Numbered from the stretch's first letter, positions 1 through 64,000 are shown. The stretch: DNA of 64,000 nucleotides from an uncultured Chthonomonadaceae bacterium (GCA_963835065.1 CAWIEK010000001.1:161344-225343); one strand, 5' to 3'. Translations and numbers: made by a program. The notes: generated by a model from the letters alone, not told the origin.

Positions 1-209
1 TCTACATTGTCAATTATGAACAACAGTTTTGCGGCCCTCTCGCCGCCCATGTCGTGATACAGAGCCAGCATATCCAGAAAGAGGCGTTTTTCCTCCTGAT
101 GGCTGAAGGCTGCTTCGATCATGCGGCGCACAATGTCACCAGGCGAAACCTCCAGTCCGCCGGCAACCTGTTCTACCTGATACTCTTCTGCCTGACCTAA
201 AAAGCTCAT
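1..209 (-). CDS. Hypothetical protein, runs off the left window edge (MSFLGQAEEYQVEQVAGG...)
   Basis: Manual translation: ATG at 209 with a GGGAGGAG RBS upstream; frame is open to position 1. Not in the ORF track because it has no stop. Confidence 0.6.
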   Translation of the reverse strand, partial: MSFLGQAEEYQVEQVAGGLEVSPGDIVRRMIEAAFSHQEEKRLFLDMLALYHDMGGERAAKLLFIIDNV

Positions 210-280
210 GTTAGCGTTACTCCTCCCAAGTGGATGGGCGTATCTGGCTGCCCGACACCACCAGTGCCATGTTTCCAACA

Positions 281-349
281 TCAGCGGACTCCTGCACCGA
301 GGATTACAAAACGTTGCTGCATATTGGTGTCTATCAGGCGATTTGTCAT
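281..349 (-). pseudogene. Truncated PIN/VapC-like toxin start (MTNRLIDTNMQQ..., 22 aa)
   Basis: ATGA overlap with the upstream ORF stop; LIDTN resembles the first PIN motif; early TGA stop. Confidence 0.35.
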
Positions 350-669
350 TCGTCATCACAATACAGGTTTTCACGTCGCAGCATGTCAGGCGTCAAGCCC
401 GATGACCTATCGGCGTGGCTGTGTGTCCACTCCTGATAGGTTTGCTGCCAGTTGGGGTTTGTGACTGCTCTACCCGGCGGCAGAGGCTTCGGCGCGAGTC
501 GGGGTTTGCTGTCTTCTGCCGGGGTGTCCAATATGGCTTTGAACTTCTGCAAGGGAAGCGTTGAGGGCGTCTGCGCAATCGGAAATGCGATGTGCTGTAC
601 GGCGCTCTGCACAAGGCGGCGTTCGTGCCGCTTGTAAGTCAGTTTTCTCCCGATATCATAAACCGTCAA
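346..669 (-). CDS. Hypothetical, antitoxin-like C-terminus (EWTHSH...LTPDMLRRENLY); start uncertain
   Basis: Part of track ORF 346..858, whose 5' end overlaps the tRNA. The C-terminus resembles small proteins found upstream of PIN toxins. Confidence 0.35.
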   Translation of the reverse strand: MTVYDIGRKLTYKRHERRLVQSAVQHIAFPIAQTPSTLPLQKFKAILDTPAEDSKPRLAPKPLPPGRAVTNPNWQQTYQEWTHSHADRSSGLTPDMLRRENLYCDDE

Positions 670-816
670 TTTGCGTTTGGCTGTTAATTGCCTCGTGCCG
701 GTATCCGCTGTTTTTCCCCCGGGAGTGACATGGCTTTTAATCCTCGCTATTTCATGGGTAAAATACAAGAAGTTCCTCACTCGAATGAGTGAGGAACTTC
801 TTGATTGAAAATGGAA

Positions 817-888
817 TTGGCGGTATTGGATTTGAACCAATGACCTCTTCCGTGTCAAGGAAGCGCTCTACCCCTGAGCCAACCGCCA
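817..888 (-). tRNA. tRNA-Val(GAC)
   Basis: Cloverleaf on the reverse strand: acceptor TGGCGGT/ACCGCCA, D stem GCTC/GAGC, anticodon arm CTTCC-TTGACAC-GGAAG, T arm ATTGG-TTCAAAT-CCAAT. CCA is not encoded. Confidence 0.95.
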
Positions 889-914
889 TTGTTGTGTTTG
901 AACTTCTAAATACA

Positions 915-943
915 ATTATACTCCAAAATTCAGCGCGGGTCAA
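915..943 (-). promoter_or_regulatory. Sigma70-type promoter of tRNA-Val
   Basis: TTGACC-17 nt-TATAAT on the minus strand just upstream of the tRNA. Confidence 0.75.
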
Positions 944-1097
944 GAGCAAATACAGGGAGTGGGCCGCACCAACACGGCACGGATAGCGAGCCTGCCTGCG
1001 CAGCCGAATGTGATCCTCCTGCTCAATACTCATTACCGAATACCTAACACCGAATACCTAACACTCAACACCCAACACCCTTCCATGGAGCGCATCT

Positions 1098-2210
1098 ATG
1101 TCTTCCTCCGTCAACATTGGACTGATCGGTTCCGGCTTTGTCGCCGATATTCACGCGCATGCCATTCGGCAGTTTGTGCCGAACGCGAAGGTGCTTGCCG
1201 TTGCCTCCCCGACTCCGGGGAAAGCGGCGGCCTTTGCCGCGTCACGGGCTATTCCTCACGCCTTTGAAGATTACCGCGACCTGCTGGCGCTGCCGGACGT
1301 TGATCTGGTGACATTGGCGCTGCCCAACGACCTGCATTGCCGGGTGGCGCTGGATGCGGCACGGGCGGGCAAGCACATCCTTTGTGAAAAACCCCTGTGC
1401 CGCACATTAGACGAGGCCGATCAGATGATTGCGGCGTGCCGACAGGCGGGCGTCCTGCTGCTGTATGCGGAAGAACTGCTGTTTGCGCCCAAATACGTCC
1501 GGGCGCGGCAACTGGTTGAGGAGGGCGCATTGGGCCGGGCGTTTCTGGTGAAGCAGTGGGAGGAACACTTTGGGCCGCATGAAGCGTGGTTTTGGGATGT
1601 GCAGCGTTCGGGCGGGGGCGTCCTGCTGGACATGGGCTGTCACAGCATCGAGTACGCGCGCTGGGTGTTCGGCAAGCCGCCCATTCGGAGCGTCTCGGCC
1701 ACGCTGGGAACCTACGTTCATGCCGACAAAACGCAGGGCGAAGACCATTCTCTCGTGACGGTGGAGTATGAGGGCAATCGCGTCGGGCTGGCGGAAAACT
1801 CGTGGGCCAAACCCGGCGGCGTGGATGACCGGTGCGAAATCTACGGCTCCAAAGGCCATACCCGCGCCGACCTGCTGCGCGGCAACGCCCTTGTCACGTA
1901 CAGCGACGTGGGCTATGGCTACGCGACGGAAAAGATGGACGTAACCACCGGCTGGACGTTCACCATGTTTGAGGAAGCGTGGAACTACGGCTTTCCACAG
2001 GAGATACAGCACTTCGTCAACTGCGTTTCGGGCGTGGAAGAACCGAAAGAAACGGGCATGGACGGACGCGAAGTGCTGAAAATCATTTACGCCGCCTATC
2101 AATCTATGGGCGAAGGACGCAGAATCACCTGGCCGTATGAAGTGCCGGAATGGGCGCGGAGTGAGTCGCCCATCGTCTTGTGGAAACCCGAACTCCGGCA
2201 GAACAAATAG
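1098..2210 (+). CDS. Gfo/Idh/MocA family oxidoreductase
   Basis: GLIGSGFVA Rossmann motif, HILCEKP, GGGVLLDMGCH. Confidence 0.9.
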   Translation: MSSSVNIGLIGSGFVADIHAHAIRQFVPNAKVLAVASPTPGKAAAFAASRAIPHAFEDYRDLLALPDVDLVTLALPNDLHCRVALDAARAGKHILCEKPLCRTLDEADQMIAACRQAGVLLLYAEELLFAPKYVRARQLVEEGALGRAFLVKQWEEHFGPHEAWFWDVQRSGGGVLLDMGCHSIEYARWVFGKPPIRSVSATLGTYVHADKTQGEDHSLVTVEYEGNRVGLAENSWAKPGGVDDRCEIYGSKGHTRADLLRGNALVTYSDVGYGYATEKMDVTTGWTFTMFEEAWNYGFPQEIQHFVNCVSGVEEPKETGMDGREVLKIIYAAYQSMGEGRRITWPYEVPEWARSESPIVLWKPELRQNK

Positions 2211-2224
2211 CCCCTCGCTGGCTT

Positions 2225-2305
2225 ATAGACAAACCAGATAAAAGTGAGACAATCCGCGGCTCAGGTCAATCTCGACTTTGTCTGGTGTTTAACTGGTTTG
2301 TCTAT
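2225..2305. repeat. Small element with 13-bp terminal inverted repeats (ATAGACAAACCAG)
   Basis: 2225-2237 and 2293-2305 are exact reverse complements; an imperfect internal hairpin is also present. Confidence 0.55.
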
Positions 2306-2319
2306 TCGTTCAGATACAA

Positions 2320-2353
2320 GTGACGGCTCACCAGGCGTAAACGTGGGGGCTTC
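2320..2353 (-). mobile_element. IS200/IS605-type right-end fragment, copy 1
   Basis: Reverse strand reads GAAGCCCCCACGTTTACGCCTGGTGAGCCGTCAC (subterminal hairpin then TCAC); near-identical to 3409-3442. Confidence 0.55.
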
Positions 2354-2511
2354 TCTCCGGTCCATGCCGGAATGGTGTGCCGTCCCACAGCATGGAACTG
2401 TAAGCGCGGATTTTTACTTGGCATGGGTTCCGCTTTGCCGCCTCGCAGGAGAGTAGGACACAGGAACCACAAGCGCTGCTGCCAAACACGGACTATAGAC
2501 AATCCCAACAG

Positions 2512-2561
2512 GCCGGGTATTGAAAATACCCGGCAGGAAAGTGCAAGCGTCCAACAGACGC
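2512..2561. repeat. REP-like palindrome, family A (GCCGGGTATTGAAAATACCCGGCAGGAAAGTGCAAGCGTC)
   Basis: Reverse-complement copies at about 35498-35539 and 41521-41561. Confidence 0.75.
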
Positions 2562-2591
2562 AAATGCCGCGCCTGTTGGGAGAAGCTCTAA

Positions 2592-2669
2592 GGGTCCGTA
2601 AATGTATAACTTCCCGTTTGCATAGGTCGGTGTTCCCACTTGTTCGGGAAGTTAAAGATTTACGGACCC
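2592..2669. mobile_element. 78-bp MITE (TIR GGGTCCGTAAA), copy A, TAA target duplication
   Basis: Terminal inverted repeats, TAA on both flanks, second copy at 3485-3562. Confidence 0.8.
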
Positions 2670-2733
2670 TAAGTCAAACCGGTGAATGAACGGCAGCGCG
2701 GCGTGGGGCTATTAATCCAATGCGAAGGGGAGA

Positions 2734-3393
2734 ATGTTTATGTCAGAGGACACGATTGCGCATCCAAAAATCGTTTCGGTCGAAGAATGGGCGGCGGCGC
2801 GTGAGGCGCTGCTTGAGGGGGAGAAAGCGCTGACCCGCCAACGGGACGCCCTCAACGCGCAGCGCCGCCGATTGCCGATGGTCAAGCTCGAAAAGGAGTA
2901 CGTTTTCGACGGGCCGGAAGGCAAGGTCAGCCTGAACAAGCTGTTTGCCGACCGCCGCCAACTGATCGTCTACCACTTCATGTTCGATCCGGCGTGGGAA
3001 GAGGGCTGTCCGGGCTGCACAGGCTTCGTCAACGCGCTAGGCGACCTGTCGCTGCTGAACGAGCGCGACACCACGTTCGCGCTTGTCTCGCGGGCGCCGC
3101 GCAACAAATTGGAGGCGTACCAGAAGCTGCAGGGCTGGCGCATCCCCTGGTATTCTTCTTTTGGAAGCGATTTCAACGTCGATTTCCACGTCACCGACGA
3201 CAAGGGCGAAGGACCGGGACTGAGCGTTTTCTTCCGAATAGGAGAGGACGTATTCCATACCTACTCCACCTATAATCGTGGCGTGGAAGCGCTTACCGAC
3301 GCCTACCCTCTCCTCGATGTAACCCCCTACGGGCGTCAAGAGGATTTCGAGGACTCGCCACCCGGCTGGCCGCAGAAGCCTACCTATAGCTAG
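2734..3393 (+). CDS. DUF899 family thioredoxin-fold protein
   Basis: [46 protein letters not shown] motifs. Confidence 0.9.
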
Positions 3394-3408
3394 GACACTG
3401 CGGCCTCA

Positions 3409-3442
3409 GTGACGGCTCCCCAGGCGTGAACGCGGGGGCTTC
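3409..3442 (-). mobile_element. IS200/IS605-type right-end fragment, copy 2
   Basis: Reverse strand reads GAAGCCCCCGCGTTCACGCCTGGGGAGCCGTCAC. Confidence 0.55.
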
Positions 3443-3484
3443 ATGCTCTTACGGAGTTGAACCTGCGCCTGCCGCAACGGCTTA

Positions 3485-3562
3485 GGGTTCGTAAAAGTAT
3501 AACTTCCCGAACAGGCGGGAACGCTGACCTTTGCAAACGGGAACTTATACTTTTACGGACCC
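3485..3562. mobile_element. 78-bp MITE, copy B (inverted relative to A), TTA target duplication
   Basis: Same length and TIRs as copy A; internal sequence is the reverse complement of A with a few substitutions. Confidence 0.8.
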
Positions 3563-3648
3563 TTAGGGTTGGCAACAGGAGGCGTGTCATCCGAGAACGT
3601 GGCGAAGTTCTCCAAGCCTACGTCTACACCCGCTTCCTTGCAGGAGGA

Positions 3649-4329
3649 TTAGCGATTTGAACTCTGATAAAGAAGAAACAACTCATCTGTTGCTGATTCA
3701 ACGGAATGGATGCCCTTTTCTGCATCAGCCAACATGCCGTTGGCTTGCTTAATCAGCTTCAGATAGGCGGGATTGCCTGTGCTGCCGAACTCTTCCCACG
3801 CCTTGCATAGTTCCGAACGCAGCGTCAACACGTCCGCATAGGCAGTGTCCACCGCGCGCATTCCTTTGCGAATGGCGTCTGGAAGAGAGGCCGATACTGC
3901 CAATCGGCGAAAGCCTTGCGCATCCATGCGCAAAGCAATTCCGGCTGTATGGAAAACATGCTTATTGACGTTAATCGAGGCTCGCAGTCTCGCTACGCTC
4001 GTCTGGCGACGCGCCACCAGCAATGCCGCCCTTGCTTTTCCGTCATGTGCCGCCGCCACAGCAGCGAGCGCTTTACGCGCCCGCGCCCAGTTTTCGTAAG
4101 CCGCTACCGAAGGCGGCGCGGCTGTCGTCCCCTCGGTTGATGGCTTCATTTTCGTCGTGGCCTGAGACGAGGGCGCGGGGGAGGACGCTATGGGCGTTGC
4201 CGCCACCACCGGGGTATCCGGCGATTGTTGTTGGCCGCTCTGCTCGGCGGACCGGCATCCGGCAAACCAAAATTGAAGAGTGAACGCGATTGGCAGAATG
4301 AACACTCGTTTAGAATAGCGGTGTGACAT
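3649..4329 (-). CDS. Hypothetical lipoprotein, helical C-terminal domain
   Basis: Signal peptide with FAGC lipobox followed by a P/S/T/A-rich linker. Confidence 0.65.
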   Translation of the reverse strand: MSHRYSKRVFILPIAFTLQFWFAGCRSAEQSGQQQSPDTPVVAATPIASSPAPSSQATTKMKPSTEGTTAAPPSVAAYENWARARKALAAVAAAHDGKARAALLVARRQTSVARLRASINVNKHVFHTAGIALRMDAQGFRRLAVSASLPDAIRKGMRAVDTAYADVLTLRSELCKAWEEFGSTGNPAYLKLIKQANGMLADAEKGIHSVESATDELFLLYQSSNR

Positions 4330-4357
4330 GTGTTATCTCCTGTTATCTGCTTTGCGA

Positions 4358-4879
4358 TCAAGATTTCCCGTCCGGCACATCTGCCGCTGCCGGCCTTTGC
4401 GTGGCCTGATAGTCGAGAAGGACATAGCGAGAAAAGACGGCCAGAAGGAGCATCAGGGCGGCTCCGCACATCGCAGAGGCGTAAGTTTCGATGACAGCCT
4501 GTTGGCGGTCAGTGGCGCTGCCGTCTAAGATGACGTAGCCGATAATCATCGCAAGCAGGCACACAACGGCTAAAACGCTTCGCCGGTTCGTGCGAGACCG
4601 GGATTCCTTCTGAATATTTATGAAAGAAACCGCAGTGAAAAACTCAAGCAAAATCCCCAAGCTCAGACATCCTGTGCCGATGTCGTAGGTTCCCTGTCGC
4701 TCACGCGCATCATGCACTTCCATGAGTTTCCTCTGAAACTCCAGATCAGCGGAGTAACCGCTATTTTCATGATACACAGCGCCCGGCCTGGTGCCGCTGC
4801 CAATGATGAATAGGAATGCCGCGATTGAAAAGACCAGGCACAGGCTGCCGATCATTCCATAAACAAACGCCGGTCTCAT
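4358..4879 (-). CDS. Hypothetical membrane protein (about 4 TM)
   Basis: AGGAGGT RBS before ATG 4879; four hydrophobic stretches. Confidence 0.65.
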   Translation of the reverse strand: MRPAFVYGMIGSLCLVFSIAAFLFIIGSGTRPGAVYHENSGYSADLEFQRKLMEVHDARERQGTYDIGTGCLSLGILLEFFTAVSFINIQKESRSRTNRRSVLAVVCLLAMIIGYVILDGSATDRQQAVIETYASAMCGAALMLLLAVFSRYVLLDYQATQRPAAADVPDGKS

Positions 4880-5050
4880 GCTGGTTACCTCCTGATGTTC
4901 CTGGCAGGCTGCGCTGTCAAATCCGCAACTTACCTGCAAGCGGGAATGCAAGGCGAGAAGAGCAAAGGCGGGGTTCGTCAACAAACGTTTGCATTGTCCG
5001 CTCTCCGCTCAATAAATTATCATAAAGCATGTTGCCCCTAAAATAGAAAG

Positions 5051-5248
5051 ATTCACGGTAAATTCACCGGGCGAGCATAGGTGTGCCATGCAGAATACAG
5101 CAGGGCAGCGCTATGTGAATTTTCTGTGAATTTACGTACACGCGAGCGCCGGTGGATTAGAATCTCTATAGCATCCGTCTATGCAGGGGATCGGCGGTTC
5201 GCCGTTGAATGTACAGCGCGTGGCAGCGAATGTGCAGCGCGTGGCAGC
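5051..5248. promoter_or_regulatory. Helically phased direct repeats in a divergent promoter region
   Basis: ATTCAC at 5051 and 5062; GTGAAT at 5115 and 5126; CAGC at 5214, 5224, 5235 and 5245 (a 21-bp tandem duplication). Confidence 0.5.
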
Positions 5249-5269
5249 ATATAGATATTGGAGGGGAAC

Positions 5270-7129
5270 ATGGCGCGTGTTGGCAATGGTGGCCTTGAAC
5301 TTCGGCTTTTCGGCCCGTTTGATGCCCGCCTGAATGGAGAGCCACTTGCCGGACTGGCAGAACATCGCCGCGCCGCGCACGTGCTCGCGTTTCTTGCCTT
5401 GCATGGATCGCGGGTTCTGGATCGAGAATGGGTCGCCGATCAATTATCTGAAGAAGACGCGGGCGGAAATCGAATCGAATTTACGCAGGAGAATTTGCGG
5501 CAGCAGTTGATGGCCGCGCGGCGAATGTTGCAGGAGGCTGCTCCGTCCCTTGTATCCGGTCATGGGGTTCTGTCGCTGGCAATGGAGACTTGCTATGTGG
5601 ATACACATGCGTTCGACAAAATTTGGGACGCGCGCCAAACCGACCCGCGCGGCTTGGAGCGGATTGTCCAGGTCTACCAGGGGCCGCTGCTGCAGGATTG
5701 GAACGAAGCCTGGCTGCGGCCACAACGCGACGCCTACGCCCGAAAATACCTGAAGTGTCTCCAAGCGCTTGCGCGACAGGCGGAAGAAGACGAAAACATG
5801 GAAGCCGCCATTGACTATCTGGCAATGGCGGTGGAAACGGACCCCATCAGCCAGCAGGCGCAGAGCAGGCTACTGAAGGTACTGCTTGCTTCTCATGAGT
5901 ATCTCAAAGCGAAGCAGGTATTTGAGCAGTATCATACGCTTCTTCGGGAACAGGGTATGCCGCTTGCGCCGGAAATGCTCCTCCTCTGCGATCAGATTCC
6001 GAAACACGAAGCGGAGGCTGTTTCTTCCTCCAATGTCGCTTCCAGTGTCGCTTCTTCTAATGCTGTTTCTTTAAATGCCGCTTCTTCAAATGCCGCTTCT
6101 TCCGTCGGGGCCGCTTCCGTTGATGTGGAACCGCCCGGCGGCGCGGTACCGCTCCGCTCCCGCTATTATATCGTTCGCCCGGCAGATACGGAGTGTCATA
6201 CAGCGATTGCCCGCAGGGACAGTTTCGTTTTGCTGCACGGTTCGCGGCAAGTCGGCAAAACCTCGGTACTGGCGCGGGGAGTGGAGCAGGCCCGGCGTAT
6301 GGGCGCGCAGGCGCTGCATACCGACTTTCAAAAGTTCAGCGCCGCCGAAATGGAGTCCCTGGATTCCTTCTTTCTCTCCCTGGCGCGGCGCATAGCCAGA
6401 ACTCTGAACCTGCCCGTCTCCCTTCACGACATATGGGATGACCATCTGGCCCCCGGTATGAACTTCGAGCAGTTCTTCCTGGAAAGCGTACTGGAGCCTA
6501 TCCCCGGCCCCGTCGTCTGGGGGTTGGATGAGGTGGATCGTCTGTTTACCTGCGATTATCGCGGCGATGTCTTCAGCCTGTTCCGCTCCTGGCACAATGA
6601 GCGCGCGTTGGCTCCCGGCACACCCCTGGAACGGCTCACAATTCTCTTCTGCTACGCGGTGGAGGCCAACTGCTTTATTCCCAACCTCAATCAGTCTCCT
6701 TTTAATGTGGGAACCAGCATTGCCCTCAACGATTTCTCGCAGTTTCAGGTAGAAGAGCTTTGCAGCCTGCACGATCTTCCCACAGAGGAGGCCGTCTCTC
6801 TTTTTGCCCTGACCTGCGGACATCCTTACCTGACTCGCAACGCGCTCTACGCGCTCAAGACGCGACAGATGAATTGGAATTCGATAGCGGCGCAGGCTGC
6901 CCGCGAGGAGGGTCCCTTTGGCAGCCATCTGCGGCATCTTCGCAAAACGCTTATGGAAAACGAACCGCTTTATCGCGTCGTACAAGGCGTTTTGAAGGGC
7001 GAAGGCTGCGCGAACTCCGAGGCGTTCTATCATCTGACAGCGGCGGGCATTCTGAAAGGGGAGTCGCCGGAGGCCATCGAATTCCGCTGTCCTCTCTATG
7101 AAACTTATTTGAGAAAGCGCCTGTTATGA
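5270..7129 (+). CDS. SARP-type winged helix + BTAD activator domain fused to an AAA_35-like P-loop NTPase
   Basis: N-terminal LRLFGPF, VDTHAF, YQGPLLQDWNEAW, DPISQQAQ; Walker A GSRQVGKTS, Walker B WGLDEVD, SPFNVG, TCGHPYLT. Confidence 0.85.
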   Translation: MARVGNGGLELRLFGPFDARLNGEPLAGLAEHRRAAHVLAFLALHGSRVLDREWVADQLSEEDAGGNRIEFTQENLRQQLMAARRMLQEAAPSLVSGHGVLSLAMETCYVDTHAFDKIWDARQTDPRGLERIVQVYQGPLLQDWNEAWLRPQRDAYARKYLKCLQALARQAEEDENMEAAIDYLAMAVETDPISQQAQSRLLKVLLASHEYLKAKQVFEQYHTLLREQGMPLAPEMLLLCDQIPKHEAEAVSSSNVASSVASSNAVSLNAASSNAASSVGAASVDVEPPGGAVPLRSRYYIVRPADTECHTAIARRDSFVLLHGSRQVGKTSVLARGVEQARRMGAQALHTDFQKFSAAEMESLDSFFLSLARRIARTLNLPVSLHDIWDDHLAPGMNFEQFFLESVLEPIPGPVVWGLDEVDRLFTCDYRGDVFSLFRSWHNERALAPGTPLERLTILFCYAVEANCFIPNLNQSPFNVGTSIALNDFSQFQVEELCSLHDLPTEEAVSLFALTCGHPYLTRNALYALKTRQMNWNSIAAQAAREEGPFGSHLRHLRKTLMENEPLYRVVQGVLKGEGCANSEAFYHLTAAGILKGESPEAIEFRCPLYETYLRKRLL

Positions 7130-10100
7130 GTTCTTTTCCCTCGGACTTCCGGGCGCAGTTTTATACCTGCGGCGGCACGATGACAGGCGATGACCCATCC
7201 TATGTGGAGCGGGAGGCAGACGCCGAACTCTTCGCGGCGCTGCGGCAGGGGCAGTTCTGCTATGTCTTAACCGCCCGTCAGATGGGCAAATCTTCCCTGA
7301 TGGTGCGCGCGTCCCGGCGGCTGCAAGCAGCGCTCCGCCCGGAAGCAGGCGCTGTCGCGCTGCTCGACCTTTCCGCTATCGGCCAGAATGCCTCTGAGGA
7401 ATCCTGGTACTACACGCTGCTGACACAGATGGGAAAGCGATTGGGATTAAGTGGGGAGATGCGCGAATTGTGGCGCGCGCAGACCGATCTTCCTCCCCTG
7501 CAGCGTTGGATCATGGGAATAGAGGAGATTGTTCTGAAGCGTTTTTCCGGGCCGGTAGTGATCTTTCTGGATGAGATTGATATGGTGCGGGGCCTGACGT
7601 TTAAGACAGACGAGTTTTTCATCGCCATACGCGCGCTTTATAACCGCCGCGCCCTGGAACCGGGTCTGGAGCGGCTTACCTTCTGCCTGCTCGGCGTCGC
7701 CACACCCTCCGACCTGATCCAGGACGCGCAGCTGACCCCCTTCAACATTGGCAAGCGCATCGAGCTGACGGACTTCAGCCTGGAGGAAGCCGCTGTTCTG
7801 AAATGGGGCATGAGTGGCGAGGAACTCCTCAGCGACATGCTGCTTAAGCGCGTCCTGTATTGGACGGGAGGGCATCCCTATCTCACGCAGTGCCTTTGCC
7901 AGGCCATCAGCAAAAATCCCTCCCACCAAACCACAGAGGCAGTGGATGAGTTGTGCGACGGGATGTTCCTTTCCGGCGGCGCGCGGGAAAAAGATATCAA
8001 CCTGCAATTCGTCCGTGACCGGCTTCTGAAGTCGGCGGGAGATATAGCCGCTATTCTGGAACTCTACCGGCAGGTTCTATCCGGGCATCGGGTAGCGGAC
8101 TCGGAAGCGGATCAGCGCATCAGCGTACTCCGGCTTTCCGGCGTTGCGCGCGTCATTGACAGGCATCTCGCCGTCCGTAATCGCATCTATGCGCGCGTTT
8201 TTAACCGGGAGTGGATACTGGCGCACATGCCGGACGCCGAACTGCGGCGGCAGAAAGCCGCCTATCGGAAGGGCATTTTCCGCGCCTTGTTCGTCTCCGG
8301 CGGCATACTCGCCGCCATAGCGCTTTGTGGCATGGTCGCGTTTATACAATGGCGGCATGCCGTCGCAGAAGGGCTGCGCGCGTCCGCAGAGGGTCTTCGC
8401 GCGTCCGCGGAGCATCGTCGCGCAGAAGGCTTACGCTATACCTCGGACATGGCATTGGCGCAAATTTATTACGACCGTCAGCAGTATCGTCGCCTGGCGC
8501 AGGCGTTGACGGATCACTTGCCTTCCCCGGAGGAAAAAGAGGACCTGCGCGGCTGGGAGTGGGGCTACTACTGGCAGCGGATGCACCGTGATCTGCATAC
8601 GTTTCAGCATAAGGGAAAAGGTATCGTCTATTCAATAGCCTTCTCTCCCGACGGCAAAATGTTGGCCTCGTCCAATGGCGACGGCTCGATCCGCTTCTGG
8701 GATACCATGTCAAAGCGCGAGATGCCGCCCGGCCTGGACGAGCATAACGACGAGGCGCTTTCCGAGGTATTCTCCATCGCCTTTTCCCCGAAAGACTCTA
8801 ATCTCCTGGCCTCCTGCAGCGCCGATGGCACGATCAAGTTATGGGATGTCGCCGCTCGGCGCGTAAGGAAAACGTTCTCTTTCGGCGCGGCGGTAAACGC
8901 GCTGGCTTTCTCCCCTGACGGCAAGTATCTGGCGGCAGGCGACGCGAAGGGCGTGTTGTCCCGCCTGGATATGGCTTCGGGCCGCGTCACGCCATGGCAG
9001 GGTGGGAAAGAAGATGCGATCAACGCGGTGGCCTTCTCCCCCGATGGCCGTTGGCTGGTCGCCGGGTATGCCCCCAGTGGCAAGATCAGGCTCCTGGAGG
9101 CGTCTTCCCAACGCGCGATAGACCTCGCCCCCTCCTCTGCGCAGGGTCATATCTATTCGACGGCTATCTCCCCGGACAATCGCGCGCTGGCAATCGGCAG
9201 GAACGATGGCACTACGGAGATATGGGATATTCCCTCAAGGCACAGGGTAAACACGCTTCACGGCCATACCGACACGGTTCATGGCCTGGCATTTTCACCT
9301 GACGGCAAGTGCCTGGCAACCGGCAGTTGGGATAATACGATCCGCCTGTGGAATCTGGCAGAGCGCAAAACAATTCACACCTTCATCGGCCACACCAGTA
9401 GGGTCACGTGCGTCGCATTCTCCCGCGACGGCAGCGTCCTGGCCTCCGGCGCGGGAAACGAGGTCAAGTTCTGGGATACGCGGCGGCTGGAGGACAATCC
9501 ACGCATGTTGAATTGGCCGGTCAACCTGAAAATGGAGGGTTACGCGCAAGAACTGGCGTTTAATGCCAATAGTGTTCCCAATCTATGGATCAGGAAATCT
9601 CATCCCTCTGCGCTGACACTGTTTGACCTTACGGACTGGCGTAAGCGCCAATCTTTAGAAATGCCGGCAAATCCAGGCAGTGCCGCCTTTTCACCGGATC
9701 ACAAAATGCTGGCTATGGGAAGTAACGATGGAACGGTGAGGCTGCAAGACTTACAAACAGGAAAGGTGAAATCTTGTTTCCCGGTTGACGCGCGCGCGAA
9801 AGAGCGCAGGCAGATAGATGTTTGCAGCCTGGCCTTCTCTTCTGACGGTAAACTGTTGGCAGCGGCGAGTGGAGACCCTGCTGTCGTAACGCTGTGGGAA
9901 GTCGCCACGCAGCGGCTAATCGGGCAATTTCAGCACTCGAATGCCGCGCAGAGAATTGCTTTCTCCCCGCAGGGAACCCTGCTGGCGGTTGCCAACTGGC
10001 AGGGCCACGTTTTTGTGTGGAACTACGCGGCACACACGGGGAAAGTAGAAGTAAAGGATGTGGAAGGCTGGGCGGCCCACAGTAAATCCGTAACGGACGT

Positions 10101-10338
10101 CGCCTTTTCTGCGGACGGGCGCACACTTGCAACCGGCAGCGAAGACCACACCGTCAAGTTATGGAATGTTGCCACGAAACGCGAGATGATTACATTTCGG
10201 GATCATAAGGAGGCCGTCTATAGAGTTCAGTTCTCTCCCGACGGCCGTATGCTGGCTACGTTAGACCGTGACCATAAAATTTGCCTCTATTCTGCGGCTC
10301 TTCCGAGGGAAGTCAGCATGGACAAAGTCAGTCCCTGA
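7126..10338 (+). CDS. AAA_35-like P-loop NTPase + TM helix + WD40 beta-propellers
   Basis: SYVEREAD, TARQMGKSS, IFLDEID, TPFNIG, WTGGHPYLT; TM segment ALFVSGGILAAIALCGMVAFI; DLRGWEWGYYW; about 13-14 AFSPDG/WD repeats; ATGA overlap with the upstream gene. Confidence 0.9.
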   Translation: MSSFPSDFRAQFYTCGGTMTGDDPSYVEREADAELFAALRQGQFCYVLTARQMGKSSLMVRASRRLQAALRPEAGAVALLDLSAIGQNASEESWYYTLLTQMGKRLGLSGEMRELWRAQTDLPPLQRWIMGIEEIVLKRFSGPVVIFLDEIDMVRGLTFKTDEFFIAIRALYNRRALEPGLERLTFCLLGVATPSDLIQDAQLTPFNIGKRIELTDFSLEEAAVLKWGMSGEELLSDMLLKRVLYWTGGHPYLTQCLCQAISKNPSHQTTEAVDELCDGMFLSGGAREKDINLQFVRDRLLKSAGDIAAILELYRQVLSGHRVADSEADQRISVLRLSGVARVIDRHLAVRNRIYARVFNREWILAHMPDAELRRQKAAYRKGIFRALFVSGGILAAIALCGMVAFIQWRHAVAEGLRASAEGLRASAEHRRAEGLRYTSDMALAQIYYDRQQYRRLAQALTDHLPSPEEKEDLRGWEWGYYWQRMHRDLHTFQHKGKGIVYSIAFSPDGKMLASSNGDGSIRFWDTMSKREMPPGLDEHNDEALSEVFSIAFSPKDSNLLASCSADGTIKLWDVAARRVRKTFSFGAAVNALAFSPDGKYLAAGDAKGVLSRLDMASGRVTPWQGGKEDAINAVAFSPDGRWLVAGYAPSGKIRLLEASSQRAIDLAPSSAQGHIYSTAISPDNRALAIGRNDGTTEIWDIPSRHRVNTLHGHTDTVHGLAFSPDGKCLATGSWDNTIRLWNLAERKTIHTFIGHTSRVTCVAFSRDGSVLASGAGNEVKFWDTRRLEDNPRMLNWPVNLKMEGYAQELAFNANSVPNLWIRKSHPSALTLFDLTDWRKRQSLEMPANPGSAAFSPDHKMLAMGSNDGTVRLQDLQTGKVKSCFPVDARAKERRQIDVCSLAFSSDGKLLAAASGDPAVVTLWEVATQRLIGQFQHSNAAQRIAFSPQGTLLAVANWQGHVFVWNYAAHTGKVEVKDVEGWAAHSKSVTDVAFSADGRTLATGSEDHTVKLWNVATKREMITFRDHKEAVYRVQFSPDGRMLATLDRDHKICLYSAALPREVSMDKVSP

Positions 10339-10372
10339 ACCGAATACCTAATCAGTTGATCAATTCAGTTGA

Positions 10373-10651
10373 TCAATGTGGGGCGCGCAGGGATGGCAGC
10401 CTGCTGAGTTTGAGCTGCTTCTGGTTACGCGCCTGTGAGGGGCTAAGTTCGTCCTTCGCGCCGATGCCGCTCCAATGGATGACAGCAGCGCCGAGACATA
10501 CCAAAGCGACCCCGGCGATAGCCACCGCATGAGGCAGTTTCAAACCGGCAAGCGGTATGGTATCGGCGTCGGGCAGGGATTTTGGCTTACCCGGCGTGGA
10601 AATAACCCCGTTCTTGCTGTGGCCGCGATGAATGGTGACAAGTTTTGCCAT
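10373..10651 (-). CDS. Small hypothetical protein with one TM helix
   Basis: GAGG RBS before ATG 10651; hydrophobic stretch AVAIAGVALVCLGAAVI. Confidence 0.5.
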   Translation of the reverse strand: MAKLVTIHRGHSKNGVISTPGKPKSLPDADTIPLAGLKLPHAVAIAGVALVCLGAAVIHWSGIGAKDELSPSQARNQKQLKLSRLPSLRAPH

Positions 10652-10686
10652 TGTGTTTTCCTCTTCAAGCGAAGCGTTTATTCGCG

Positions 10687-11544
10687 TCAATTGGGCCAGA
10701 ACGTCGTAAGATTAGCCTGCGCTTGCAGGTACGCCAGGCACGTTCGCGAGGCTCCGGGGTAGGCCGGCCCGTCCGGGTTGGCGCACCACTTCCCATAGTC
10801 CTCGGCATGTTTGGGAAAGGCGACGGTTGTGCCATCGGAGTAGACGCCGCCCTGCCAGGGCAGGGATTTGGCATGACCATCCGCATACAGCATGTTGAAC
10901 TGGCCGCGATGCCGCAAGTCGCTGTTGCGGCTGCCGGCGAAATTACTCAGGATCGCATTCCAAACCACTGTGTAGAACGGATAGTCGTAGGTATCTCCGA
11001 AGGCGAAGGTGTCGGCAGGAGCCACGAGCGCCGCGAGGGACTGGCCGGGAGCCACATACACGCTGCCTGTCTGGGATAGAGCCTGCACCAATCCCCCGCC
11101 CGCATAAACGTTGACGCCGAAGTTGTAGCCATAGCCCAGGCAGCGGTCACTGCGAAACCCGACTTCGGTAAATCCAAGACTGTTGCAATCCTTTGCGGTT
11201 CGGTCAGGACAAAAGAAAACTTCCTCATTGTTGATATAGGAATGGAGAGCGGTGGAAATGTCATAGGCGAGATTGGACGGCGCGCTCCCGACCAGAACTA
11301 ACGTCGGGTAAGTCTCATCGTTGTCCTGCGCGTACATACTCAGCGCGCTGCCAAGCTGCCGGGTATTGCTCAGGCAGGCCGTTTTGCGCGCGCTTGCCCG
11401 CACTTGCGCAAAGACAGGAAAGAGGATCGCGGCCAGTATCGCAATAATCGCGATGACCACAAGCAATTCTATGAGCGTGAAGCCCTGATGCCGCCCTCGC
11501 AGGGCAGGCAAACCGCAAGGGACAGACGGGGAAAAAGGGCGCAT
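10687..11544 (-). CDS. Prepilin-type N-terminal cleavage/methylation protein with H-X9-DG motif (DUF1559-like)
   Basis: [31 protein letters not shown]...[21 protein letters not shown]. Confidence 0.9.
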
Positions 11545-11659
11545 GGGCACGTTCCTATTCAGGGCGCGTTCTATACACGCCGTCAAAAACAAAGATAGCA
11601 GAGTATTGGCGGCTGAACCCGTAAACTTTATCCCTCCGGCACAGTATCTTTAGAAAGGG

Positions 11660-14509
11660 CTAGGCCGCTTTGCTGAATTCGTTCGGGGTTTCCGCAGGAA
11701 CGGGCGATGCCGGCAAGCGCTGTTTGCGCGCGGCGCGCAGGAACGCGGCGGCGATTACGGGATCGAACTGTGTTCCCGCATTGGCGCGCACTTCCGCAAA
11801 CGCCACTTCCCAATCCATGCCGCGCCGATAGGGGCGGTGCGTGGTCATGGCGCTGACCGCATCGGCCACCGCCGCAATGCGTCCCAGGAGGGGAATGGCC
11901 TCGCCCTGCAATCCATCGGGATAGCCTTTTCCATCCCAGCGCTCATGGTGCGAACGTACCACGTCCACAACGTTTTTCATGTCCGGCAGAGAGCCGACGA
12001 TGAGCGCGCCCAGCAAGGGATGCTGTTTCAGAATATCGTATTCTTCGTCTGTCAAACGCCCCGGTTTGCGCAGTATCTCGTCGGGAACGCCGATCTTCCC
12101 GACGTCATGGAGCAGCCCGCCGATACGCAAAGCCCGCAGCGTTTCCTCGGACAGTCCCATTTCTTCCGCAATCCAGAGCGCGTACTCGGTAACGTCTTCG
12201 GAATGTCGGCGCGTATAGCGGTCTTTGTTGTCCACAGCGGAAACCATCGAATCCAGAACGCCATAAGAAGCCTCGACCCGGAACTCGCGGTTGGCGCGCT
12301 GAAATGGGGTGCTGCGTCCGATGCTGTCTCCCGACAGCTTGGCCGTATACAGGTTTTTATCGGCGATTGTCAACAATTCATGGCGGTTGCCGCTGTCATC
12401 AGGAAACGACGCGAGGCCGAAACTGAGGGTAATGGGAATAACGCGCTCGTCGCTGTCGCGGCGAAATCCCTCCGCCATGAGATGCGCGCTCATGCGCTCG
12501 GCGATCTGCACGGCCGTTTCCGGCGTAATGCCCGGCATGACGACGATGAATTCGTCGCCTCCATAGCGCCCCAGGCTGGCGGTGGACGGGCACTCCGCCC
12601 GCATGGTTTCCGCCACGCGCCGCAGCACCTGATCGCCGATGGGATGGCCGTAGGTGTCATTGAACAGCTTGAAATTGTTCAAATCCAGCATCATCACCGC
12701 AACGGGCTGATTGCTGTCCCGCGCCTGTACCAGCGCTTTGTCCAGGCGCTGGTGCATGGCGCGGTGATTGAGCAGGCCCGTTACGGGGTCACAATCCGCT
12801 GCGGCCACTGCCGTCCCGTACAAACGCGCATTTTCCAGAGCCGTTGCTACGGCCAGCCCGATATTTTGCAGCAGTTCGGCTTCCGCCGGTTCAAAGCCGG
12901 ATTGCCAGCGGAGGATGCCGATCATGCCGCGCAGCCGATGCTGCCATAACAACGGGGCGCGGAGGCAGTAACCCTCCCCGGCTTCCCCGTTCCAATCCGA
13001 AGCCGCGTGATCGCCCGGCGCGCTGCTTGTTGTGGCGGAGGGCGGCAAGCCCGCTATTCCCGGCAGCGGCAGCGCGATCACCTCGGTTTGCGCAAGCACG
13101 GGCAATTGTTCCAGATAGGAAAGCATTGCAGGTAACATGGTGGTCTTGCCGACCGGCAGCATTGCGGCGCGAGTGTTCGCTTCCTGCGCGTTTTCCGACT
13201 CCTCAGCCCCGGCTTCGCACAGCCATATCACGACGGCATCCGCCTGAAAAGCCTCCTGCGCCTGCTCCCCGGCCAGCGTCAGCACCTCTTCCACCTTCAG
13301 CGTATTATTGACAGCCGTATTGATCCGCAGCAGGGCGCTGAGTTGTTGGGTGCGCCGCGCGACCCTGTGTTCCAGCGTTTCATTGAACGTCACCAGTTGC
13401 CGGGATAACTGCCGGTTTTCGAGCAGCGTGAAAACCTGTCGCAGCAGCACAAGCAGCAGCATGAGCAGGCCGATACTCAGCGTTTCATTGCTGATCTGTT
13501 TGTTGCCATGCGAGTAGTCATGCACAGAAATGATAAGGAAGGCGCCCAGACTGGCGACGTAGGGCATGAACATCGAAACCAGGCGCGGAACAACCATGAA
13601 GGTATAACTTTTGGACGCTTTGCTGCCCTCGATACTCAAATCATCGGCTTTGCAGAAGGGAATCAGCGCGGCAAGGCCAATCGAAACAGACCCAAGCGGC
13701 CAGCCTACATCCGTCCAGGAACCATCATGAAACGCGCTGTGCAGGCGGGAAAAGGCGTAAACGAGGTCGGCGAATGTCCACGCGACGATGCCGCCAACCA
13801 GAAACAGCAGCGAACGCCGCAGATTGCGGTTTGTGGAAGGGCTGTTAAAAAGGACGATAGCGCCAAAAACAGCGGCGAAGTCGCCAAGCGGATACGCGAC
13901 GCTGGCGAGTTTTCCCAGGTGCGAAACCCCGGACTGCTGCCAGATGCGCTCCACCAGAAAATACCAGCCCAGAGCGGCCAGGCTGCTGTTGGCAATCGCG
14001 CTGTCGAGCAGCAGGCGCATGCGCCCGGCCTGGGGCATGCTGCCGAATAAGGCCAGCACACCCCCGATGAGCAGGGGGAAAACAAGCAGCCAGGCGGCGT
14101 CGTCCCATCCGGGAAACGGCGCTTCCATGCGCTGTGTGCCGACACGATGCATGCCGACATAATAAAAATAGATGACGTCGCCGACGGAATAGGCCAGGCA
14201 CGCGAGGCCAATCAGCAGCCAGCCGCGCTGACGCGCTACGCTGCTGTGACGTCCAAAGCAGGCATACACAAGGTTACAAAGCGCAGCAAACAGATGCGGG
14301 CCGATTTGCAAAAAGTATTCAAACGTTTGCCCCAAAGTACCCCGTCCGCCTTGCGCTATGCAGAGCAAGAGATACAGGAGCGGGAAGCCCATAGCGCTCA
14401 GGAAGGCGGCGTATTTATGTCGGGACCACGTTAAAGTTCGCATGTTTCCAATCGTATCTGTATCTGTACCAATGGGAACCTGGCAGGATAGGTTTAAGGC
14501 AAGTACCAT
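11660..14509 (-). CDS. Multi-TM sensor + GAF + diguanylate cyclase (GGDEF) + HD-GYP phosphodiesterase; start may be 14443
   Basis: About 10 TM helices; ALENARLY; DPVTGLLNH; RYGGDEF; LHDVGKIG; HHERWDGKGYP. Confidence 0.92.
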   Translation of the reverse strand: MVLALNLSCQVPIGTDTDTIGNMRTLTWSRHKYAAFLSAMGFPLLYLLLCIAQGGRGTLGQTFEYFLQIGPHLFAALCNLVYACFGRHSSVARQRGWLLIGLACLAYSVGDVIYFYYVGMHRVGTQRMEAPFPGWDDAAWLLVFPLLIGGVLALFGSMPQAGRMRLLLDSAIANSSLAALGWYFLVERIWQQSGVSHLGKLASVAYPLGDFAAVFGAIVLFNSPSTNRNLRRSLLFLVGGIVAWTFADLVYAFSRLHSAFHDGSWTDVGWPLGSVSIGLAALIPFCKADDLSIEGSKASKSYTFMVVPRLVSMFMPYVASLGAFLIISVHDYSHGNKQISNETLSIGLLMLLLVLLRQVFTLLENRQLSRQLVTFNETLEHRVARRTQQLSALLRINTAVNNTLKVEEVLTLAGEQAQEAFQADAVVIWLCEAGAEESENAQEANTRAAMLPVGKTTMLPAMLSYLEQLPVLAQTEVIALPLPGIAGLPPSATTSSAPGDHAASDWNGEAGEGYCLRAPLLWQHRLRGMIGILRWQSGFEPAEAELLQNIGLAVATALENARLYGTAVAAADCDPVTGLLNHRAMHQRLDKALVQARDSNQPVAVMMLDLNNFKLFNDTYGHPIGDQVLRRVAETMRAECPSTASLGRYGGDEFIVVMPGITPETAVQIAERMSAHLMAEGFRRDSDERVIPITLSFGLASFPDDSGNRHELLTIADKNLYTAKLSGDSIGRSTPFQRANREFRVEASYGVLDSMVSAVDNKDRYTRRHSEDVTEYALWIAEEMGLSEETLRALRIGGLLHDVGKIGVPDEILRKPGRLTDEEYDILKQHPLLGALIVGSLPDMKNVVDVVRSHHERWDGKGYPDGLQGEAIPLLGRIAAVADAVSAMTTHRPYRRGMDWEVAFAEVRANAGTQFDPVIAAAFLRAARKQRLPASPVPAETPNEFSKAA

Positions 14510-14612
14510 TGTCGGCGCAAGATCAGGGGAACTTGAGAACAGGGAACACAGAAAGAAGGGAACAATTTTCGACGGCCAAATATTTTACCGTCAAAAATTT
14601 GTCGTCAAAGAC

Positions 14613-14641
14613 TTGACATAACGCTGTCAAACGAGTATACT
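14613..14641 (+). promoter_or_regulatory. Near-consensus sigma70 promoter with overlapping palindrome
   Basis: TTGACA-17 nt-TATACT; TTGACA-6 nt-TGTCAA palindrome covers the -35 box. Confidence 0.7.
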
Positions 14642-14910
14642 GGCAAAGTTGCGGTACATTCCAGGCAGTTTACTTCCTACGATCTTTGCTATGATCTTTC
14701 TTCTCCAAACTCCTGGGTATCGTGGCGCGAAGCGTTCCTCTTTTTTATTTAGCCTTGTATTCAGCCTTGTTTTGCGCCCCGTCAGCGCTTCCTCGATCCC
14801 ACGCCGGATTAGAAGGAATGGTAGACCCCTCGAATCGCCTCTTGCAGTGGAAACGGCTTTGATCAGCCCTGCCGCTGCCATCCTGCTTTCAAGGAAGGTC
14901 GCTATTCGTC

Positions 14911-16254
14911 ATGTTTACCACGGACTCCATGGTTCCTGTTTTGCCCGCCAACAGCGCTCTCAACAAGAGCGTGGCGCATTTTGCCCGGCCCTCCGGCCCG
15001 GATTTGCTGGCCCGCACGGAAGCCTTCGCGCGCTGGCGCGACGCGCGCCAGGCAAACGAGGTCTGGCCTTACTCGCGCGCCATACTCTCCTCGCCCGATG
15101 CCCACTGCGCCATACGCAACGAATCGGGCCGCTGTTCGGAAGGCATCAACTTCGCCAATACGGACTATCTCGGCCTGTCCACGCATCCCCTGATCCGCGA
15201 AGCGGCTGTTCGCGCCATTTACGAATACGGCCCGCACAGTCCCAGTTCCCCGATGCTGCAAGGCAACACAGGGCTGTCGCTGGCGCTGGAAGCCGCGTTG
15301 AGCGAATGGCTGCAAATGGAGCATGTGGCGCTGTTCACCACAGGATGGGGAGCGGGGTTCGGCTGCATTACGGCGCTCGTGCGGCCCGCCGACCACGTCA
15401 TTCTGGACAACCTGGCGCATGCCTGTCTGCAACAGGGCGCGCAGGCCGCCACGCAGAACATCCATCGCCATGCCCATCTCGACATTGACGGCGTAATAAA
15501 GCATCTGCAAGCCATTCGCCAAACCGACAGCAAGAACGGCATTTTGGTGGTGTCGGAGGGGCTGTTCTCCATGGACTCGGACTGCCCCGACCTTATGCGC
15601 TTGCAGCGGGTTTGCCGGGAGTACGAGGCGACCCTGATGGTGGATGTGGCGCATGACCTGGGGTGCATGGGGCCGGACGGAACGGGCACAATCGGGGCGC
15701 AGCAGATGTTAGGCCAGATTGACCTCGTGATGGGCGCTTTCTCCAAGTCGTTCGGCACGAACGGCGGCTTTGTCGCCACGCGGTCTCATGCGGTTCGGCA
15801 CTACATCAAGACGTATGGCGGTTCGCATCTGTTTTCTACCGCCATGTCGCCCGTGCAGGCCGCTGTCGCGCTGGAAGCCATTCGGATCATCCAGTCGCCG
15901 GAGGGCGAACAGTTACGCGCCCGCATGATGCAGAATGTGCATGCCCTGCGCAACGCCTTTATCCCTTACGGCATTGCCTGCATGGGCGAGCCGACGCCGA
16001 TTGTGCCGGTTCCCATCGGCAACGAAAAACTCGCCCGCGTGTCCAGCGCGCTGCTGTTTGCCTCCAATGTCTTCGCCAACCTGGTGGAATTCCCCGCCGT
16101 CGCGGTCGGCAGCGCCCGCTTCCGTATGCAGGTAATGTCCACCCATTCCGAAGAAGACGTCCGAATTGGAGCCAAATCCGTTTGCGAGGCTATCTCCCAG
16201 GCCCATGACCTGCTGAACGTACCCGAAGAGGCGGTAGTGCAGGTGAGACTCTAA
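14911..16254 (+). CDS. PLP-dependent alpha-oxoamine synthase family enzyme (BioF/Kbl/SPT/CqsA-like)
   Basis: NFANTDYLGL, LAHAC, EGLFSMD, VDVAHDLG, GAFSKSFG (PLP lysine), ARFRMQV. Confidence 0.88.
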   Translation: MFTTDSMVPVLPANSALNKSVAHFARPSGPDLLARTEAFARWRDARQANEVWPYSRAILSSPDAHCAIRNESGRCSEGINFANTDYLGLSTHPLIREAAVRAIYEYGPHSPSSPMLQGNTGLSLALEAALSEWLQMEHVALFTTGWGAGFGCITALVRPADHVILDNLAHACLQQGAQAATQNIHRHAHLDIDGVIKHLQAIRQTDSKNGILVVSEGLFSMDSDCPDLMRLQRVCREYEATLMVDVAHDLGCMGPDGTGTIGAQQMLGQIDLVMGAFSKSFGTNGGFVATRSHAVRHYIKTYGGSHLFSTAMSPVQAAVALEAIRIIQSPEGEQLRARMMQNVHALRNAFIPYGIACMGEPTPIVPVPIGNEKLARVSSALLFASNVFANLVEFPAVAVGSARFRMQVMSTHSEEDVRIGAKSVCEAISQAHDLLNVPEEAVVQVRL

Positions 16255-16456
16255 ACAGTTGATAGTTGATAGTTCGTAGTTGATAGCAAGGCAGGCCGTA
16301 CGAACTGTCAGCGCCCCGCTGCTCAGGAAACCTGAAGTCAGGCGCTTCTTTACCTGGCCTCATATAGCGCTGAAGCCTTATCTTCTAAATCCAACACTGC
16401 TGACCTCGCAAGAATTTGCGAGGTCAGCAGTGTTTATCAAGAACCAGGACACATGG

Positions 16457-16699
16457 ATGGAAGAAACTATTTTCGAGGAGACTGCCCGGCAGTATGAACA
16501 AGTGGCCGCTGAACTGGAACAGGCTGCCCGGCACATGAAAACTACCGCGCGTCATCTTCGGGAGCGTGAGGTTCCGCGCGGCTGCGCGCATGCGTTTGCC
16601 GGTTACGGGCATCTCTGCAAGGCGCAGGAACTGGTTCAGGAATTGGCTATACGCCATTCGGCGCACTCGCAGCCGCTGCCGGAACCGTCAGACACCTGA
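16457..16699 (+). CDS. Small helical hypothetical protein (80 aa)
   Basis: AGGA RBS; MEETIFEE...VPRGCAHAFAGYGH; 3' part of track ORF 16280..16699. Confidence 0.7.
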   Translation: MEETIFEETARQYEQVAAELEQAARHMKTTARHLREREVPRGCAHAFAGYGHLCKAQELVQELAIRHSAHSQPLPEPSDT

Positions 16700-16761
16700 C
16701 GTGGCCTGAAGCCATCATGCCATGACGCTCCAAACCGTTCCTCGCAACTGATTTTTGGGCA

Positions 16762-18012
16762 TTACAGGCGGACGGGCGCGCGTTTTCCAGTGGGAATTCC
16801 CGCCGCGTTCGTTTCCTGCGGCCCCTGGCTGAACAGATCGTAATCCGCGCCGCTGCGCTGGTAGCGCAGGCTTTCGCCGGTGAACGGGTCAACGGCCAAA
16901 GCGCCGAGACGCAATTGCGACAGGCTGTTGGGCAGGCTGTTATGTTCCCAGCGGTAGCGGCGAGCGGCGGCATGGACGCCCAGCAGTCGTATCATGGCGT
17001 TGATGCGGTCGTACCTCTCCACGACAGTCCCGATATCCAGCGTAACCAGGGAGAACAAAGTGCCGCCGAGGGATTTCACGTTTGCCTTGTTCATGGGCAG
17101 GCGCTCTTTGACGGGACGCTTGAGATTGGCGGCGACGGCATCGTAATGGGCGGCAATCAAGCCTTTGGCCTGGTCAATGGCCTGGCCGAGTTCCAGAGGA
17201 TGCAGTTCCAGATAATCCAGCAGGTTTTGGGCGTCCGCCTGCTCGTGTTCATCCCCGGAGGAAGAATGTTGAAGCAGTTCCTCCAGGCCTTTGAGATCAC
17301 TGCGCTTGTTTTCCAGTGAGCGCAGCGACTCTTGCCGATTCCCATTGAGCAACGCGGCGGTGGGCGAGGGCCATTCCAGGCACTCCTCCATCAGTCGCTG
17401 TACGCGCCCGCATTGATACTCGGAAAGCATGTCCAGATGGGCGCTGAAGCCTTTCAGCACAATGGTCTCAATGGAAACGCCGACAAGCCCGCTGATGACC
17501 GTATCGGTTTGTACGCGATACCCGAAGCGCAGGCCATCGCTGAGGACGTCAATGGCCGCATCCACGCGCCCATTCGCAAAGTAAACTTCCATTTGCGTGT
17601 TGAGCAGACGCGCCAGTTGGCGGAACAGGGAGAGTTCGGGATAAACGGTGGCGTCGTCCGGCAGTTGATGGGGAGAGACGGAGGGTTTGTTCAGCCCGTC
17701 GCGCACCAATTGCAGCGCCTTTTGTATCTGCGGGTCGGCCATCAAGCGCCGCTTCAGTGTCAGCGTTGTCGGCAGCGGCTCCGTCGCCGCATACACTTCT
17801 TTGTTGCCCTGAATCACATCACACGCCTGCACCCAATCCTCATACCCGTTTGCACCGGACGGCTGCGCGAACAGGCGCGAAAACACGGTTGGCCGGGAAG
17901 GTTTCGGTTCCTCCTGCGCCCGCGCAGGGCCACATAGCAGGGCAATCCCCACGCCCACGCCAACATACATGCTGCCCACACCTATAAGGAAAAGAGCGGA
18001 TTGCGCGCGCAT
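16762..18012 (-). CDS. Exported hypothetical protein with a C-terminal LP-x-SL...DPF-x-G-x-LRY...LFSQGP (pseudopilin-G-like) tail
   Basis: Signal-like N-terminus after a GGAGG RBS; shares motifs with 32210..33589. Confidence 0.75.
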   Translation of the reverse strand: MRAQSALFLIGVGSMYVGVGVGIALLCGPARAQEEPKPSRPTVFSRLFAQPSGANGYEDWVQACDVIQGNKEVYAATEPLPTTLTLKRRLMADPQIQKALQLVRDGLNKPSVSPHQLPDDATVYPELSLFRQLARLLNTQMEVYFANGRVDAAIDVLSDGLRFGYRVQTDTVISGLVGVSIETIVLKGFSAHLDMLSEYQCGRVQRLMEECLEWPSPTAALLNGNRQESLRSLENKRSDLKGLEELLQHSSSGDEHEQADAQNLLDYLELHPLELGQAIDQAKGLIAAHYDAVAANLKRPVKERLPMNKANVKSLGGTLFSLVTLDIGTVVERYDRINAMIRLLGVHAAARRYRWEHNSLPNSLSQLRLGALAVDPFTGESLRYQRSGADYDLFSQGPQETNAAGIPTGKRAPVRL

Positions 18013-18211
18013 TAGGTACCTCCATCCGGCCAGGCGTCTTCTTGAAAATAAGAGGATGTCCTGTACGCTGATAACATATACCGCATCACCCGCGCAAAAT
18101 CCTTCCCGGCATTGGCTGCATTTATTGAAGGAAGCGGGGGAATGAATGTTCAATATAGGCGACAGAACGCACTCAACCATGGAAATGTGAGATATAAAGG
18201 AATCAACGAAG

Positions 18212-19359
18212 ATGAAGCAGAAGGAAAATGGGAACTTGCAGGAGTCGGGCGCGGTGAAGGGGGCAAGCGCGGCTGAATTGGAAAGGGATGGCAGCCATGC
18301 CGCGCCTCCCACCCAAATGACGCGGCGTGAAGTGCTTGCGGGGGGCGCAGTCCTGACCGCTGTGGCGATTGGCGAAACGGCGAGCGGCCAACAGCGCAAG
18401 CCCACGCTCTACCAGGCCACGCAGGACTTTCTTGCCACGCTGGATGCCGACCAAAAGCAAAAGGCCGTTCTTGCCTTCAACACGGAGGAGCGGCTGAACT
18501 GGTATTACGTGCCGAAAGAGCGCAAGGGCCTGCACTACAAGGACATGAACGCCGCGCAGCAGCAGGCCGCGCATGCCCTGCTGCTCGTCGGGTTGAGCCA
18601 GAGCGGATACAAGAAGGTGGAAACGATCCGGCAGTTGGAAAACGTCCTGCGCGAAATGGAAAACGGCAAAGGCCCGCCCGCGATCCCGGCCTGTACTACT
18701 TCACCGTTTTCGGGGAGCCTGCCGCCAGAGGGACGTGGGGATTGCGCTACGAGGGGCATCACGTTTCGCTGAACTGGACATCGCTCAAAGGCAAAATCAT
18801 CGCCAGCAGCCCGCAGTTTTTGGGCAGCAACCCCGCCGAAGTCCGTTCGGGCGCGCAAAAGGGAACGCGCGTTCTCGCCGCCGAAGAAGACCTGGCCCGC
18901 GCCCTCGTGAAATCCCTCAATGCGGAGCAGCGCAAGGACGCGGTTGTGAGCGAGACGGCTCCGGGCGACATTGTCTCCACCAATGCGCGTAAGGCGGGCA
19001 TTCTGGAAGACAAAGGCATTGCGTACAGCCAGTTGAACAAGGAGCAGCAGGGGATGTTTCTCAGCCTGCTGCAAGAGTACGCCCATGTGCAGGTTGAGGA
19101 GATAGCCCGGCAGCGACTGGACGCCATACGCAAAGCGGGCATCGCGCAGGTGAAATTCGCGTGGATGGGCGGCCTGGAACGGGGCCAGCCGCACTACTAT
19201 CGCATACAGGGCGCGACCTTCTTAGTGGAGTACGACAACACCCAAAACGACGCCAACCACATCCATACCGTGTGGCGCGACTTCAAAGGCGATTGGGGCG
19301 CCGACCTCCTCGCCCTCCACTACCACACCGCCGACCACGATCATGGGCATGATGTCTGA
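18212..19359 (+). pseudogene. DUF3500 family protein with Tat-like signal, split by one frameshift at about 18675-18680 (possibly assembly error)
   Basis: TRREVL signal; W..VP..RKGL in frame 1; RDPGLYYFTVFG, WGLRYEGHH, HYYRIQG, EYDNTQNDANHIHTVWRD in frame 2. Confidence 0.8.
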
Positions 19360-19815
19360 GTAGCTGATAGTTCACAGTTGATAGTTGATAGGGATACCAA
19401 GATTATCAACTATCAACTACTTTGCAGGAGACTGCCGGGTTGATAACGCATATCCGCGCTGGCTTTTTAAATGGCGAAGAGGCCAGTAATTAGAAGAACG
19501 TTTGAAGCGTAAGACGCTGCCAAAGAAATTCATAATTTGATAATTTAAAATTTTTAGATAAATATCGCGCTAATTCATTCAAACATGTGGCATACTTAGC
19601 GTAGTTATTTAATAAACCTTCTTGGTTTGCGCTATTCGTCTTTAACATGCTCCTGGGGCAAATCACCTTATCTATCTGATCTGGCGAAATCTTCCTCTTT
19701 TTCGCAGATTACCTGCTTATGCATTGATCTCCTGTTTTCGTGAGCGAATTAGTACTCCAGGTATAACAGGTATAAGACGTATCGCTGCTCGGTCTATATT
19801 TTTCGATGAGGAAAA

Positions 19816-20394
19816 ATGAACATGATTAAATATTTGGGGCTAAAGTGGACGGCCACTATGATTGGACTGCTTCCCATTTTCTTGGCATTATTTTTGATGC
19901 TTAACGGATGTGGCTCTGGTGGCAGCAGTACCACAATTTTAGTTTTCGGGTATCGTCAATTGCCCGGGTCGGGAACACAAGTTCCCTTGCAAACTGATCC
20001 GGCTCCTACTCTCTCCATAACTCGGCCCCCGTTTTCTGCGGGAACAACGCCAGCGATCAGCATCGACTTGGTGACGCCCTACACCGGTCAGGTTCATCCG
20101 ATGGATAACAGCAATATCTATGAACCTGTGAACCAGTTCGCCTATGGGCGCGTGTTCAACGTGGATCCCTCTAAGACACGGGTTGTCATCTATGTACAGA
20201 CCAATCAGCTTTACATTCAGCCCCTCGATAGCTCGTACTGCACTATCTATTCTGGCGACACGTGGTATGCGCCTGTACATTCCGGTCGCGTTCTCGCCAT
20301 GGTAGTGTCGAACGGCTTCCAGGCTCCCGCTACCTACCAGTCTACTCCGGTAGCTGATGGTAATTCCATCCTCGCCGTTGCCCAACAGCCTTAA
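19816..20394 (+). CDS. Hypothetical lipoprotein with a small beta-sandwich-like domain
   Basis: LNGC lipobox; GAGG RBS; GRVFNV...VVIY...YIQP...TI...TW motif. Confidence 0.7.
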   Translation: MNMIKYLGLKWTATMIGLLPIFLALFLMLNGCGSGGSSTTILVFGYRQLPGSGTQVPLQTDPAPTLSITRPPFSAGTTPAISIDLVTPYTGQVHPMDNSNIYEPVNQFAYGRVFNVDPSKTRVVIYVQTNQLYIQPLDSSYCTIYSGDTWYAPVHSGRVLAMVVSNGFQAPATYQSTPVADGNSILAVAQQP

Positions 20395-20423
20395 CGGGCG
20401 ACAGATTTCTCAAAGGAGAGAAA

Positions 20424-21695
20424 ATGTTTACCTTCCGTTGTTCTCGTGACATCGCGCGCAGCGGCCTGATAATACCCGGCAGGCTGGGAGTTGCGCGACT
20501 TGGAATGCTTTCCGCGATGACGCTCGGCGTATGTGGGTGCGGTGGTGGCGGCAAAACCTCCTCAGTGATTCCGTCAACAGGAATTCCGTCAACCCCAACT
20601 AAATTGACTGTCACTGCCAAACCTGGCGCTATCACGATCTCGTGGAATGCCAGCGCCGGGGCGGCTCAGTATCAACTCTACCGCAGTACCCAATCGGGAG
20701 CGGAAACTGCCGATGGTAGCCCGACTACGACATTGAGCAGTGTGGAAGCTAGCATCCCGGCAGGGAAAACCTACTATTACCAGATCGCGGCGATAAATAG
20801 CGCTGGACAAAGTGTAAGGTCGAGTGAGGTCTCGGTCACACTACTGGATGCGGTGTATGGCCTGAACTTCAGTCCCTATACGCAATCCGGGCAGGACCCG
20901 AACAACTCTGCGAGCAGCACAGTCTCGCCCGGACAGGTGGATGCGCTGCTTCAGAAGATCAAGGGCTATACGTATTGGATACGTACATTCGGCACTCAAA
21001 ACGGGCTAGAAGCCATTCCGCTCAAGGCGAAGCAGCAAGGCTTTAGCACGGCAGTAGGCGCCTACATCGGCACTGATCCGGCGGTCAACAACGCTCAGAT
21101 CGCAAACTTGATCTCAGCGGCGCAGGCGGGAAACGTAAGCCTTGCCATTGTCGGCAACGAGTACCTGCTCGCCAACGACAACAGCCCGAACCCTGATCCC
21201 CAAGCCGAATCAAAGTTGATCGCCTACATTCAGCAGGTTAAGGCACAGACGAATATTAACGTGACTTACGCGGATACATGGGATGAGATTGTCAACAAGC
21301 ATCCGAACGTGATGAAGGCAGTGGATGTCATCGCCGTAAATATTTATCCGTTTTACGAGAACGCTACCATTGATCAGGCGCTTGCCAAACTGCAATCGGA
21401 CTATCAGCTTACCGTTCAGGCAGCAAACGGTAAACAGGTGATTATTACCGAGACTGGATGGCCCAGCTCCGGCGCGTCCCCGTCATTTAGCCCCGCCGCC
21501 GCGCCTTCGGCAGCGAATGCCGCCAAGTATTTCAACGACGTGGAGAATTGGGCGCGAACCTCAAACATTTCTCTGTTCTACTTCTCCGCATTCGATGAGC
21601 CTTATAAGGCTAACTACAACGATTATGCGTCGTGGGGTATCTGGGATACCAACGGCAATATGAAACCGGGTACGGCCAGCGTATTTTTGCACTGA
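20424..21695 (+). CDS. Lipoprotein, fibronectin type III + glycoside hydrolase family 17 (beta-1,3-glucanase-like)
   Basis: GLNFSPY, IRTFG, IVGNE, NIYPFYE, ITETGWPS, YFSAFDEPYK; FN3 pattern (ISWNAS...YYYQIAAINSAG). Confidence 0.85.
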   Translation: MFTFRCSRDIARSGLIIPGRLGVARLGMLSAMTLGVCGCGGGGKTSSVIPSTGIPSTPTKLTVTAKPGAITISWNASAGAAQYQLYRSTQSGAETADGSPTTTLSSVEASIPAGKTYYYQIAAINSAGQSVRSSEVSVTLLDAVYGLNFSPYTQSGQDPNNSASSTVSPGQVDALLQKIKGYTYWIRTFGTQNGLEAIPLKAKQQGFSTAVGAYIGTDPAVNNAQIANLISAAQAGNVSLAIVGNEYLLANDNSPNPDPQAESKLIAYIQQVKAQTNINVTYADTWDEIVNKHPNVMKAVDVIAVNIYPFYENATIDQALAKLQSDYQLTVQAANGKQVIITETGWPSSGASPSFSPAAAPSAANAAKYFNDVENWARTSNISLFYFSAFDEPYKANYNDYASWGIWDTNGNMKPGTASVFLH

Positions 21696-22265
21696 TGGAA
21701 GTGTATGATGAGGGTCTATCGTGTGTGCAGGACGGTAAAGCGGCTCATTCCAAGCGCGTCCCAGAACATTCGTATTGCGCTATCCGCGAGGGGGCAACAG
21801 ATTGTACAGCAAGATATCTCGCGCCCCCGACCGGTCAGAATAGTTCCACTACGACCTTCAGCGCTCTTCCTGTCATTTAAGGTTCTTCTCCAGATGCCTG
21901 CTCGCTCCACATCCTGATTTGGTTATTGTTTCCATGCTGCTTCTCCCTCTTCTGTCTGGACTGTCCACAACGTTGCCGGTAGTTTTAATTCTCTTGATTC
22001 CCTCTCAGCGACACCATAAATGTAACACACGCCCCGTACTTTGTCAATGCCGACTCCTATCGCCCGAATTCCTGAAAAATAATGACCTGGCGAATATTCC
22101 AAATTATGGCTCTCAAGAAGGATAGTCGCCGGGGTTTGTAGCAATAGCAGGTAGTGGCGCGGGCCACCGCCGACGAGCGCCTTGAAATCCCGAAACAGAA
22201 CCGACCCGCGCCGGGCAGTCGTTCAGACGCTCCGGCGTAGAGAAAACTCTTAGCGAGGAAACCTT

Positions 22266-23250
22266 ATGACGCGATGCAGCCGAAAGCAATTTCTGTCTCT
22301 GCTTCTTGTTTGCCTGATCGTTCCCCTCATGGCGTTTTCGCCACGCGAAATGCAGGGTTACGTATGTCCCCAACCACTTTCCCGCGCAGCCGGACAACCA
22401 GCCGATTGGGCCGGTACACGGCGGGGCGGCGGTGGATCGCGCCGGCAATGTCTACATCAGCACGGACACCCCGCGCGGCATCCTGGTCTTCGGGCCGGAC
22501 GGCAAATATCGGCGCTGTTTCGGGCCGGAACAGATTCATGGACTATACCTGACGCGCGAGCGCGATGGCGAATACCTCTATGCCGCCCGCCCCAATTTCC
22601 ACGAAGTTCTCAAAATCAAAACCGATGGCACGTCGGCCTGGACGATGGGCTACCCGGCAGAGGCCGGCATCTACGCCAAAGCCGAGGAGTTCAACCCGAC
22701 GAATATGGTTGCCCTGCCCGACGGCACGATCTTTGTCGCGGACGGGTACGGCAAGAATTACATTCACAAGTACGACCGTGACCGCAAGTACCTGAAGTCG
22801 TTCGGCGGGCCGGGGGGAGTGCCGGCGGAAGACGGCAAGTTCAACCGCTGTCACGGCCTGGCGGTGGACACGCGCGGCCCGAAGCCCCTGCTCATCGTCT
22901 GCAACCGCGAGAGTGGCCGCGTGGAGCAATGGGATACGGACGGCAATCTGGTGAAAGTGCTGCAGCGCAACCTGCGTATGCCGGCAGCCGTTCATGTTGC
23001 GGGCGATTACATCGCTGTCGCCGAACTACAGGGGCGCGTCACGATTCTGGGCAAGGATAACAGCATCGTCGCCCAGATCGGGGACAATCCCAACACAACC
23101 CAACGCGCCAACTTCGGCCTGGAACCGGCGCAGTGGACGGAGGGCATCTGCAACTCTCCGCACGGTATCTCGTTCGACCGCGCCGGTAATCTGGTCGTTT
23201 CCGAGTGGAGCAAATTCGGACGGCTTCACCTGTTCACGATCAAACGCTAG
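22266..23250 (+). pseudogene. Secreted NHL-repeat beta-propeller protein, frameshift at about 22340-22365 (possibly assembly error)
   Basis: Signal peptide in frame 22266; ...PVHGGAAVDRAGNVY, FVADGYG, FNRCHGLAVD, NSPHGISFD in frame 22432. Confidence 0.75.
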
Positions 23251-23290
23251 CCAGTACGCGGTTGCGGCCCCGCCTGAATGGAAGGCATTT

Positions 23291-24410
23291 ATGAAACACG
23301 TATCCTGCGGTGTGAAAGGATGGGGCGTCCTGTCGCTCCTTTTCCTGAGCGTTGTTTCTCATGGAGCGGACACGCCGCCCTTGACAGTCGGCCTCTGGAA
23401 GAACATCACGCCTGCGGGCGTCCCCATGAGCGCGGCCAATCATGTGTTTTGTCAGGGCATGGCTATTGATCCGAAGCGCCCCTCCACGCTGTATCTTTGC
23501 GTCTGCGCTTATGAAGCAGCCAAAGGCGGACTGTATAAGACGACCGACCGGGGTTCGCACTGGTCCCGGATTGGGAACCTGGATGAACCGATCCATATCG
23601 CCGTTGACCCGCATCATTCCAACCATTTGTATTGCGTGGACGGGGTACGCGGCTCCACGCAGGGGTTCTGGATTTCCACCGATGGCGGCGCTTCCTGGAC
23701 CTTGCCGCCCGGCTTTGCGGCGGCAACGCAGCCCCCGATAGGAACGCGAGACCTGTATTCCCTCGCCGTGGATCCGACGGACTTTCAATCATGTCCTGGT
23801 CAGTTTCCATTCGCCCTGGAGGGACTCCAACAATTGTGGCGTTCTGGAAAGCCGTGACGGGGGAACCACCTGGATTAGCCATAATCCTCCGGCGGGTTCG
23901 GCAGGGGGCTATGGCATGGCGGTGTTCTTCCTGTATGATCCCGCCACCAAACAGGGAGATAAGAACACATGGCTGTTCACCGCGCAGGCGGGCGGCTTCT
24001 ATCGAACGACGGACGCGGGTTCCACGTGGTCGCAAGCGTATCCGCTTCAAATGACACATGGCGGCAATCAACTCTATCGCGCCAAAAACGGGGTTCTGTA
24101 TGCCGGCGCGTATCAATACCCGGTGCGCAGCGTGGACAACGGCGCGAGTTGGCAGCCGCTTAAGCAGGGGCTTGTGTACAGTTGGTACATGGGCATCTGC
24201 GGCGATGGGAAGAATTTGTATACCGGTTGCGTCAACGCCCATCAGCCGTTCTTCACCTCCCCCGAAAAGGACGGCGTGACCTGGACAGCCTACGGAAACG
24301 GGGCGCAGACGTTTTCCGAAGAGCCGTTTGAAATGGGGTACGACGCCGCCAACCATATCCTGTATTCGGCCAGTTGGAGCGAGGGCCTGCTCGCCCTCAA
24401 AATCAGATAA
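23291..24410 (+). pseudogene. Secreted BNR/Asp-box repeat propeller protein, frameshift at about 23783 (extra T)
   Basis: KTTDRGSHW, ISTDGGASW, RTTDAGSTW, RSVDNGASW repeats; removing one T restores DPTDFNHVLVSFHSPW. Confidence 0.8.
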
Positions 24411-24413
24411 CAG

Positions 24414-24496
24414 GAAGCGTGGAAGGGGGGTACGCGATTTGCGAACTGCTGCTGAAAAAGAGCGCGGCCCCGGCACTGCAAAACAAAGCGAGAAAC
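24414..24496 (+). repeat. Relic copy of ankyrin gene sequence
   Basis: 24431-24489 matches 30119-30177 at 55 of 59 positions; 24414-24426 equals 29059-29071. Confidence 0.8.
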
Positions 24497-24521
24497 TTTT
24501 CAATCCGCCGAAAGATCAGTG

Positions 24522-26057
24522 TCACGGCTTTTGAGACGCGAGTTGTTGAGCGGCAAACGGCGGGCGGTACACCCGAATGGCGGCAAGCGGTATCGCGGAA
24601 CTGCCGCTAATTTCCAGCGTGTGCTTGCCGTTGGTTAATCCCTGCGCGATAGTCATAGCCGCCTCCATTGTTTTGTCCTGCGTGGCAGGCGCGGTGAACG
24701 TATCCTCGAAATGCGGAACCACGTTCCAGTGAACCGTGAACTTGTCCGGCACAGGCTTGACGCCGGGGAGCATCAGGGAGTATTCCACGTTCCAATCGTC
24801 CGGCTCAATCACAATGCGGCCTGAATTGGACACAAACTTCTGGTCGGAACGCCCCGCGCCATCCATCCCGGTTTTCGATCCCGACAGCGTAAACGTAAAT
24901 TGTTTCGGGTTCGCCGGGTTTTTCGTTACTTCCATCGTCCATTCTTCCACCAGCAGCGGTTTTGCCGAACCCACTTGCAATATTACCGGCCACTTGCCTC
25001 CGGGCGTAGACAGAGCGCGGGTGAACCCGTACAACTCTGGAATGTCCGAAGGCTTTTTGCCGTCAATGCGTATGTCGGCGGGCATTCTCACATTGGACTT
25101 TGTGACCGCGCGGGTTGCCGAAGCCGTGCTAATTGCCGCCGCATTGATTGTCGCCGTCGCGCCATTTTTGGCGATTAAATCCACGCGGTTGCCGTCGAAG
25201 GGCAGAGTTAATTTGCCGTCTTTCCAGCGAACATCCTTGCCTACCATGTACGTTTGAACCGTGTTGCAGCGCATGGGATTAATATGCGTGTCTTTACGGG
25301 GCACAAGGTACGCCTTGACCAGTTCGCTCATCAAATAATTGCCGTAAGCGTTCTGGTGAACGCCGTCCTGAAGCAATTGCGCGGCGTGAACGTTGTTGTC
25401 GCGCAGGTACTGCTTCCACAAATTGCGCTGATCCACCATGCCGCAGTCGTACTTTTTGGCGACAGTGGGCAGGTGCAGGTAGTTCATAAACGAGTTCCAG
25501 ATTTTGCCGTCCGGGCGCAATTTGGCGGGATCGGTTTCCTCATTCAAGTCTTCGTCGCGGGTAACGTGATCGGTTTGTATGAGAACTTCGGCAGTCGTGC
25601 GTTCCCGTGTTCGGCGTATAATGTCCTCGTACTTGTCGTGCGCCCCATACACATGAAAAATCATCAGGTCGGGGTAAAACGGGTACAGGTCGGATTCGGC
25701 GGTTTTCACCAGCAGTTGCGAGGAAAAGCCGCCAAGCGCGCGGTTTTCAATAATCAAGTTGGCGTTGGGAAAGCGGCGCTTCAAATCGTCGGCGACATCC
25801 TTCCACCAGTATTGTTCCGTAATGGATTGCCCGTAAAACAGGATGCGGACAGTATTATGATGCGTGGGGGTACTGGACGCGAGCAGCGTCATGGTGCGCT
25901 GGATGTGCAGGCCGAGCGTGGCCGGGTCGCCCACATTCTTCGGCGGCGGATAGGCATTTTTCTCCTGCGCCATTGTCGGTACAATGGAACCGGCAAGCAG
26001 GCAGGCAAGCGCAAGCCCGGTTCTGACGCCAAAGTAAAGGTTGAATGTTGGCAACAT
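24522..26057 (-). CDS. Secreted SGNH/GDSL hydrolase-like protein
   Basis: FYGQSIT, NRALGG, DGVH; signal peptide. Confidence 0.75.
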   Translation of the reverse strand: MLPTFNLYFGVRTGLALACLLAGSIVPTMAQEKNAYPPPKNVGDPATLGLHIQRTMTLLASSTPTHHNTVRILFYGQSITEQYWWKDVADDLKRRFPNANLIIENRALGGFSSQLLVKTAESDLYPFYPDLMIFHVYGAHDKYEDIIRRTRERTTAEVLIQTDHVTRDEDLNEETDPAKLRPDGKIWNSFMNYLHLPTVAKKYDCGMVDQRNLWKQYLRDNNVHAAQLLQDGVHQNAYGNYLMSELVKAYLVPRKDTHINPMRCNTVQTYMVGKDVRWKDGKLTLPFDGNRVDLIAKNGATATINAAAISTASATRAVTKSNVRMPADIRIDGKKPSDIPELYGFTRALSTPGGKWPVILQVGSAKPLLVEEWTMEVTKNPANPKQFTFTLSGSKTGMDGAGRSDQKFVSNSGRIVIEPDDWNVEYSLMLPGVKPVPDKFTVHWNVVPHFEDTFTAPATQDKTMEAAMTIAQGLTNGKHTLEISGSSAIPLAAIRVYRPPFAAQQLASQKP

Positions 26058-26300
26058 GATTTGTGGTTTCCTTCAAGCGGATGAAAAACATCAGAAAGGT
26101 ATCTTTTACAGTACCTGATAATACCTGTTCGCAGAGAGTTTCCCGCCGTTGGCAGGACGGAAATATTGTTCAAGTGACGCTTTTTGGTGGAAAAAGCACA
26201 GGTGCAAAGCGGGAAGTTGTCGAAGATAGTAGTGTTTTGTTGCTGCATAACCGAAGTCCGTAGGCGTTGTGAACGTAAAATTGTGGAGAGAATAAAGAAG

Positions 26301-29060
26301 ATGCGCCGTACAAACTGTTGGGTCTATTGCTCTGCCATCGTTGTGATTCCTCTTTGGCTTCAAGCGCAAACCGCGCGGGCGGCTCCACCTCCCAAACCGG
26401 CCAAATCCAAGCCGTCTGCCGGACTGCCGCTGAAACTGAAGCCATCGGGCAGGTATGTGGAAGATTCCAGGCAACCGCCCTTGTTTGCGGCGGCATTGAC
26501 GGACGATCTGCCGCGCGTCAAGGCGCTGCTGGCGAAAGGGGCCGATCCCAATACGCGCGACATGGACGGCTCCATGACGGCGCTGATGGCGGCGGCTCTC
26601 AACGGCAACGCGCAAATGTGTCGCGTCTTGCTGGACGCGGGCGCGAAAGCCGATCTTAACGATGGGGATGCGGACAAGAACACCGTGCTGTATTACGCTG
26701 CGGGTTCAGGCAACATAGCAGTGGTTCGCTTGTTTCTCACGCCCGGCAGCGACAAGCCTACGCTCAATCACAGCCTGAGCGCGGCAACAATCGGCGGGCA
26801 TGAGGACATTCTGAAACTGCTGCTGGCACAGGGCGCCGATCCCAACGCCGAAGGCTGGGCCGGAACAACGCCGCTCCAATTTGCTGTTGAAGGCAATAAC
26901 GCCGCCATTGCCAACCTGCTGCTTGACGCCAAAGCCGACCCCAACCTGCGCGATGGGGAAGGCCAAACGCCGCTGATGCTGGCGGCGGAAAAGTCGCGCC
27001 TCGACATGGTCGCCCTGTTGCTTAAACGCGGCGCAAATGTGAACGCCAAGGACGAGCTGGGCAAAACCGCGCTGCTGTATGCGACGGGCAAACAGCGCGA
27101 CGCCCTGCGCGCCCTGCTCCTCAACGCGGGAGCCAAAGAATTCCCGCCCAATCTGTTCGACGCCGCACGGCAAAGCGACATTAAAACCGTTCGCGCGCTG
27201 CTGGCAAAGGGCGCGAACCCGAACGAAACCGATGAAAAGGGATGGACGCCCCTGTTCTATGCGGTGAAATCGGGTGGGATGCGCGATACCAATGTCATTC
27301 AGGCGTTGCTGGAAAGCGGCGCAAACCCCAACATTCGCGCCAAAGATGGAGCAACGCCGCTTTCCTTCGCCAAAACAGTAAATGCTGTGGAACTTCTTCC
27401 CCTCCTGCGGCGGGCGGGCGCGGATGCCCCGGAACTTGAGTTGATGGAGGCTCTTAAAGCCGGGGAAACGGAGCGGTTCAAAGAACTGCTTGCCACGATT
27501 CCCGACATCAACGCCAAGAATGAACAAGGCGAGACCGCCCTGACAATGGCCTGCGACATGGGCAGCCACGAAATAATTCAACTGCTGCTGGCAAAGGGCG
27601 CGGATGTCAACGCCACGGACAGGCAGAAGTGGACGCCTTTGTTTCATCTTGTCGGAGGCAGCGATACGGAAGCCGTAAAAGCCCTGCTGGACAGGGGAGC
27701 CAACATCAACGCGAAGGACGAAAGCGGGTTGACTCCCCTGATGCTGGCGAACCCCCATAGCCTGCCTATGTTTCAACTGCTGCTGGAGCGGGGCGCGGAC
27801 GTGAACGCCAAAACGGAGCGCGGTCGAAGTGTGCTGACAGGGATGGCCGATACCGCCGCCCCACAAATCCTGCAATTGCTGTTGAGCAAGGGAGTGGATG
27901 TCAACGCGCTGTCGCGGGACGGGGAAACCGCGCTGTCCAGCGCCGTAGGCAGGCTCAATCTCGCCAATGTCCGGCTGCTGCTCGATCACAATGCCGATGT
28001 CAATGTCGTGGAAAAACTGACGGGAACGACGCTCCTGATGCTCGCGGCGAGAGGCGGCTACCAACCTGCAAAAGACGATCCTGACGCGCGGGAAAACTTC
28101 AAGCCGGAAAACAGCGTTATCATCACCCGCCTGCTGCTGGCAAAAGGCGTGAAGGTAAACGCCAAAGACAGAATGGGACGGACGGCGCTGGCGATTGCCC
28201 GCAAGTCGGAAAATGACGAATTGGCCGCTTTGCTGGTGAAAGCGGGCGCGCAAGCCCCGCGCTCCTCCCCCGGCAGCGACCTGTACACAGCCGTAGACCG
28301 GGATGATATTGTTGCCGCGCAGCAACTGCTCGCGCGCGGAGTTTCCCCCAATACATTCGATCAGGATGGCTATACGCCCCTGATGCTGACGGCTCTGCGC
28401 GGACGGACAATTCTGGTGAAACTGCTGCTGGCGCATGGCGCGCAGCCGGATTTGCACAAAGCCCCGGACGCAACTCCCCTGACAATGGCGTGTGAGGAGG
28501 GGCATCTGGAAATTGTTCGGCTGCTGATCGGCAAAGGCGCGAATCCCAACATTCGCAACGAAATCGGACAAACGCCCCTGATGCTGGCGGCGACAAAGCA
28601 TCAGGCGGAGGTCTGTCGTCTGCTGCTGGCAAAGGGCGTCAATGTCAATGCCGCAGACCTCAGTGGCATGACGCCCTTGATGTACGCCGCGTATACGTCC
28701 AACACAACTGTCGCGCAAATCCTGCTGGAGGCCCATGCGCAGGTCAATGCGCGTACGCGGCAGGGCATAACGGCCTTGATGCTGGCGGCGCAGGCCGGGT
28801 TCGAGGATGTTATCAAATTGCTGCTGGCGCATAAAGCCGACGTGGACGCGAAAACGCCCGAACACGACACCGCGCTGCTGCTGGCGGCGGAACGCGGGCA
28901 ACTGGAAGCCGCGCGCCTGCTGCTTGCCGCCGGCGCAGACCCCAACGCGCATAACGACAACCATGACACGCCGCTATCCCAAGCCGAAAAAGCGGACAAC
29001 GCCGATCTCATCAGCCTGCTGAAACATCTGGGCGCAAAAGATACGGAGGCAAAGCCATGA
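26301..29060 (+). CDS. Secreted ankyrin-repeat protein (more than 20 repeats)
   Basis: Many G-x-TPLM-x-AA...LL-x-x-GADVN repeats; signal peptide ending ARA. Confidence 0.92.
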   Translation: MRRTNCWVYCSAIVVIPLWLQAQTARAAPPPKPAKSKPSAGLPLKLKPSGRYVEDSRQPPLFAAALTDDLPRVKALLAKGADPNTRDMDGSMTALMAAALNGNAQMCRVLLDAGAKADLNDGDADKNTVLYYAAGSGNIAVVRLFLTPGSDKPTLNHSLSAATIGGHEDILKLLLAQGADPNAEGWAGTTPLQFAVEGNNAAIANLLLDAKADPNLRDGEGQTPLMLAAEKSRLDMVALLLKRGANVNAKDELGKTALLYATGKQRDALRALLLNAGAKEFPPNLFDAARQSDIKTVRALLAKGANPNETDEKGWTPLFYAVKSGGMRDTNVIQALLESGANPNIRAKDGATPLSFAKTVNAVELLPLLRRAGADAPELELMEALKAGETERFKELLATIPDINAKNEQGETALTMACDMGSHEIIQLLLAKGADVNATDRQKWTPLFHLVGGSDTEAVKALLDRGANINAKDESGLTPLMLANPHSLPMFQLLLERGADVNAKTERGRSVLTGMADTAAPQILQLLLSKGVDVNALSRDGETALSSAVGRLNLANVRLLLDHNADVNVVEKLTGTTLLMLAARGGYQPAKDDPDARENFKPENSVIITRLLLAKGVKVNAKDRMGRTALAIARKSENDELAALLVKAGAQAPRSSPGSDLYTAVDRDDIVAAQQLLARGVSPNTFDQDGYTPLMLTALRGRTILVKLLLAHGAQPDLHKAPDATPLTMACEEGHLEIVRLLIGKGANPNIRNEIGQTPLMLAATKHQAEVCRLLLAKGVNVNAADLSGMTPLMYAAYTSNTTVAQILLEAHAQVNARTRQGITALMLAAQAGFEDVIKLLLAHKADVDAKTPEHDTALLLAAERGQLEAARLLLAAGADPNAHNDNHDTPLSQAEKADNADLISLLKHLGAKDTEAKP

Positions 29061-29113
29061 AGCGTGGAAGGAGGGGGCGGAAACAAGTGGAGGGGAAACA
29101 GAGAAAGATAAAG

Positions 29114-30259
29114 ATGAAAAAGAGCCTGGCCGCGCGCGTTTGCAGTCTGGCGCTTCCGGCAGTGTTCGGCATCGGCGTATGCCTGCTGCCGACAAGCCTC
29201 TGCCACGCCTCGCCGCCAAAGAAGGCTGGAGCAAAACCGCGCGCCGCTTCCAAAACGGATGCGAGTAAAGCCACGCTGCCCCAGCGCCTGATACAGGCCG
29301 TTCAGCAGGGCGACGCCGACGAAGTGGAAACTCTGCTGGCAACAGGAGGGAACCCGAACGCCGTTGATACTCAGGGCAGGCCGCTGCTGGTACAGGCGGT
29401 CTTAAGCGGAAAACCGGACATCATCGGCAACACGGAGAAAATGGGCGACGCGGACATCGTACTGCTGCTTCTGGAGCGGGGCGCAAAGATCAATGCGCGC
29501 GGACCGAACGGCAATACCGCCTTTGCCCTGTCCGCAACGGTGGGCAACAAAGAGATTTGCGAACTGCTGATACAGCGCGGAGCCGACATCAACACGGCGG
29601 ACAACAAAGGGATTACGCCGCTGATGTATGCGGTGGCGCGCTCCAATCTGGACATCGTAAACCTGCTGCTGACGAAACCGGTCAACATCAATGCCAAAAT
29701 GCGTGATGGCGTCACCGCGCTTTCCCTGTGTGTCCTGTTGATGCAGGCGCAGGAAGAGAAGCAGGCAAAGTCGAGACTGTCGGTCCTGCCTTCCGCGCAA
29801 TTTTTGAAAGATGTGGTTCGGGAAGATATTTTTGTCGCGCTGTTGGAGAAAGACGCGGATGTGAACGCCCGGCTGACCGACGGCATCACCATTCCGATGC
29901 TGGTGGCGGCCATTGGCTCCGATAAGATGCTGCGCCTGACGCTGAACAGGGGCGTGGACATCAACGCGCAGGCGGCTGTCGGCACAACCGCGCTGATGGC
30001 CGCTGCGGAAACCGGGAACGCGCCCGGCGTGAAAATTCTGCTTGCCGGAGGAGCCGACCCCAACATCAAAAACAACGCGGGCGTCACCGCGCTGATGATA
30101 GCGGCGCAAAAGGGGCGCTACGTGATTTGCGAACTGCTGCTGAAAAAGGGCGCGGACCCGGCCCTGCAAAACAAAGCCGGGGAAACCGCCCGCGCCCTTG
30201 CGGAAAACGCGAACCTGACGGGCATCGTCAATCTGCTCAAACAGGCAGAAAAGCCGTAG
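29114..30259 (+). CDS. Secreted ankyrin-repeat protein
   Basis: Signal peptide followed by about 9 ankyrin repeats. Confidence 0.9.
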   Translation: MKKSLAARVCSLALPAVFGIGVCLLPTSLCHASPPKKAGAKPRAASKTDASKATLPQRLIQAVQQGDADEVETLLATGGNPNAVDTQGRPLLVQAVLSGKPDIIGNTEKMGDADIVLLLLERGAKINARGPNGNTAFALSATVGNKEICELLIQRGADINTADNKGITPLMYAVARSNLDIVNLLLTKPVNINAKMRDGVTALSLCVLLMQAQEEKQAKSRLSVLPSAQFLKDVVREDIFVALLEKDADVNARLTDGITIPMLVAAIGSDKMLRLTLNRGVDINAQAAVGTTALMAAAETGNAPGVKILLAGGADPNIKNNAGVTALMIAAQKGRYVICELLLKKGADPALQNKAGETARALAENANLTGIVNLLKQAEKP

Positions 30260-30282
30260 CCGCGTTCGCGGCATTTGCCCTG

Positions 30283-30720
30283 TCAGGCGGATACGGCGGC
30301 TTCATTCGGCTCGATAGCGTTTTCGTTCGTGGACAGGCCGGTGATAATTTCGATCAGGTTGCCGTCGGGGTCGCGCAAGTGCGCGGTTCGCATCATCCAC
30401 AGCGGGCGATCCTGCGCGGGCGTGTCTATGACAACGCCTTTGGCTTCCAACTGCGCGACGGTTGCATCCACGTTGTCCACTTCAAAGACAATGGCGCAGG
30501 CGTCCTGACACGCTCCATAAGCAGGCTTGTGCGTCGTGCCGACAGCCTCGGCCATGTGCGTTTTGCCGAACAAAGCGAGCGTGACCGCGCCGCCGACAGA
30601 CAGTTCCGTGTATTCGCCGTCCGGGTCGGCAAACAGTTGTTCCAACCCCAGCTTGTCGCGGTAAAACGCAAGGCTGGTGTTCATGTCGTTGACGAGCAGG
30701 CGGATGTTGAGCAACTTCAT
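30283..30720 (-). CDS. VOC/glyoxalase family protein
   Basis: LLVND..SLAFYRDKLGL, FEVDNVD, RDPDGNLIEI; AAGGAG RBS. Confidence 0.9.
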   Translation of the reverse strand: MKLLNIRLLVNDMNTSLAFYRDKLGLEQLFADPDGEYTELSVGGAVTLALFGKTHMAEAVGTTHKPAYGACQDACAIVFEVDNVDATVAQLEAKGVVIDTPAQDRPLWMMRTAHLRDPDGNLIEIITGLSTNENAIEPNEAAVSA

Positions 30721-30754
30721 GGCAAACTCCTTTTGGGTAGAGAAGGGTGAGAAG

Positions 30755-32152
30755 GTGAAGCCGAAACAGAATTACGTCGTTATTTGTACCAAGCGGGGTA
30801 ATCATAGCATATTGCCGCAAGTCCGTCAAGCGCTTTGCGGACTTTTTGTAAAATTTTGTCTGCTTATTTTCACCTGCTTGTTCGCGTCCGCATGTTCCGC
30901 GCAGCAGGAAACAGGCAGGGAAACCGAAGCGGCAACCGGAACGGCGGTAAGCGGGGTACAAACCGGGCTGGATGTGTTGATTGCGCAAAATTTCGCGCCC
31001 CTGCAAGGCAAGCGTGTCGGCCTGATTACCAATCAAACGGGCATCGCGCGGGACGGCAGGAACAACATTGACATTCTGTTTCACGCGGCGCAACAGTCGA
31101 AACAAGCAAGGCCGGGGAACTTCCGGCTTGTGGCATTGTTCAGCCCGGAGCATGGATTGCGCGGACGCGCGGCGGCAGGGGCAAAAGTCAGCAGCAGCCG
31201 GGATCGGACAACAGGCTTACCGATTTATTCGCTGTACGGCAAAACACAGAAGCCAACGCCCGCGATGCTCCGTAACATAGATATGCTGGTGTTCGACATT
31301 CAGGACATAGGCTCGCGCTCGTATACGTATATCAGCACACTCGGCCTGTGCATGGAAGCGGCGGCGCAAAATCACGTTGCATTCATGGTGCTGGATCGTC
31401 CCAATCCCTCCGGCGGCAATCGCATCGAGGGCAACATTCCCCCGCCCCCGTTTCGCTCGTTTGTCGGCAAGTACCCCGTTCCGTATCTGCACGGCCTCAC
31501 GGTGGGCGAGTTGGCGAAACTGCTGAACGGCGAAAAGTATCTGAGCGGGGGCGTACAGTGCAATTTAACGGTTGTGCCGATGCAGAATTGGCAGCGCGAC
31601 ATGACGTGGGAACAAACGGGTCTGCGCTGGATTGCGCCAAGTCCGCACATTCCGTTTGCGCGTACCGCGTTGTACTATGCGGCGACAGGGCAGGCCGGGG
31701 AACTGTCCGCGCTCAGTATCGGCGTTGGAACGGCTTTGCCGTTTGAATACGCGGGCGCTCCCGGCATGAACGCCAAAGCCTACGCAGCCGAACTGTCACA
31801 GCGCAATTTATCCGGCGTCCAATTCACGCCCGCAGCGTGGACGCCCGAACATGGCGTTTATACCGGCAAACGGTGCGCGGGCGTTCATATCGAATTTACC
31901 GATATACGCGGAGTGGAACTATGCCGCCTGAACTTTGAACTGATGGACGCCGCCCGCAAGGTGATGCCCAATCTGCGCTTTTTTACCGACGGCGAACAAA
32001 CCCGCATGTTCGATCTGGTAAACGGCACGGACGAAGCGCGGCAAGCCTTCGCGCAGGGCAAATCCGCTTCGCAAATCTGGCAGCAGTGGAACAAGGCCGC
32101 GTCCGCTTTCCGTATCCGCCGCCGGCCCTATCTGCTGTACCCGGAAAATTAA
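30755..32152 (+). CDS. DUF1343 / NamZ-like exo-beta-N-acetylmuramidase (start uncertain)
   Basis: GKRVGLITNQTG, FSPEHG, SLYG, FDIQDIGSRSYTY, LDRPNP, PSPHIP. Confidence 0.88.
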   Translation: MKPKQNYVVICTKRGNHSILPQVRQALCGLFVKFCLLIFTCLFASACSAQQETGRETEAATGTAVSGVQTGLDVLIAQNFAPLQGKRVGLITNQTGIARDGRNNIDILFHAAQQSKQARPGNFRLVALFSPEHGLRGRAAAGAKVSSSRDRTTGLPIYSLYGKTQKPTPAMLRNIDMLVFDIQDIGSRSYTYISTLGLCMEAAAQNHVAFMVLDRPNPSGGNRIEGNIPPPPFRSFVGKYPVPYLHGLTVGELAKLLNGEKYLSGGVQCNLTVVPMQNWQRDMTWEQTGLRWIAPSPHIPFARTALYYAATGQAGELSALSIGVGTALPFEYAGAPGMNAKAYAAELSQRNLSGVQFTPAAWTPEHGVYTGKRCAGVHIEFTDIRGVELCRLNFELMDAARKVMPNLRFFTDGEQTRMFDLVNGTDEARQAFAQGKSASQIWQQWNKAASAFRIRRRPYLLYPEN

Positions 32153-32209
32153 AAGCGATTTAGCCGCAAATACACGCAAATGGACGCAAATAGAGTAGGA
32201 TTAGCCATC

Positions 32210-33589
32210 ATGAAAATCAATCGCAAAAAAGTCAGCAAAGTATTCGGAGCCATCGGCGCTACGATTACCATCGGCGTTCCCTTATGCGCGTGGTGGCTCG
32301 AAGCGGCAAGCCAGCATGGACTGCGCGAAATCCGGCAGCAGATACGGCACGAGGGGCTGCCGCTCACGCCTGCCGACTTGCAGCGCCCGATGCCGCCCGC
32401 CAACCGCAATGCCGCGCTGGAGTACGCGCAGTTGACGCAGTTGCTGAAAGCCAACCCCCTGAGCGGCGAGGCGGCAGTTCTTAACGAAGTGAAGCGCGAT
32501 GTGCCCTCGCCCGCAGGCAACATGCAGCAGATTCGTTCCGCCCTGCTGTTGCGCCGGGATGTGACCGCGCTGGTTCATCAGGCCGCCCAAAAGCCGGAAT
32601 GTAACTTTAATCGCGATTACAGTCAGGGCTACAATCTGCTGCTGCCGGAGTACGCCGCCATGCGCAGCGGGCTGCGCGTTCTGACCAACGAAAGCGCCCT
32701 GTTGCTTTATGATGGCAAGCCCTTGGACGCGATACGCAATGAAACACTCGGCTTCGCGATGGCGAAACACGCGCAAACCGATCCCATTCTCATCGGCAAA
32801 CTCGTCAGCGTTGCCCTCAATGCCATTACGCTGCATTTCATGGAGCGTGTTTTGTACACAGCGGGCGAGCAGCCGGGCGTGGCGCAGGCCGTCGAAAACG
32901 CTGTTGCCGACAACTGGCAAACCGTCAGCATGGCGGACGGGATGCGCGGCGAACTCGTTGCGGATGAAGTAACATTTGCCCAACTCCGCGCCGGAACCCT
33001 GCGCGACAACGATTTGAAGCCGGGAGAAAAGCCTGACTCGACGCCGCATCGTTCGCCTTCGTTTGTGGGCACAGCGCTCATGAGCGCCAACGAACTGCAC
33101 TTGCTGCGCTATGTCCACAGCAGCATTGCCGCCGCTTCCCTGCCGCCGCGCGAAAGCCAGGCGAAACTCGACGCGTTGGAACACGAGGCTTTGCGCTACG
33201 AACACTTGCCGACGCGCTCGATTGCCGCGATCATGGTTCCTGTCTTCTCGCAGGCGCGAACCAAGCAGACCCAGGGCGAAGCGCAGCAGGCTGTTGTCCA
33301 TGCGGCGGCGGCAGTGATGGCATATAAGCAGCAGAATGGCAGATTACCGAACACGCTGAATCAGGCGATGCAAACGGTTCCCGCCGACCCGTTCGATCAA
33401 CAGCCCCTGCGCTATCGTCTGGACGGCGACGGCTTCGTGGTTTACAGCGCCGGGCCGACAGGCAAATTCGACGGCGGCACGGCGAACACAAAGCCGAACA
33501 GTTATGAAAGCGTGTTTCGCTTCCCGATGCCCGTCTGGTACACGCAGGCTCCGACTTCGGCGGCGTCTGCTTCCACGCCGACGCCATAA
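32210..33589 (+). CDS. Membrane-anchored hypothetical protein with a pseudopilin-G-like C-terminal tail
   Basis: N-terminal TM; G.PLT...NAA..Y; LIGKLVSVA; GRLPNTL...PADPFDQQPLRY...VVYSAGP. Confidence 0.8.
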   Translation: MKINRKKVSKVFGAIGATITIGVPLCAWWLEAASQHGLREIRQQIRHEGLPLTPADLQRPMPPANRNAALEYAQLTQLLKANPLSGEAAVLNEVKRDVPSPAGNMQQIRSALLLRRDVTALVHQAAQKPECNFNRDYSQGYNLLLPEYAAMRSGLRVLTNESALLLYDGKPLDAIRNETLGFAMAKHAQTDPILIGKLVSVALNAITLHFMERVLYTAGEQPGVAQAVENAVADNWQTVSMADGMRGELVADEVTFAQLRAGTLRDNDLKPGEKPDSTPHRSPSFVGTALMSANELHLLRYVHSSIAAASLPPRESQAKLDALEHEALRYEHLPTRSIAAIMVPVFSQARTKQTQGEAQQAVVHAAAAVMAYKQQNGRLPNTLNQAMQTVPADPFDQQPLRYRLDGDGFVVYSAGPTGKFDGGTANTKPNSYESVFRFPMPVWYTQAPTSAASASTPTP

Positions 33590-33647
33590 ATTCGCTCCAA
33601 CGCACTACAACGGGGAACTGTTCACGTTTGCAAACGGAGAATTCTGC

Positions 33648-34568
33648 ATGAAACGCTTTCGCCTGCTGCTGATTGCCCTGTTTCTGCTGCTCACCTGCGG
33701 GCTGCTGTTCGTCGCGTTTGTTACATTGGACACGCGCAGCGCCCGCGAATTGGCGCAGGTGAGACAGCAGGTTCACGCCGCCGGATTGCCACTGGAACCG
33801 CGCGAACTGGCGCAGCCACAGCCGCCCGAAGAAGAAAACGCCGCGCCGCTGTATGTGCAGTTGAACAGCTACTATACGACACATCCTTTAACGGGCGCGG
33901 ACCTGATTCTGGATACTACGAAGGGCGTCCGGCTACCAACCCCGCAGGAACACGCGCAGCTGCGGCAAGGGGTGCAGCATCGGCAGGACATTTTGCGGCG
34001 TGTGCATCAGGCGGCAAAGCGTCCGTTTTGCGCGTTCAACCGAAATTACGCGCAGGGCGCGAGTCTGCTGCTGCCGGAATATGCCAAAATGCGAGCGGGC
34101 GTTCGCGCATTGACGGCGGAAAGTACCCTCCTGCTGGCTGATGGTAAGCCGCTGGACGCGATTCAAAACCAAGAATTGGGTTTCAAAACGGCGCAACATG
34201 CTGCCACCGCCCCGATACTTATCGCCAATCTTGTCGCAGTGGCGCTGGACGCGATTACCTTGCGCAATATGGAAAAAGTTCTGTATGCTGCAGGAGAACA
34301 ACCGAGAGTGGCGCAGGCGGTGGAACAAAGCATTGCGCAAAACTGGAAACCGCACAGCCTCGCCTACGGAATGCGCGGCGAGTTTATTCTCTCCACTGTG
34401 GAAATAGAGCGGATGCGCAAAGCCGGGCCGGGTTCCATAAAAGATTTGGGCGTAACTTTGGACGGCTTCAAAGGCGCGATGCAGAAGTTCGCCCTCCGAC
34501 AACCTGCCAACTGGCAGACGTTCCTCAACAGGAAGGAAAAATGTCAGGGAAAGTTGAAATTGGCGTAG
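33648..34568 (+). pseudogene. C-terminally truncated tandem paralog of 32210..33589
   Basis: Aligns over about 250 aa (FNRNYAQG.LLLPEYA.MR.G.R.LT.ES, GMRGE) then ends without the DPF tail. Confidence 0.65.
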
Positions 34569-34747
34569 CGGAACCGCCCTGCGCCTCGTCCAACCGGTAT
34601 GTTGTCGCGTTCCGCCGGGATGCCGTTGCCCTGCGTGGAACGTTTGCGCGGCGTCAGCCGTGTCAGGCTGAAGTAAACGCTGCGATACTGATAGTTCGCC
34701 ACTATTTCGACTGCCTGAACCAAGCCCGAACTGAAAAGGAGCCGTCC

Positions 34748-35143
34748 GTGAAGAACCCGCGATTATGGGGCAAGCCCCTGCTTATTCTGCACCTGTTGTT
34801 TTGCTGCCTGTGGCTGTATATGTTCGAGACCCGGCAGGAACCGGCGGATTGGATGGTTTTACTGGTGCTGTGGACGATTGTGGGTATCCAGTTTACGTGG
34901 GGCTTCACAGTCGGGCTGATTGTCGGGCCGGGGCGGGCGAAGCGCGCGAACCTGTGGTGGAGCCTGCTGCTGAGTTTCCTGCCGTTGTACTGGTTTTACC
35001 ATTTGTCGCTGCTGGTGGGGGATGCGTTCGGCGCGTTTTGGGGCGGCATGTACTTTTTGACGTTTGTGGCAATCGTGGCAAGCGAAACGTTCTGCGGCGT
35101 CCTGCTCGGCGCAAAAGCCCATGTCGGCATCCTTGGGGAGTAG
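34748..35143 (+). CDS. Hypothetical 4-TM membrane protein
   Basis: AAGGAG RBS before GTG 34748; four hydrophobic segments. Confidence 0.7.
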   Translation: MKNPRLWGKPLLILHLLFCCLWLYMFETRQEPADWMVLLVLWTIVGIQFTWGFTVGLIVGPGRAKRANLWWSLLLSFLPLYWFYHLSLLVGDAFGAFWGGMYFLTFVAIVASETFCGVLLGAKAHVGILGE

Positions 35144-35252
35144 GCGTCAGGCATCAGGCATCAGGCATCAGGCATTAGTGAGGAGAAAGGAAAAAGGAGA
35201 AAGAGACGAGACGCAATCCACAATCGTCAATCGAAAATCGAAAATCCAACAT

Positions 35253-35350
35253 GGGGGCGAATGGGGTCTGGTGGCCTTCACGGTCTTCAAAACCGTTTGC
35301 GTGGCGGCTAATCCGTCATGGGTGAGTTCGATTCTCACGCGCTCCCGCCA
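35253..35350 (+). tRNA. selC: tRNA-Sec (UCA)
   Basis: 98 nt; anticodon arm ACGGT-CTTCAAA-ACCGT; long variable arm; T arm GTGAG-TTCGATT-CTCAC; extended acceptor stem, G discriminator, CCA. Confidence 0.93.
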
Positions 35351-35371
35351 TTTTTCGCATTGTATTCGCCG

Positions 35372-35573
35372 GAGCCGGGTATTTTCAACGCCTCCTGTGA
35401 AATAGCGCCCGTGTGGTTGCCAGGGGTTGAAAACCCCTGTCTGGACAAAGCAAGCGTCTTTCAGACGCGCCCCTGCTTTCTGGAAGTTGCGTCTGCAAGA
35501 CGCTTGCACTTTCCTGCCGGGTACTTTCAGTACCCGGCCAGTATTTTCACAGCGAACGTTTTCAACACCCGGC
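35372..35573. repeat. Cluster of family A REP-like palindromes arranged as an inverted pair
   Basis: CAGGGGTTGAAAACCCCTG...CAAGCGTC and GACGCTTGCACTTTCCTGCCGGGTACTTTCAGTACCCGGC plus partial copies. Confidence 0.7.
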
Positions 35574-35600
35574 AGAGGGCTTGGTGAGGTAAAAGCGCCG

Positions 35601-36938
35601 TTACGCTTTGCCTACATCCGGGTGTGTCCAAGGGCGGCGGTAGGGGCGTTTGAGCAGGCGGTTGGCTTCCTCATCGTGCAGAACCATTTGTTTGACAGCG
35701 TCCCAGGTTAGGGAGCGGCCTAACTGCATGGAAATGTTTGCCAGAATACACGTTGCCGTCGAGATATAGCCCTCTTCAATGTCGGCAACCGGGCGACTCC
35801 GATTGGCAATGGCGCGCATCATATCCTTCATGTGGTAGCGAATAGCGGGCGCGACGTGCCGCTCCAAATCCTTTTCGGTCCTGTCTATCGGGTACTGCTC
35901 CAACTCATACGTAACGTCTTTGTGAACCGGCGGACCCTGATTGGGAATAAAGTCGTAGCCCATCACGCTGACTTTTAACGTGCCCTTGTCGCCGTAATAA
36001 GTTGCGCCCCAGGGATACTGCGGATCGTTGGCCGCGCCCCATGTCCGGTGCTGCCACAACATCTGCGTGTCGCCGTAATCGAAAATCGCGGACTGCGTAT
36101 CCGAAATGTTGGCTTTCGCGGCCTTGTCCATCAGGATGCCGCCCGTAGACGAAATGGTTTTCGGCCAGCCCAAGCCGAGTATCCAGCGCGACATATCCAG
36201 CATGTGAACGCACATATCGCCCACGATGCCGTTGCCGTACTCCATGAACGCCCGCCAGCCGCGCGGGTGCGCAATCGGGTTGTACGGGCGCAGGGGAGCC
36301 GGGCCTGTCCACATTTCCCAATCCAGCCATTCGGGCGGCTTTTCATCGGGCGGATTGGAATTGTTGCGCATGTGGTAGTAGCAGTAGGTTTCCACCAGCC
36401 CGACTTTGCCCAATTTGCCTTCGCGTACCAGATCGCGGGCTTCGGCAATGTGGGGCGTACTGCGGCGTTGCGTACCGATCTGCACCACGCGGTTGTGCTT
36501 GCGGGCGGCGGCAAGCATCGCCTGCCCCTCGCGCACATCCACGCTGATAGGCTTCTGGCAATACACGTCCGCGCCCGCTTCCACCGCCGCGATCATCGGC
36601 AGGGCATGCCAGTGGTCGGGCGTGGCGATCAGCACAATATCCAGATCTTTGGGCTTGAGCATCTCGCGGTAATCGGCGTACATGCGCGGTTTTTGATGGG
36701 AAATCTGACGGGACGCGATCTGTTCCGCCGCGTCCGCCAGCATCCGCTTGTCCACATCGCAGATAGACACCACTTCGACGGGCGCGACTTGTATCAGGCG
36801 GAACAAATCGCACTTGCCGTACCAGCCCGTTCCAATCAGCCCGACGCGCGGCTCATGGTCGGCAAACTCCTCGCCAAAAGCCCGCGTTCCCGTCAATGTC
36901 ATTCCCGCCGCAGCGGTCAGAAATCCTCTTCGATCCAT
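35601..36938 (-). CDS. Tat-exported Gfo/Idh/MocA oxidoreductase
   Basis: MDRRGFL signal, GLIGTGWYG, ATPDHWH, YCQKP, WTGPAP, GDMCVH. Confidence 0.92.
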   Translation of the reverse strand: MDRRGFLTAAAGMTLTGTRAFGEEFADHEPRVGLIGTGWYGKCDLFRLIQVAPVEVVSICDVDKRMLADAAEQIASRQISHQKPRMYADYREMLKPKDLDIVLIATPDHWHALPMIAAVEAGADVYCQKPISVDVREGQAMLAAARKHNRVVQIGTQRRSTPHIAEARDLVREGKLGKVGLVETYCYYHMRNNSNPPDEKPPEWLDWEMWTGPAPLRPYNPIAHPRGWRAFMEYGNGIVGDMCVHMLDMSRWILGLGWPKTISSTGGILMDKAAKANISDTQSAIFDYGDTQMLWQHRTWGAANDPQYPWGATYYGDKGTLKVSVMGYDFIPNQGPPVHKDVTYELEQYPIDRTEKDLERHVAPAIRYHMKDMMRAIANRSRPVADIEEGYISTATCILANISMQLGRSLTWDAVKQMVLHDEEANRLLKRPYRRPWTHPDVGKA

Positions 36939-36951
36939 AGTGTTCTTCTAT

Positions 36952-37863
36952 CTATTGACTCCCAACGCCCTTGACGCGCATTTTCATGGCGTACAGGCCT
37001 TTGCTGGCCGTGATGAACAGGGTGTGCATGTCCTTGCCGCCGAAGCACACGTTGCCCGTCCAATCCTCCTGAATGGGGATATGCTCGATCTGCTTGCCGG
37101 CCTTGTCGAAGACGGTTACGCCCTGCCCGGTCAGGTACACATTGCCTTCGTTGTCAATGGTCATGCCGTCGGAGCCGAGTTCGCAAAACAGGCGCTTGTT
37201 CTTCAGCGAACCGTCGCGCTGAATATCGTACACGTAGGTTTTTTTGGCGTCAATGTCGGACACATACAGGGTTTTGCCGTCGGGAGTGCCGATGATGCCG
37301 TTGGGCTGCGTCAGGTCGCTGGCAACCCGCGTCAGCTTCTTGTGGTCGGGCGGCAGATAGTACACGCCATGCACATCCTGCTCAATCGGGCCGCGCTTCC
37401 AGTAATCGCGCTTGTAGTACGGGTCGCTGAAGTACAACCCGCCGTCCGGGCGCAGCCATACGTCGTTGGGGCCGTTGAGCAATTTCTGGTTGTAGTCCTT
37501 GATGATGACGGTTGGCTTGCCGTCCGGGGAAATGCGCCACATCTCGTTTTTCTCGTCGGCACACGCCCACAGGTCGCCATGCTTGTCAAAGCACAGGCCA
37601 TTGGAACGCCCGCACGGCTCCATGAATTTCGTCAGTTTGCCGTCTATGCTCCACTTCCAGATGCGGTCGTTGGGCTGATCCGTAAAGTACACGTTGCCGT
37701 GCGCGTCCGAAGCCGGCCCTTCCGTAAACAGAAAGCCGTCCGCCAGTTTTTCCAACTGCGCCCCCTGCGCGATGATGCCGCCCTGCCCCGCCTGCGCGAT
37801 GCTCGCCACCACCCCGAACGCCGCAAGACACGCCAGCGCCCCTATCCATTTCAGTTGTATCAT
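36952..37863 (-). CDS. SMP-30/gluconolactonase family protein
   Basis: FTEGPA, SNGL, LNGPNDV, PNGI, SDGMTID; AAGGAG RBS and signal peptide. Confidence 0.9.
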   Translation of the reverse strand: MIQLKWIGALACLAAFGVVASIAQAGQGGIIAQGAQLEKLADGFLFTEGPASDAHGNVYFTDQPNDRIWKWSIDGKLTKFMEPCGRSNGLCFDKHGDLWACADEKNEMWRISPDGKPTVIIKDYNQKLLNGPNDVWLRPDGGLYFSDPYYKRDYWKRGPIEQDVHGVYYLPPDHKKLTRVASDLTQPNGIIGTPDGKTLYVSDIDAKKTYVYDIQRDGSLKNKRLFCELGSDGMTIDNEGNVYLTGQGVTVFDKAGKQIEHIPIQEDWTGNVCFGGKDMHTLFITASKGLYAMKMRVKGVGSQ

Positions 37864-38117
37864 GTTCGCCGCACTCCTTTGTGATTTTCGATTGACGATT
37901 TGTCGATTGACGATTGGGGATTTTCGATTGGCTTTCGTCCGGCCTGTCTTCCCTGTTCGCTTTATCGAGTTCGCCTTGTCAAGTAAATACGACAGCAGGA
38001 CGGCAATGCCCTGCATAATCGCGCAATTTGTCGTATCTTACAGGAAAAGAGTAGACTGAAGCGGAATTTTATAAGAATACTACTGCTCACAGTCGGTAAG
38101 CAACAAAGGAAAACACG

Positions 38118-38708
38118 ATGTCATTTTTCGTCGCCACGCGAAAGGATATGGAACCGGGCTTGATGGCAGCGGAGCAACAACTCCGTCTGAAATATATCCC
38201 CTGCATTCGCTATCCTTCACCCGACTACACGGTTTATTATTCCGCGCTGGACATACCGGAACTGGGGACAACAAAGTCGCCCTATGTGTGTTCCTCACCG
38301 GCTACGCACTACCTTGTTTTTGAGCGGGATGCCGAAGTCAATGTCGAAAGAGTCGCTGTTGATCCTAAAGCTGGTAACTCCTACTTCCGCCTTGACGCCG
38401 AGGCAAACCCCTATGCATTGGAATTTTATCCGGGTGGTTGGTATACAGGAGACAGTTACCAGGGCGATTTCCTTATGGGAGGATGCCTTTGGACGGTATA
38501 TAAAACTCCCCAGGTCGCGGAAGAAACTTACAAACTCTTCGACAAGTCATTGACGCACAAGTTCAAAAGACTGAAGGCAACCTTGTACGATAGGCGTCGC
38601 TGGCGCGTTGGACCGGAAGCCTATGCTGCGTTGGAGCGTGGTGTACGCCTCGTTACGGAAAGAATTGACTGGCCTGCTGAGGATGATGTACAACTTCCCG
38701 CCAAGTAA
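38118..38708 (+). CDS. Hypothetical protein, lower GC, immunity-protein-like
   Basis: AAGGA RBS; FFVATRKD...IPELG...YLV...NP...F.PGG...VGPEA...G.RL pattern recalled from small accessory proteins. Confidence 0.7.
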   Translation: MSFFVATRKDMEPGLMAAEQQLRLKYIPCIRYPSPDYTVYYSALDIPELGTTKSPYVCSSPATHYLVFERDAEVNVERVAVDPKAGNSYFRLDAEANPYALEFYPGGWYTGDSYQGDFLMGGCLWTVYKTPQVAEETYKLFDKSLTHKFKRLKATLYDRRRWRVGPEAYAALERGVRLVTERIDWPAEDDVQLPAK

Positions 38709-38788
38709 GAATTGACCGTTGGTTCGCCGCCGCACAAACAGAAGCCAGTACAATTCCGCAGGCAAAATATAACAATACCGCTGCAAAA

Positions 38789-40015
38789 GTGGGAGAAACA
38801 GATTTGAAACCAGCTAACAGGAAATCGGCGATTTTGACAATAGGAGCGTTGTGCTTTATGCCTCTGCAAAGTGGGCAGGCGCGGCAGAATACGCCCCTGA
38901 CGCGGCAAAACACGGCCACGAAATGGACGCATGGAATGTCTGCCGATGCCGGTTACTTTCCCATTGCCGTGTGGCTGCAAAGCCCCGAAAATGCGGCCCG
39001 GTACAAAGCGGCGGGCATTAACCTGTATGTCGCGCTCTGGCAGGGGCCGACCGAAGCGCAGATTGCCGCGCTCAAGGCCGCGCAGATGCCGGTTATCTGC
39101 GCGCAAAACGAGGTTGGGTTGGCGCATAAAGACGACGCGACGATTGTGGCCTGGATGCACGGCGATGAGCCGGACAACGCGCAGCCCGTTTCCGACCCCA
39201 AAACCGGCAAGCAGACTTATGGCCCCTGCATTCCGCCGTCCCGCATCGTTACGGATTACGAGCGGCTGCGCGCGCAAGACCCCACACGCCCCATTCTGCT
39301 GAATTTGGGGCAGGGCGTGGCAAACGACGATTGGAAGGGAAGGGGCGCGGGCGCTTCCTTAAAGGATTACGAAACCTACGTGAAGGGCGGCGACCTTGTC
39401 TCGTTCGACGTGTACCCGGTTGCGGGCATGGACAAAGCGGACGGAGAAAACTATCTGTGGTACGTGCCGAAGGGCGTGGACAGGCTTCGGGAATGGACGG
39501 CGGGGCGCAAAGCCGTGTGGAACTGCGTCGAGTGTACGCGCATCGGGAGCGGCAAAAAGCCTACGCCCGAACAGGTGCGTTCCGAAGTCTGGATGGCGCT
39601 GGTTCACGACTCCAAAGGCTTGATCTACTTCGCGCATGAATTCGCGCCCAAATTCAACGAACACGCTTTGCTGGACGATCCCGAAATGCTGGCGGCAATC
39701 ACGGCTCTCAACCGCCAAATCCAAACCCTTGCCCCGGTTTTGAACAGTCCCACGCTGCCGGATGCTGCCGCCGTTGCTTCCTCTTCCCCGCAGACACCGG
39801 TTGACGTGATGGTAAAGCGGCAGGGAAACGCAACGTATCTGTTCGCTGTCGGGATGCGCAACGCTCCCACGCAGGGAACCTTCACGCTCCGCAATATGCC
39901 GACAGCTGCACGCGCCGAAGTTCTGGGCGAATCCCGAACCGTTCCCATCAAGAACGGGCAGTTTACGGACGATTTCAACCCCTACGCAGTACATCTGTAC
40001 CGAATCACGCCATGA
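38789..40015 (+). CDS. Putative glycoside-hydrolase-like protein
   Basis: FPIAVWLQ, DEPDNAQ, SFDVYP, WNCVECT, WMALVH..KGLIYF; beta-rich C-terminus. Confidence 0.65.
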   Translation: MGETDLKPANRKSAILTIGALCFMPLQSGQARQNTPLTRQNTATKWTHGMSADAGYFPIAVWLQSPENAARYKAAGINLYVALWQGPTEAQIAALKAAQMPVICAQNEVGLAHKDDATIVAWMHGDEPDNAQPVSDPKTGKQTYGPCIPPSRIVTDYERLRAQDPTRPILLNLGQGVANDDWKGRGAGASLKDYETYVKGGDLVSFDVYPVAGMDKADGENYLWYVPKGVDRLREWTAGRKAVWNCVECTRIGSGKKPTPEQVRSEVWMALVHDSKGLIYFAHEFAPKFNEHALLDDPEMLAAITALNRQIQTLAPVLNSPTLPDAAAVASSSPQTPVDVMVKRQGNATYLFAVGMRNAPTQGTFTLRNMPTAARAEVLGESRTVPIKNGQFTDDFNPYAVHLYRITP

Positions 40016-40030
40016 CTACAGTTTTAGTTC

Positions 40031-40219
40031 CAATACCGTTCAAATAAGAGTTCGTAGGGGCACAACATGTTGTGCCCGCGTTTCTAACCGTGCCCGCCGC
40101 TCGCATTGCAGGAAGAGGGTACGCCGTAGGAAGAGGGTACGCCGTAGGAAGAGGACACAACATGTTGTGTCCCTACGCCATTGTTTTGAGGTGGGAAGGG
40201 TCTTATTTGAACGGTATTG
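40031..40219. mobile_element. 189-bp MITE with 19-bp TIRs, 10-bp target duplication and internal GTAG-type REP pair
   Basis: TIR CAATACCGTTCAAATAAGA at both ends; GTTTTAGTTC at 40021-40030 and 40220-40229. Confidence 0.88.
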
Positions 40220-40227
40220 GTTTTAGT

Positions 40228-41397
40228 TCAGTCTGTCGGCGCAGCCTGACTCTGATGCCTGCGGCCTTTCCACTGCCCGCCCTGCCCCCGGTGATGCCGC
40301 AACGCGGACAGAACCGTTGCCCACAAATAGAAGCCTGCCGTGAGTGGCAGCGCGAAGGCCCACAGAGGAGAACGACGGTAAAAGTGCAGCATCGGCAGGT
40401 ATAAGGCGCTCATCAGCAGCCATGTCATGCCGCCGAGTACGCCAGCCCATCCCCCGGCAAGCAGCAGCAGGGGCGGCGCGAGGAATGTCAGCGTCAGGCC
40501 GAGAACGCAGCCGAGCAGGCGCAGGGGCGAGTAGCCTAACTGGGTGTACGCGGTTCGGGCAATGACATGCGTGATTTCGGACAGGCTACCATAACTGCGC
40601 GTACTTTGGGATGTGTCGCTCAGGCCGAGCCAGATCGGATGCCCGCCCGCCTTGATCGCTCGCGCCAGAGCGCAGTCGTCAATCAGTTCGTTTTGTATCG
40701 CCGCCAGTCCGCTAATGCGTTCCAATGCGCTGCGCCGTGCCAGCATGGTTCCGCCCGCCGCGCCCGCCAATGTATTCCGGCTATTATTGACGCGCCGGAA
40801 TGGGTAGAGCATTTTGAAGAAAAACACGAACGCGGGGATCATCAGTTTTTCTGCGCGGCTGCGGCATTGCAGGCGCACCATAAACGAAACCAGGTCGCAA
40901 TCCCCCGCTTCTGCGCGGCAAACCAGTTCCCGCACCGCGCCTGTGCCGTGCGAAATATCCGCGTCGCTGAACAATACATAACACGCCGGGTCATGGGCGT
41001 CAAGGCCGCGCGTTACTCCCTGATTCATCGCCCACACCTTGCCCGTCCATCCGGGCGGCAGGGGATGCGCCGCCAAAACCTGCAAATTGGCTTCCCGTCC
41101 CAACTCGCGCGCTGTTTGCCGCGCAATTTCCGCCGTGCCGTCCTCGCTGTGATCGTCTACAACCACGATTTGCAAACAATGCGGGTACTCCTGCGCCCAC
41201 AGCGAGCGCAGCGTGTCGCCGATTCCTGCCGCCTCATTGCGGGCGGGAATCACAACCGTCACGCGCGGCCATTTGGATGGCGGAGTGGGCACGGGTTCGC
41301 GGTCAATTTGCCAGAAACCGCCATGCGCCAGCCACAACGCCAGCCAGATGAGCAGCGTCAACGCCGCCAGAAAAAGGGTAACAGTGTTCAAGTGCAT
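40228..41397 (-). CDS. hpnB: Hopanoid-associated glycosyltransferase family 2 (HpnB-like)
   Basis: IPARNEA, VDDHSEDGT, PPGWTGKVWAM, FSDADI, PAFVFFF.MLYPF, ELIDDCALA, ARTAYTQL, GGQWKGR. Confidence 0.8.
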   Translation of the reverse strand: MHLNTVTLFLAALTLLIWLALWLAHGGFWQIDREPVPTPPSKWPRVTVVIPARNEAAGIGDTLRSLWAQEYPHCLQIVVVDDHSEDGTAEIARQTARELGREANLQVLAAHPLPPGWTGKVWAMNQGVTRGLDAHDPACYVLFSDADISHGTGAVRELVCRAEAGDCDLVSFMVRLQCRSRAEKLMIPAFVFFFKMLYPFRRVNNSRNTLAGAAGGTMLARRSALERISGLAAIQNELIDDCALARAIKAGGHPIWLGLSDTSQSTRSYGSLSEITHVIARTAYTQLGYSPLRLLGCVLGLTLTFLAPPLLLLAGGWAGVLGGMTWLLMSALYLPMLHFYRRSPLWAFALPLTAGFYLWATVLSALRHHRGQGGQWKGRRHQSQAAPTD

Positions 41398-41449
41398 AGC
41401 ACAGCATAGCGCAAAAACAAGGGCGGCCGCAACTCTGTAGGAAGATTGC

Positions 41450-41561
41450 CGCGTCCTGCGGACGCTTGTGACTTTGCGGCACACGAACAGACGTATGCCT
41501 ACAAAACTCCCGCGTCCGCAGGACGCTTGTACTTTCCTGCCGGGTACTTTCAGTACCCGGC
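41450..41561. repeat. Family A REP-like palindromes
   Basis: GCGTCC...GGACGCTTGT unit twice, followed by TTCCTGCCGGGTACTTTCAGTACCCGGC. Confidence 0.7.
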
Positions 41562-41582
41562 AACAGACAGCAAGCGTTTACA

Positions 41583-44018
41583 TTATCGTCCGATGGAAAA
41601 GGCGCTGAACTCCACGCCCGCCCGCCCGTAGCTGCGGATGCCGAAGAAGGGATTGTCGGCGTTGCGGCGGCTCAAGGTGTTGGTAATCGGCGGATTATTG
41701 TCTGCCGTAACCGTAATCGTATCGCCGCGCAGGGTAATGACAACGCTGTGCGCCCGGTTTGCTCCAATTCCCGGACCGTTATTCGGCAGGGGAGCGTCGG
41801 ATCCGCCCAGGTCGTATACCTTGACGCCACTGGCGTCAAGGTTGACAGCCACGTAACCGGTCAGGTTCGTGTTGGAGTGCAGCACGATTTGCGCGCCATT
41901 GGCATTGCCGGTCTTGAACGTGGCGCGAATGGTTACGTTCGCGCCGGCGGACGCCAGGCTGTACAGCGCGCCCGCGTCGGCTGTGGCCGCGCGTACGCTG
42001 CCATTGCCGGTAAACTCCCAATCGCCGCCCGGCGCTCCCGCCCATGCGATCCGCCCCACGCCGCCGCGCTGCGCGGGGATGGTTCCGGCCAGGCTCTTGC
42101 CGGGATCCCCCGTGAAGGTTTCCGAAAGAAACGTGCTTGCGCGCGTTCGCGCGCCCGCCGCATCGGAACTAGTTGGCTCCGTTCGGTTACCCTCCCCGCG
42201 CATATTGGGGAAGCGGCTGCTGTTGTTGACCATTCTGCCCTTTGTCGTGACGCCGCTGAAATCCGCCCCGTTCACGACCGGTCCCGCCGACACGAACGCT
42301 TCATCCGCAGCGCGGGCATTGTCCAGCCGAACGCCGGACGCGCGAATGTTGTTTACGCGGGTCTGCCGGGTTCCGCTGATGTCCACAATATGGGCGATGT
42401 TTCCTGCCGTGATATTCTGCAATTGCAGCGAATCAATCGTGCCGCCATTTACCTGCACCAGACGGCCTTTAGGGTTGCCATCGGGACGCTGCCAGGTGAC
42501 GTTGGCGATGCGAAGCGTCCCAATGGCGGGTGTGTGCGCCCCGGTTGGCGCGGCAATATACACCTGCGCGGCGGGAGCCTCGCTGCCTGCCGGCTCGGAA
42601 ATGGCTAATCCGTCAATGTTCAATTGCCCGATGTTGGTTTGCTGGTAGCGGTCGTTGATGTATACCAGAGGACGGGCGGACGCATTCGCGCCCCGGCGGA
42701 TGTTGCGCAGCGTGACCGAATCAATTCTGCCTCCCAATCGCACCATTGCATTGGAAAGGTCAACGTTGTCCGTCGGCTGCTCGGATACCTGTGGCGGATT
42801 GACGCCGCCGCTGCCCACGCCGCCATTGAGCCGAGTTCGATCCCAAACGGGCGCGCTCATGTCCCAGCCGTCCACCAGCACGTTTCCCACTTTGCCGGTC
42901 TGTGCGCCCAATCCCGGAAAAGCATCAATCTGCAAAGGAAACTGAAACGTTCCGCCCTGCGTGTGCAAAATCTGAATGCGGTCAATCACATCGGTAATGG
43001 CGAGCAGCCGAAAGCCGAACAATCCGTTTTCCAACTTGCAGCGGTCGAATACGCAGTTGGTAATGTCACCGTGCCAGACGCAGTTGTTCCAGGCCGAATA
43101 CAGGCGGCGTGGCTCACCGCCGGATTGATGTCCGTCGTTGGTGTTGAGCGCGATTAGATCGTTACCGGCTGCGCCGCTAAAACCCGTCACGCGAATGTCG
43201 GAAGCCGGGCCGTTGATGTGCAGCCCGTCCTGATTGGAGTTATAGATAATGGCCGGATTGCCAACCGTTCCGCCCACTTCCACGCGGCAGCCGTCCATCA
43301 CGACATGCCGCACAGTTGCCAGATGGTAGGCATAGGTGGGGCTGTCGTGTACAGTCACGTTGCGCAGCGTGAGGTTTTCCACGCCATACGCGCACAGGCC
43401 GAACACGTTCTGGCCCTGCGTACTAATTTGCAGTTGCCCCTGTGGCTGGCGCGCGTCCGCGCTGCCCGCCGCGTTTCCGGCTCGGTTGCCGTCAATGATC
43501 AAATCTTCAATGGTAACGTCGCGCGTGGGATATGCGGGCGTGTAGGACGGGTTGCCGCTTGCATCGTATTGCACCTGGGGCGGGTCGTCGTTGCGCAGCG
43601 CGAAATTGTTGACATTGCCGCTGTTGGGCAAAAGCAGGATGCCGCCGCCGTTTGTGCCGCGCAATCGGCAATTGCTGTGATATTTCAGCCCGCCCCGCAC
43701 GGCAACCGGCTTGTCGAACACGATCTCGGCAATGCCGTCCCGGTCGGCAACGGAGTCCATCACAGCCTGTATCAAGGCGCGGTCATCCGTGCCCCGGCGC
43801 GTGGTAAAACTGGCGTCGGCGTGAATGCCGGGGATACGGGAAACATAAACGGCATTACCGGCTTCGAGGCGCGTTCCCGTTCGGCGGTTCAGCCTGTCGG
43901 CCCGCTCCGTATCCTGCGCGTTCGCAGCCGGGCTGAAAATCCTGATGCTTGCTCCTGCCAGCAGCGCAAGCGCGTAACGGTGGGTTGTACGAGCGCGTTT
44001 TTTATGATGATTGTGCAT
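41583..44018 (-). CDS. Secreted right-handed beta-helix (pectin-lyase-like fold) protein with C-terminal beta-sandwich
   Basis: TDDRALIQA, IIDGN, NQDGLHI, NDLIAL; repeated short beta strands; signal peptide. Confidence 0.7.
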   Translation of the reverse strand: MHNHHKKRARTTHRYALALLAGASIRIFSPAANAQDTERADRLNRRTGTRLEAGNAVYVSRIPGIHADASFTTRRGTDDRALIQAVMDSVADRDGIAEIVFDKPVAVRGGLKYHSNCRLRGTNGGGILLLPNSGNVNNFALRNDDPPQVQYDASGNPSYTPAYPTRDVTIEDLIIDGNRAGNAAGSADARQPQGQLQISTQGQNVFGLCAYGVENLTLRNVTVHDSPTYAYHLATVRHVVMDGCRVEVGGTVGNPAIIYNSNQDGLHINGPASDIRVTGFSGAAGNDLIALNTNDGHQSGGEPRRLYSAWNNCVWHGDITNCVFDRCKLENGLFGFRLLAITDVIDRIQILHTQGGTFQFPLQIDAFPGLGAQTGKVGNVLVDGWDMSAPVWDRTRLNGGVGSGGVNPPQVSEQPTDNVDLSNAMVRLGGRIDSVTLRNIRRGANASARPLVYINDRYQQTNIGQLNIDGLAISEPAGSEAPAAQVYIAAPTGAHTPAIGTLRIANVTWQRPDGNPKGRLVQVNGGTIDSLQLQNITAGNIAHIVDISGTRQTRVNNIRASGVRLDNARAADEAFVSAGPVVNGADFSGVTTKGRMVNNSSRFPNMRGEGNRTEPTSSDAAGARTRASTFLSETFTGDPGKSLAGTIPAQRGGVGRIAWAGAPGGDWEFTGNGSVRAATADAGALYSLASAGANVTIRATFKTGNANGAQIVLHSNTNLTGYVAVNLDASGVKVYDLGGSDAPLPNNGPGIGANRAHSVVITLRGDTITVTADNNPPITNTLSRRNADNPFFGIRSYGRAGVEFSAFSIGR

Positions 44019-44154
44019 AAGAGCGTGTTCCTTTAGCGCGTGAAAATTTAGTGTATAAAAGCTTGGGGCTTTCTGTCAGACGGAACCAGGGGCGTATATG
44101 TTCTGCCGCCTGCATTGCGCCTCCCCATGGGTGACGCAGCTATCACCGGAAACA

Positions 44155-44189
44155 AAAGGGCGCGGCAGAACCATTCTGCCGCGCCCTTT
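44155..44189. terminator. Intrinsic terminator-like hairpin downstream of the redoxin gene
   Basis: AAAGGGCGCGGCAGAA-CCA-TTCTGCCGCGCCCTTT perfect stem. Confidence 0.7.
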
Positions 44190-44243
44190 CACTGCGGAAT
44201 ACCGCTTTTTAGTGCATATTTGTCGCTGCCGCGAACAATGGAA

Positions 44244-44822
44244 CTACTTTCGGGCTGCCGACGCCATTTTGTTGGGCGTACCGGATTTGGCAAGCAGTTC
44301 GGAAACGCGCCGGTTCAGTTCCTGCTCCTCGTTGGGGCCGATTCCGGTCTGACTCCAGACTATGATGCCCTTCTGGTCAATCAGGTAAATGGAGGGGATC
44401 GCGTCGGCGTTGTACGCCTGCGCGATTTTAGCGTTGGCGTCGGGAGAAACCGCCATCGTGTAGGTCAGCTTGCCGGCTTTCTGAAACGGCTTCACCTGTG
44501 CGGCGCTGCCGCTGTCGTCCACGCTCAGGCCGATGACTTCCAGCCCTTTGCCGCCGTATTTCTGGTGCAGCGATTGGAGAATGGGCGTCACCTGGCGGCA
44601 CGGGCCGCACCACGTCGCCCAAATGTCGAGTAGCACCACTTTGCCGCGCAGGGATTTCAGCGCCAGAGTTTTGCCGTCAACGGTTTTGGTGGTAAAAGCG
44701 GGCGCAACAGAGCCGGCTTTCAGCGGGGGCGGTATGGGCTTGCCGTTCTGCGCTAAGGCCGTCAGCAGGAGCGCAGGCAGCAGCGCGGAAGTCAGCAAAG
44801 CGGAACGAGTGTGCAGGTGCAT
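44244..44822 (-). CDS. TlpA-family redoxin
   Basis: LRGKVVLLDIWATWCGPC, IPSIYLIDQKG; signal peptide. Confidence 0.92.
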   Translation of the reverse strand: MHLHTRSALLTSALLPALLLTALAQNGKPIPPPLKAGSVAPAFTTKTVDGKTLALKSLRGKVVLLDIWATWCGPCRQVTPILQSLHQKYGGKGLEVIGLSVDDSGSAAQVKPFQKAGKLTYTMAVSPDANAKIAQAYNADAIPSIYLIDQKGIIVWSQTGIGPNEEQELNRRVSELLAKSGTPNKMASAARK

Positions 44823-45051
44823 GGTGTTTTCCTTATCAAAAGCGCGGCATCATCAATTGAGCAGCATCCAAAGCGCAATCAGGCGCAAAAGAATGGCATG
44901 GCCGCCTTCCCTTATAATCTGCAAGTTGGAGCGGATGGCGACATGGGTTGATTTCGTTGGTGTATTTTTATAGTATACGCGGTTTTGACGCGCAGCGACG
45001 GCATTTCGCGTTTTTCTTTCCCACAGACTGCATATTGCATCATAAAATAAA

Positions 45052-45720
45052 TCCAGGAGACACCCTGCCTTTAGGCGGGTGAGGAATGGATTTCCTGTTT
45101 GGAAACTTTTGTGTCAGCAAAAGGCTTTCCAATCAAAAACTTCCGTTCTCCCTCCTTTCCTTTGTCCAAACTATTGCTTTCCTGTGGCGCTTTGTGGTTC
45201 AATTGCCTATGCAAATTTGTACGGTTGTCAAACTGCATACCACACCGGAACAGCACGCTGCGCTGGCGCAAACCCTGCGAATGTGCAATGACGCCTGTGA
45301 CTGTATCAGCCAGGTTGCCTTTAAAACCGGCACGTTCCGGCAGTACGACTTGCATCATGCTTGTTATTACAACGTGAAGGCCGAAACCAACCTCCATGCC
45401 AACCACTCAACCATTGGGCATTTCTGCAACTCAAACACTTCCTGCACTACAAAGCAAAACGCGCCGGGGTTACGGTGATTGAAGTTGACCCGCGCTACTC
45501 GTCGCAAACATGCTCCCGTTGTGGGCATTGTGAACGTGCCAACCGCAAGTCGCAGGAGTGTTTTTGTTGTCAATGCTGTGGCTTGGAGGCCAATGCGGAT
45601 GTAAATGCCGCACTGAACCTCAAAGCACGGGGCGAACTGTCAGACGCCCTAATGTTCCGCAAGGAAGCACTCGCTTCCGCGTAGGGACAAGCCCCCAGGA
45701 TTTATCCGGGGGGTCACTGA
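45052..45720 (+). mobile_element. Internally deleted, non-autonomous IS200/IS605 element (ends approximate)
   Basis: Left hairpin ACCCTGCCTTTAGGCGGGT; right hairpin AAGCCCCCAGGATTTATCCGGGGG followed by TCACTGAC; encloses tnpB fragments; no tnpA. Confidence 0.8.
45209..45684 (+). pseudogene. tnpB: tnpB remnant: N-terminal 66 aa joined out of frame to the C-terminal Zn ribbon/RuvC-III
   Basis: MQICTVVKLHTTPEQ...CNDAC; then WAF.QL..FL.YKA, VDPRYSSQTCSRCG, F.C..CG..NADVNAALN; junction at about 45405. Confidence 0.88.
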
Positions 45721-45723
45721 CAG

Positions 45724-47130
45724 TCACATCAGCCCGACACAACGCGCCAGCGTTTCTTCATCGCCAAACCCGCCGGCTTTCGTGAGAAGGGGCAGGCCGT
45801 CAAAACACAGCCCGCTCACGACCTCTGCGGGAACAATAAGCCGCCCGACGGCTACCCCCGGCTGCCATTCCCCCGCAAGGCGCAAGCCCGTTCCTCCGAA
45901 AGCCTGCGCCAGTTCGATGGCCGTGTTTCCTCCGCACACGGCGAGAGCGTCCACGCGCCACCCTGCTTGCAGTCCCCACAAACAAACGCGCCAGGCTACG
46001 CTGCCCGGCATCCAGGCGAAATCCTGCTGTTCCGAAGGATGGGGCGCGTCCGGCGTGGTCAAAACCACAACGCGCTGCCCCTCCGCGTACAATCGGCAAA
46101 TCTCGCTGACGGCGCGTTCCAGGTTCGGCTTGACATTACTCTCATGTCGGACTATCACAGGCGGCGTGTTCAAATGTTCCGTCACAATCGCCGCCTGTCG
46201 CCGACTCGCCGTGTGCAAACTGCCCACAACAACCAGAACGCGCCCTTTATGAAACGGCTCCATCCATTCATGCCGTGTTTGGAACGTTTCTTTTGTGGAT
46301 TCAGAAACTGCTTTCAAGGCGTCCGGCGTTGCTTTTGCGGCTTCGGCTTCGGGAAATTTTCTTATCGGTGTTTCCGCATGAACGGTTTGCAGGGGAAGCG
46401 CAGGCAACGCGGAAGGTATTCGCGCGTCGGCAATCGCCCGCGCCAATCCCGCCGACCCGACCGGCAAATACTGTTGCGGGTTCCGAACCAGCGTTTGCGC
46501 CAGAATGTCCAAATCCGTCCCTTGCGCCGCGTCGCAAAAGACGGTTTGTATTCCCTGCTCCTTCCACTTCTGAAAATGCGCTTCCAGCATCGCCACGCCC
46601 TGCCGAATGTGGCCGATGTTGGCTTCCAATGCGCTTGCGTCGCCCTCCATCCCGAACGCGCCGCGCACCGTCAGATTCCCGAACATGCCGCGCGGCGCAA
46701 ATTCCGTCGCCGTCCAGGGCACGTTATGGATGTGCAGCACACCGGATTGCACCGTTCGTCCTTGCGCCGGAAACGCGGGGCAGACAACCGCCAGCCGGTC
46801 AGGAAACTCCAGCCGAACCGCTTCCAATTCCCATCGCAAATGCCCGCGCAGGGTGCTGTCAATCTTCTTGAACACCACACGCGGCTCCAATTCGCGCAGC
46901 CGCCGCGCCGCCCGCCGAACCGCAAGTTCAATCGCGCGTTTCTCATCGCTCGGCATATCCCGCGTCGCTGTATCATACGCCAGCGCGTCACCCTCCGCCA
47001 AGGGAAACGCTTCCCCGCCATGCCTGATTCGGAACCCGACGCTCGCCTGCCGCCCGGCTCGCGCAAACGCCACCGCCGCATCCGCCGCCCCCGTCAAATC
47101 ATCCGCAATAATCCCAACATCCACCGGCAT
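45724..47130 (-). CDS. Four-carbon acid sugar kinase family protein (DUF1537)
   Basis: IIADDLTGAADA, FKKIDSTLRG, PAFP..GR, VGSAGLA, GGNTA, TKAGGFG. Confidence 0.9.
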   Translation of the reverse strand: MPVDVGIIADDLTGAADAAVAFARAGRQASVGFRIRHGGEAFPLAEGDALAYDTATRDMPSDEKRAIELAVRRAARRLRELEPRVVFKKIDSTLRGHLRWELEAVRLEFPDRLAVVCPAFPAQGRTVQSGVLHIHNVPWTATEFAPRGMFGNLTVRGAFGMEGDASALEANIGHIRQGVAMLEAHFQKWKEQGIQTVFCDAAQGTDLDILAQTLVRNPQQYLPVGSAGLARAIADARIPSALPALPLQTVHAETPIRKFPEAEAAKATPDALKAVSESTKETFQTRHEWMEPFHKGRVLVVVGSLHTASRRQAAIVTEHLNTPPVIVRHESNVKPNLERAVSEICRLYAEGQRVVVLTTPDAPHPSEQQDFAWMPGSVAWRVCLWGLQAGWRVDALAVCGGNTAIELAQAFGGTGLRLAGEWQPGVAVGRLIVPAEVVSGLCFDGLPLLTKAGGFGDEETLARCVGLM

Positions 47131-47268
47131 ACGCGCCTCTTCACAATTCTTTCTCTCGGTTCTTTGTCCCTATTGTTTTTGTATTTTTTCGTTTATTTCG
47201 TGTCTTTCGCGGTTCCCAATCTCCCCGTCTCCCTCTCTCCTCTTCTTCTTTTCTTCTCTTCTCCCCCT

Positions 47269-49108
47269 CTACTCCTTTCCCCGCGCCATAGACGCCAGCA
47301 GGTCGGCGTACTTTTGCGCCACGAATTTGCGCTTTACCTTCAGGGTTGGCGTCAGTTCGCCGCCGTCAATGGTGAAGGGTTGGGGAACCAGCTTGAACCG
47401 CTTGATTTTCTCGAAGTCGGCAAGGTCGGGCGTGTTCTTGTCCACTTCCGTTTTGAACAGTTTCTGCACGTCGGGCAGGACCAGCAGCGCGGGAATATCC
47501 TCAGTCGGCAGGTTCTTTTCTTTGGCCCAGGCGATCAGTTTGGCGGGCTTGCCTTTGGCGTCGTAGTCCGGCACGAGCAGCGCCATCACCGTTGCGGATT
47601 TGTCGCCGAACAGCACGGCCTCGCTGATGTACGGGCTGTGCTTCAGCAGGGCTTCAATCGGCTGCGGCGCGACTTTTTTGCCGTTCGTGAGAACCAGCAG
47701 GTCTTTTTTGCGATCCGTGATTTTCAGATACCCGTCCGCAGACAGTTCGCCGATGTCGCCCGTGTGGAACCAGCCCTGTTCGTCAATGGCTTCCCTGGTC
47801 GCGTCCGGCTTGTTGTAATAGCCCTGCATCCGTCCCTGCCCGTTCATCAGAATTTCGCCGTCTTCAGCGATTTTCACTTTCGTGTGGGGCATGAGGTTGC
47901 CGACGGTTCCAATACGCTGCCGGTTGGGGCGATTGATGGCGATGATGTTGGTTTCCGACAGGCCATAGCCTTCCAGAATCTGGATGCCGATTCCCAAGAA
48001 GAATTCCGCCGTTACGGGATCGAGCGGAGCGCCGCCCGACACGCAATTGCGCAATCTGCCGCCCGTCACCTTTTCCCGCAATTTCGATAATACCAGTTTG
48101 TCCGCCGTCAGGTGCTTCGCTTGCAGAATCGGCCCGATGCTCTGCCCGGCAGATTTTCGCTTCGCCACGTCAATGCCGATTTCCAGACCCCATTCGACGA
48201 TTTTGCGCTGCTTGTCGTCCATTTTGGCGATTTGGTCACGCGCTTTGTCGTGCATGTTTTCCCACAGCCGGGGTACGCACAGCATGGCCGTTGGGCGCAC
48301 AGCGGTTTGTATCTCTTCGGTCAGCGCGAGCAGGCCGAGCGAATACACGATACACGCGCCCACGCGGATCGGCAAAAAGTGCCCGCCAACCCGCTCCGTG
48401 ATATGGCTGAGGGGCAAAAACGACAGAAACACATCGTCCGGGCCAAGATCGGCAATCTTGTCGCTGACAACGCCGTCCGGGGTTTGCAGGATGTTGGCGT
48501 GGGACAGCATCGCGCCTTTGGGGTCGCCCGTCGTGCCGGATGTGTAAATAATCGTCGCCGTATCGTCCGCGCGAACGGTTTGCGCAAGCGCGTTCAAGCG
48601 CGGCTGCGTCCCGCCCACCCGTTTCGCCCCGCTTATAAATTTCGTCGAACAGCAGGGTACATTCCGCTTCCAGTTCTTCGGGTTTGCCTTCCATCGCAAT
48701 GATAAATTCCAGAGCGGGCGTCTCTCCCCGGAACTCCTTCACTTTGGCGCGCTGCTTGGCGTCCGACACCAGCATCGCCCGCGCCCCCGAATCCTTGACA
48801 TAATACGCCACCTGCGCGGCGGGCAACGTGCCGTAAATCGGAACCGTGACCAGTCCGAGATACTGCGCGGCCAGATCGGTAATCGCCCATTCCACGCGGT
48901 TGTCGTGCGAAATCAGCGCGATCCGATCCCCCTTGCGCAGTCCGAGCGCGTCCAGCCCCCGCGCAAACGCCTTTACCTTGTCGTCCAGTTCGCGGTACGT
49001 CCAGTACACGTACTCCGCCGCTTTGCCGGCGCGAAACCCGACCGCGTTCCGCTCGCCATGCGCCTGCGCGGTTTCCAAAAACATCTGGTACAGAGTGCGT
49101 TCCGCCAT
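47269..49108 (-). pseudogene. fadD: Long-chain fatty acid-CoA ligase, one frameshift at about 48597 (possibly assembly error)
   Basis: N-terminal half in ORF 48236..49129; YTSGTTGDPKG, LPLSHI.ER, EGYGLSE, FHTGDIG, ITDRKKD, LTPTLK in ORF 47269..48699. Confidence 0.85.
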
Positions 49109-49294
49109 CAGCCCTCTCCTCCACTTCACCTTGAGTATTCCACCTCGAAGCGCAGCCCTTGCTTCTTAATGGGCAATCGTCAATCGGCAATCAACAATTC
49201 TTCAATAGTGTAGCACGTTCGCCGCAAAAGCGAACGGGCCGAAAGACCCAAATCGTCTGGTCTTCCGGCCCACGTTTCCAAATTCAACTTTTGT

Positions 49295-49978
49295 TTAGAT
49301 TTCATGCGCCGCCGCAAGGGAATTCAGGAGCGGCAAGTCCGATGTTTGGCTTACGACCTGAACGCCAACGGAACATCTGTCCATGCCACAGGCAAACACC
49401 CGCAGCGAATTCTCAACCCGGCCAAGCCATTCCTCTTGTTCCCGTTGCTGCCGCATCCAGGGCCACAGCAAAAACGTGGACAAGTGACCCGGATAGGCAT
49501 TGACTTGAAAGTTCGGTGGCATGGGGTTCAGAACATCGCTTTGCAGCACGAGCATATTGGTGAATATCGGATCAAGAGGCACGTTCCAAAAGGCTTCGCC
49601 ATCCGCCGAATTCTGATCCGGCAGCGCTGTCCATACAATCTGACAAGTCCATACGGCAGGCTTTTGGAAGCGATAGGAAGGAGGCAGCCAGTTCGCCTCC
49701 ACAAAGGCGTCCCAATGCGCGGGAAACACGACAAGGGTACATAGCCATCCAACCGCGCCCGGTTCCGCCAGGAACGTCGTGGCCGCGCGTTTGTACACCG
49801 TCGCGAGTTCTGAAAGCAGCCTGCGAGGACACGGGGTGTCGTTTGTCGTTGGCGCGGTTTTAGCGTTATCATGCCAGAGGATAAGCGAGGCAAGGTTATC
49901 CCCATGCAGTCCCGGAATCCGAATATCGGGATGTGCTACCCCCGCTGTATAAAGATTGTCGTGCAGTTCTGCGATCAT
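49295..49978 (-). CDS. Hypothetical protein (Trp/Pro-rich)
   Basis: 227-aa ORF starting 2 nt after the upstream stop; hairpin at about 49236-49271 downstream. Confidence 0.55.
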   Translation of the reverse strand: MIAELHDNLYTAGVAHPDIRIPGLHGDNLASLILWHDNAKTAPTTNDTPCPRRLLSELATVYKRAATTFLAEPGAVGWLCTLVVFPAHWDAFVEANWLPPSYRFQKPAVWTCQIVWTALPDQNSADGEAFWNVPLDPIFTNMLVLQSDVLNPMPPNFQVNAYPGHLSTFLLWPWMRQQREQEEWLGRVENSLRVFACGMDRCSVGVQVVSQTSDLPLLNSLAAAHEI

Positions 49979-49980
49979 TA

Positions 49981-50586
49981 TTAAGAAAGACGCGGGATTT
50001 CCCCAAAATACTGCCAGTTCCAGATAAGCGTTTTTCTGAGCGGCAGAATATGGAATTCATACCTGCGCATTTCAAACGCTGTTCGTAATGCCGTCTCGAA
50101 GGCCGTTTGAAAGCGGCTGTCTATACAATAGATGGGATTTCCTGAATCGAAGTAGGAGAAATTCGACTTGATGGTACATCTCCACTCTCCAAAGTTTTGC
50201 TCCGGCGCGACAAAGTAATCGTGGATGTTACCGGAACGTGGCATCCCTGAAAAGAGTTCCACGTTCTGCTGCAGCCGAATTTCTGAGCGAGAGAGCAGGG
50301 ACGGTTTCAGAAAAGTCAGCAGCAGCGTATCGTAAAGAGAGTTGATGAAATCCGGCCAGAACAAAGCGGAAAACTGGCTGCCGGTGGTGAAGCGCAGCGC
50401 TATGACCCGAAGAGGAACTCGTAATCCCGGCGACTGATAATGCAGATGCTGCGTATGGACGCCAAGTTCGTCACAACGCTGCAGGAAACGCTCGCTTGCC
50501 CTACGCAGCAAAAACAACGCTTCTGTCGCAGGGATACCCGCAGAGAACAGTACCGTTTCCAGCAGTTGTGGGTTTCTTTGTCCCAC
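49981..50586 (-). CDS. Hypothetical protein; the true gene may start near 50805 and be frameshifted
   Basis: 201-aa ORF without a good RBS; broken upstream frames reach an ATG at about 50805. Confidence 0.45.
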   Translation of the reverse strand: MGQRNPQLLETVLFSAGIPATEALFLLRRASERFLQRCDELGVHTQHLHYQSPGLRVPLRVIALRFTTGSQFSALFWPDFINSLYDTLLLTFLKPSLLSRSEIRLQQNVELFSGMPRSGNIHDYFVAPEQNFGEWRCTIKSNFSYFDSGNPIYCIDSRFQTAFETALRTAFEMRRYEFHILPLRKTLIWNWQYFGEIPRLS

Positions 50587-50840
50587 AAGAAGGCATTTAG
50601 CGTCATTCGCGGATCACTCCGCTTGGATACGGTCTCAAAATCTTCCACAAACGTGTACTCGTAATGCGGAAGCGGGCTGCCGAGGGCGGCGTTGCAGGGA
50701 CTTCAGAAAGTAGCACGGCTGCTCAGGAGCGGTTGAAGTGGTTTGCGCAGGCAGGAGATCATGCAACATTCCCCGAAAGAGAACCACAACTTTGTGTATG
50801 TTCATGGCTTGCTCTTATATCTTCGAGATAGCACATGTTG

Positions 50841-51326
50841 TTACTTGTCTGTTAAAGTAATAGCTCCAGAACATGAAACGGCAATACTAGACTCATCCGG
50901 CAATATAAGCGCCCATGCATCTTTGCTCTTCTGCTCTGCATCCAATTCAGAGAGAGACCAAGCCTCAATGCGTAGTTCTATATCCGGCTCAAACCGAATA
51001 GTAAGACTCAAGAAGGTGTTGCTTAACTCCCAGTTTACGACACGGGTACCCACCAGAATAGAGGCAGCTTCGTTGTCTTCAAAACGCTTGTTGACACTTG
51101 TTTGGGAGGTATCCAGTTTCCGTTCAATAAACCAATCAGAAAAATAGGTTTGGAGTTCATATTGGGGTTGAGGATGTGGATTATTTGGAGGGGGAGGCGA
51201 AATAATCTCATTCCCCAATCCAAGAAAAAGAGTATTGCCGTAGCCTAACCACAACTGAGAACACAGGGCATTATCAAGCGCCTGCTCAAGACTATGTTTC
51301 AGCGTGTCAGCAGGTGACTTATTCAT
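50841..51326 (-). CDS. Hypothetical acidic protein, low GC
   Basis: GAGGAG RBS; 161 aa; WLGYGNTLFLGLG...DWFIE. Confidence 0.7.
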   Translation of the reverse strand: MNKSPADTLKHSLEQALDNALCSQLWLGYGNTLFLGLGNEIISPPPPNNPHPQPQYELQTYFSDWFIERKLDTSQTSVNKRFEDNEAASILVGTRVVNWELSNTFLSLTIRFEPDIELRIEAWSLSELDAEQKSKDAWALILPDESSIAVSCSGAITLTDK

Positions 51327-51424
51327 AGGTAACTACTCCTCATCTTCATCTTGCTGATTAGCTTGACTGTTCCTCCATGTTTTTAGCATGCTTCAAAAAG
51401 TGCAAAAATACTAATTTTTATTTA

Positions 51425-51739
51425 TCATGCGTTATCGCAGGATGATTTTTCAACCGTGTCTACAACATAAAAAATTTTATCTACGACATCTTCCAAGATT
51501 TCCTGGCGAACGGCCATGCCAATGCGTTCAGTTTGCACCTGTACCAAGTAGCTTATAATATCATACCTACTGGCGTGTTCAGTGACGAGTTTATACACAT
51601 CATTAGCATACCGATCATACTGGCTGAGGGCGCCAGGAAATCCAAATATGCCGAGTGGGTCCCAATCCACTAATAAAATCAAACGGATAAAACCATGTAG
51701 TGAAGAGAAGGGGTGCCACTCGTTGTTTGATACCATCAT
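51425..51739 (-). CDS. Small hypothetical protein with WDPLG...QYD.YA motif (DUF1871-like)
   Basis: AGAGGG RBS; DWDPLGIFGFPGALSQYDRYA. Confidence 0.65.
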   Translation of the reverse strand: MMVSNNEWHPFSSLHGFIRLILLVDWDPLGIFGFPGALSQYDRYANDVYKLVTEHASRYDIISYLVQVQTERIGMAVRQEILEDVVDKIFYVVDTVEKSSCDNA

Positions 51740-51832
51740 TGCATCCCTCTGTAGGACATACCTTCTGGCCTCTAGCCCTATCAAATCTGCGTCATTTACC
51801 AGATGCCGTGCTGCCCCACATGATACCAATGT

Positions 51833-53668
51833 TCAGCGTCCGCCTTCGCTCATGCCGACACCATGCGAAACGGGCTTGTTGAGGGGCGGGGGCGGCGTGG
51901 CGGACGCGCTGCTGTAGGAAGCGGCAGGCAGCGGGGCGCGGGGAGTTTCGCCTATCGGCTTGTTGTTCATAAACAGGATGGCCTGATAGGTTAGCGGGCC
52001 GGGCTGCGTTATCGAAGCCAGCAGATGCGTGGGAATGGAAAGCGTTTCCAGCACGGGGTATTCCGCGTCGTTGACGGTCAGGGTTTTGTACGCGCACAGA
52101 TAATGCTGCGCGTTGATGTACATGGGATTGGCGTCCGTTGCGTTGATGGGCATGCCTTTGGCGTCGAAAAAGTACACGCCTAACTGGATGGACGCGCCCA
52201 TTTGCCCCTTCACGGTTCCTGAAACCACGATGGGCAGCATGTCATTGGCGGGAGCCATCAGCGCCGTTTGCAGGCTTACATTGTCGTTGGGAGGCGGCTG
52301 AATCGGCGTGTTGGGCGCAACCGCCGGCCCGCTTGTCGTTGTCGGCACATTGGGCGTCGGCGTCGGGGTTGGCGTCGGCGTTGGATTTGGGTTTGAGATT
52401 GTATCCGGCGTGTTTGGGTCAGGTGAAACGGGATTAACGGTCACGGACGGCGCGACAATGGGCGTCAGCGTTGTAATCTTGTTCGCATTGGCGTGTCGGG
52501 CATAGACCACCGCCGCCCCACTTCCCGCCAGCAGCACAAAAAGCAAGATCGGCCATGCCGCCTGCCGCATGGTATTTGCGTTTGCCGTTTTTGAGGTGGC
52601 TGTTTTTGTCGTTTTCGCTTTGGCCGTAGAAGCGGTTGTCACCTTGATGGCAGGCTTGCCGGTCTCCTGATTGGCCTGACTCCGCTCCCCGTTCGCGCCC
52701 TCCCTGCGCTGTGACGCGCCGGAGACTTCAGGATTCGCAACGCCCGCAATCCGTCCCTCCCGCGCGTGTTCCATGCTGTCGGCAAGGGAACGCCCGACCG
52801 CATTGAGCGCGGCCTGCTGCGCGGCAGCCTGCGCCCGGCGCTGCACCAGTTCTTCCCGCGCCCGCAGCAATTGAACCGCCGCGACATTGATGCTTTGCGG
52901 GCGGTCTTTCGGCTCAATGGAAAGGCACATTTCCAGCAGATTCGCCAGCGAGTCGGGAACCTGTAGATTCAGTTTGTTGGCGGGCGCGAATTTGAACGGT
53001 GTGAGCGCGGGGTCGCGGCCTGTAATCAAATGGTGCAGCGTGGCTCCGAACGCATACACATCCGAGCGCTGATCCGTTTGCCCCTTGCCGAATTGTTCGG
53101 GCGGCGAATAGCCCACGCTGCCCAACAGCGACGTGTCTTTGGACGCGCCCTCCTGAAAATGGCGGGCGATGCCGAAGTCAATCAATTTGATCGCGCCGTC
53201 CGGCTGAACCATCACATTGGACGGCTTCAAATCCCGGAAAATAATCGGTGGTTCCTGACTGTGCAGGTACGCCAGCACATCGGCGATTTGCAGCCCCCAT
53301 TCCACGCCCTGCAGCACATCTACGGGCGCTCCCCCCGCCGACGCCAATCGGCTGTCCAGCGTGACGCCCTCGATAAACTCCATGATGAGATAAAAGTTGT
53401 CGTTTTCGATGAACGCATCCGTCACTTTGGGCAGGTGCGTATGGTTCAGGCGTACCAGAAACTGCGCCTCGTGTTCGCAAGCCTCCAGTTCCTGGCGCTT
53501 TTCCGCGCCTTCCGCGCCCGTGCCGCGTATCTCCTTGACGGCCACAATCGAATGGAGGCGAACATGCTCCGCTTTGTAAACGGTTCCCATGCCCCCCTGC
53601 CCCACGACTGCGAGTATCTCGTAGCGTTGGTTCAGCAATGTGCCCGGCTGCATTGGTGCAAACGCCAT
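51833..53668 (-). CDS. Hanks-type Ser/Thr protein kinase with TM helix and Pro/Thr-rich external region
   Basis: GQGGMGTVY, VAVKE, FRDLKPSN, DFG, PPEQ, SDVYAFG; TM ILLFVLLAGSGAAVVY; (PT)n. Confidence 0.93.
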   Translation of the reverse strand: MAFAPMQPGTLLNQRYEILAVVGQGGMGTVYKAEHVRLHSIVAVKEIRGTGAEGAEKRQELEACEHEAQFLVRLNHTHLPKVTDAFIENDNFYLIMEFIEGVTLDSRLASAGGAPVDVLQGVEWGLQIADVLAYLHSQEPPIIFRDLKPSNVMVQPDGAIKLIDFGIARHFQEGASKDTSLLGSVGYSPPEQFGKGQTDQRSDVYAFGATLHHLITGRDPALTPFKFAPANKLNLQVPDSLANLLEMCLSIEPKDRPQSINVAAVQLLRAREELVQRRAQAAAQQAALNAVGRSLADSMEHAREGRIAGVANPEVSGASQRREGANGERSQANQETGKPAIKVTTASTAKAKTTKTATSKTANANTMRQAAWPILLFVLLAGSGAAVVYARHANANKITTLTPIVAPSVTVNPVSPDPNTPDTISNPNPTPTPTPTPTPNVPTTTSGPAVAPNTPIQPPPNDNVSLQTALMAPANDMLPIVVSGTVKGQMGASIQLGVYFFDAKGMPINATDANPMYINAQHYLCAYKTLTVNDAEYPVLETLSIPTHLLASITQPGPLTYQAILFMNNKPIGETPRAPLPAASYSSASATPPPPLNKPVSHGVGMSEGGR

Positions 53669-53861
53669 GCGCTCTTCTCCCCTGCTTTTCCAGCATCGCC
53701 AATTCCTGCCGCTTCATCTGCCACAGGCAAAATTCAATTGCCACAGGCAAGAGCGCGGCAGACTGCCAATGCGTTTCCTATTCTTAAATACGTACTACGA
53801 ACGAATCCCTCTTTTATACTTTAACATACTTTTGCGATTTTGAACCTGCCTTGCATTGGAA

Positions 53862-53921
53862 AAGCGTTGGAACGCGCCACATTGTTCGGCTGTTGCCGAA
53901 TCATGGCGCGTTCCAACGCTT
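53862..53921. terminator. Long hairpin with 18-bp perfect outer stem
   Basis: AAGCGTTGGAACGCGCCA ... TGGCGCGTTCCAACGCTT. Confidence 0.55.
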
Positions 53922-53942
53922 AAATCAACCTCAAAAACAACC

Positions 53943-53994
53943 CCGTAGGGACACAACATGTTGTGTCCGCATGGGCAATGTTGTGTCCCTACGG
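53943..53994. repeat. GTAG-type REP inverted pair
   Basis: CGTAGGGACACAACATGTTGTGTCC...TGTTGTGTCCCTACG, the same unit as inside the 40031 MITE. Confidence 0.8.
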
Positions 53995-53998
53995 ACGT

Positions 53999-56900
53999 TT
54001 AACGGATGTCACTGGCTGTCCTGACCGTGCCTGTGTTCCTTTGCGGCTGCGCTTCGGGACGACGGGACAGCAGCAGCACCCAGTCATTGCTGTCTGGGGC
54101 GGTGAAGGTTTTGTAAATGCCGCCCTTCATCGTTTCCTGGCTGGCGTATTCGCCCGTGCGCGGGTTGAACCACGATTGGCGGATGGTTCCAATGGATTCC
54201 AGCAGGTCGAGGGTGATCGCGCCGCCGCTTTCAAAGTACACGACGTACTCCCATCCGGGATCGGCAAGCACGTAAATCGCCCCCGGCGTGGCCTTCGCCG
54301 GAACGGCAGGCATGTTGGGCGATGGGAACCCGCCGGGAAAGTCATTCCCGAACTCGTCACCGCCGCCATTCAGACCGGGCAACGGCTGCCCGCTGCCATT
54401 GGGCGTACCCGGCGCGTTCTGCCCGCCCGTATCGCTTGCGCGGCCCGGAAAGTTCGGATTGCCCGGCGCGCTCGGGGCATTGGTTCCTCTGCCGGTCGCA
54501 TTGCCGGGGTCTGTCGTGGACGCGCCGGACCCCGGCTGCGCGTTTTCAAAAGCCGATTCCGCCTGTGCCCGCTTCCGCCGCCGCCGCTCGAACGGGCTTT
54601 CTTCCGGCCCGCCGATCATATCCTGATGGGGAATCAGGCGCGTGTACTGCGTCTGCTTGAACAGGCGGGCGCAGGCAAGCTGCCACCGCGCAAGGGCGCT
54701 GTTGAGCGGATCGGCAACGCCTGTATTGGCGGTCGCCGCCCCCTGCCAGAAGCCGCCCTGCATCACGGTTTGCCACAGCCGATGCCGCGTGGCGTCCGTC
54801 GCGTCCACCCCGGTAATGTCCTGCACGACCAGCGGCTTGTTCAGATTGTAGTCGTATTTCAGCGTACTCAAATCGCCGCCCGCAAGGGTAATCACATCCA
54901 GCCAGTCGGCGTGGGCATAGCGCACGAGGGGTATGGAAGTCGGCTGCGCAGGGCCATGCTGCGCGGCGCGGTCTGAGCGCAAGGCGGCGGCCACATCCGG
55001 GTCTACATTCGTTATGTAATCGTTTGACGTGGTATTGCCCGTAACTTCAGTTGCGCCGAGAGCGCCGCCGCTGCCATTCGCGCCCCCGAAGCCGCCAAAG
55101 CCATTGCGCCCGCGTCCGCCGCGCTGACGGCTGCCCCGTCCCTGCATACGCGGGTCTCCCCCCATTCCTTGCGCCGCGCCCATATTCGCGCCTGCGGAGC
55201 GGTTGGGGAACTGCCCGCCGGAAGGAAATCCGTTGGCAGGGAATCCATTCGCGGGAAATCCATTCGCCGGAAAGCCGTTCGCCGGAAAGCCGTTCGCGGG
55301 AGCGCCATTGGAAGGAAAGCCGTTGGGCGTGCCTTGATTTTGTGGGAAGCCATTGGCAGGCGAACCCGGAACGGGCTGACCGCCCGAAGTCGTACCGGGC
55401 GCGTTCGGCACTTGCGTTCCCGCGCCAGTCGCGCGGCCATTGGCGTTTGCCCCGCGCCGATTCGCGCCTGTCGCGCTGCGTCCCGGATTCTGCCCTCCGT
55501 TGTTGCCGCTGTTGTTAGCGCCGTTGTTGCCGCGATTGCCGTTACGCCGGTTGTTGCTGCCGGGTATTTGCGGGGCGTTGGGCGTTCCCGGAGTTCCCGG
55601 TGTGCCCGCGCTTCGGGATGTTCCCGCGTTTCCGGGCGTTCCTGCCTGTGGCGTGTTCGGCACGGGCGTTTGTGGCGTAATCACAGTCGGATTGGAACCC
55701 GGCCCGCCATTTCCCGGCACATCCGGGCGAATAATGACGGGGTTATCGGGCCGTATGATTGTGGGCGGGCCTGTGGGCGCTCCCGCCGGGCGAACAACGT
55801 TGGCTTGCGGCGCGGAATTGGGAACCACCAATGTTAGAGGATGCCCTATCGGGTCATAATGGTCCGTCAAGGTCGCCAATGGCTCTACCCACGAGTTCAC
55901 GTCCGGCGGATACGGGTTGTTGGGCGCTTTGCCGAACAGATTCCAGTTGACGTTGAAAGCGGAATAGCGGGCCAGCGCGTACTTCCACAGGCGGCTTATC
56001 TGTATGGGCGACGCTTCCTGCAGCAGCGGCGCGCCAATATCGGTAATACCGATGTCGGGCACAATGCCGCGCTCGTTGCAGTACGCGATGCGCCGGTCCA
56101 TCCACTGAAAATACTCCGGGTTGATAGTGTCCAGATCGTAATTCACGAACGGAGCGCCGCCCTCATTCGCCTGCTTGTGCTGCGAAAACAGGGTCGGGTC
56201 AAGCAGCCAGCCGCCCCAAAAGCGATTGAAGCCAACCGCTGCGGCATCGTCCACGCGCCGGGTAAACGCGGTAAACGTGCGCGGCGTGTTCTGAGAGTTC
56301 AAATCCAGCAGCGTCGGGTCGTCAAGAGGCGTGTCGAGGGGTGAGCCTGTTCCCGTACTCTTGTCCTGCATCGGCGCAAGCGGGTTGCTCTGCCCCGGCA
56401 AGGCGCGGTTGTTCTGACTTGGCAAACCGCCGTTGTCTTGCAGGGGGATTGTCAGGCTTACTTCTCCCGCCGCGCTTGCGGGCGCTTTTGCCGGAACTTT
56501 CGGCGCAGCGGCAGGCGCGGGAGACGTATCCGGCGCGGGGAAATAGTGTACCGGATCGCGCAGGAAGACGGGGAAGAAGGGCAGGCCGTTCGCGGACGCA
56601 AAACTATGCGGGTAAAAGCGCTGCGCGTTGACGGTCACGAAGCCCCTGCTGTTGGTGTCATCGGCCACGCAGGTAAACGAGCCGACCTGATCGCCCAGTT
56701 CGGTATCCGTCGAATAACTGCGCCATGAATACCGGCCTGCCAGCGTGGGCGTAAAGCGGACGCGCCACGTCTGCCCGCCATCCCAATAGCCGGGCACGGT
56801 CACGGTTTTCCCGTCCGGGCCGCGAAAATCCATGTACACATCCACGTTGCTATAAGGATTGGCGTACTTTTGGGTGGTGACAAGCGGGAGTTCCACGCGG

Positions 56901-58063
56901 GCGTAGCGGCGAATCCGCGCGTCCGGCGGCCCGACAACCGTTTCTTCTTTGGAGCCGAACACGGTATTGTCATTGGAAAAGACAACGGTTGCCCCGAAAT
57001 CCGCCACGTAGGTTTGCGCCCGCTTCAGGTCTACCACATAGCCCTTTGTGGCGTTGCTGTACAGGATGAGGTAGTACGGGTCACTGGCGCTGTCATACGC
57101 AAGGGCATGCAGTTCGCGCCATCCACCGTCCCGCCACCCGTTCCCCTTCGCCACCTGTATCTCGTGCAGGGGATACACGCGCAATCCCGACACGCTTTTG
57201 GAGGAATTGGCGATTGGCGATTGCCGATTGCCGATTGCCGATTGAGGATTGGGGATTGGGGATTGACTGTTCCCTGCTCCCTGTCCCCTGTTGCCTATCC
57301 CCGGCTGCTCAAGCGGCGCGGCGAAGGAAGTGACGCCGGCGGGCTGCAATTGCAGGGTATCGAGCAGGCCGCTGCGCCGGGTCCAGTCGCGGTATTTGAA
57401 ATCCGGGCCGGTGTAGGAGGGGATGACCTGATTGGACAGTTCCGTAAATTGGGTGGGCGCGACGGGTTCCGGCAGGGGCGCGAAGCGGTAATCGCCCGTA
57501 AAGCGCAAACTGGTCAGTTGGTTGGAGGGGTACTGGTACACCCAACAGAAAAATTCGCGCCCGCCGTCGTTGAGATACGCCCACACGATGCTGAAATGGT
57601 CTTTGTCACGGGCGAGAAACCACGCGAGATATTTGGAGTACCCTTTGGGGCCGGGTTCCGAATGGATATAGGTCAGGGGCAGGCGCACTTCGGGCTGCGC
57701 GCCGAGCGCTCGCCGCGTGAGCGTGCCCGATGTTCCGTTCCAATCCAGATGGTACGGGGCGCTTTCCGCGGAAATGTTCAGCGCCAATCCGGTTCTGCCG
57801 ACTGGGGGAGTCTCAAATGCGGGCCGCTGTACATTCGCCCGGATACCGGGCTGCGGGGGCGTATTTCTGCCGGACGGGCGGTTCTGCGCCGTCGCCGACA
57901 GGGGCAGCGCGGACAGCAGCGTCAGCATGCCCCCGGCAGCCAGCCGCGACAAAGGCAGAACGTTCAAACCATTCGTAGACCTGCCGGAAAAGCAGGGGAG
58001 GGCCGGATGGCGCTGCTGTTTGCGAGTGCGTTGCATAGGTTTCCATATCTCCAGAGCGAGCAT
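53999..58063 (-). CDS. Large secreted DUF5060/DUF4038 (apiosidase-like)/collagen-binding-like protein with low-complexity insertions
   Basis: NPY.NV...F.GPDG...GYWDGGQTWRVRFTP; INPEYFQWMDRRI; WFNPRTG; APDSNDWVLLL. Confidence 0.8.
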   Translation of the reverse strand: MLALEIWKPMQRTRKQQRHPALPCFSGRSTNGLNVLPLSRLAAGGMLTLLSALPLSATAQNRPSGRNTPPQPGIRANVQRPAFETPPVGRTGLALNISAESAPYHLDWNGTSGTLTRRALGAQPEVRLPLTYIHSEPGPKGYSKYLAWFLARDKDHFSIVWAYLNDGGREFFCWVYQYPSNQLTSLRFTGDYRFAPLPEPVAPTQFTELSNQVIPSYTGPDFKYRDWTRRSGLLDTLQLQPAGVTSFAAPLEQPGIGNRGQGAGNSQSPIPNPQSAIGNRQSPIANSSKSVSGLRVYPLHEIQVAKGNGWRDGGWRELHALAYDSASDPYYLILYSNATKGYVVDLKRAQTYVADFGATVVFSNDNTVFGSKEETVVGPPDARIRRYARVELPLVTTQKYANPYSNVDVYMDFRGPDGKTVTVPGYWDGGQTWRVRFTPTLAGRYSWRSYSTDTELGDQVGSFTCVADDTNSRGFVTVNAQRFYPHSFASANGLPFFPVFLRDPVHYFPAPDTSPAPAAAPKVPAKAPASAAGEVSLTIPLQDNGGLPSQNNRALPGQSNPLAPMQDKSTGTGSPLDTPLDDPTLLDLNSQNTPRTFTAFTRRVDDAAAVGFNRFWGGWLLDPTLFSQHKQANEGGAPFVNYDLDTINPEYFQWMDRRIAYCNERGIVPDIGITDIGAPLLQEASPIQISRLWKYALARYSAFNVNWNLFGKAPNNPYPPDVNSWVEPLATLTDHYDPIGHPLTLVVPNSAPQANVVRPAGAPTGPPTIIRPDNPVIIRPDVPGNGGPGSNPTVITPQTPVPNTPQAGTPGNAGTSRSAGTPGTPGTPNAPQIPGSNNRRNGNRGNNGANNSGNNGGQNPGRSATGANRRGANANGRATGAGTQVPNAPGTTSGGQPVPGSPANGFPQNQGTPNGFPSNGAPANGFPANGFPANGFPANGFPANGFPSGGQFPNRSAGANMGAAQGMGGDPRMQGRGSRQRGGRGRNGFGGFGGANGSGGALGATEVTGNTTSNDYITNVDPDVAAALRSDRAAQHGPAQPTSIPLVRYAHADWLDVITLAGGDLSTLKYDYNLNKPLVVQDITGVDATDATRHRLWQTVMQGGFWQGAATANTGVADPLNSALARWQLACARLFKQTQYTRLIPHQDMIGGPEESPFERRRRKRAQAESAFENAQPGSGASTTDPGNATGRGTNAPSAPGNPNFPGRASDTGGQNAPGTPNGSGQPLPGLNGGGDEFGNDFPGGFPSPNMPAVPAKATPGAIYVLADPGWEYVVYFESGGAITLDLLESIGTIRQSWFNPRTGEYASQETMKGGIYKTFTAPDSNDWVLLLSRRPEAQPQRNTGTVRTASDIR
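57206..57300. repeat. Heptamer tandem repeats (xxGATTG and CCCTGTT-like) inside a CDS
   Basis: GCGATTG GCGATTG CCGATTG x3 AGGATTG GGGATTG x2, followed by CCCTG heptamers. Confidence 0.8.
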
Positions 58064-58132
58064 TGCTTGTGTTAGAATGAGGGTTGCTATCTGTTAGACG
58101 CCAATGGAAGCGTCCTGTTTCTCAATACTGCG

Positions 58133-59833
58133 TTGTTTTCTTTTTGTTCCTGCGGCAAGGCTGTTATTCCATGCGATTACGCGAACACAGGCTTGCGGCA
58201 GGATTCAGGCTGCATGGAAGCGAAATATAAAACTGTGAAAATCGCTGATCTCATTTTTCTTTTGGCCTGTCTGCTGGCGCGACGGAATTCATTCCGTCGC
58301 TACAGGGCGTTCCGCCGTTCGTCCACCTGCGTGGACGAGTTGCTTCTTGTGAATGGCGCTCGTCGGCGCAGGCCGACGAACAGCCGCAGGCTCATCAGCG
58401 AAGCGCTTCAGTGCGTCGCGCAACAGTTCGCAATCCTTTGCTGCGTGAGTGTTTTGTGTACATCCGTTTCTGCCCAAACTGCCAACCCTGCGAACACATC
58501 GTCCGCCTTTGCGCTTCCCAATGGCCTGCGCGTTTTGTCGCGCGAACGCCATCTCAGCCCCTTAGTCGCCATTGACCTGTGGGTGCGGGCGGGAGCGCGG
58601 GAGGAGAGGGAAGGCGAGGATGGGTGCGCCCACTTTCTGGAGCATACGCTGTTCAAGGGCACGAGCAATCGCGCGGCGGGGCAGGCGGACATGGATATAG
58701 AAAACCTGGGCGCATCCCTGACGGCGGCAACCGGCCCTGATTACGCCCATTTTTATACCACTGTGGCAGCCACGCATGTCTCGGAAGCCTTACACATTCT
58801 GGCCGATGTCGCCCGCAATGCCACACTGCCCGCAATGGAAGTGGAACGCGAACGAGGCGTGATTTTGGACGAACTCGCCGCCCATGACAGCGACCCGACG
58901 GCGCATTTGATAGATTTGCTGTATGTACGCGCTTTCCCCACGCAGCCTTACGGACGCTCGCCCGGCGGTTCCGGCGCGGCCATCCGCCTGCGCGGGCGCG
59001 ACACACTGGCCGCTTTTTACGCCCGCGCGTATCGCCCGGAGCGCTGTACTCTTGTGCTGGCCGGGGATATTTCCAGTGCGCAGGCGCGGCAGATTGCCCG
59101 TGAAGCGTTCGGGGATTGGCAGCCCTTGCCCATTGCGCCCCTGCTTCCTTCCGGGCCGCTTGAGCCTTCCACGCCGCGCTCGTCTGCCGAACAGCAACGA
59201 CAATTGCCGCAAACTCTTGAAGCCGCGCAGGATAAAGAACAAACTTTTGCCGTTCCCCGGCTTCCCCTTGTGAGCGTCGAGGAAACAAGCGCCTTTCCTG
59301 ATGATCTGATCGGGCTGGCGTTTCCCGGCCCGCCTGCACGCGACCACACCATGACATTGGCGGCGCGGATGGTGGCGGAAATGATAGGCGATTCCCGCGA
59401 GTACGGACGTGTGCGCGCCGCCGAATTCGTTTCTGCCCACGTCACCGCGCGTTATACGCCCCGACTGGACGGCAGCCTGTGGATGCTCACATTACAGGAA
59501 ACAAACCCGCGCCCAACGACAAATCGCCTCGCCCAACTGCGCGCGCTTGTGGCGGATTTACGCGCCCATCCGCCGACACAAAGGGAACTGCAAGCCGCGC
59601 GCAGCCACATTCTTGGCCGGATGCAGGCCGATATGGAAACTAACGCCGGCCTTGCCTATGCCATCGGCTACGCGGATGTCGTCGGAGATTTGGAACCGGA
59701 AGCCTTGCGCGCCCGGTTACAGGCGATAACTGCCGGTGACGTTCAGCGATTTGTCAGTTCCTATCTGCTTTCACAGCCCAGCGTGACCGTTCATCTTGCG
59801 CCCGCCGCGCCCGTCCCGGAACGCCGCCCATGA
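58133..59833 (+). CDS. M16 (pitrilysin-like) zinc peptidase, catalytic subunit; real start probably further downstream
   Basis: LPNGLRV, G.AHFLEHTLFKGT, ERGVILDE, AYRPE. Confidence 0.88.
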   Translation: MFSFCSCGKAVIPCDYANTGLRQDSGCMEAKYKTVKIADLIFLLACLLARRNSFRRYRAFRRSSTCVDELLLVNGARRRRPTNSRRLISEALQCVAQQFAILCCVSVLCTSVSAQTANPANTSSAFALPNGLRVLSRERHLSPLVAIDLWVRAGAREEREGEDGCAHFLEHTLFKGTSNRAAGQADMDIENLGASLTAATGPDYAHFYTTVAATHVSEALHILADVARNATLPAMEVERERGVILDELAAHDSDPTAHLIDLLYVRAFPTQPYGRSPGGSGAAIRLRGRDTLAAFYARAYRPERCTLVLAGDISSAQARQIAREAFGDWQPLPIAPLLPSGPLEPSTPRSSAEQQRQLPQTLEAAQDKEQTFAVPRLPLVSVEETSAFPDDLIGLAFPGPPARDHTMTLAARMVAEMIGDSREYGRVRAAEFVSAHVTARYTPRLDGSLWMLTLQETNPRPTTNRLAQLRALVADLRAHPPTQRELQAARSHILGRMQADMETNAGLAYAIGYADVVGDLEPEALRARLQAITAGDVQRFVSSYLLSQPSVTVHLAPAAPVPERRP

Positions 59834-61290
59834 TTGTTCTTCATTATTTTCGACGCCATTTTGAATGCCGTAAGACTGCCCGTAATAACCGGCATTTTAT
59901 ATGCCGGTTACGCAGGCCTGCGGCCAATCGTCCTACGGACGAAACAACTACCAGCGTATTTATACCGCATTGTAGCAGGCTTGTCTTTATTATGATTCTT
60001 TGCGGGTTGCTGTGCTGGATGGGCGTTTCTGCTCATGCAGATGTTGCGCCTGCCGTGCAGCCGTTCCGGGTGGTTTTGCCGGACGGCGTTCGGCTGATTT
60101 TGAAGCCGGAGGCGGAAGCGGATCGGGTGGCTGTTTCCGTGTTCATTCGCGTCGGCGCGGACGCTTCGCCGGATTCCGCAGCCATTGGGGAAATGGTGGC
60201 GCGAACGCTGTTTTATGGCAACGCCAACCGGACGCAGAACAGTATTCAGGCGCTTGCCGGGGAAGTGGGCGGCAGTCTGGACGTGCTGCGTACCGGGGAA
60301 CTGGTTGCCCTTAACTATGTCACCGTTCCCGCGCAATTGCCCGAAGCCCTGCATCTGCTGTGCGATTGCCTGAAAAACGCCGCGTTCGCCCCGGAGAGTC
60401 TGCAGCGCGCCCTGCAAGCCATTCATGAGGAACGCGCAACCGGGCCAAGCGAAACAAATTTCAAGCGCGGTTATGCGGCGGTCAGGCTAATGCTTGGGGA
60501 GGCCGAACCGGAAGAAAGCCAACTGCGCCGCGTCACGCAGGCACAGGCGCAAGCCTACTTTCAGCGCCATTACGCGCCTGCGCAAACCGTCATCTCCCTC
60601 GCAGGCCGTTTTGACATGCCGCGCGTTCAGGGTCTGCTCACCGCTTTTACTGCCGATTACAACCGACGCGGCGCTTTCTTTGTTGCTGCCGATCCTCCCC
60701 AACCCTTAAATGACAACCCACAGCCCTTTTACATATCCGTTTCAGGGTCGTCCGACACTATGTTTGTCGGCACGCCCGCGCCCTCTTCTGCCAGCGCGGA
60801 TTATCCTGCGTTTACGGTGCTGCAGGCGCTGCTCGGCGGCGGCCATGCGTCCCGCTTGTTCCGGCAGTCCCGCGAAACGCTCGGGCTTGGCTATGAAGTC
60901 GGGGCGCTGTATGCGCCGGAGCAGTCTCTCACGCTTGTCGCGTATCTGCAATGGAATACCCAACGGGATGGCGGCGCGAAAAAGGATGCCACCTGGGAAA
61001 CCGCGCGCCGATTGCTTAACGCCCAATTGGATGGCATAAGCGCTAACCCTCCCACAGACGAAGAACTCGCGCGCGCCCGCAATTTTGCCATCGGACAGGA
61101 CGCGCTGCGGCACGAGCGATGCCGTGACCGCGCTTTTCTTTTGGGCTGGTACGAAGCCGTCGGCAAAGGCTATACCTACGACACGGAATTGCCGCGCCGA
61201 CTGGCGGATGTAACCCGCGCGGATATTCTGCGTACTGCTAAGACGTATCTGGGAGTGCGGGCAAACATTCACCTCCAGCCATCCAAGTAG
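59830..61290 (+). CDS. M16 peptidase, non-catalytic partner subunit
   Basis: LPDGVRL; no HxxEH motif; LLGGG..SRLF...RE..GLGY. Confidence 0.85.
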   Translation: MIVLHYFRRHFECRKTARNNRHFICRLRRPAANRPTDETTTSVFIPHCSRLVFIMILCGLLCWMGVSAHADVAPAVQPFRVVLPDGVRLILKPEAEADRVAVSVFIRVGADASPDSAAIGEMVARTLFYGNANRTQNSIQALAGEVGGSLDVLRTGELVALNYVTVPAQLPEALHLLCDCLKNAAFAPESLQRALQAIHEERATGPSETNFKRGYAAVRLMLGEAEPEESQLRRVTQAQAQAYFQRHYAPAQTVISLAGRFDMPRVQGLLTAFTADYNRRGAFFVAADPPQPLNDNPQPFYISVSGSSDTMFVGTPAPSSASADYPAFTVLQALLGGGHASRLFRQSRETLGLGYEVGALYAPEQSLTLVAYLQWNTQRDGGAKKDATWETARRLLNAQLDGISANPPTDEELARARNFAIGQDALRHERCRDRAFLLGWYEAVGKGYTYDTELPRRLADVTRADILRTAKTYLGVRANIHLQPSK

Positions 61291-61422
61291 GCAGTTGATA
61301 GTTGATAGGGATGCAGAAGCGGCGAACTTTCATTGGCCGTCCGCTTAGGAAGGGACTGCGCCCCAACACTTTTTTGAACATACCTGACGCTTCCCACGCG
61401 CTGTTTGCATAGCGAGGACTAT

Positions 61423-62289
61423 ATGCAGCTTCATCATGCGCCGGTGGAACCCCCACAGGCACAGGGAACTATCACTGCCGCCGCAGACATGCCGCGCCTG
61501 AGCGACGCCGACCTGCGCGCGCTGCAAGCCGTCCTGCCCCTCATCGGCTACGAGGCCGGGCAGCCTATTTTCCATTTTGGCGATCCCGGCGATACGGTTT
61601 ACTTCATTGTTTCCGGCAAGGTGCGCTTTTTTCATGTCACGCCGACAGGCGAAGAATTCACGCTGGAGGAAGCGGGCACAGGGAGTTTCTTTGGCGAAGT
61701 CGCCATGCTTCACAGCGGCAAGCGCACGGCTTCGGCACAGGCGATGGAAGCCACCGGCCTGTTGGAACTCCACGGCGAAGAACTCGACGCCGTGATTCAA
61801 AGCCACCCGCATGTTGCCCGCTTGCTGATGGTCGGCATGGCGCAGCGTTTGAGCCGCTCCGGGCAGCAACTGCGCTACGCGACGATTCGCAACGCCAACG
61901 AGGTTGCCGACGAGGAACTGACGGCGCAAACCCGGCGCATGACCCGCCTGACGGAGTTTTTGGGCAGCGGCGGCTTTCTTATTATTTTCGGCGTGTTTTT
62001 GTGCGCGTGGATTCTGCTGACGCGCTGGGAACAGATGGCGGGCGGACTGGAATGGCTTGGACTGGCGCTGTCGGCCCTGCAAATCGTCATCGGCAACTTC
62101 GTCCTCAACAGCCAGCACCGCACCGCCGTACAGGAACGCGCCCTGAGCAAAACCGAGTACGAAGCCAACATCATCGCGGAAAAAGAGATACGCGCCCTCC
62201 ACGTCAAAGTGGAAGCCCAGCACTCCGAACTATTGCGCCAACTTAAGCGTCTGGAAAAACAACAGCGCCCCGACGACAGCCTGTATTAA
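61423..62289 (+). CDS. Cyclic-nucleotide-binding domain + DUF1003-like membrane domain protein
   Basis: IFHFGDPGD.VYFIVSGKV, FFGEVAML...RTASA; RNANEV; two TM helices; NSQHR. Confidence 0.85.
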   Translation: MQLHHAPVEPPQAQGTITAAADMPRLSDADLRALQAVLPLIGYEAGQPIFHFGDPGDTVYFIVSGKVRFFHVTPTGEEFTLEEAGTGSFFGEVAMLHSGKRTASAQAMEATGLLELHGEELDAVIQSHPHVARLLMVGMAQRLSRSGQQLRYATIRNANEVADEELTAQTRRMTRLTEFLGSGGFLIIFGVFLCAWILLTRWEQMAGGLEWLGLALSALQIVIGNFVLNSQHRTAVQERALSKTEYEANIIAEKEIRALHVKVEAQHSELLRQLKRLEKQQRPDDSLY

Positions 62290-62549
62290 CGCTTTCCAGC
62301 CGTTGGCAAACATTTCCCCTGCCTGTTTTCACGCGATTTTGATTGACCAATACAAACCTTTTTGCGGCGTCGTGGCACAATTCAAACCTATAGCGTCCCT
62401 GCGCTTCCCGTCTGTTGCTGACGCAAATCCCGCGTAACTCGGACAGGCGCGTTCCGTTCTTTTCACGTTGTCGGGCAGATAAATCTAGGGGCATTAAATC
62501 AAGCATCTGGTAAACTTCCCAACAATACAAATTGTGAGGTGAGTTCATC

Positions 62550-63143
62550 ATGGCATTCAGCAATTACCAATCCATTTCTGAGGTATTGGAAACGTATAAC
62601 ATCAAATATGAGGATGCCGCCTTTGTCATCCCGACCTCAACGGCTCCAAGCGCCTTTTTTCTCAGTGAACTTCGCTTCAATATTGAAAACATTGATGTGT
62701 ATTCTTCGGAGGGAGCGCGAACAGAACTGATCATTTCGCCTATTCTGCGCGAACTCTACAAGAATTACGTCGAAACGCTGGCGTTTTGGGTTCAGAAACC
62801 GTTGAGCGCCGACCCCTTGCTGTCGGGCGTTCCGGATTACATTTTCGGCACAAAATCACCGTTGGGCATCAAGGTTTTGGGAACGCCGCTTGTCCTCATC
62901 GTCGAAGCCAAAAAGAACGATTTCGAGCAAGGTTGGGGGCAATGCCTCGCGGAATTGGTCGCCGCGCAGATCATCAACAAAGCAACGGCAAAGCCCGTTT
63001 ATGGCATTGTGACCGACGGTTTGCTTTGGCGCATTGGCAAATTGACGGCAAAAGTTTTCACTCAGGACACAGGAAAGTACACAACGGATAACACCGCTCA
63101 GTTGTTCGGCGCGATTGACTTTGTGCTTCAGTCGGCTCTGTAG
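62550..63143 (+). CDS. Restriction-endonuclease-like PD-(D/E)XK fold hypothetical protein
   Basis: SEGARTE.IISPIL, GVPDY, VEAKK, GQCLAELVAAQ, YGIVTDG..W. Confidence 0.75.
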   Translation: MAFSNYQSISEVLETYNIKYEDAAFVIPTSTAPSAFFLSELRFNIENIDVYSSEGARTELIISPILRELYKNYVETLAFWVQKPLSADPLLSGVPDYIFGTKSPLGIKVLGTPLVLIVEAKKNDFEQGWGQCLAELVAAQIINKATAKPVYGIVTDGLLWRIGKLTAKVFTQDTGKYTTDNTAQLFGAIDFVLQSAL

Positions 63144-63175
63144 AGAAAGAAGGCGAAAAGGCGAACCGTCCTCTT

Positions 63176-64000
63176 ATGAAAAAATCTTCCTCACAAACAA
63201 ACCAAAAGACGGGCATCATCCATCCCGACCATGACCGTTTGTTCAAGGAACTCATCACGCTGCTGTTCATTGAATTCCTGCAACTGTTCGCCCCTAATAT
63301 CGCCGCTTTGATTGACCCGGACAGCATCGAATTCGTGGACAAGGAAATGTTCGCGCCGTTTCTTCAGTCCCAAGAGTACGAGGTAGATATTCTCGTCAAG
63401 TGCAAAATTGCCGGAGAAGAACGCTTTGTCTTCATTCATATCGAAAACCAGGCCAAAAAGCAGAGCGGATTTGGCGGCAGAATGTTCAATTATTTTGTCG
63501 TCGTTCGCGCAAAGTTCGGACTGCGGATTTATCCCATCGCTCTGTTCTCTTATGACAGGCCCAGGAAAGCCGAGCAGGAGACTTACATTGAAACTGAATT
63601 TGGCATGGACGTTGTCCGCTATCAGTTCCAAACCATTCAACTCAATCGTCTGAAATGGCAGGATTACATCGGAAGCAACAATCCCGTCGCTGTCGCGCTG
63701 ATGGCAAAAATGAATGTCAAGCCCGAAGACCGCGGCACCGTGAGAAAGGAGTTCTATACCCTGTTCTCAACAGGCAAACTGAATGTCCAACAGACACGTA
63801 TCATCAATGAGTTCATGAAGTCGTATTTGAAACTGACTGCTGCACAGTATGATCAAATTCGAGAGGAGATGGAAGCCGCCATGCCTGCACAAACAAAACA
63901 ACAGTACACCGCGATTATGGAGAATTTCGAGGTTGCCGCTTACGAGCGCGGGGAGCGTAGCGCGGCAATTAACCTGACACTGCGCCAGACCGAGAAGCGT
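63176..64000 (+). CDS. Rpn/YhgA-like recombination-promoting nuclease, runs off the right edge
   Basis: Manual translation: DHDRLFKEL, DKEMF, VDILVK, FIHIENQ, RMFNY, NPVAVALMAKM; no stop before the edge. Confidence 0.85.
   Translation, partial: MKKSSSQTNQKTGIIHPDHDRLFKELITLLFIEFLQLFAPNIAALIDPDSIEFVDKEMFAPFLQSQEYEVDILVKCKIAGEERFVFIHIENQAKKQSGFGGRMFNYFVVVRAKFGLRIYPIALFSYDRPRKAEQETYIETEFGMDVVRYQFQTIQLNRLKWQDYIGSNNPVAVALMAKMNVKPEDRGTVRKEFYTLFSTGKLNVQQTRIINEFMKSYLKLTAAQYDQIREEMEAAMPAQTKQQYTAIMENFEVAAYERGERSAAINLTLRQTEKR

Follow-up and report, generated by a model that had tools for sequence, protein, structure and literature searches.

Paired STAND operons and SARP-type regulators

Among described bacterial systems, the closest to the locus analyzed here is the paired-STAND operon of cyanobacteria. 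WRAP constitutes the C-terminal portion of a STAND ATPase encoded by a gene that is coupled to a gene encoding a TIR-STAND protein. This pair is conserved in cyanobacteria, sometimes together with a caspase, and the proposal of a role in innate immunity is attributed, in the accessible part of the source, to Dunin-Horkawicz 2014 (PMC9218822). Since 2014, the operon has been interpreted in terms of innate immunity of bacteria; neither a functional test nor any other functional characterization of such an architecture was found in the literature searched, in line with the initial annotation of the locus, made from its sequence, which knew of no characterized system of this kind.

The Npun2340/2341 family is said to have been assigned by Leipe in 2004 to the MNS clade and to consist of paired genes. 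Its name also appears in the accessible part of Kaur et al. 2021 (PMC8195603), which describes nSTAND2 as a two-gene STAND operon with a predicted toroidal hetero-multimer and variable effectors on one partner. Relatives of another kind are AfsR and EmbR, which share with the present locus a head of winged helix and BTAD domain in front of a STAND-type NTPase, and repeats with an 11-bp period as binding site. AfsR consists of one chain with an NB-ARC-type ATPase and a TPR tail. According to the accessible part of the source, it is switched by the kinase AfsK, and the classical SARP site consists of direct repeats with an 11-bp period (PMC10972967).

The gene A/B locus

The window, i.e., the whole stretch of DNA analyzed (64,000 nucleotides), stems from an uncultured Chthonomonadaceae bacterium (GCA_963835065.1 CAWIEK010000001.1:161344-225343). 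It contains two genes that likely constitute a kinase-free relay from the envelope to transcription:

5270-7129, plus strand: gene A, product of 619 aa with a SARP-type head, a Ser/Ala linker, and a class A AAA_35 STAND NTPase
7126-10338, plus strand: gene B, product of 1070 aa with a class B AAA_35 NTPase followed by a membrane helix, a stalk, the RGWEW cap, and 13 WD40 blades

Both reading frames, their positions and strand, and the overlap of the gene A stop with the gene B start as ATGA (7126-7129) had been recognized in the initial annotation and are confirmed by the sequence. The start of gene A is the ATG at 5270; an in-frame TTG at 5258 would lengthen the product by 4 aa.

The WRAP operon (Npun_R6612 and its TIR-STAND partner) is, as judged by sequence, a member of the same A/B pair family. 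The likeness comprises the same two NTPase clades, with the effector-NTPase gene first and the NTPase-WD40 gene second. A WRAP-like G171 protein, whose propeller is identical to PDB 2YMU in 572 of 573 positions, scores as class B and has a membrane helix, and the gene in front of it, which overlaps by 8 nt, encodes a TIR-like N-terminus, as read from the sequence, and a clade A NTPase. The novelty that the initial annotation implied for the two-gene split is therefore not supported, as a paired-STAND operon of this family has been described in cyanobacteria (PMC9218822, as far as accessible). The differences lie in the head, which is TIR or caspase-TIR in the WRAP operon but SARP in gene A, in the blades, which are recently amplified in the G171 protein (identity 0.97) but old and diverged in gene B (median 0.28), in the RGWEW cap and the candidate operator, and in the phylum, since the top homologues of genes A and B are labelled Chthonomonadaceae. 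New relative to the published operon is the SARP output with its likely operator. No description of a SARP-headed version was found in the literature searched, although such heads may be given in the supplements to the 2014 publication.

In contrast to single-chain AfsR, the sensor of the gene A/B pair is a second protein with an NTPase of its own, and the nearest Ser/Thr kinase found is encoded about 41 kb from the pair. In nSTAND2, the motifs are eroded in one NTPase, which bears GT4 or HEPN (PMC8195603, accessible part), whereas both NTPases are intact here; the membrane helix likewise distinguishes the pair from nSTAND2. The membrane Ser/Thr kinase-WD40 receptors, known from database labels only, share helix, stalk, GWEW cap, and WD40 region with gene B, which carries a class B AAA_35 NTPase in place of their kinase.

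Gene A encodes a SARP-headed NTPase

The product of gene A consists of the following parts:

5294-5980, plus strand: SARP head, an OmpR-type winged helix followed by a BTAD domain (Pfam, aa 129-237)
6023-6124, plus strand: linker, Ser/Ala/Asn-rich, low complexity
6125-7126, plus strand: class A NTPase module with P-loop, helical, and winged-helix subdomains
6239-6265, plus strand: Walker A motif GSRQVGKTS

Pfam assigns BTAD (E 2.8e-7) and, at aa 289-615, AAA_35 (E 9.9e-69). From the single protein, Pfam does not call the winged helix; Trans_reg_C is called in 10 of 18 BTAD heads of class A proteins, the gene A head not being among them. A profile of 13 heads (gene A and 12 homologues) matches AfsR (8HVR, E 1.6e-20) and EmbR (2FEZ, E 1.9e-19), and both matches span profile positions 2-242, i.e., the whole winged-helix-BTAD unit. 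The combination of OmpR-type winged helix and BTAD domain that defines SARPs is thus present in gene A. Environmental relatives show a 15-nt length variant of the linker.

The AlphaFold model of the NTPase has a pLDDT of 94. In a structural search with this model, the top fold matches are SSO/PH-type ATPases, the nearest being the archaeal STAND ATPases PAB2304 and SSO1545 (TM 0.64-0.65), followed by ORC/Cdc6, Avs3/Avs4, and CED-4. Identity to the best structural matches (SSO1545/PAB2304, Avs3/Avs4, MalT, and ORC/Cdc6) is 11-17%, and these proteins are single-chain sensors or replication initiators, unlike the split arrangement of genes A and B. No solved structure homologous by sequence was found for either NTPase. 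Model and motifs display the order of subdomains typical of STAND proteins, a P-loop followed by helical (GxP) and winged-helix subdomains. One deviation is the sequence YAVEANCF instead of YATEAHLF of the family, in which V replaces a T conserved at 93%. Sensor repeats are absent from the product. Pfam, the 13-head profile, and the AlphaFold model together bear out the earlier description of gene A as winged helix, BTAD, Ser-rich linker, and NTPase.

Candidate operator and divergent genes

Upstream of gene A, a gap of 378 nt separates it from a divergent gene, and the motif GTGAAT-N5-GTGAAT occurs in this gap twice, once per strand:

5115-5131, plus strand: candidate SARP operator 1, GTGAAT-N5-GTGAAT with 11-bp period, facing gene A
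5051-5067, minus strand: candidate SARP operator 2, same motif, facing the divergent gene
5207-5248, plus strand: polymorphic tandem duplication of 21 nt ahead of gene A, probably incidental
4358-4879, minus strand: divergent orphan gene, 173-aa hydrophobic protein, candidate regulated target
3649-4329, minus strand: lipoprotein-like orphan gene, 226 aa with an FAGC signal by sequence reading, candidate second target

Owing to their 11-bp period, the GTGAAT boxes fit the classical SARP site, and direct repeats of this period, as expected near the target promoters of a SARP, are present as a sequence feature. The boxes are likely a SARP operator. Elsewhere in the 8.0-Mb genome the motif GTGAAT-N5-GTGAAT was not found, which gives no indication of a wider regulon. 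The four GTGAA cores are identical in three environmental relatives, in which variation affects 26 other positions out of 441, too few to be informative.

Among homologues, a motif-free test for repeats of period 11 is positive in the upstream regions of 13 out of 65 SARP-headed A genes (67 minus two with truncated 5' ends), compared to a mean of 1.1 and a maximum of 2 in 20 shuffles, to 2/37 for non-SARP A genes, and to 21/395 for random long ORFs of the source genome; periods 12 and 21 are likewise raised (8/65 and 7/65). The consensus (G/T)TGA(C/A), picked after inspection of the data, precedes 12 of the 65 genes at period 11 within the 260 nt examined, gene A included, whereas other spacings (periods 7-16) are found in 0-2 of 65 and the background is 32/3128 long ORFs of the source genome. 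These 12 loci derive from 10 genomes, two of the loci being near-identical, and in 53/65 homologues the consensus is absent from the 260 nt. Of the BTAD genes of the source genome, 1/19 passes the strict motif-free test. The 21-nt duplication was rejected as an operator: period-21 repeats precede 71/395 random long ORFs of the source genome, the unit is present as a single copy in one environmental relative, and no regulon emerged. Promoter and terminator scans gave results near chance.

The 173-aa protein has no homologue in the 67 other genomes of the order (1/68, its own only); the best ESM Atlas matches (0.88) are unnamed clusters and serve as a lead only. The lipoprotein-like orphan starts 28 nt behind this gene. 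Among 51 homologous loci, 27 have a divergent ORF as the largest one upstream; 4 of these 27 are the B partner, and several are probably shadow frames. PEP-CTERM-like ends were recognized by eye in 5/27, and further ORFs encode FG-GAP, Kelch-Ig, RCC1, ankyrin, or prepilin proteins, repeat-rich and exported-looking. A crude signal-peptide heuristic does not separate the divergent ORFs (8/27) from controls (3/8), which gives no indication that the trend towards exported targets is specific.

Gene B encodes a putative membrane receptor

Gene B consists of the following parts:

7153-8265, plus strand: class B NTPase module, in which both Walker A (TARQMGKSS) and Walker B (LDEID) are intact
8290-8346, plus strand: predicted single transmembrane helix, aa 389-407
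8347-8586, plus strand: helical stalk and RGWEW cap, common to membrane Ser/Thr kinase-WD40 receptors
8596-10293, plus strand: WD40 region, 13 diverged blades

Pfam assigns AAA_35 at aa 17-359 (E 4.9e-25). The two NTPases are 32% identical over 249 aa (E 4e-22), and it is this homology to the gene A module that points to a STAND fold for gene B as well. As had been noted earlier, both share the P-loop module with the motifs Walker A and B, PFN.G, and GHPY, and these are conserved among the homologues (46 of A, 52 of B).

The helix reaches a Kyte-Doolittle value of 2.35, compared to a downstream maximum of at most 1.1, and is flanked by 6 K/R on the N side and 2 on the C side; the predicted orientation is N-in, C-out. 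The AlphaFold model of aa 408-1070 (mean pLDDT 84.8) consists of a long helix, two short helices bearing RGWEW, and the WD40 blades, whose number results from a manual strand count on this model. The proposed order of NTPase, membrane helix, stalk, RGWEW, and WD40 is thereby supported by Pfam, hydropathy, and structure prediction, with 13 blades where 13-14 had been claimed. The AEGLRAS repeats ascribed to the stalk are present as a short local duplication, which is not seen in the homologue stalks examined.

In class B, the hydrophobic helix directly follows the NTPase in 54 of 57 proteins with a tail, with an excess of K/R on its N side in 49 of 54; a second such segment was found in none. 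The tails behind a helix include CHASE2 (L034) and NlpC/P60 (L087), while PAS/GAF (L033) and histidine kinase (L035) tails occur without one. Sensing that faces outside is not universal in this class, as several cyanobacterial B-WD40 proteins lack the membrane helix (L035:5971, L136, L146, L185, L192, and L195) and one helix-bearing protein (L039) carries a caspase-like C-terminal domain. A search with the cap region yielded 119 matches, 70 of them with a GWEW-like motif; an N-terminal kinase is present in 55 of these 70, and in 53 of the 55 a membrane helix lies between kinase and cap. The statement in the initial annotation that this module is familiar from Ser/Thr kinases is therefore supported; the evidence considered on a planctomycete origin consisted of two source labels.

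Distribution and pairing of A and B NTPases

AAA_35 is encoded in 30/151 genomes of the phylum compared to 0/14 controls; judging by the source labels of the top homologues, this phylum is probably Armatimonadota. Class A and class B comprise about ten and nine genes, respectively, in the source genome, some of them frameshifted. The loci examined are 80 of the 81 clusters of stronger AAA_35 matches, i.e., excluding cluster C48 of the source genome and weak partial matches. A quick tree computed from 52 of the 123 sequences places A and B NTPases in separate clades with a support of 100.

The 67 SARP-headed A genes belong to 38 genomes (counted by hand). B is located directly downstream in 55 of them, as expected for a conserved two-gene pair, elsewhere in the locus in 8, and is missing in 3, while 1 gene lies at a contig end; since related loci are not independent, such counts overstate the number of events. 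The 46 other A genes are accompanied by B in 28 loci and lack it in 18. Conversely, 18/61 class B genes have no partner in the examined locus, and some orphan A or B genes are situated at contig ends. In 80 cyanobacterial B loci, A is found directly upstream in 38, elsewhere in 8, and not within 5 kb in 34; one cyanobacterial ORF (L162:8846-11023) fuses B and A NTPases. Linkage is retained in A-B and B-A order, in divergent arrangement, and in the form of a fusion. Over 30 adjacent pairs, A and B distances correlate with a rho of 0.84 (0/2000 permutations as high), which co-inheritance by linkage alone could explain.

No conserved third gene was found in these loci; prepilin-type genes are located near 9 of them, but the genome has 69 such genes. 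A locus search with the class A module as query returned no related locus. Synechocystis slr0143 ('Hat') was considered as a candidate for a characterized member of the family; no domain description of it was found in the accessible part of PMC2491639.

Predicted complex, proposed mechanism, and rival explanations

The initial annotation proposed that the two NTPases hetero-oligomerize, a claim for which structure prediction yields weak support: the A-B NTPase dimer scores 0.36, compared to 0.00 for the best of 3 controls. At least 87% of contacts are common to the runs, and the partner pLDDT is at least 84. In calibration, the mark was reached by 116/157 solved pairs and by 2/215 mismatched pairs; the pairs passing it at 0.60 or less were 18 solved ones and both mismatches. 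In the score range of the A-B dimer, a wrong pass is more frequent than a right one, except where the prior is high. We infer that A and B may hetero-oligomerize and that transcription would be activated.

The preferred reading, with a probability of roughly 0.55, is that a ligand of the outer propellers induces a mixed STAND oligomer, which places SARP heads on the 11-bp boxes and turns on the neighbouring envelope genes. The gene B product would be an inner-membrane protein whose propellers lie outside, where they bind an envelope or extracellular ligand. The stalk would relay this to the cytoplasmic B NTPase, where nucleotide exchange would nucleate a mixed A/B oligomer. Clustering would array the winged-helix-BTAD heads of A on the GTGAAT-N5-GTGAAT boxes at 5051-5067 and 5115-5131, and the heads would activate the divergent membrane-protein and lipoprotein genes, probably together with the A-B operon itself. 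The role is likely envelope or surface remodelling, not cell suicide.

An immune function, in which a protein of a phage or competitor is detected by the propeller and A turns on a defence gene, such as that of the divergent membrane protein acting as a growth-arrest effector, is unlikely, albeit with several points in its favour. The locus belongs to the operon family of WRAP, for which this was proposed, class A often carries TIR, caspase-TIR, or trypsin heads, and the NTPase fold resembles Avs3/Avs4 and CED-4; frameshifted copies in the source genome and the patchy distribution (30/151) point in the same direction. However, PADLOC gives no match for A and matches B only via the WD40 repeats, and the 33 other proteins of the window have no full-length defence-family match above the cut-off. 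The divergence of the gene B blades in comparison to the WRAP-like protein and the resemblance of the homologues' divergent neighbours to surface proteins further disfavour immunity.

A complex might also serve the opposite purpose, B holding A in an inactive heterodimer until a ligand or proteolysis frees A to oligomerize on the operator. This would suit a transcription factor that must reach DNA and has neither a sensor nor autoinhibitory repeats of its own, and the orphan A and B genes suggest mix-and-match partners; the predicted complex itself cannot distinguish activation from sequestration. Yet two intact and conserved NTPase sites are more than a tether needs, and B in the B-A fusion would be unable to release its partner. 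Sequestration is considered somewhat less probable than immunity. Least probable is that the genes are co-transcribed only, with each NTPase acting alone or the helix being a mere anchor for cytoplasmic WD40 sensing. The low dimer score, the helix-less cyanobacterial B-WD40 proteins, and the correlated trees, for which gene linkage is a sufficient explanation, would agree with this, but linkage persists through all layouts and the fusion, and the positive-inside bias and extracytoplasmic tails of class B speak against it as well.

Paired NTPases as a possible signalling class

Tentatively, and at somewhat less than even odds, paired AAA_35 NTPases may be a general class of phosphorylation-free transmembrane signalling, in which receptors nucleate mixed STAND rings and the present locus would be a complete circuit of receptor, activator, and operator. 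This class would add a third route to those through histidine kinases and Ser/Thr kinases, with interchangeable receptors (WD40, CHASE2, TPR, NlpC/P60) and outputs (SARP activator, cyclase, TIR, protease, kinase). At the gene A/B locus, ring assembly at the membrane would switch on surface-protein genes, and NLR-like hetero-oligomers would double as everyday relays from envelope to gene without phosphorylation. The SARP output and the predicted genome-unique operator make the paired-NTPase switch addressable by a reporter assay.

The domains attached to both NTPases vary. Among the 65 class A heads scanned, BTAD accounts for 18, and the majority of the remainder is TIR or cyclase-TIR, while trypsin, HTH, caspase-TIR, and kinase heads also occur and 4 are without a match; the C-terminal tails of class B are mostly WD40. 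Cyclase-TIR-headed class A genes are also present elsewhere in the source genome, and a named Nostoc plasmid bears a CHAT-TIR-AAA_35 version.

Class A and class B genes elsewhere in the source genome

Besides the pair formed by gene A and gene B, the source genome (G000) encodes further class A genes whose head is cyclase-TIR or TIR and a second A-B pair with a SARP head, located as follows:

C54:110019-112301, class A gene with a cyclase-TIR or TIR head
C57:1234-2943, the same
C58:2175-4226, the same
C60:96696-98927, the same
C7:55735-57096, the same
C54:71905-76369 (locus L105), second SARP-headed A-B pair

For three of the first five genes, a B gene is absent from the fetched locus, and C44 and C53 carry B genes without an A gene. 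Receptors and outputs may thus be mixed in trans. A frameshift divides the B gene of the second SARP-headed pair, and the motif GTGAC-N6-GTGAC is found upstream of the pair.

Gene layouts, fusions and length variants

Among the fetched loci, A and B genes are neighbors in L055, L243, L262, L276 and L285 as well as in L084 and L085, but are oriented divergently or convergently and do not form one operon. In cyanobacterial proteins (L122:4721-8299, L162:8846-11023, L179, L181), the B module occurs twice, forms a B-A fusion or has its C-terminal part duplicated. In P0016-P0022 and other homologs, BTAD, TIR and AAA_35 are combined in one protein, joining the transcription head with a TIR domain.

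Two environmental relatives have an 18-nt insertion at window 9006, within one of gene B's WD40 loops. Directly past gene B, 13 nt are tandemly duplicated (window 10352-10377); one relative has a single copy.

Other genes in the window and upstream repeats

The window also contains the following genes:

Window 817-888, minus strand, tRNA gene, lying about 2.8 kb ahead of the two divergent genes
Window 10687-11592, minus strand, prepilin-type gene (N_methyl, DUF1559-like), convergent on gene B
Window 26184-30256, plus strand, two ankyrin-repeat genes, side by side

The prepilin-type gene is one of 69 in the source genome. The ankyrin-repeat genes match named families below the cut-off and via their repeats only. 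Among 395 random long ORFs of the source genome, 71 are preceded by tandem repeats with a period of 21, other periods being far less frequent.
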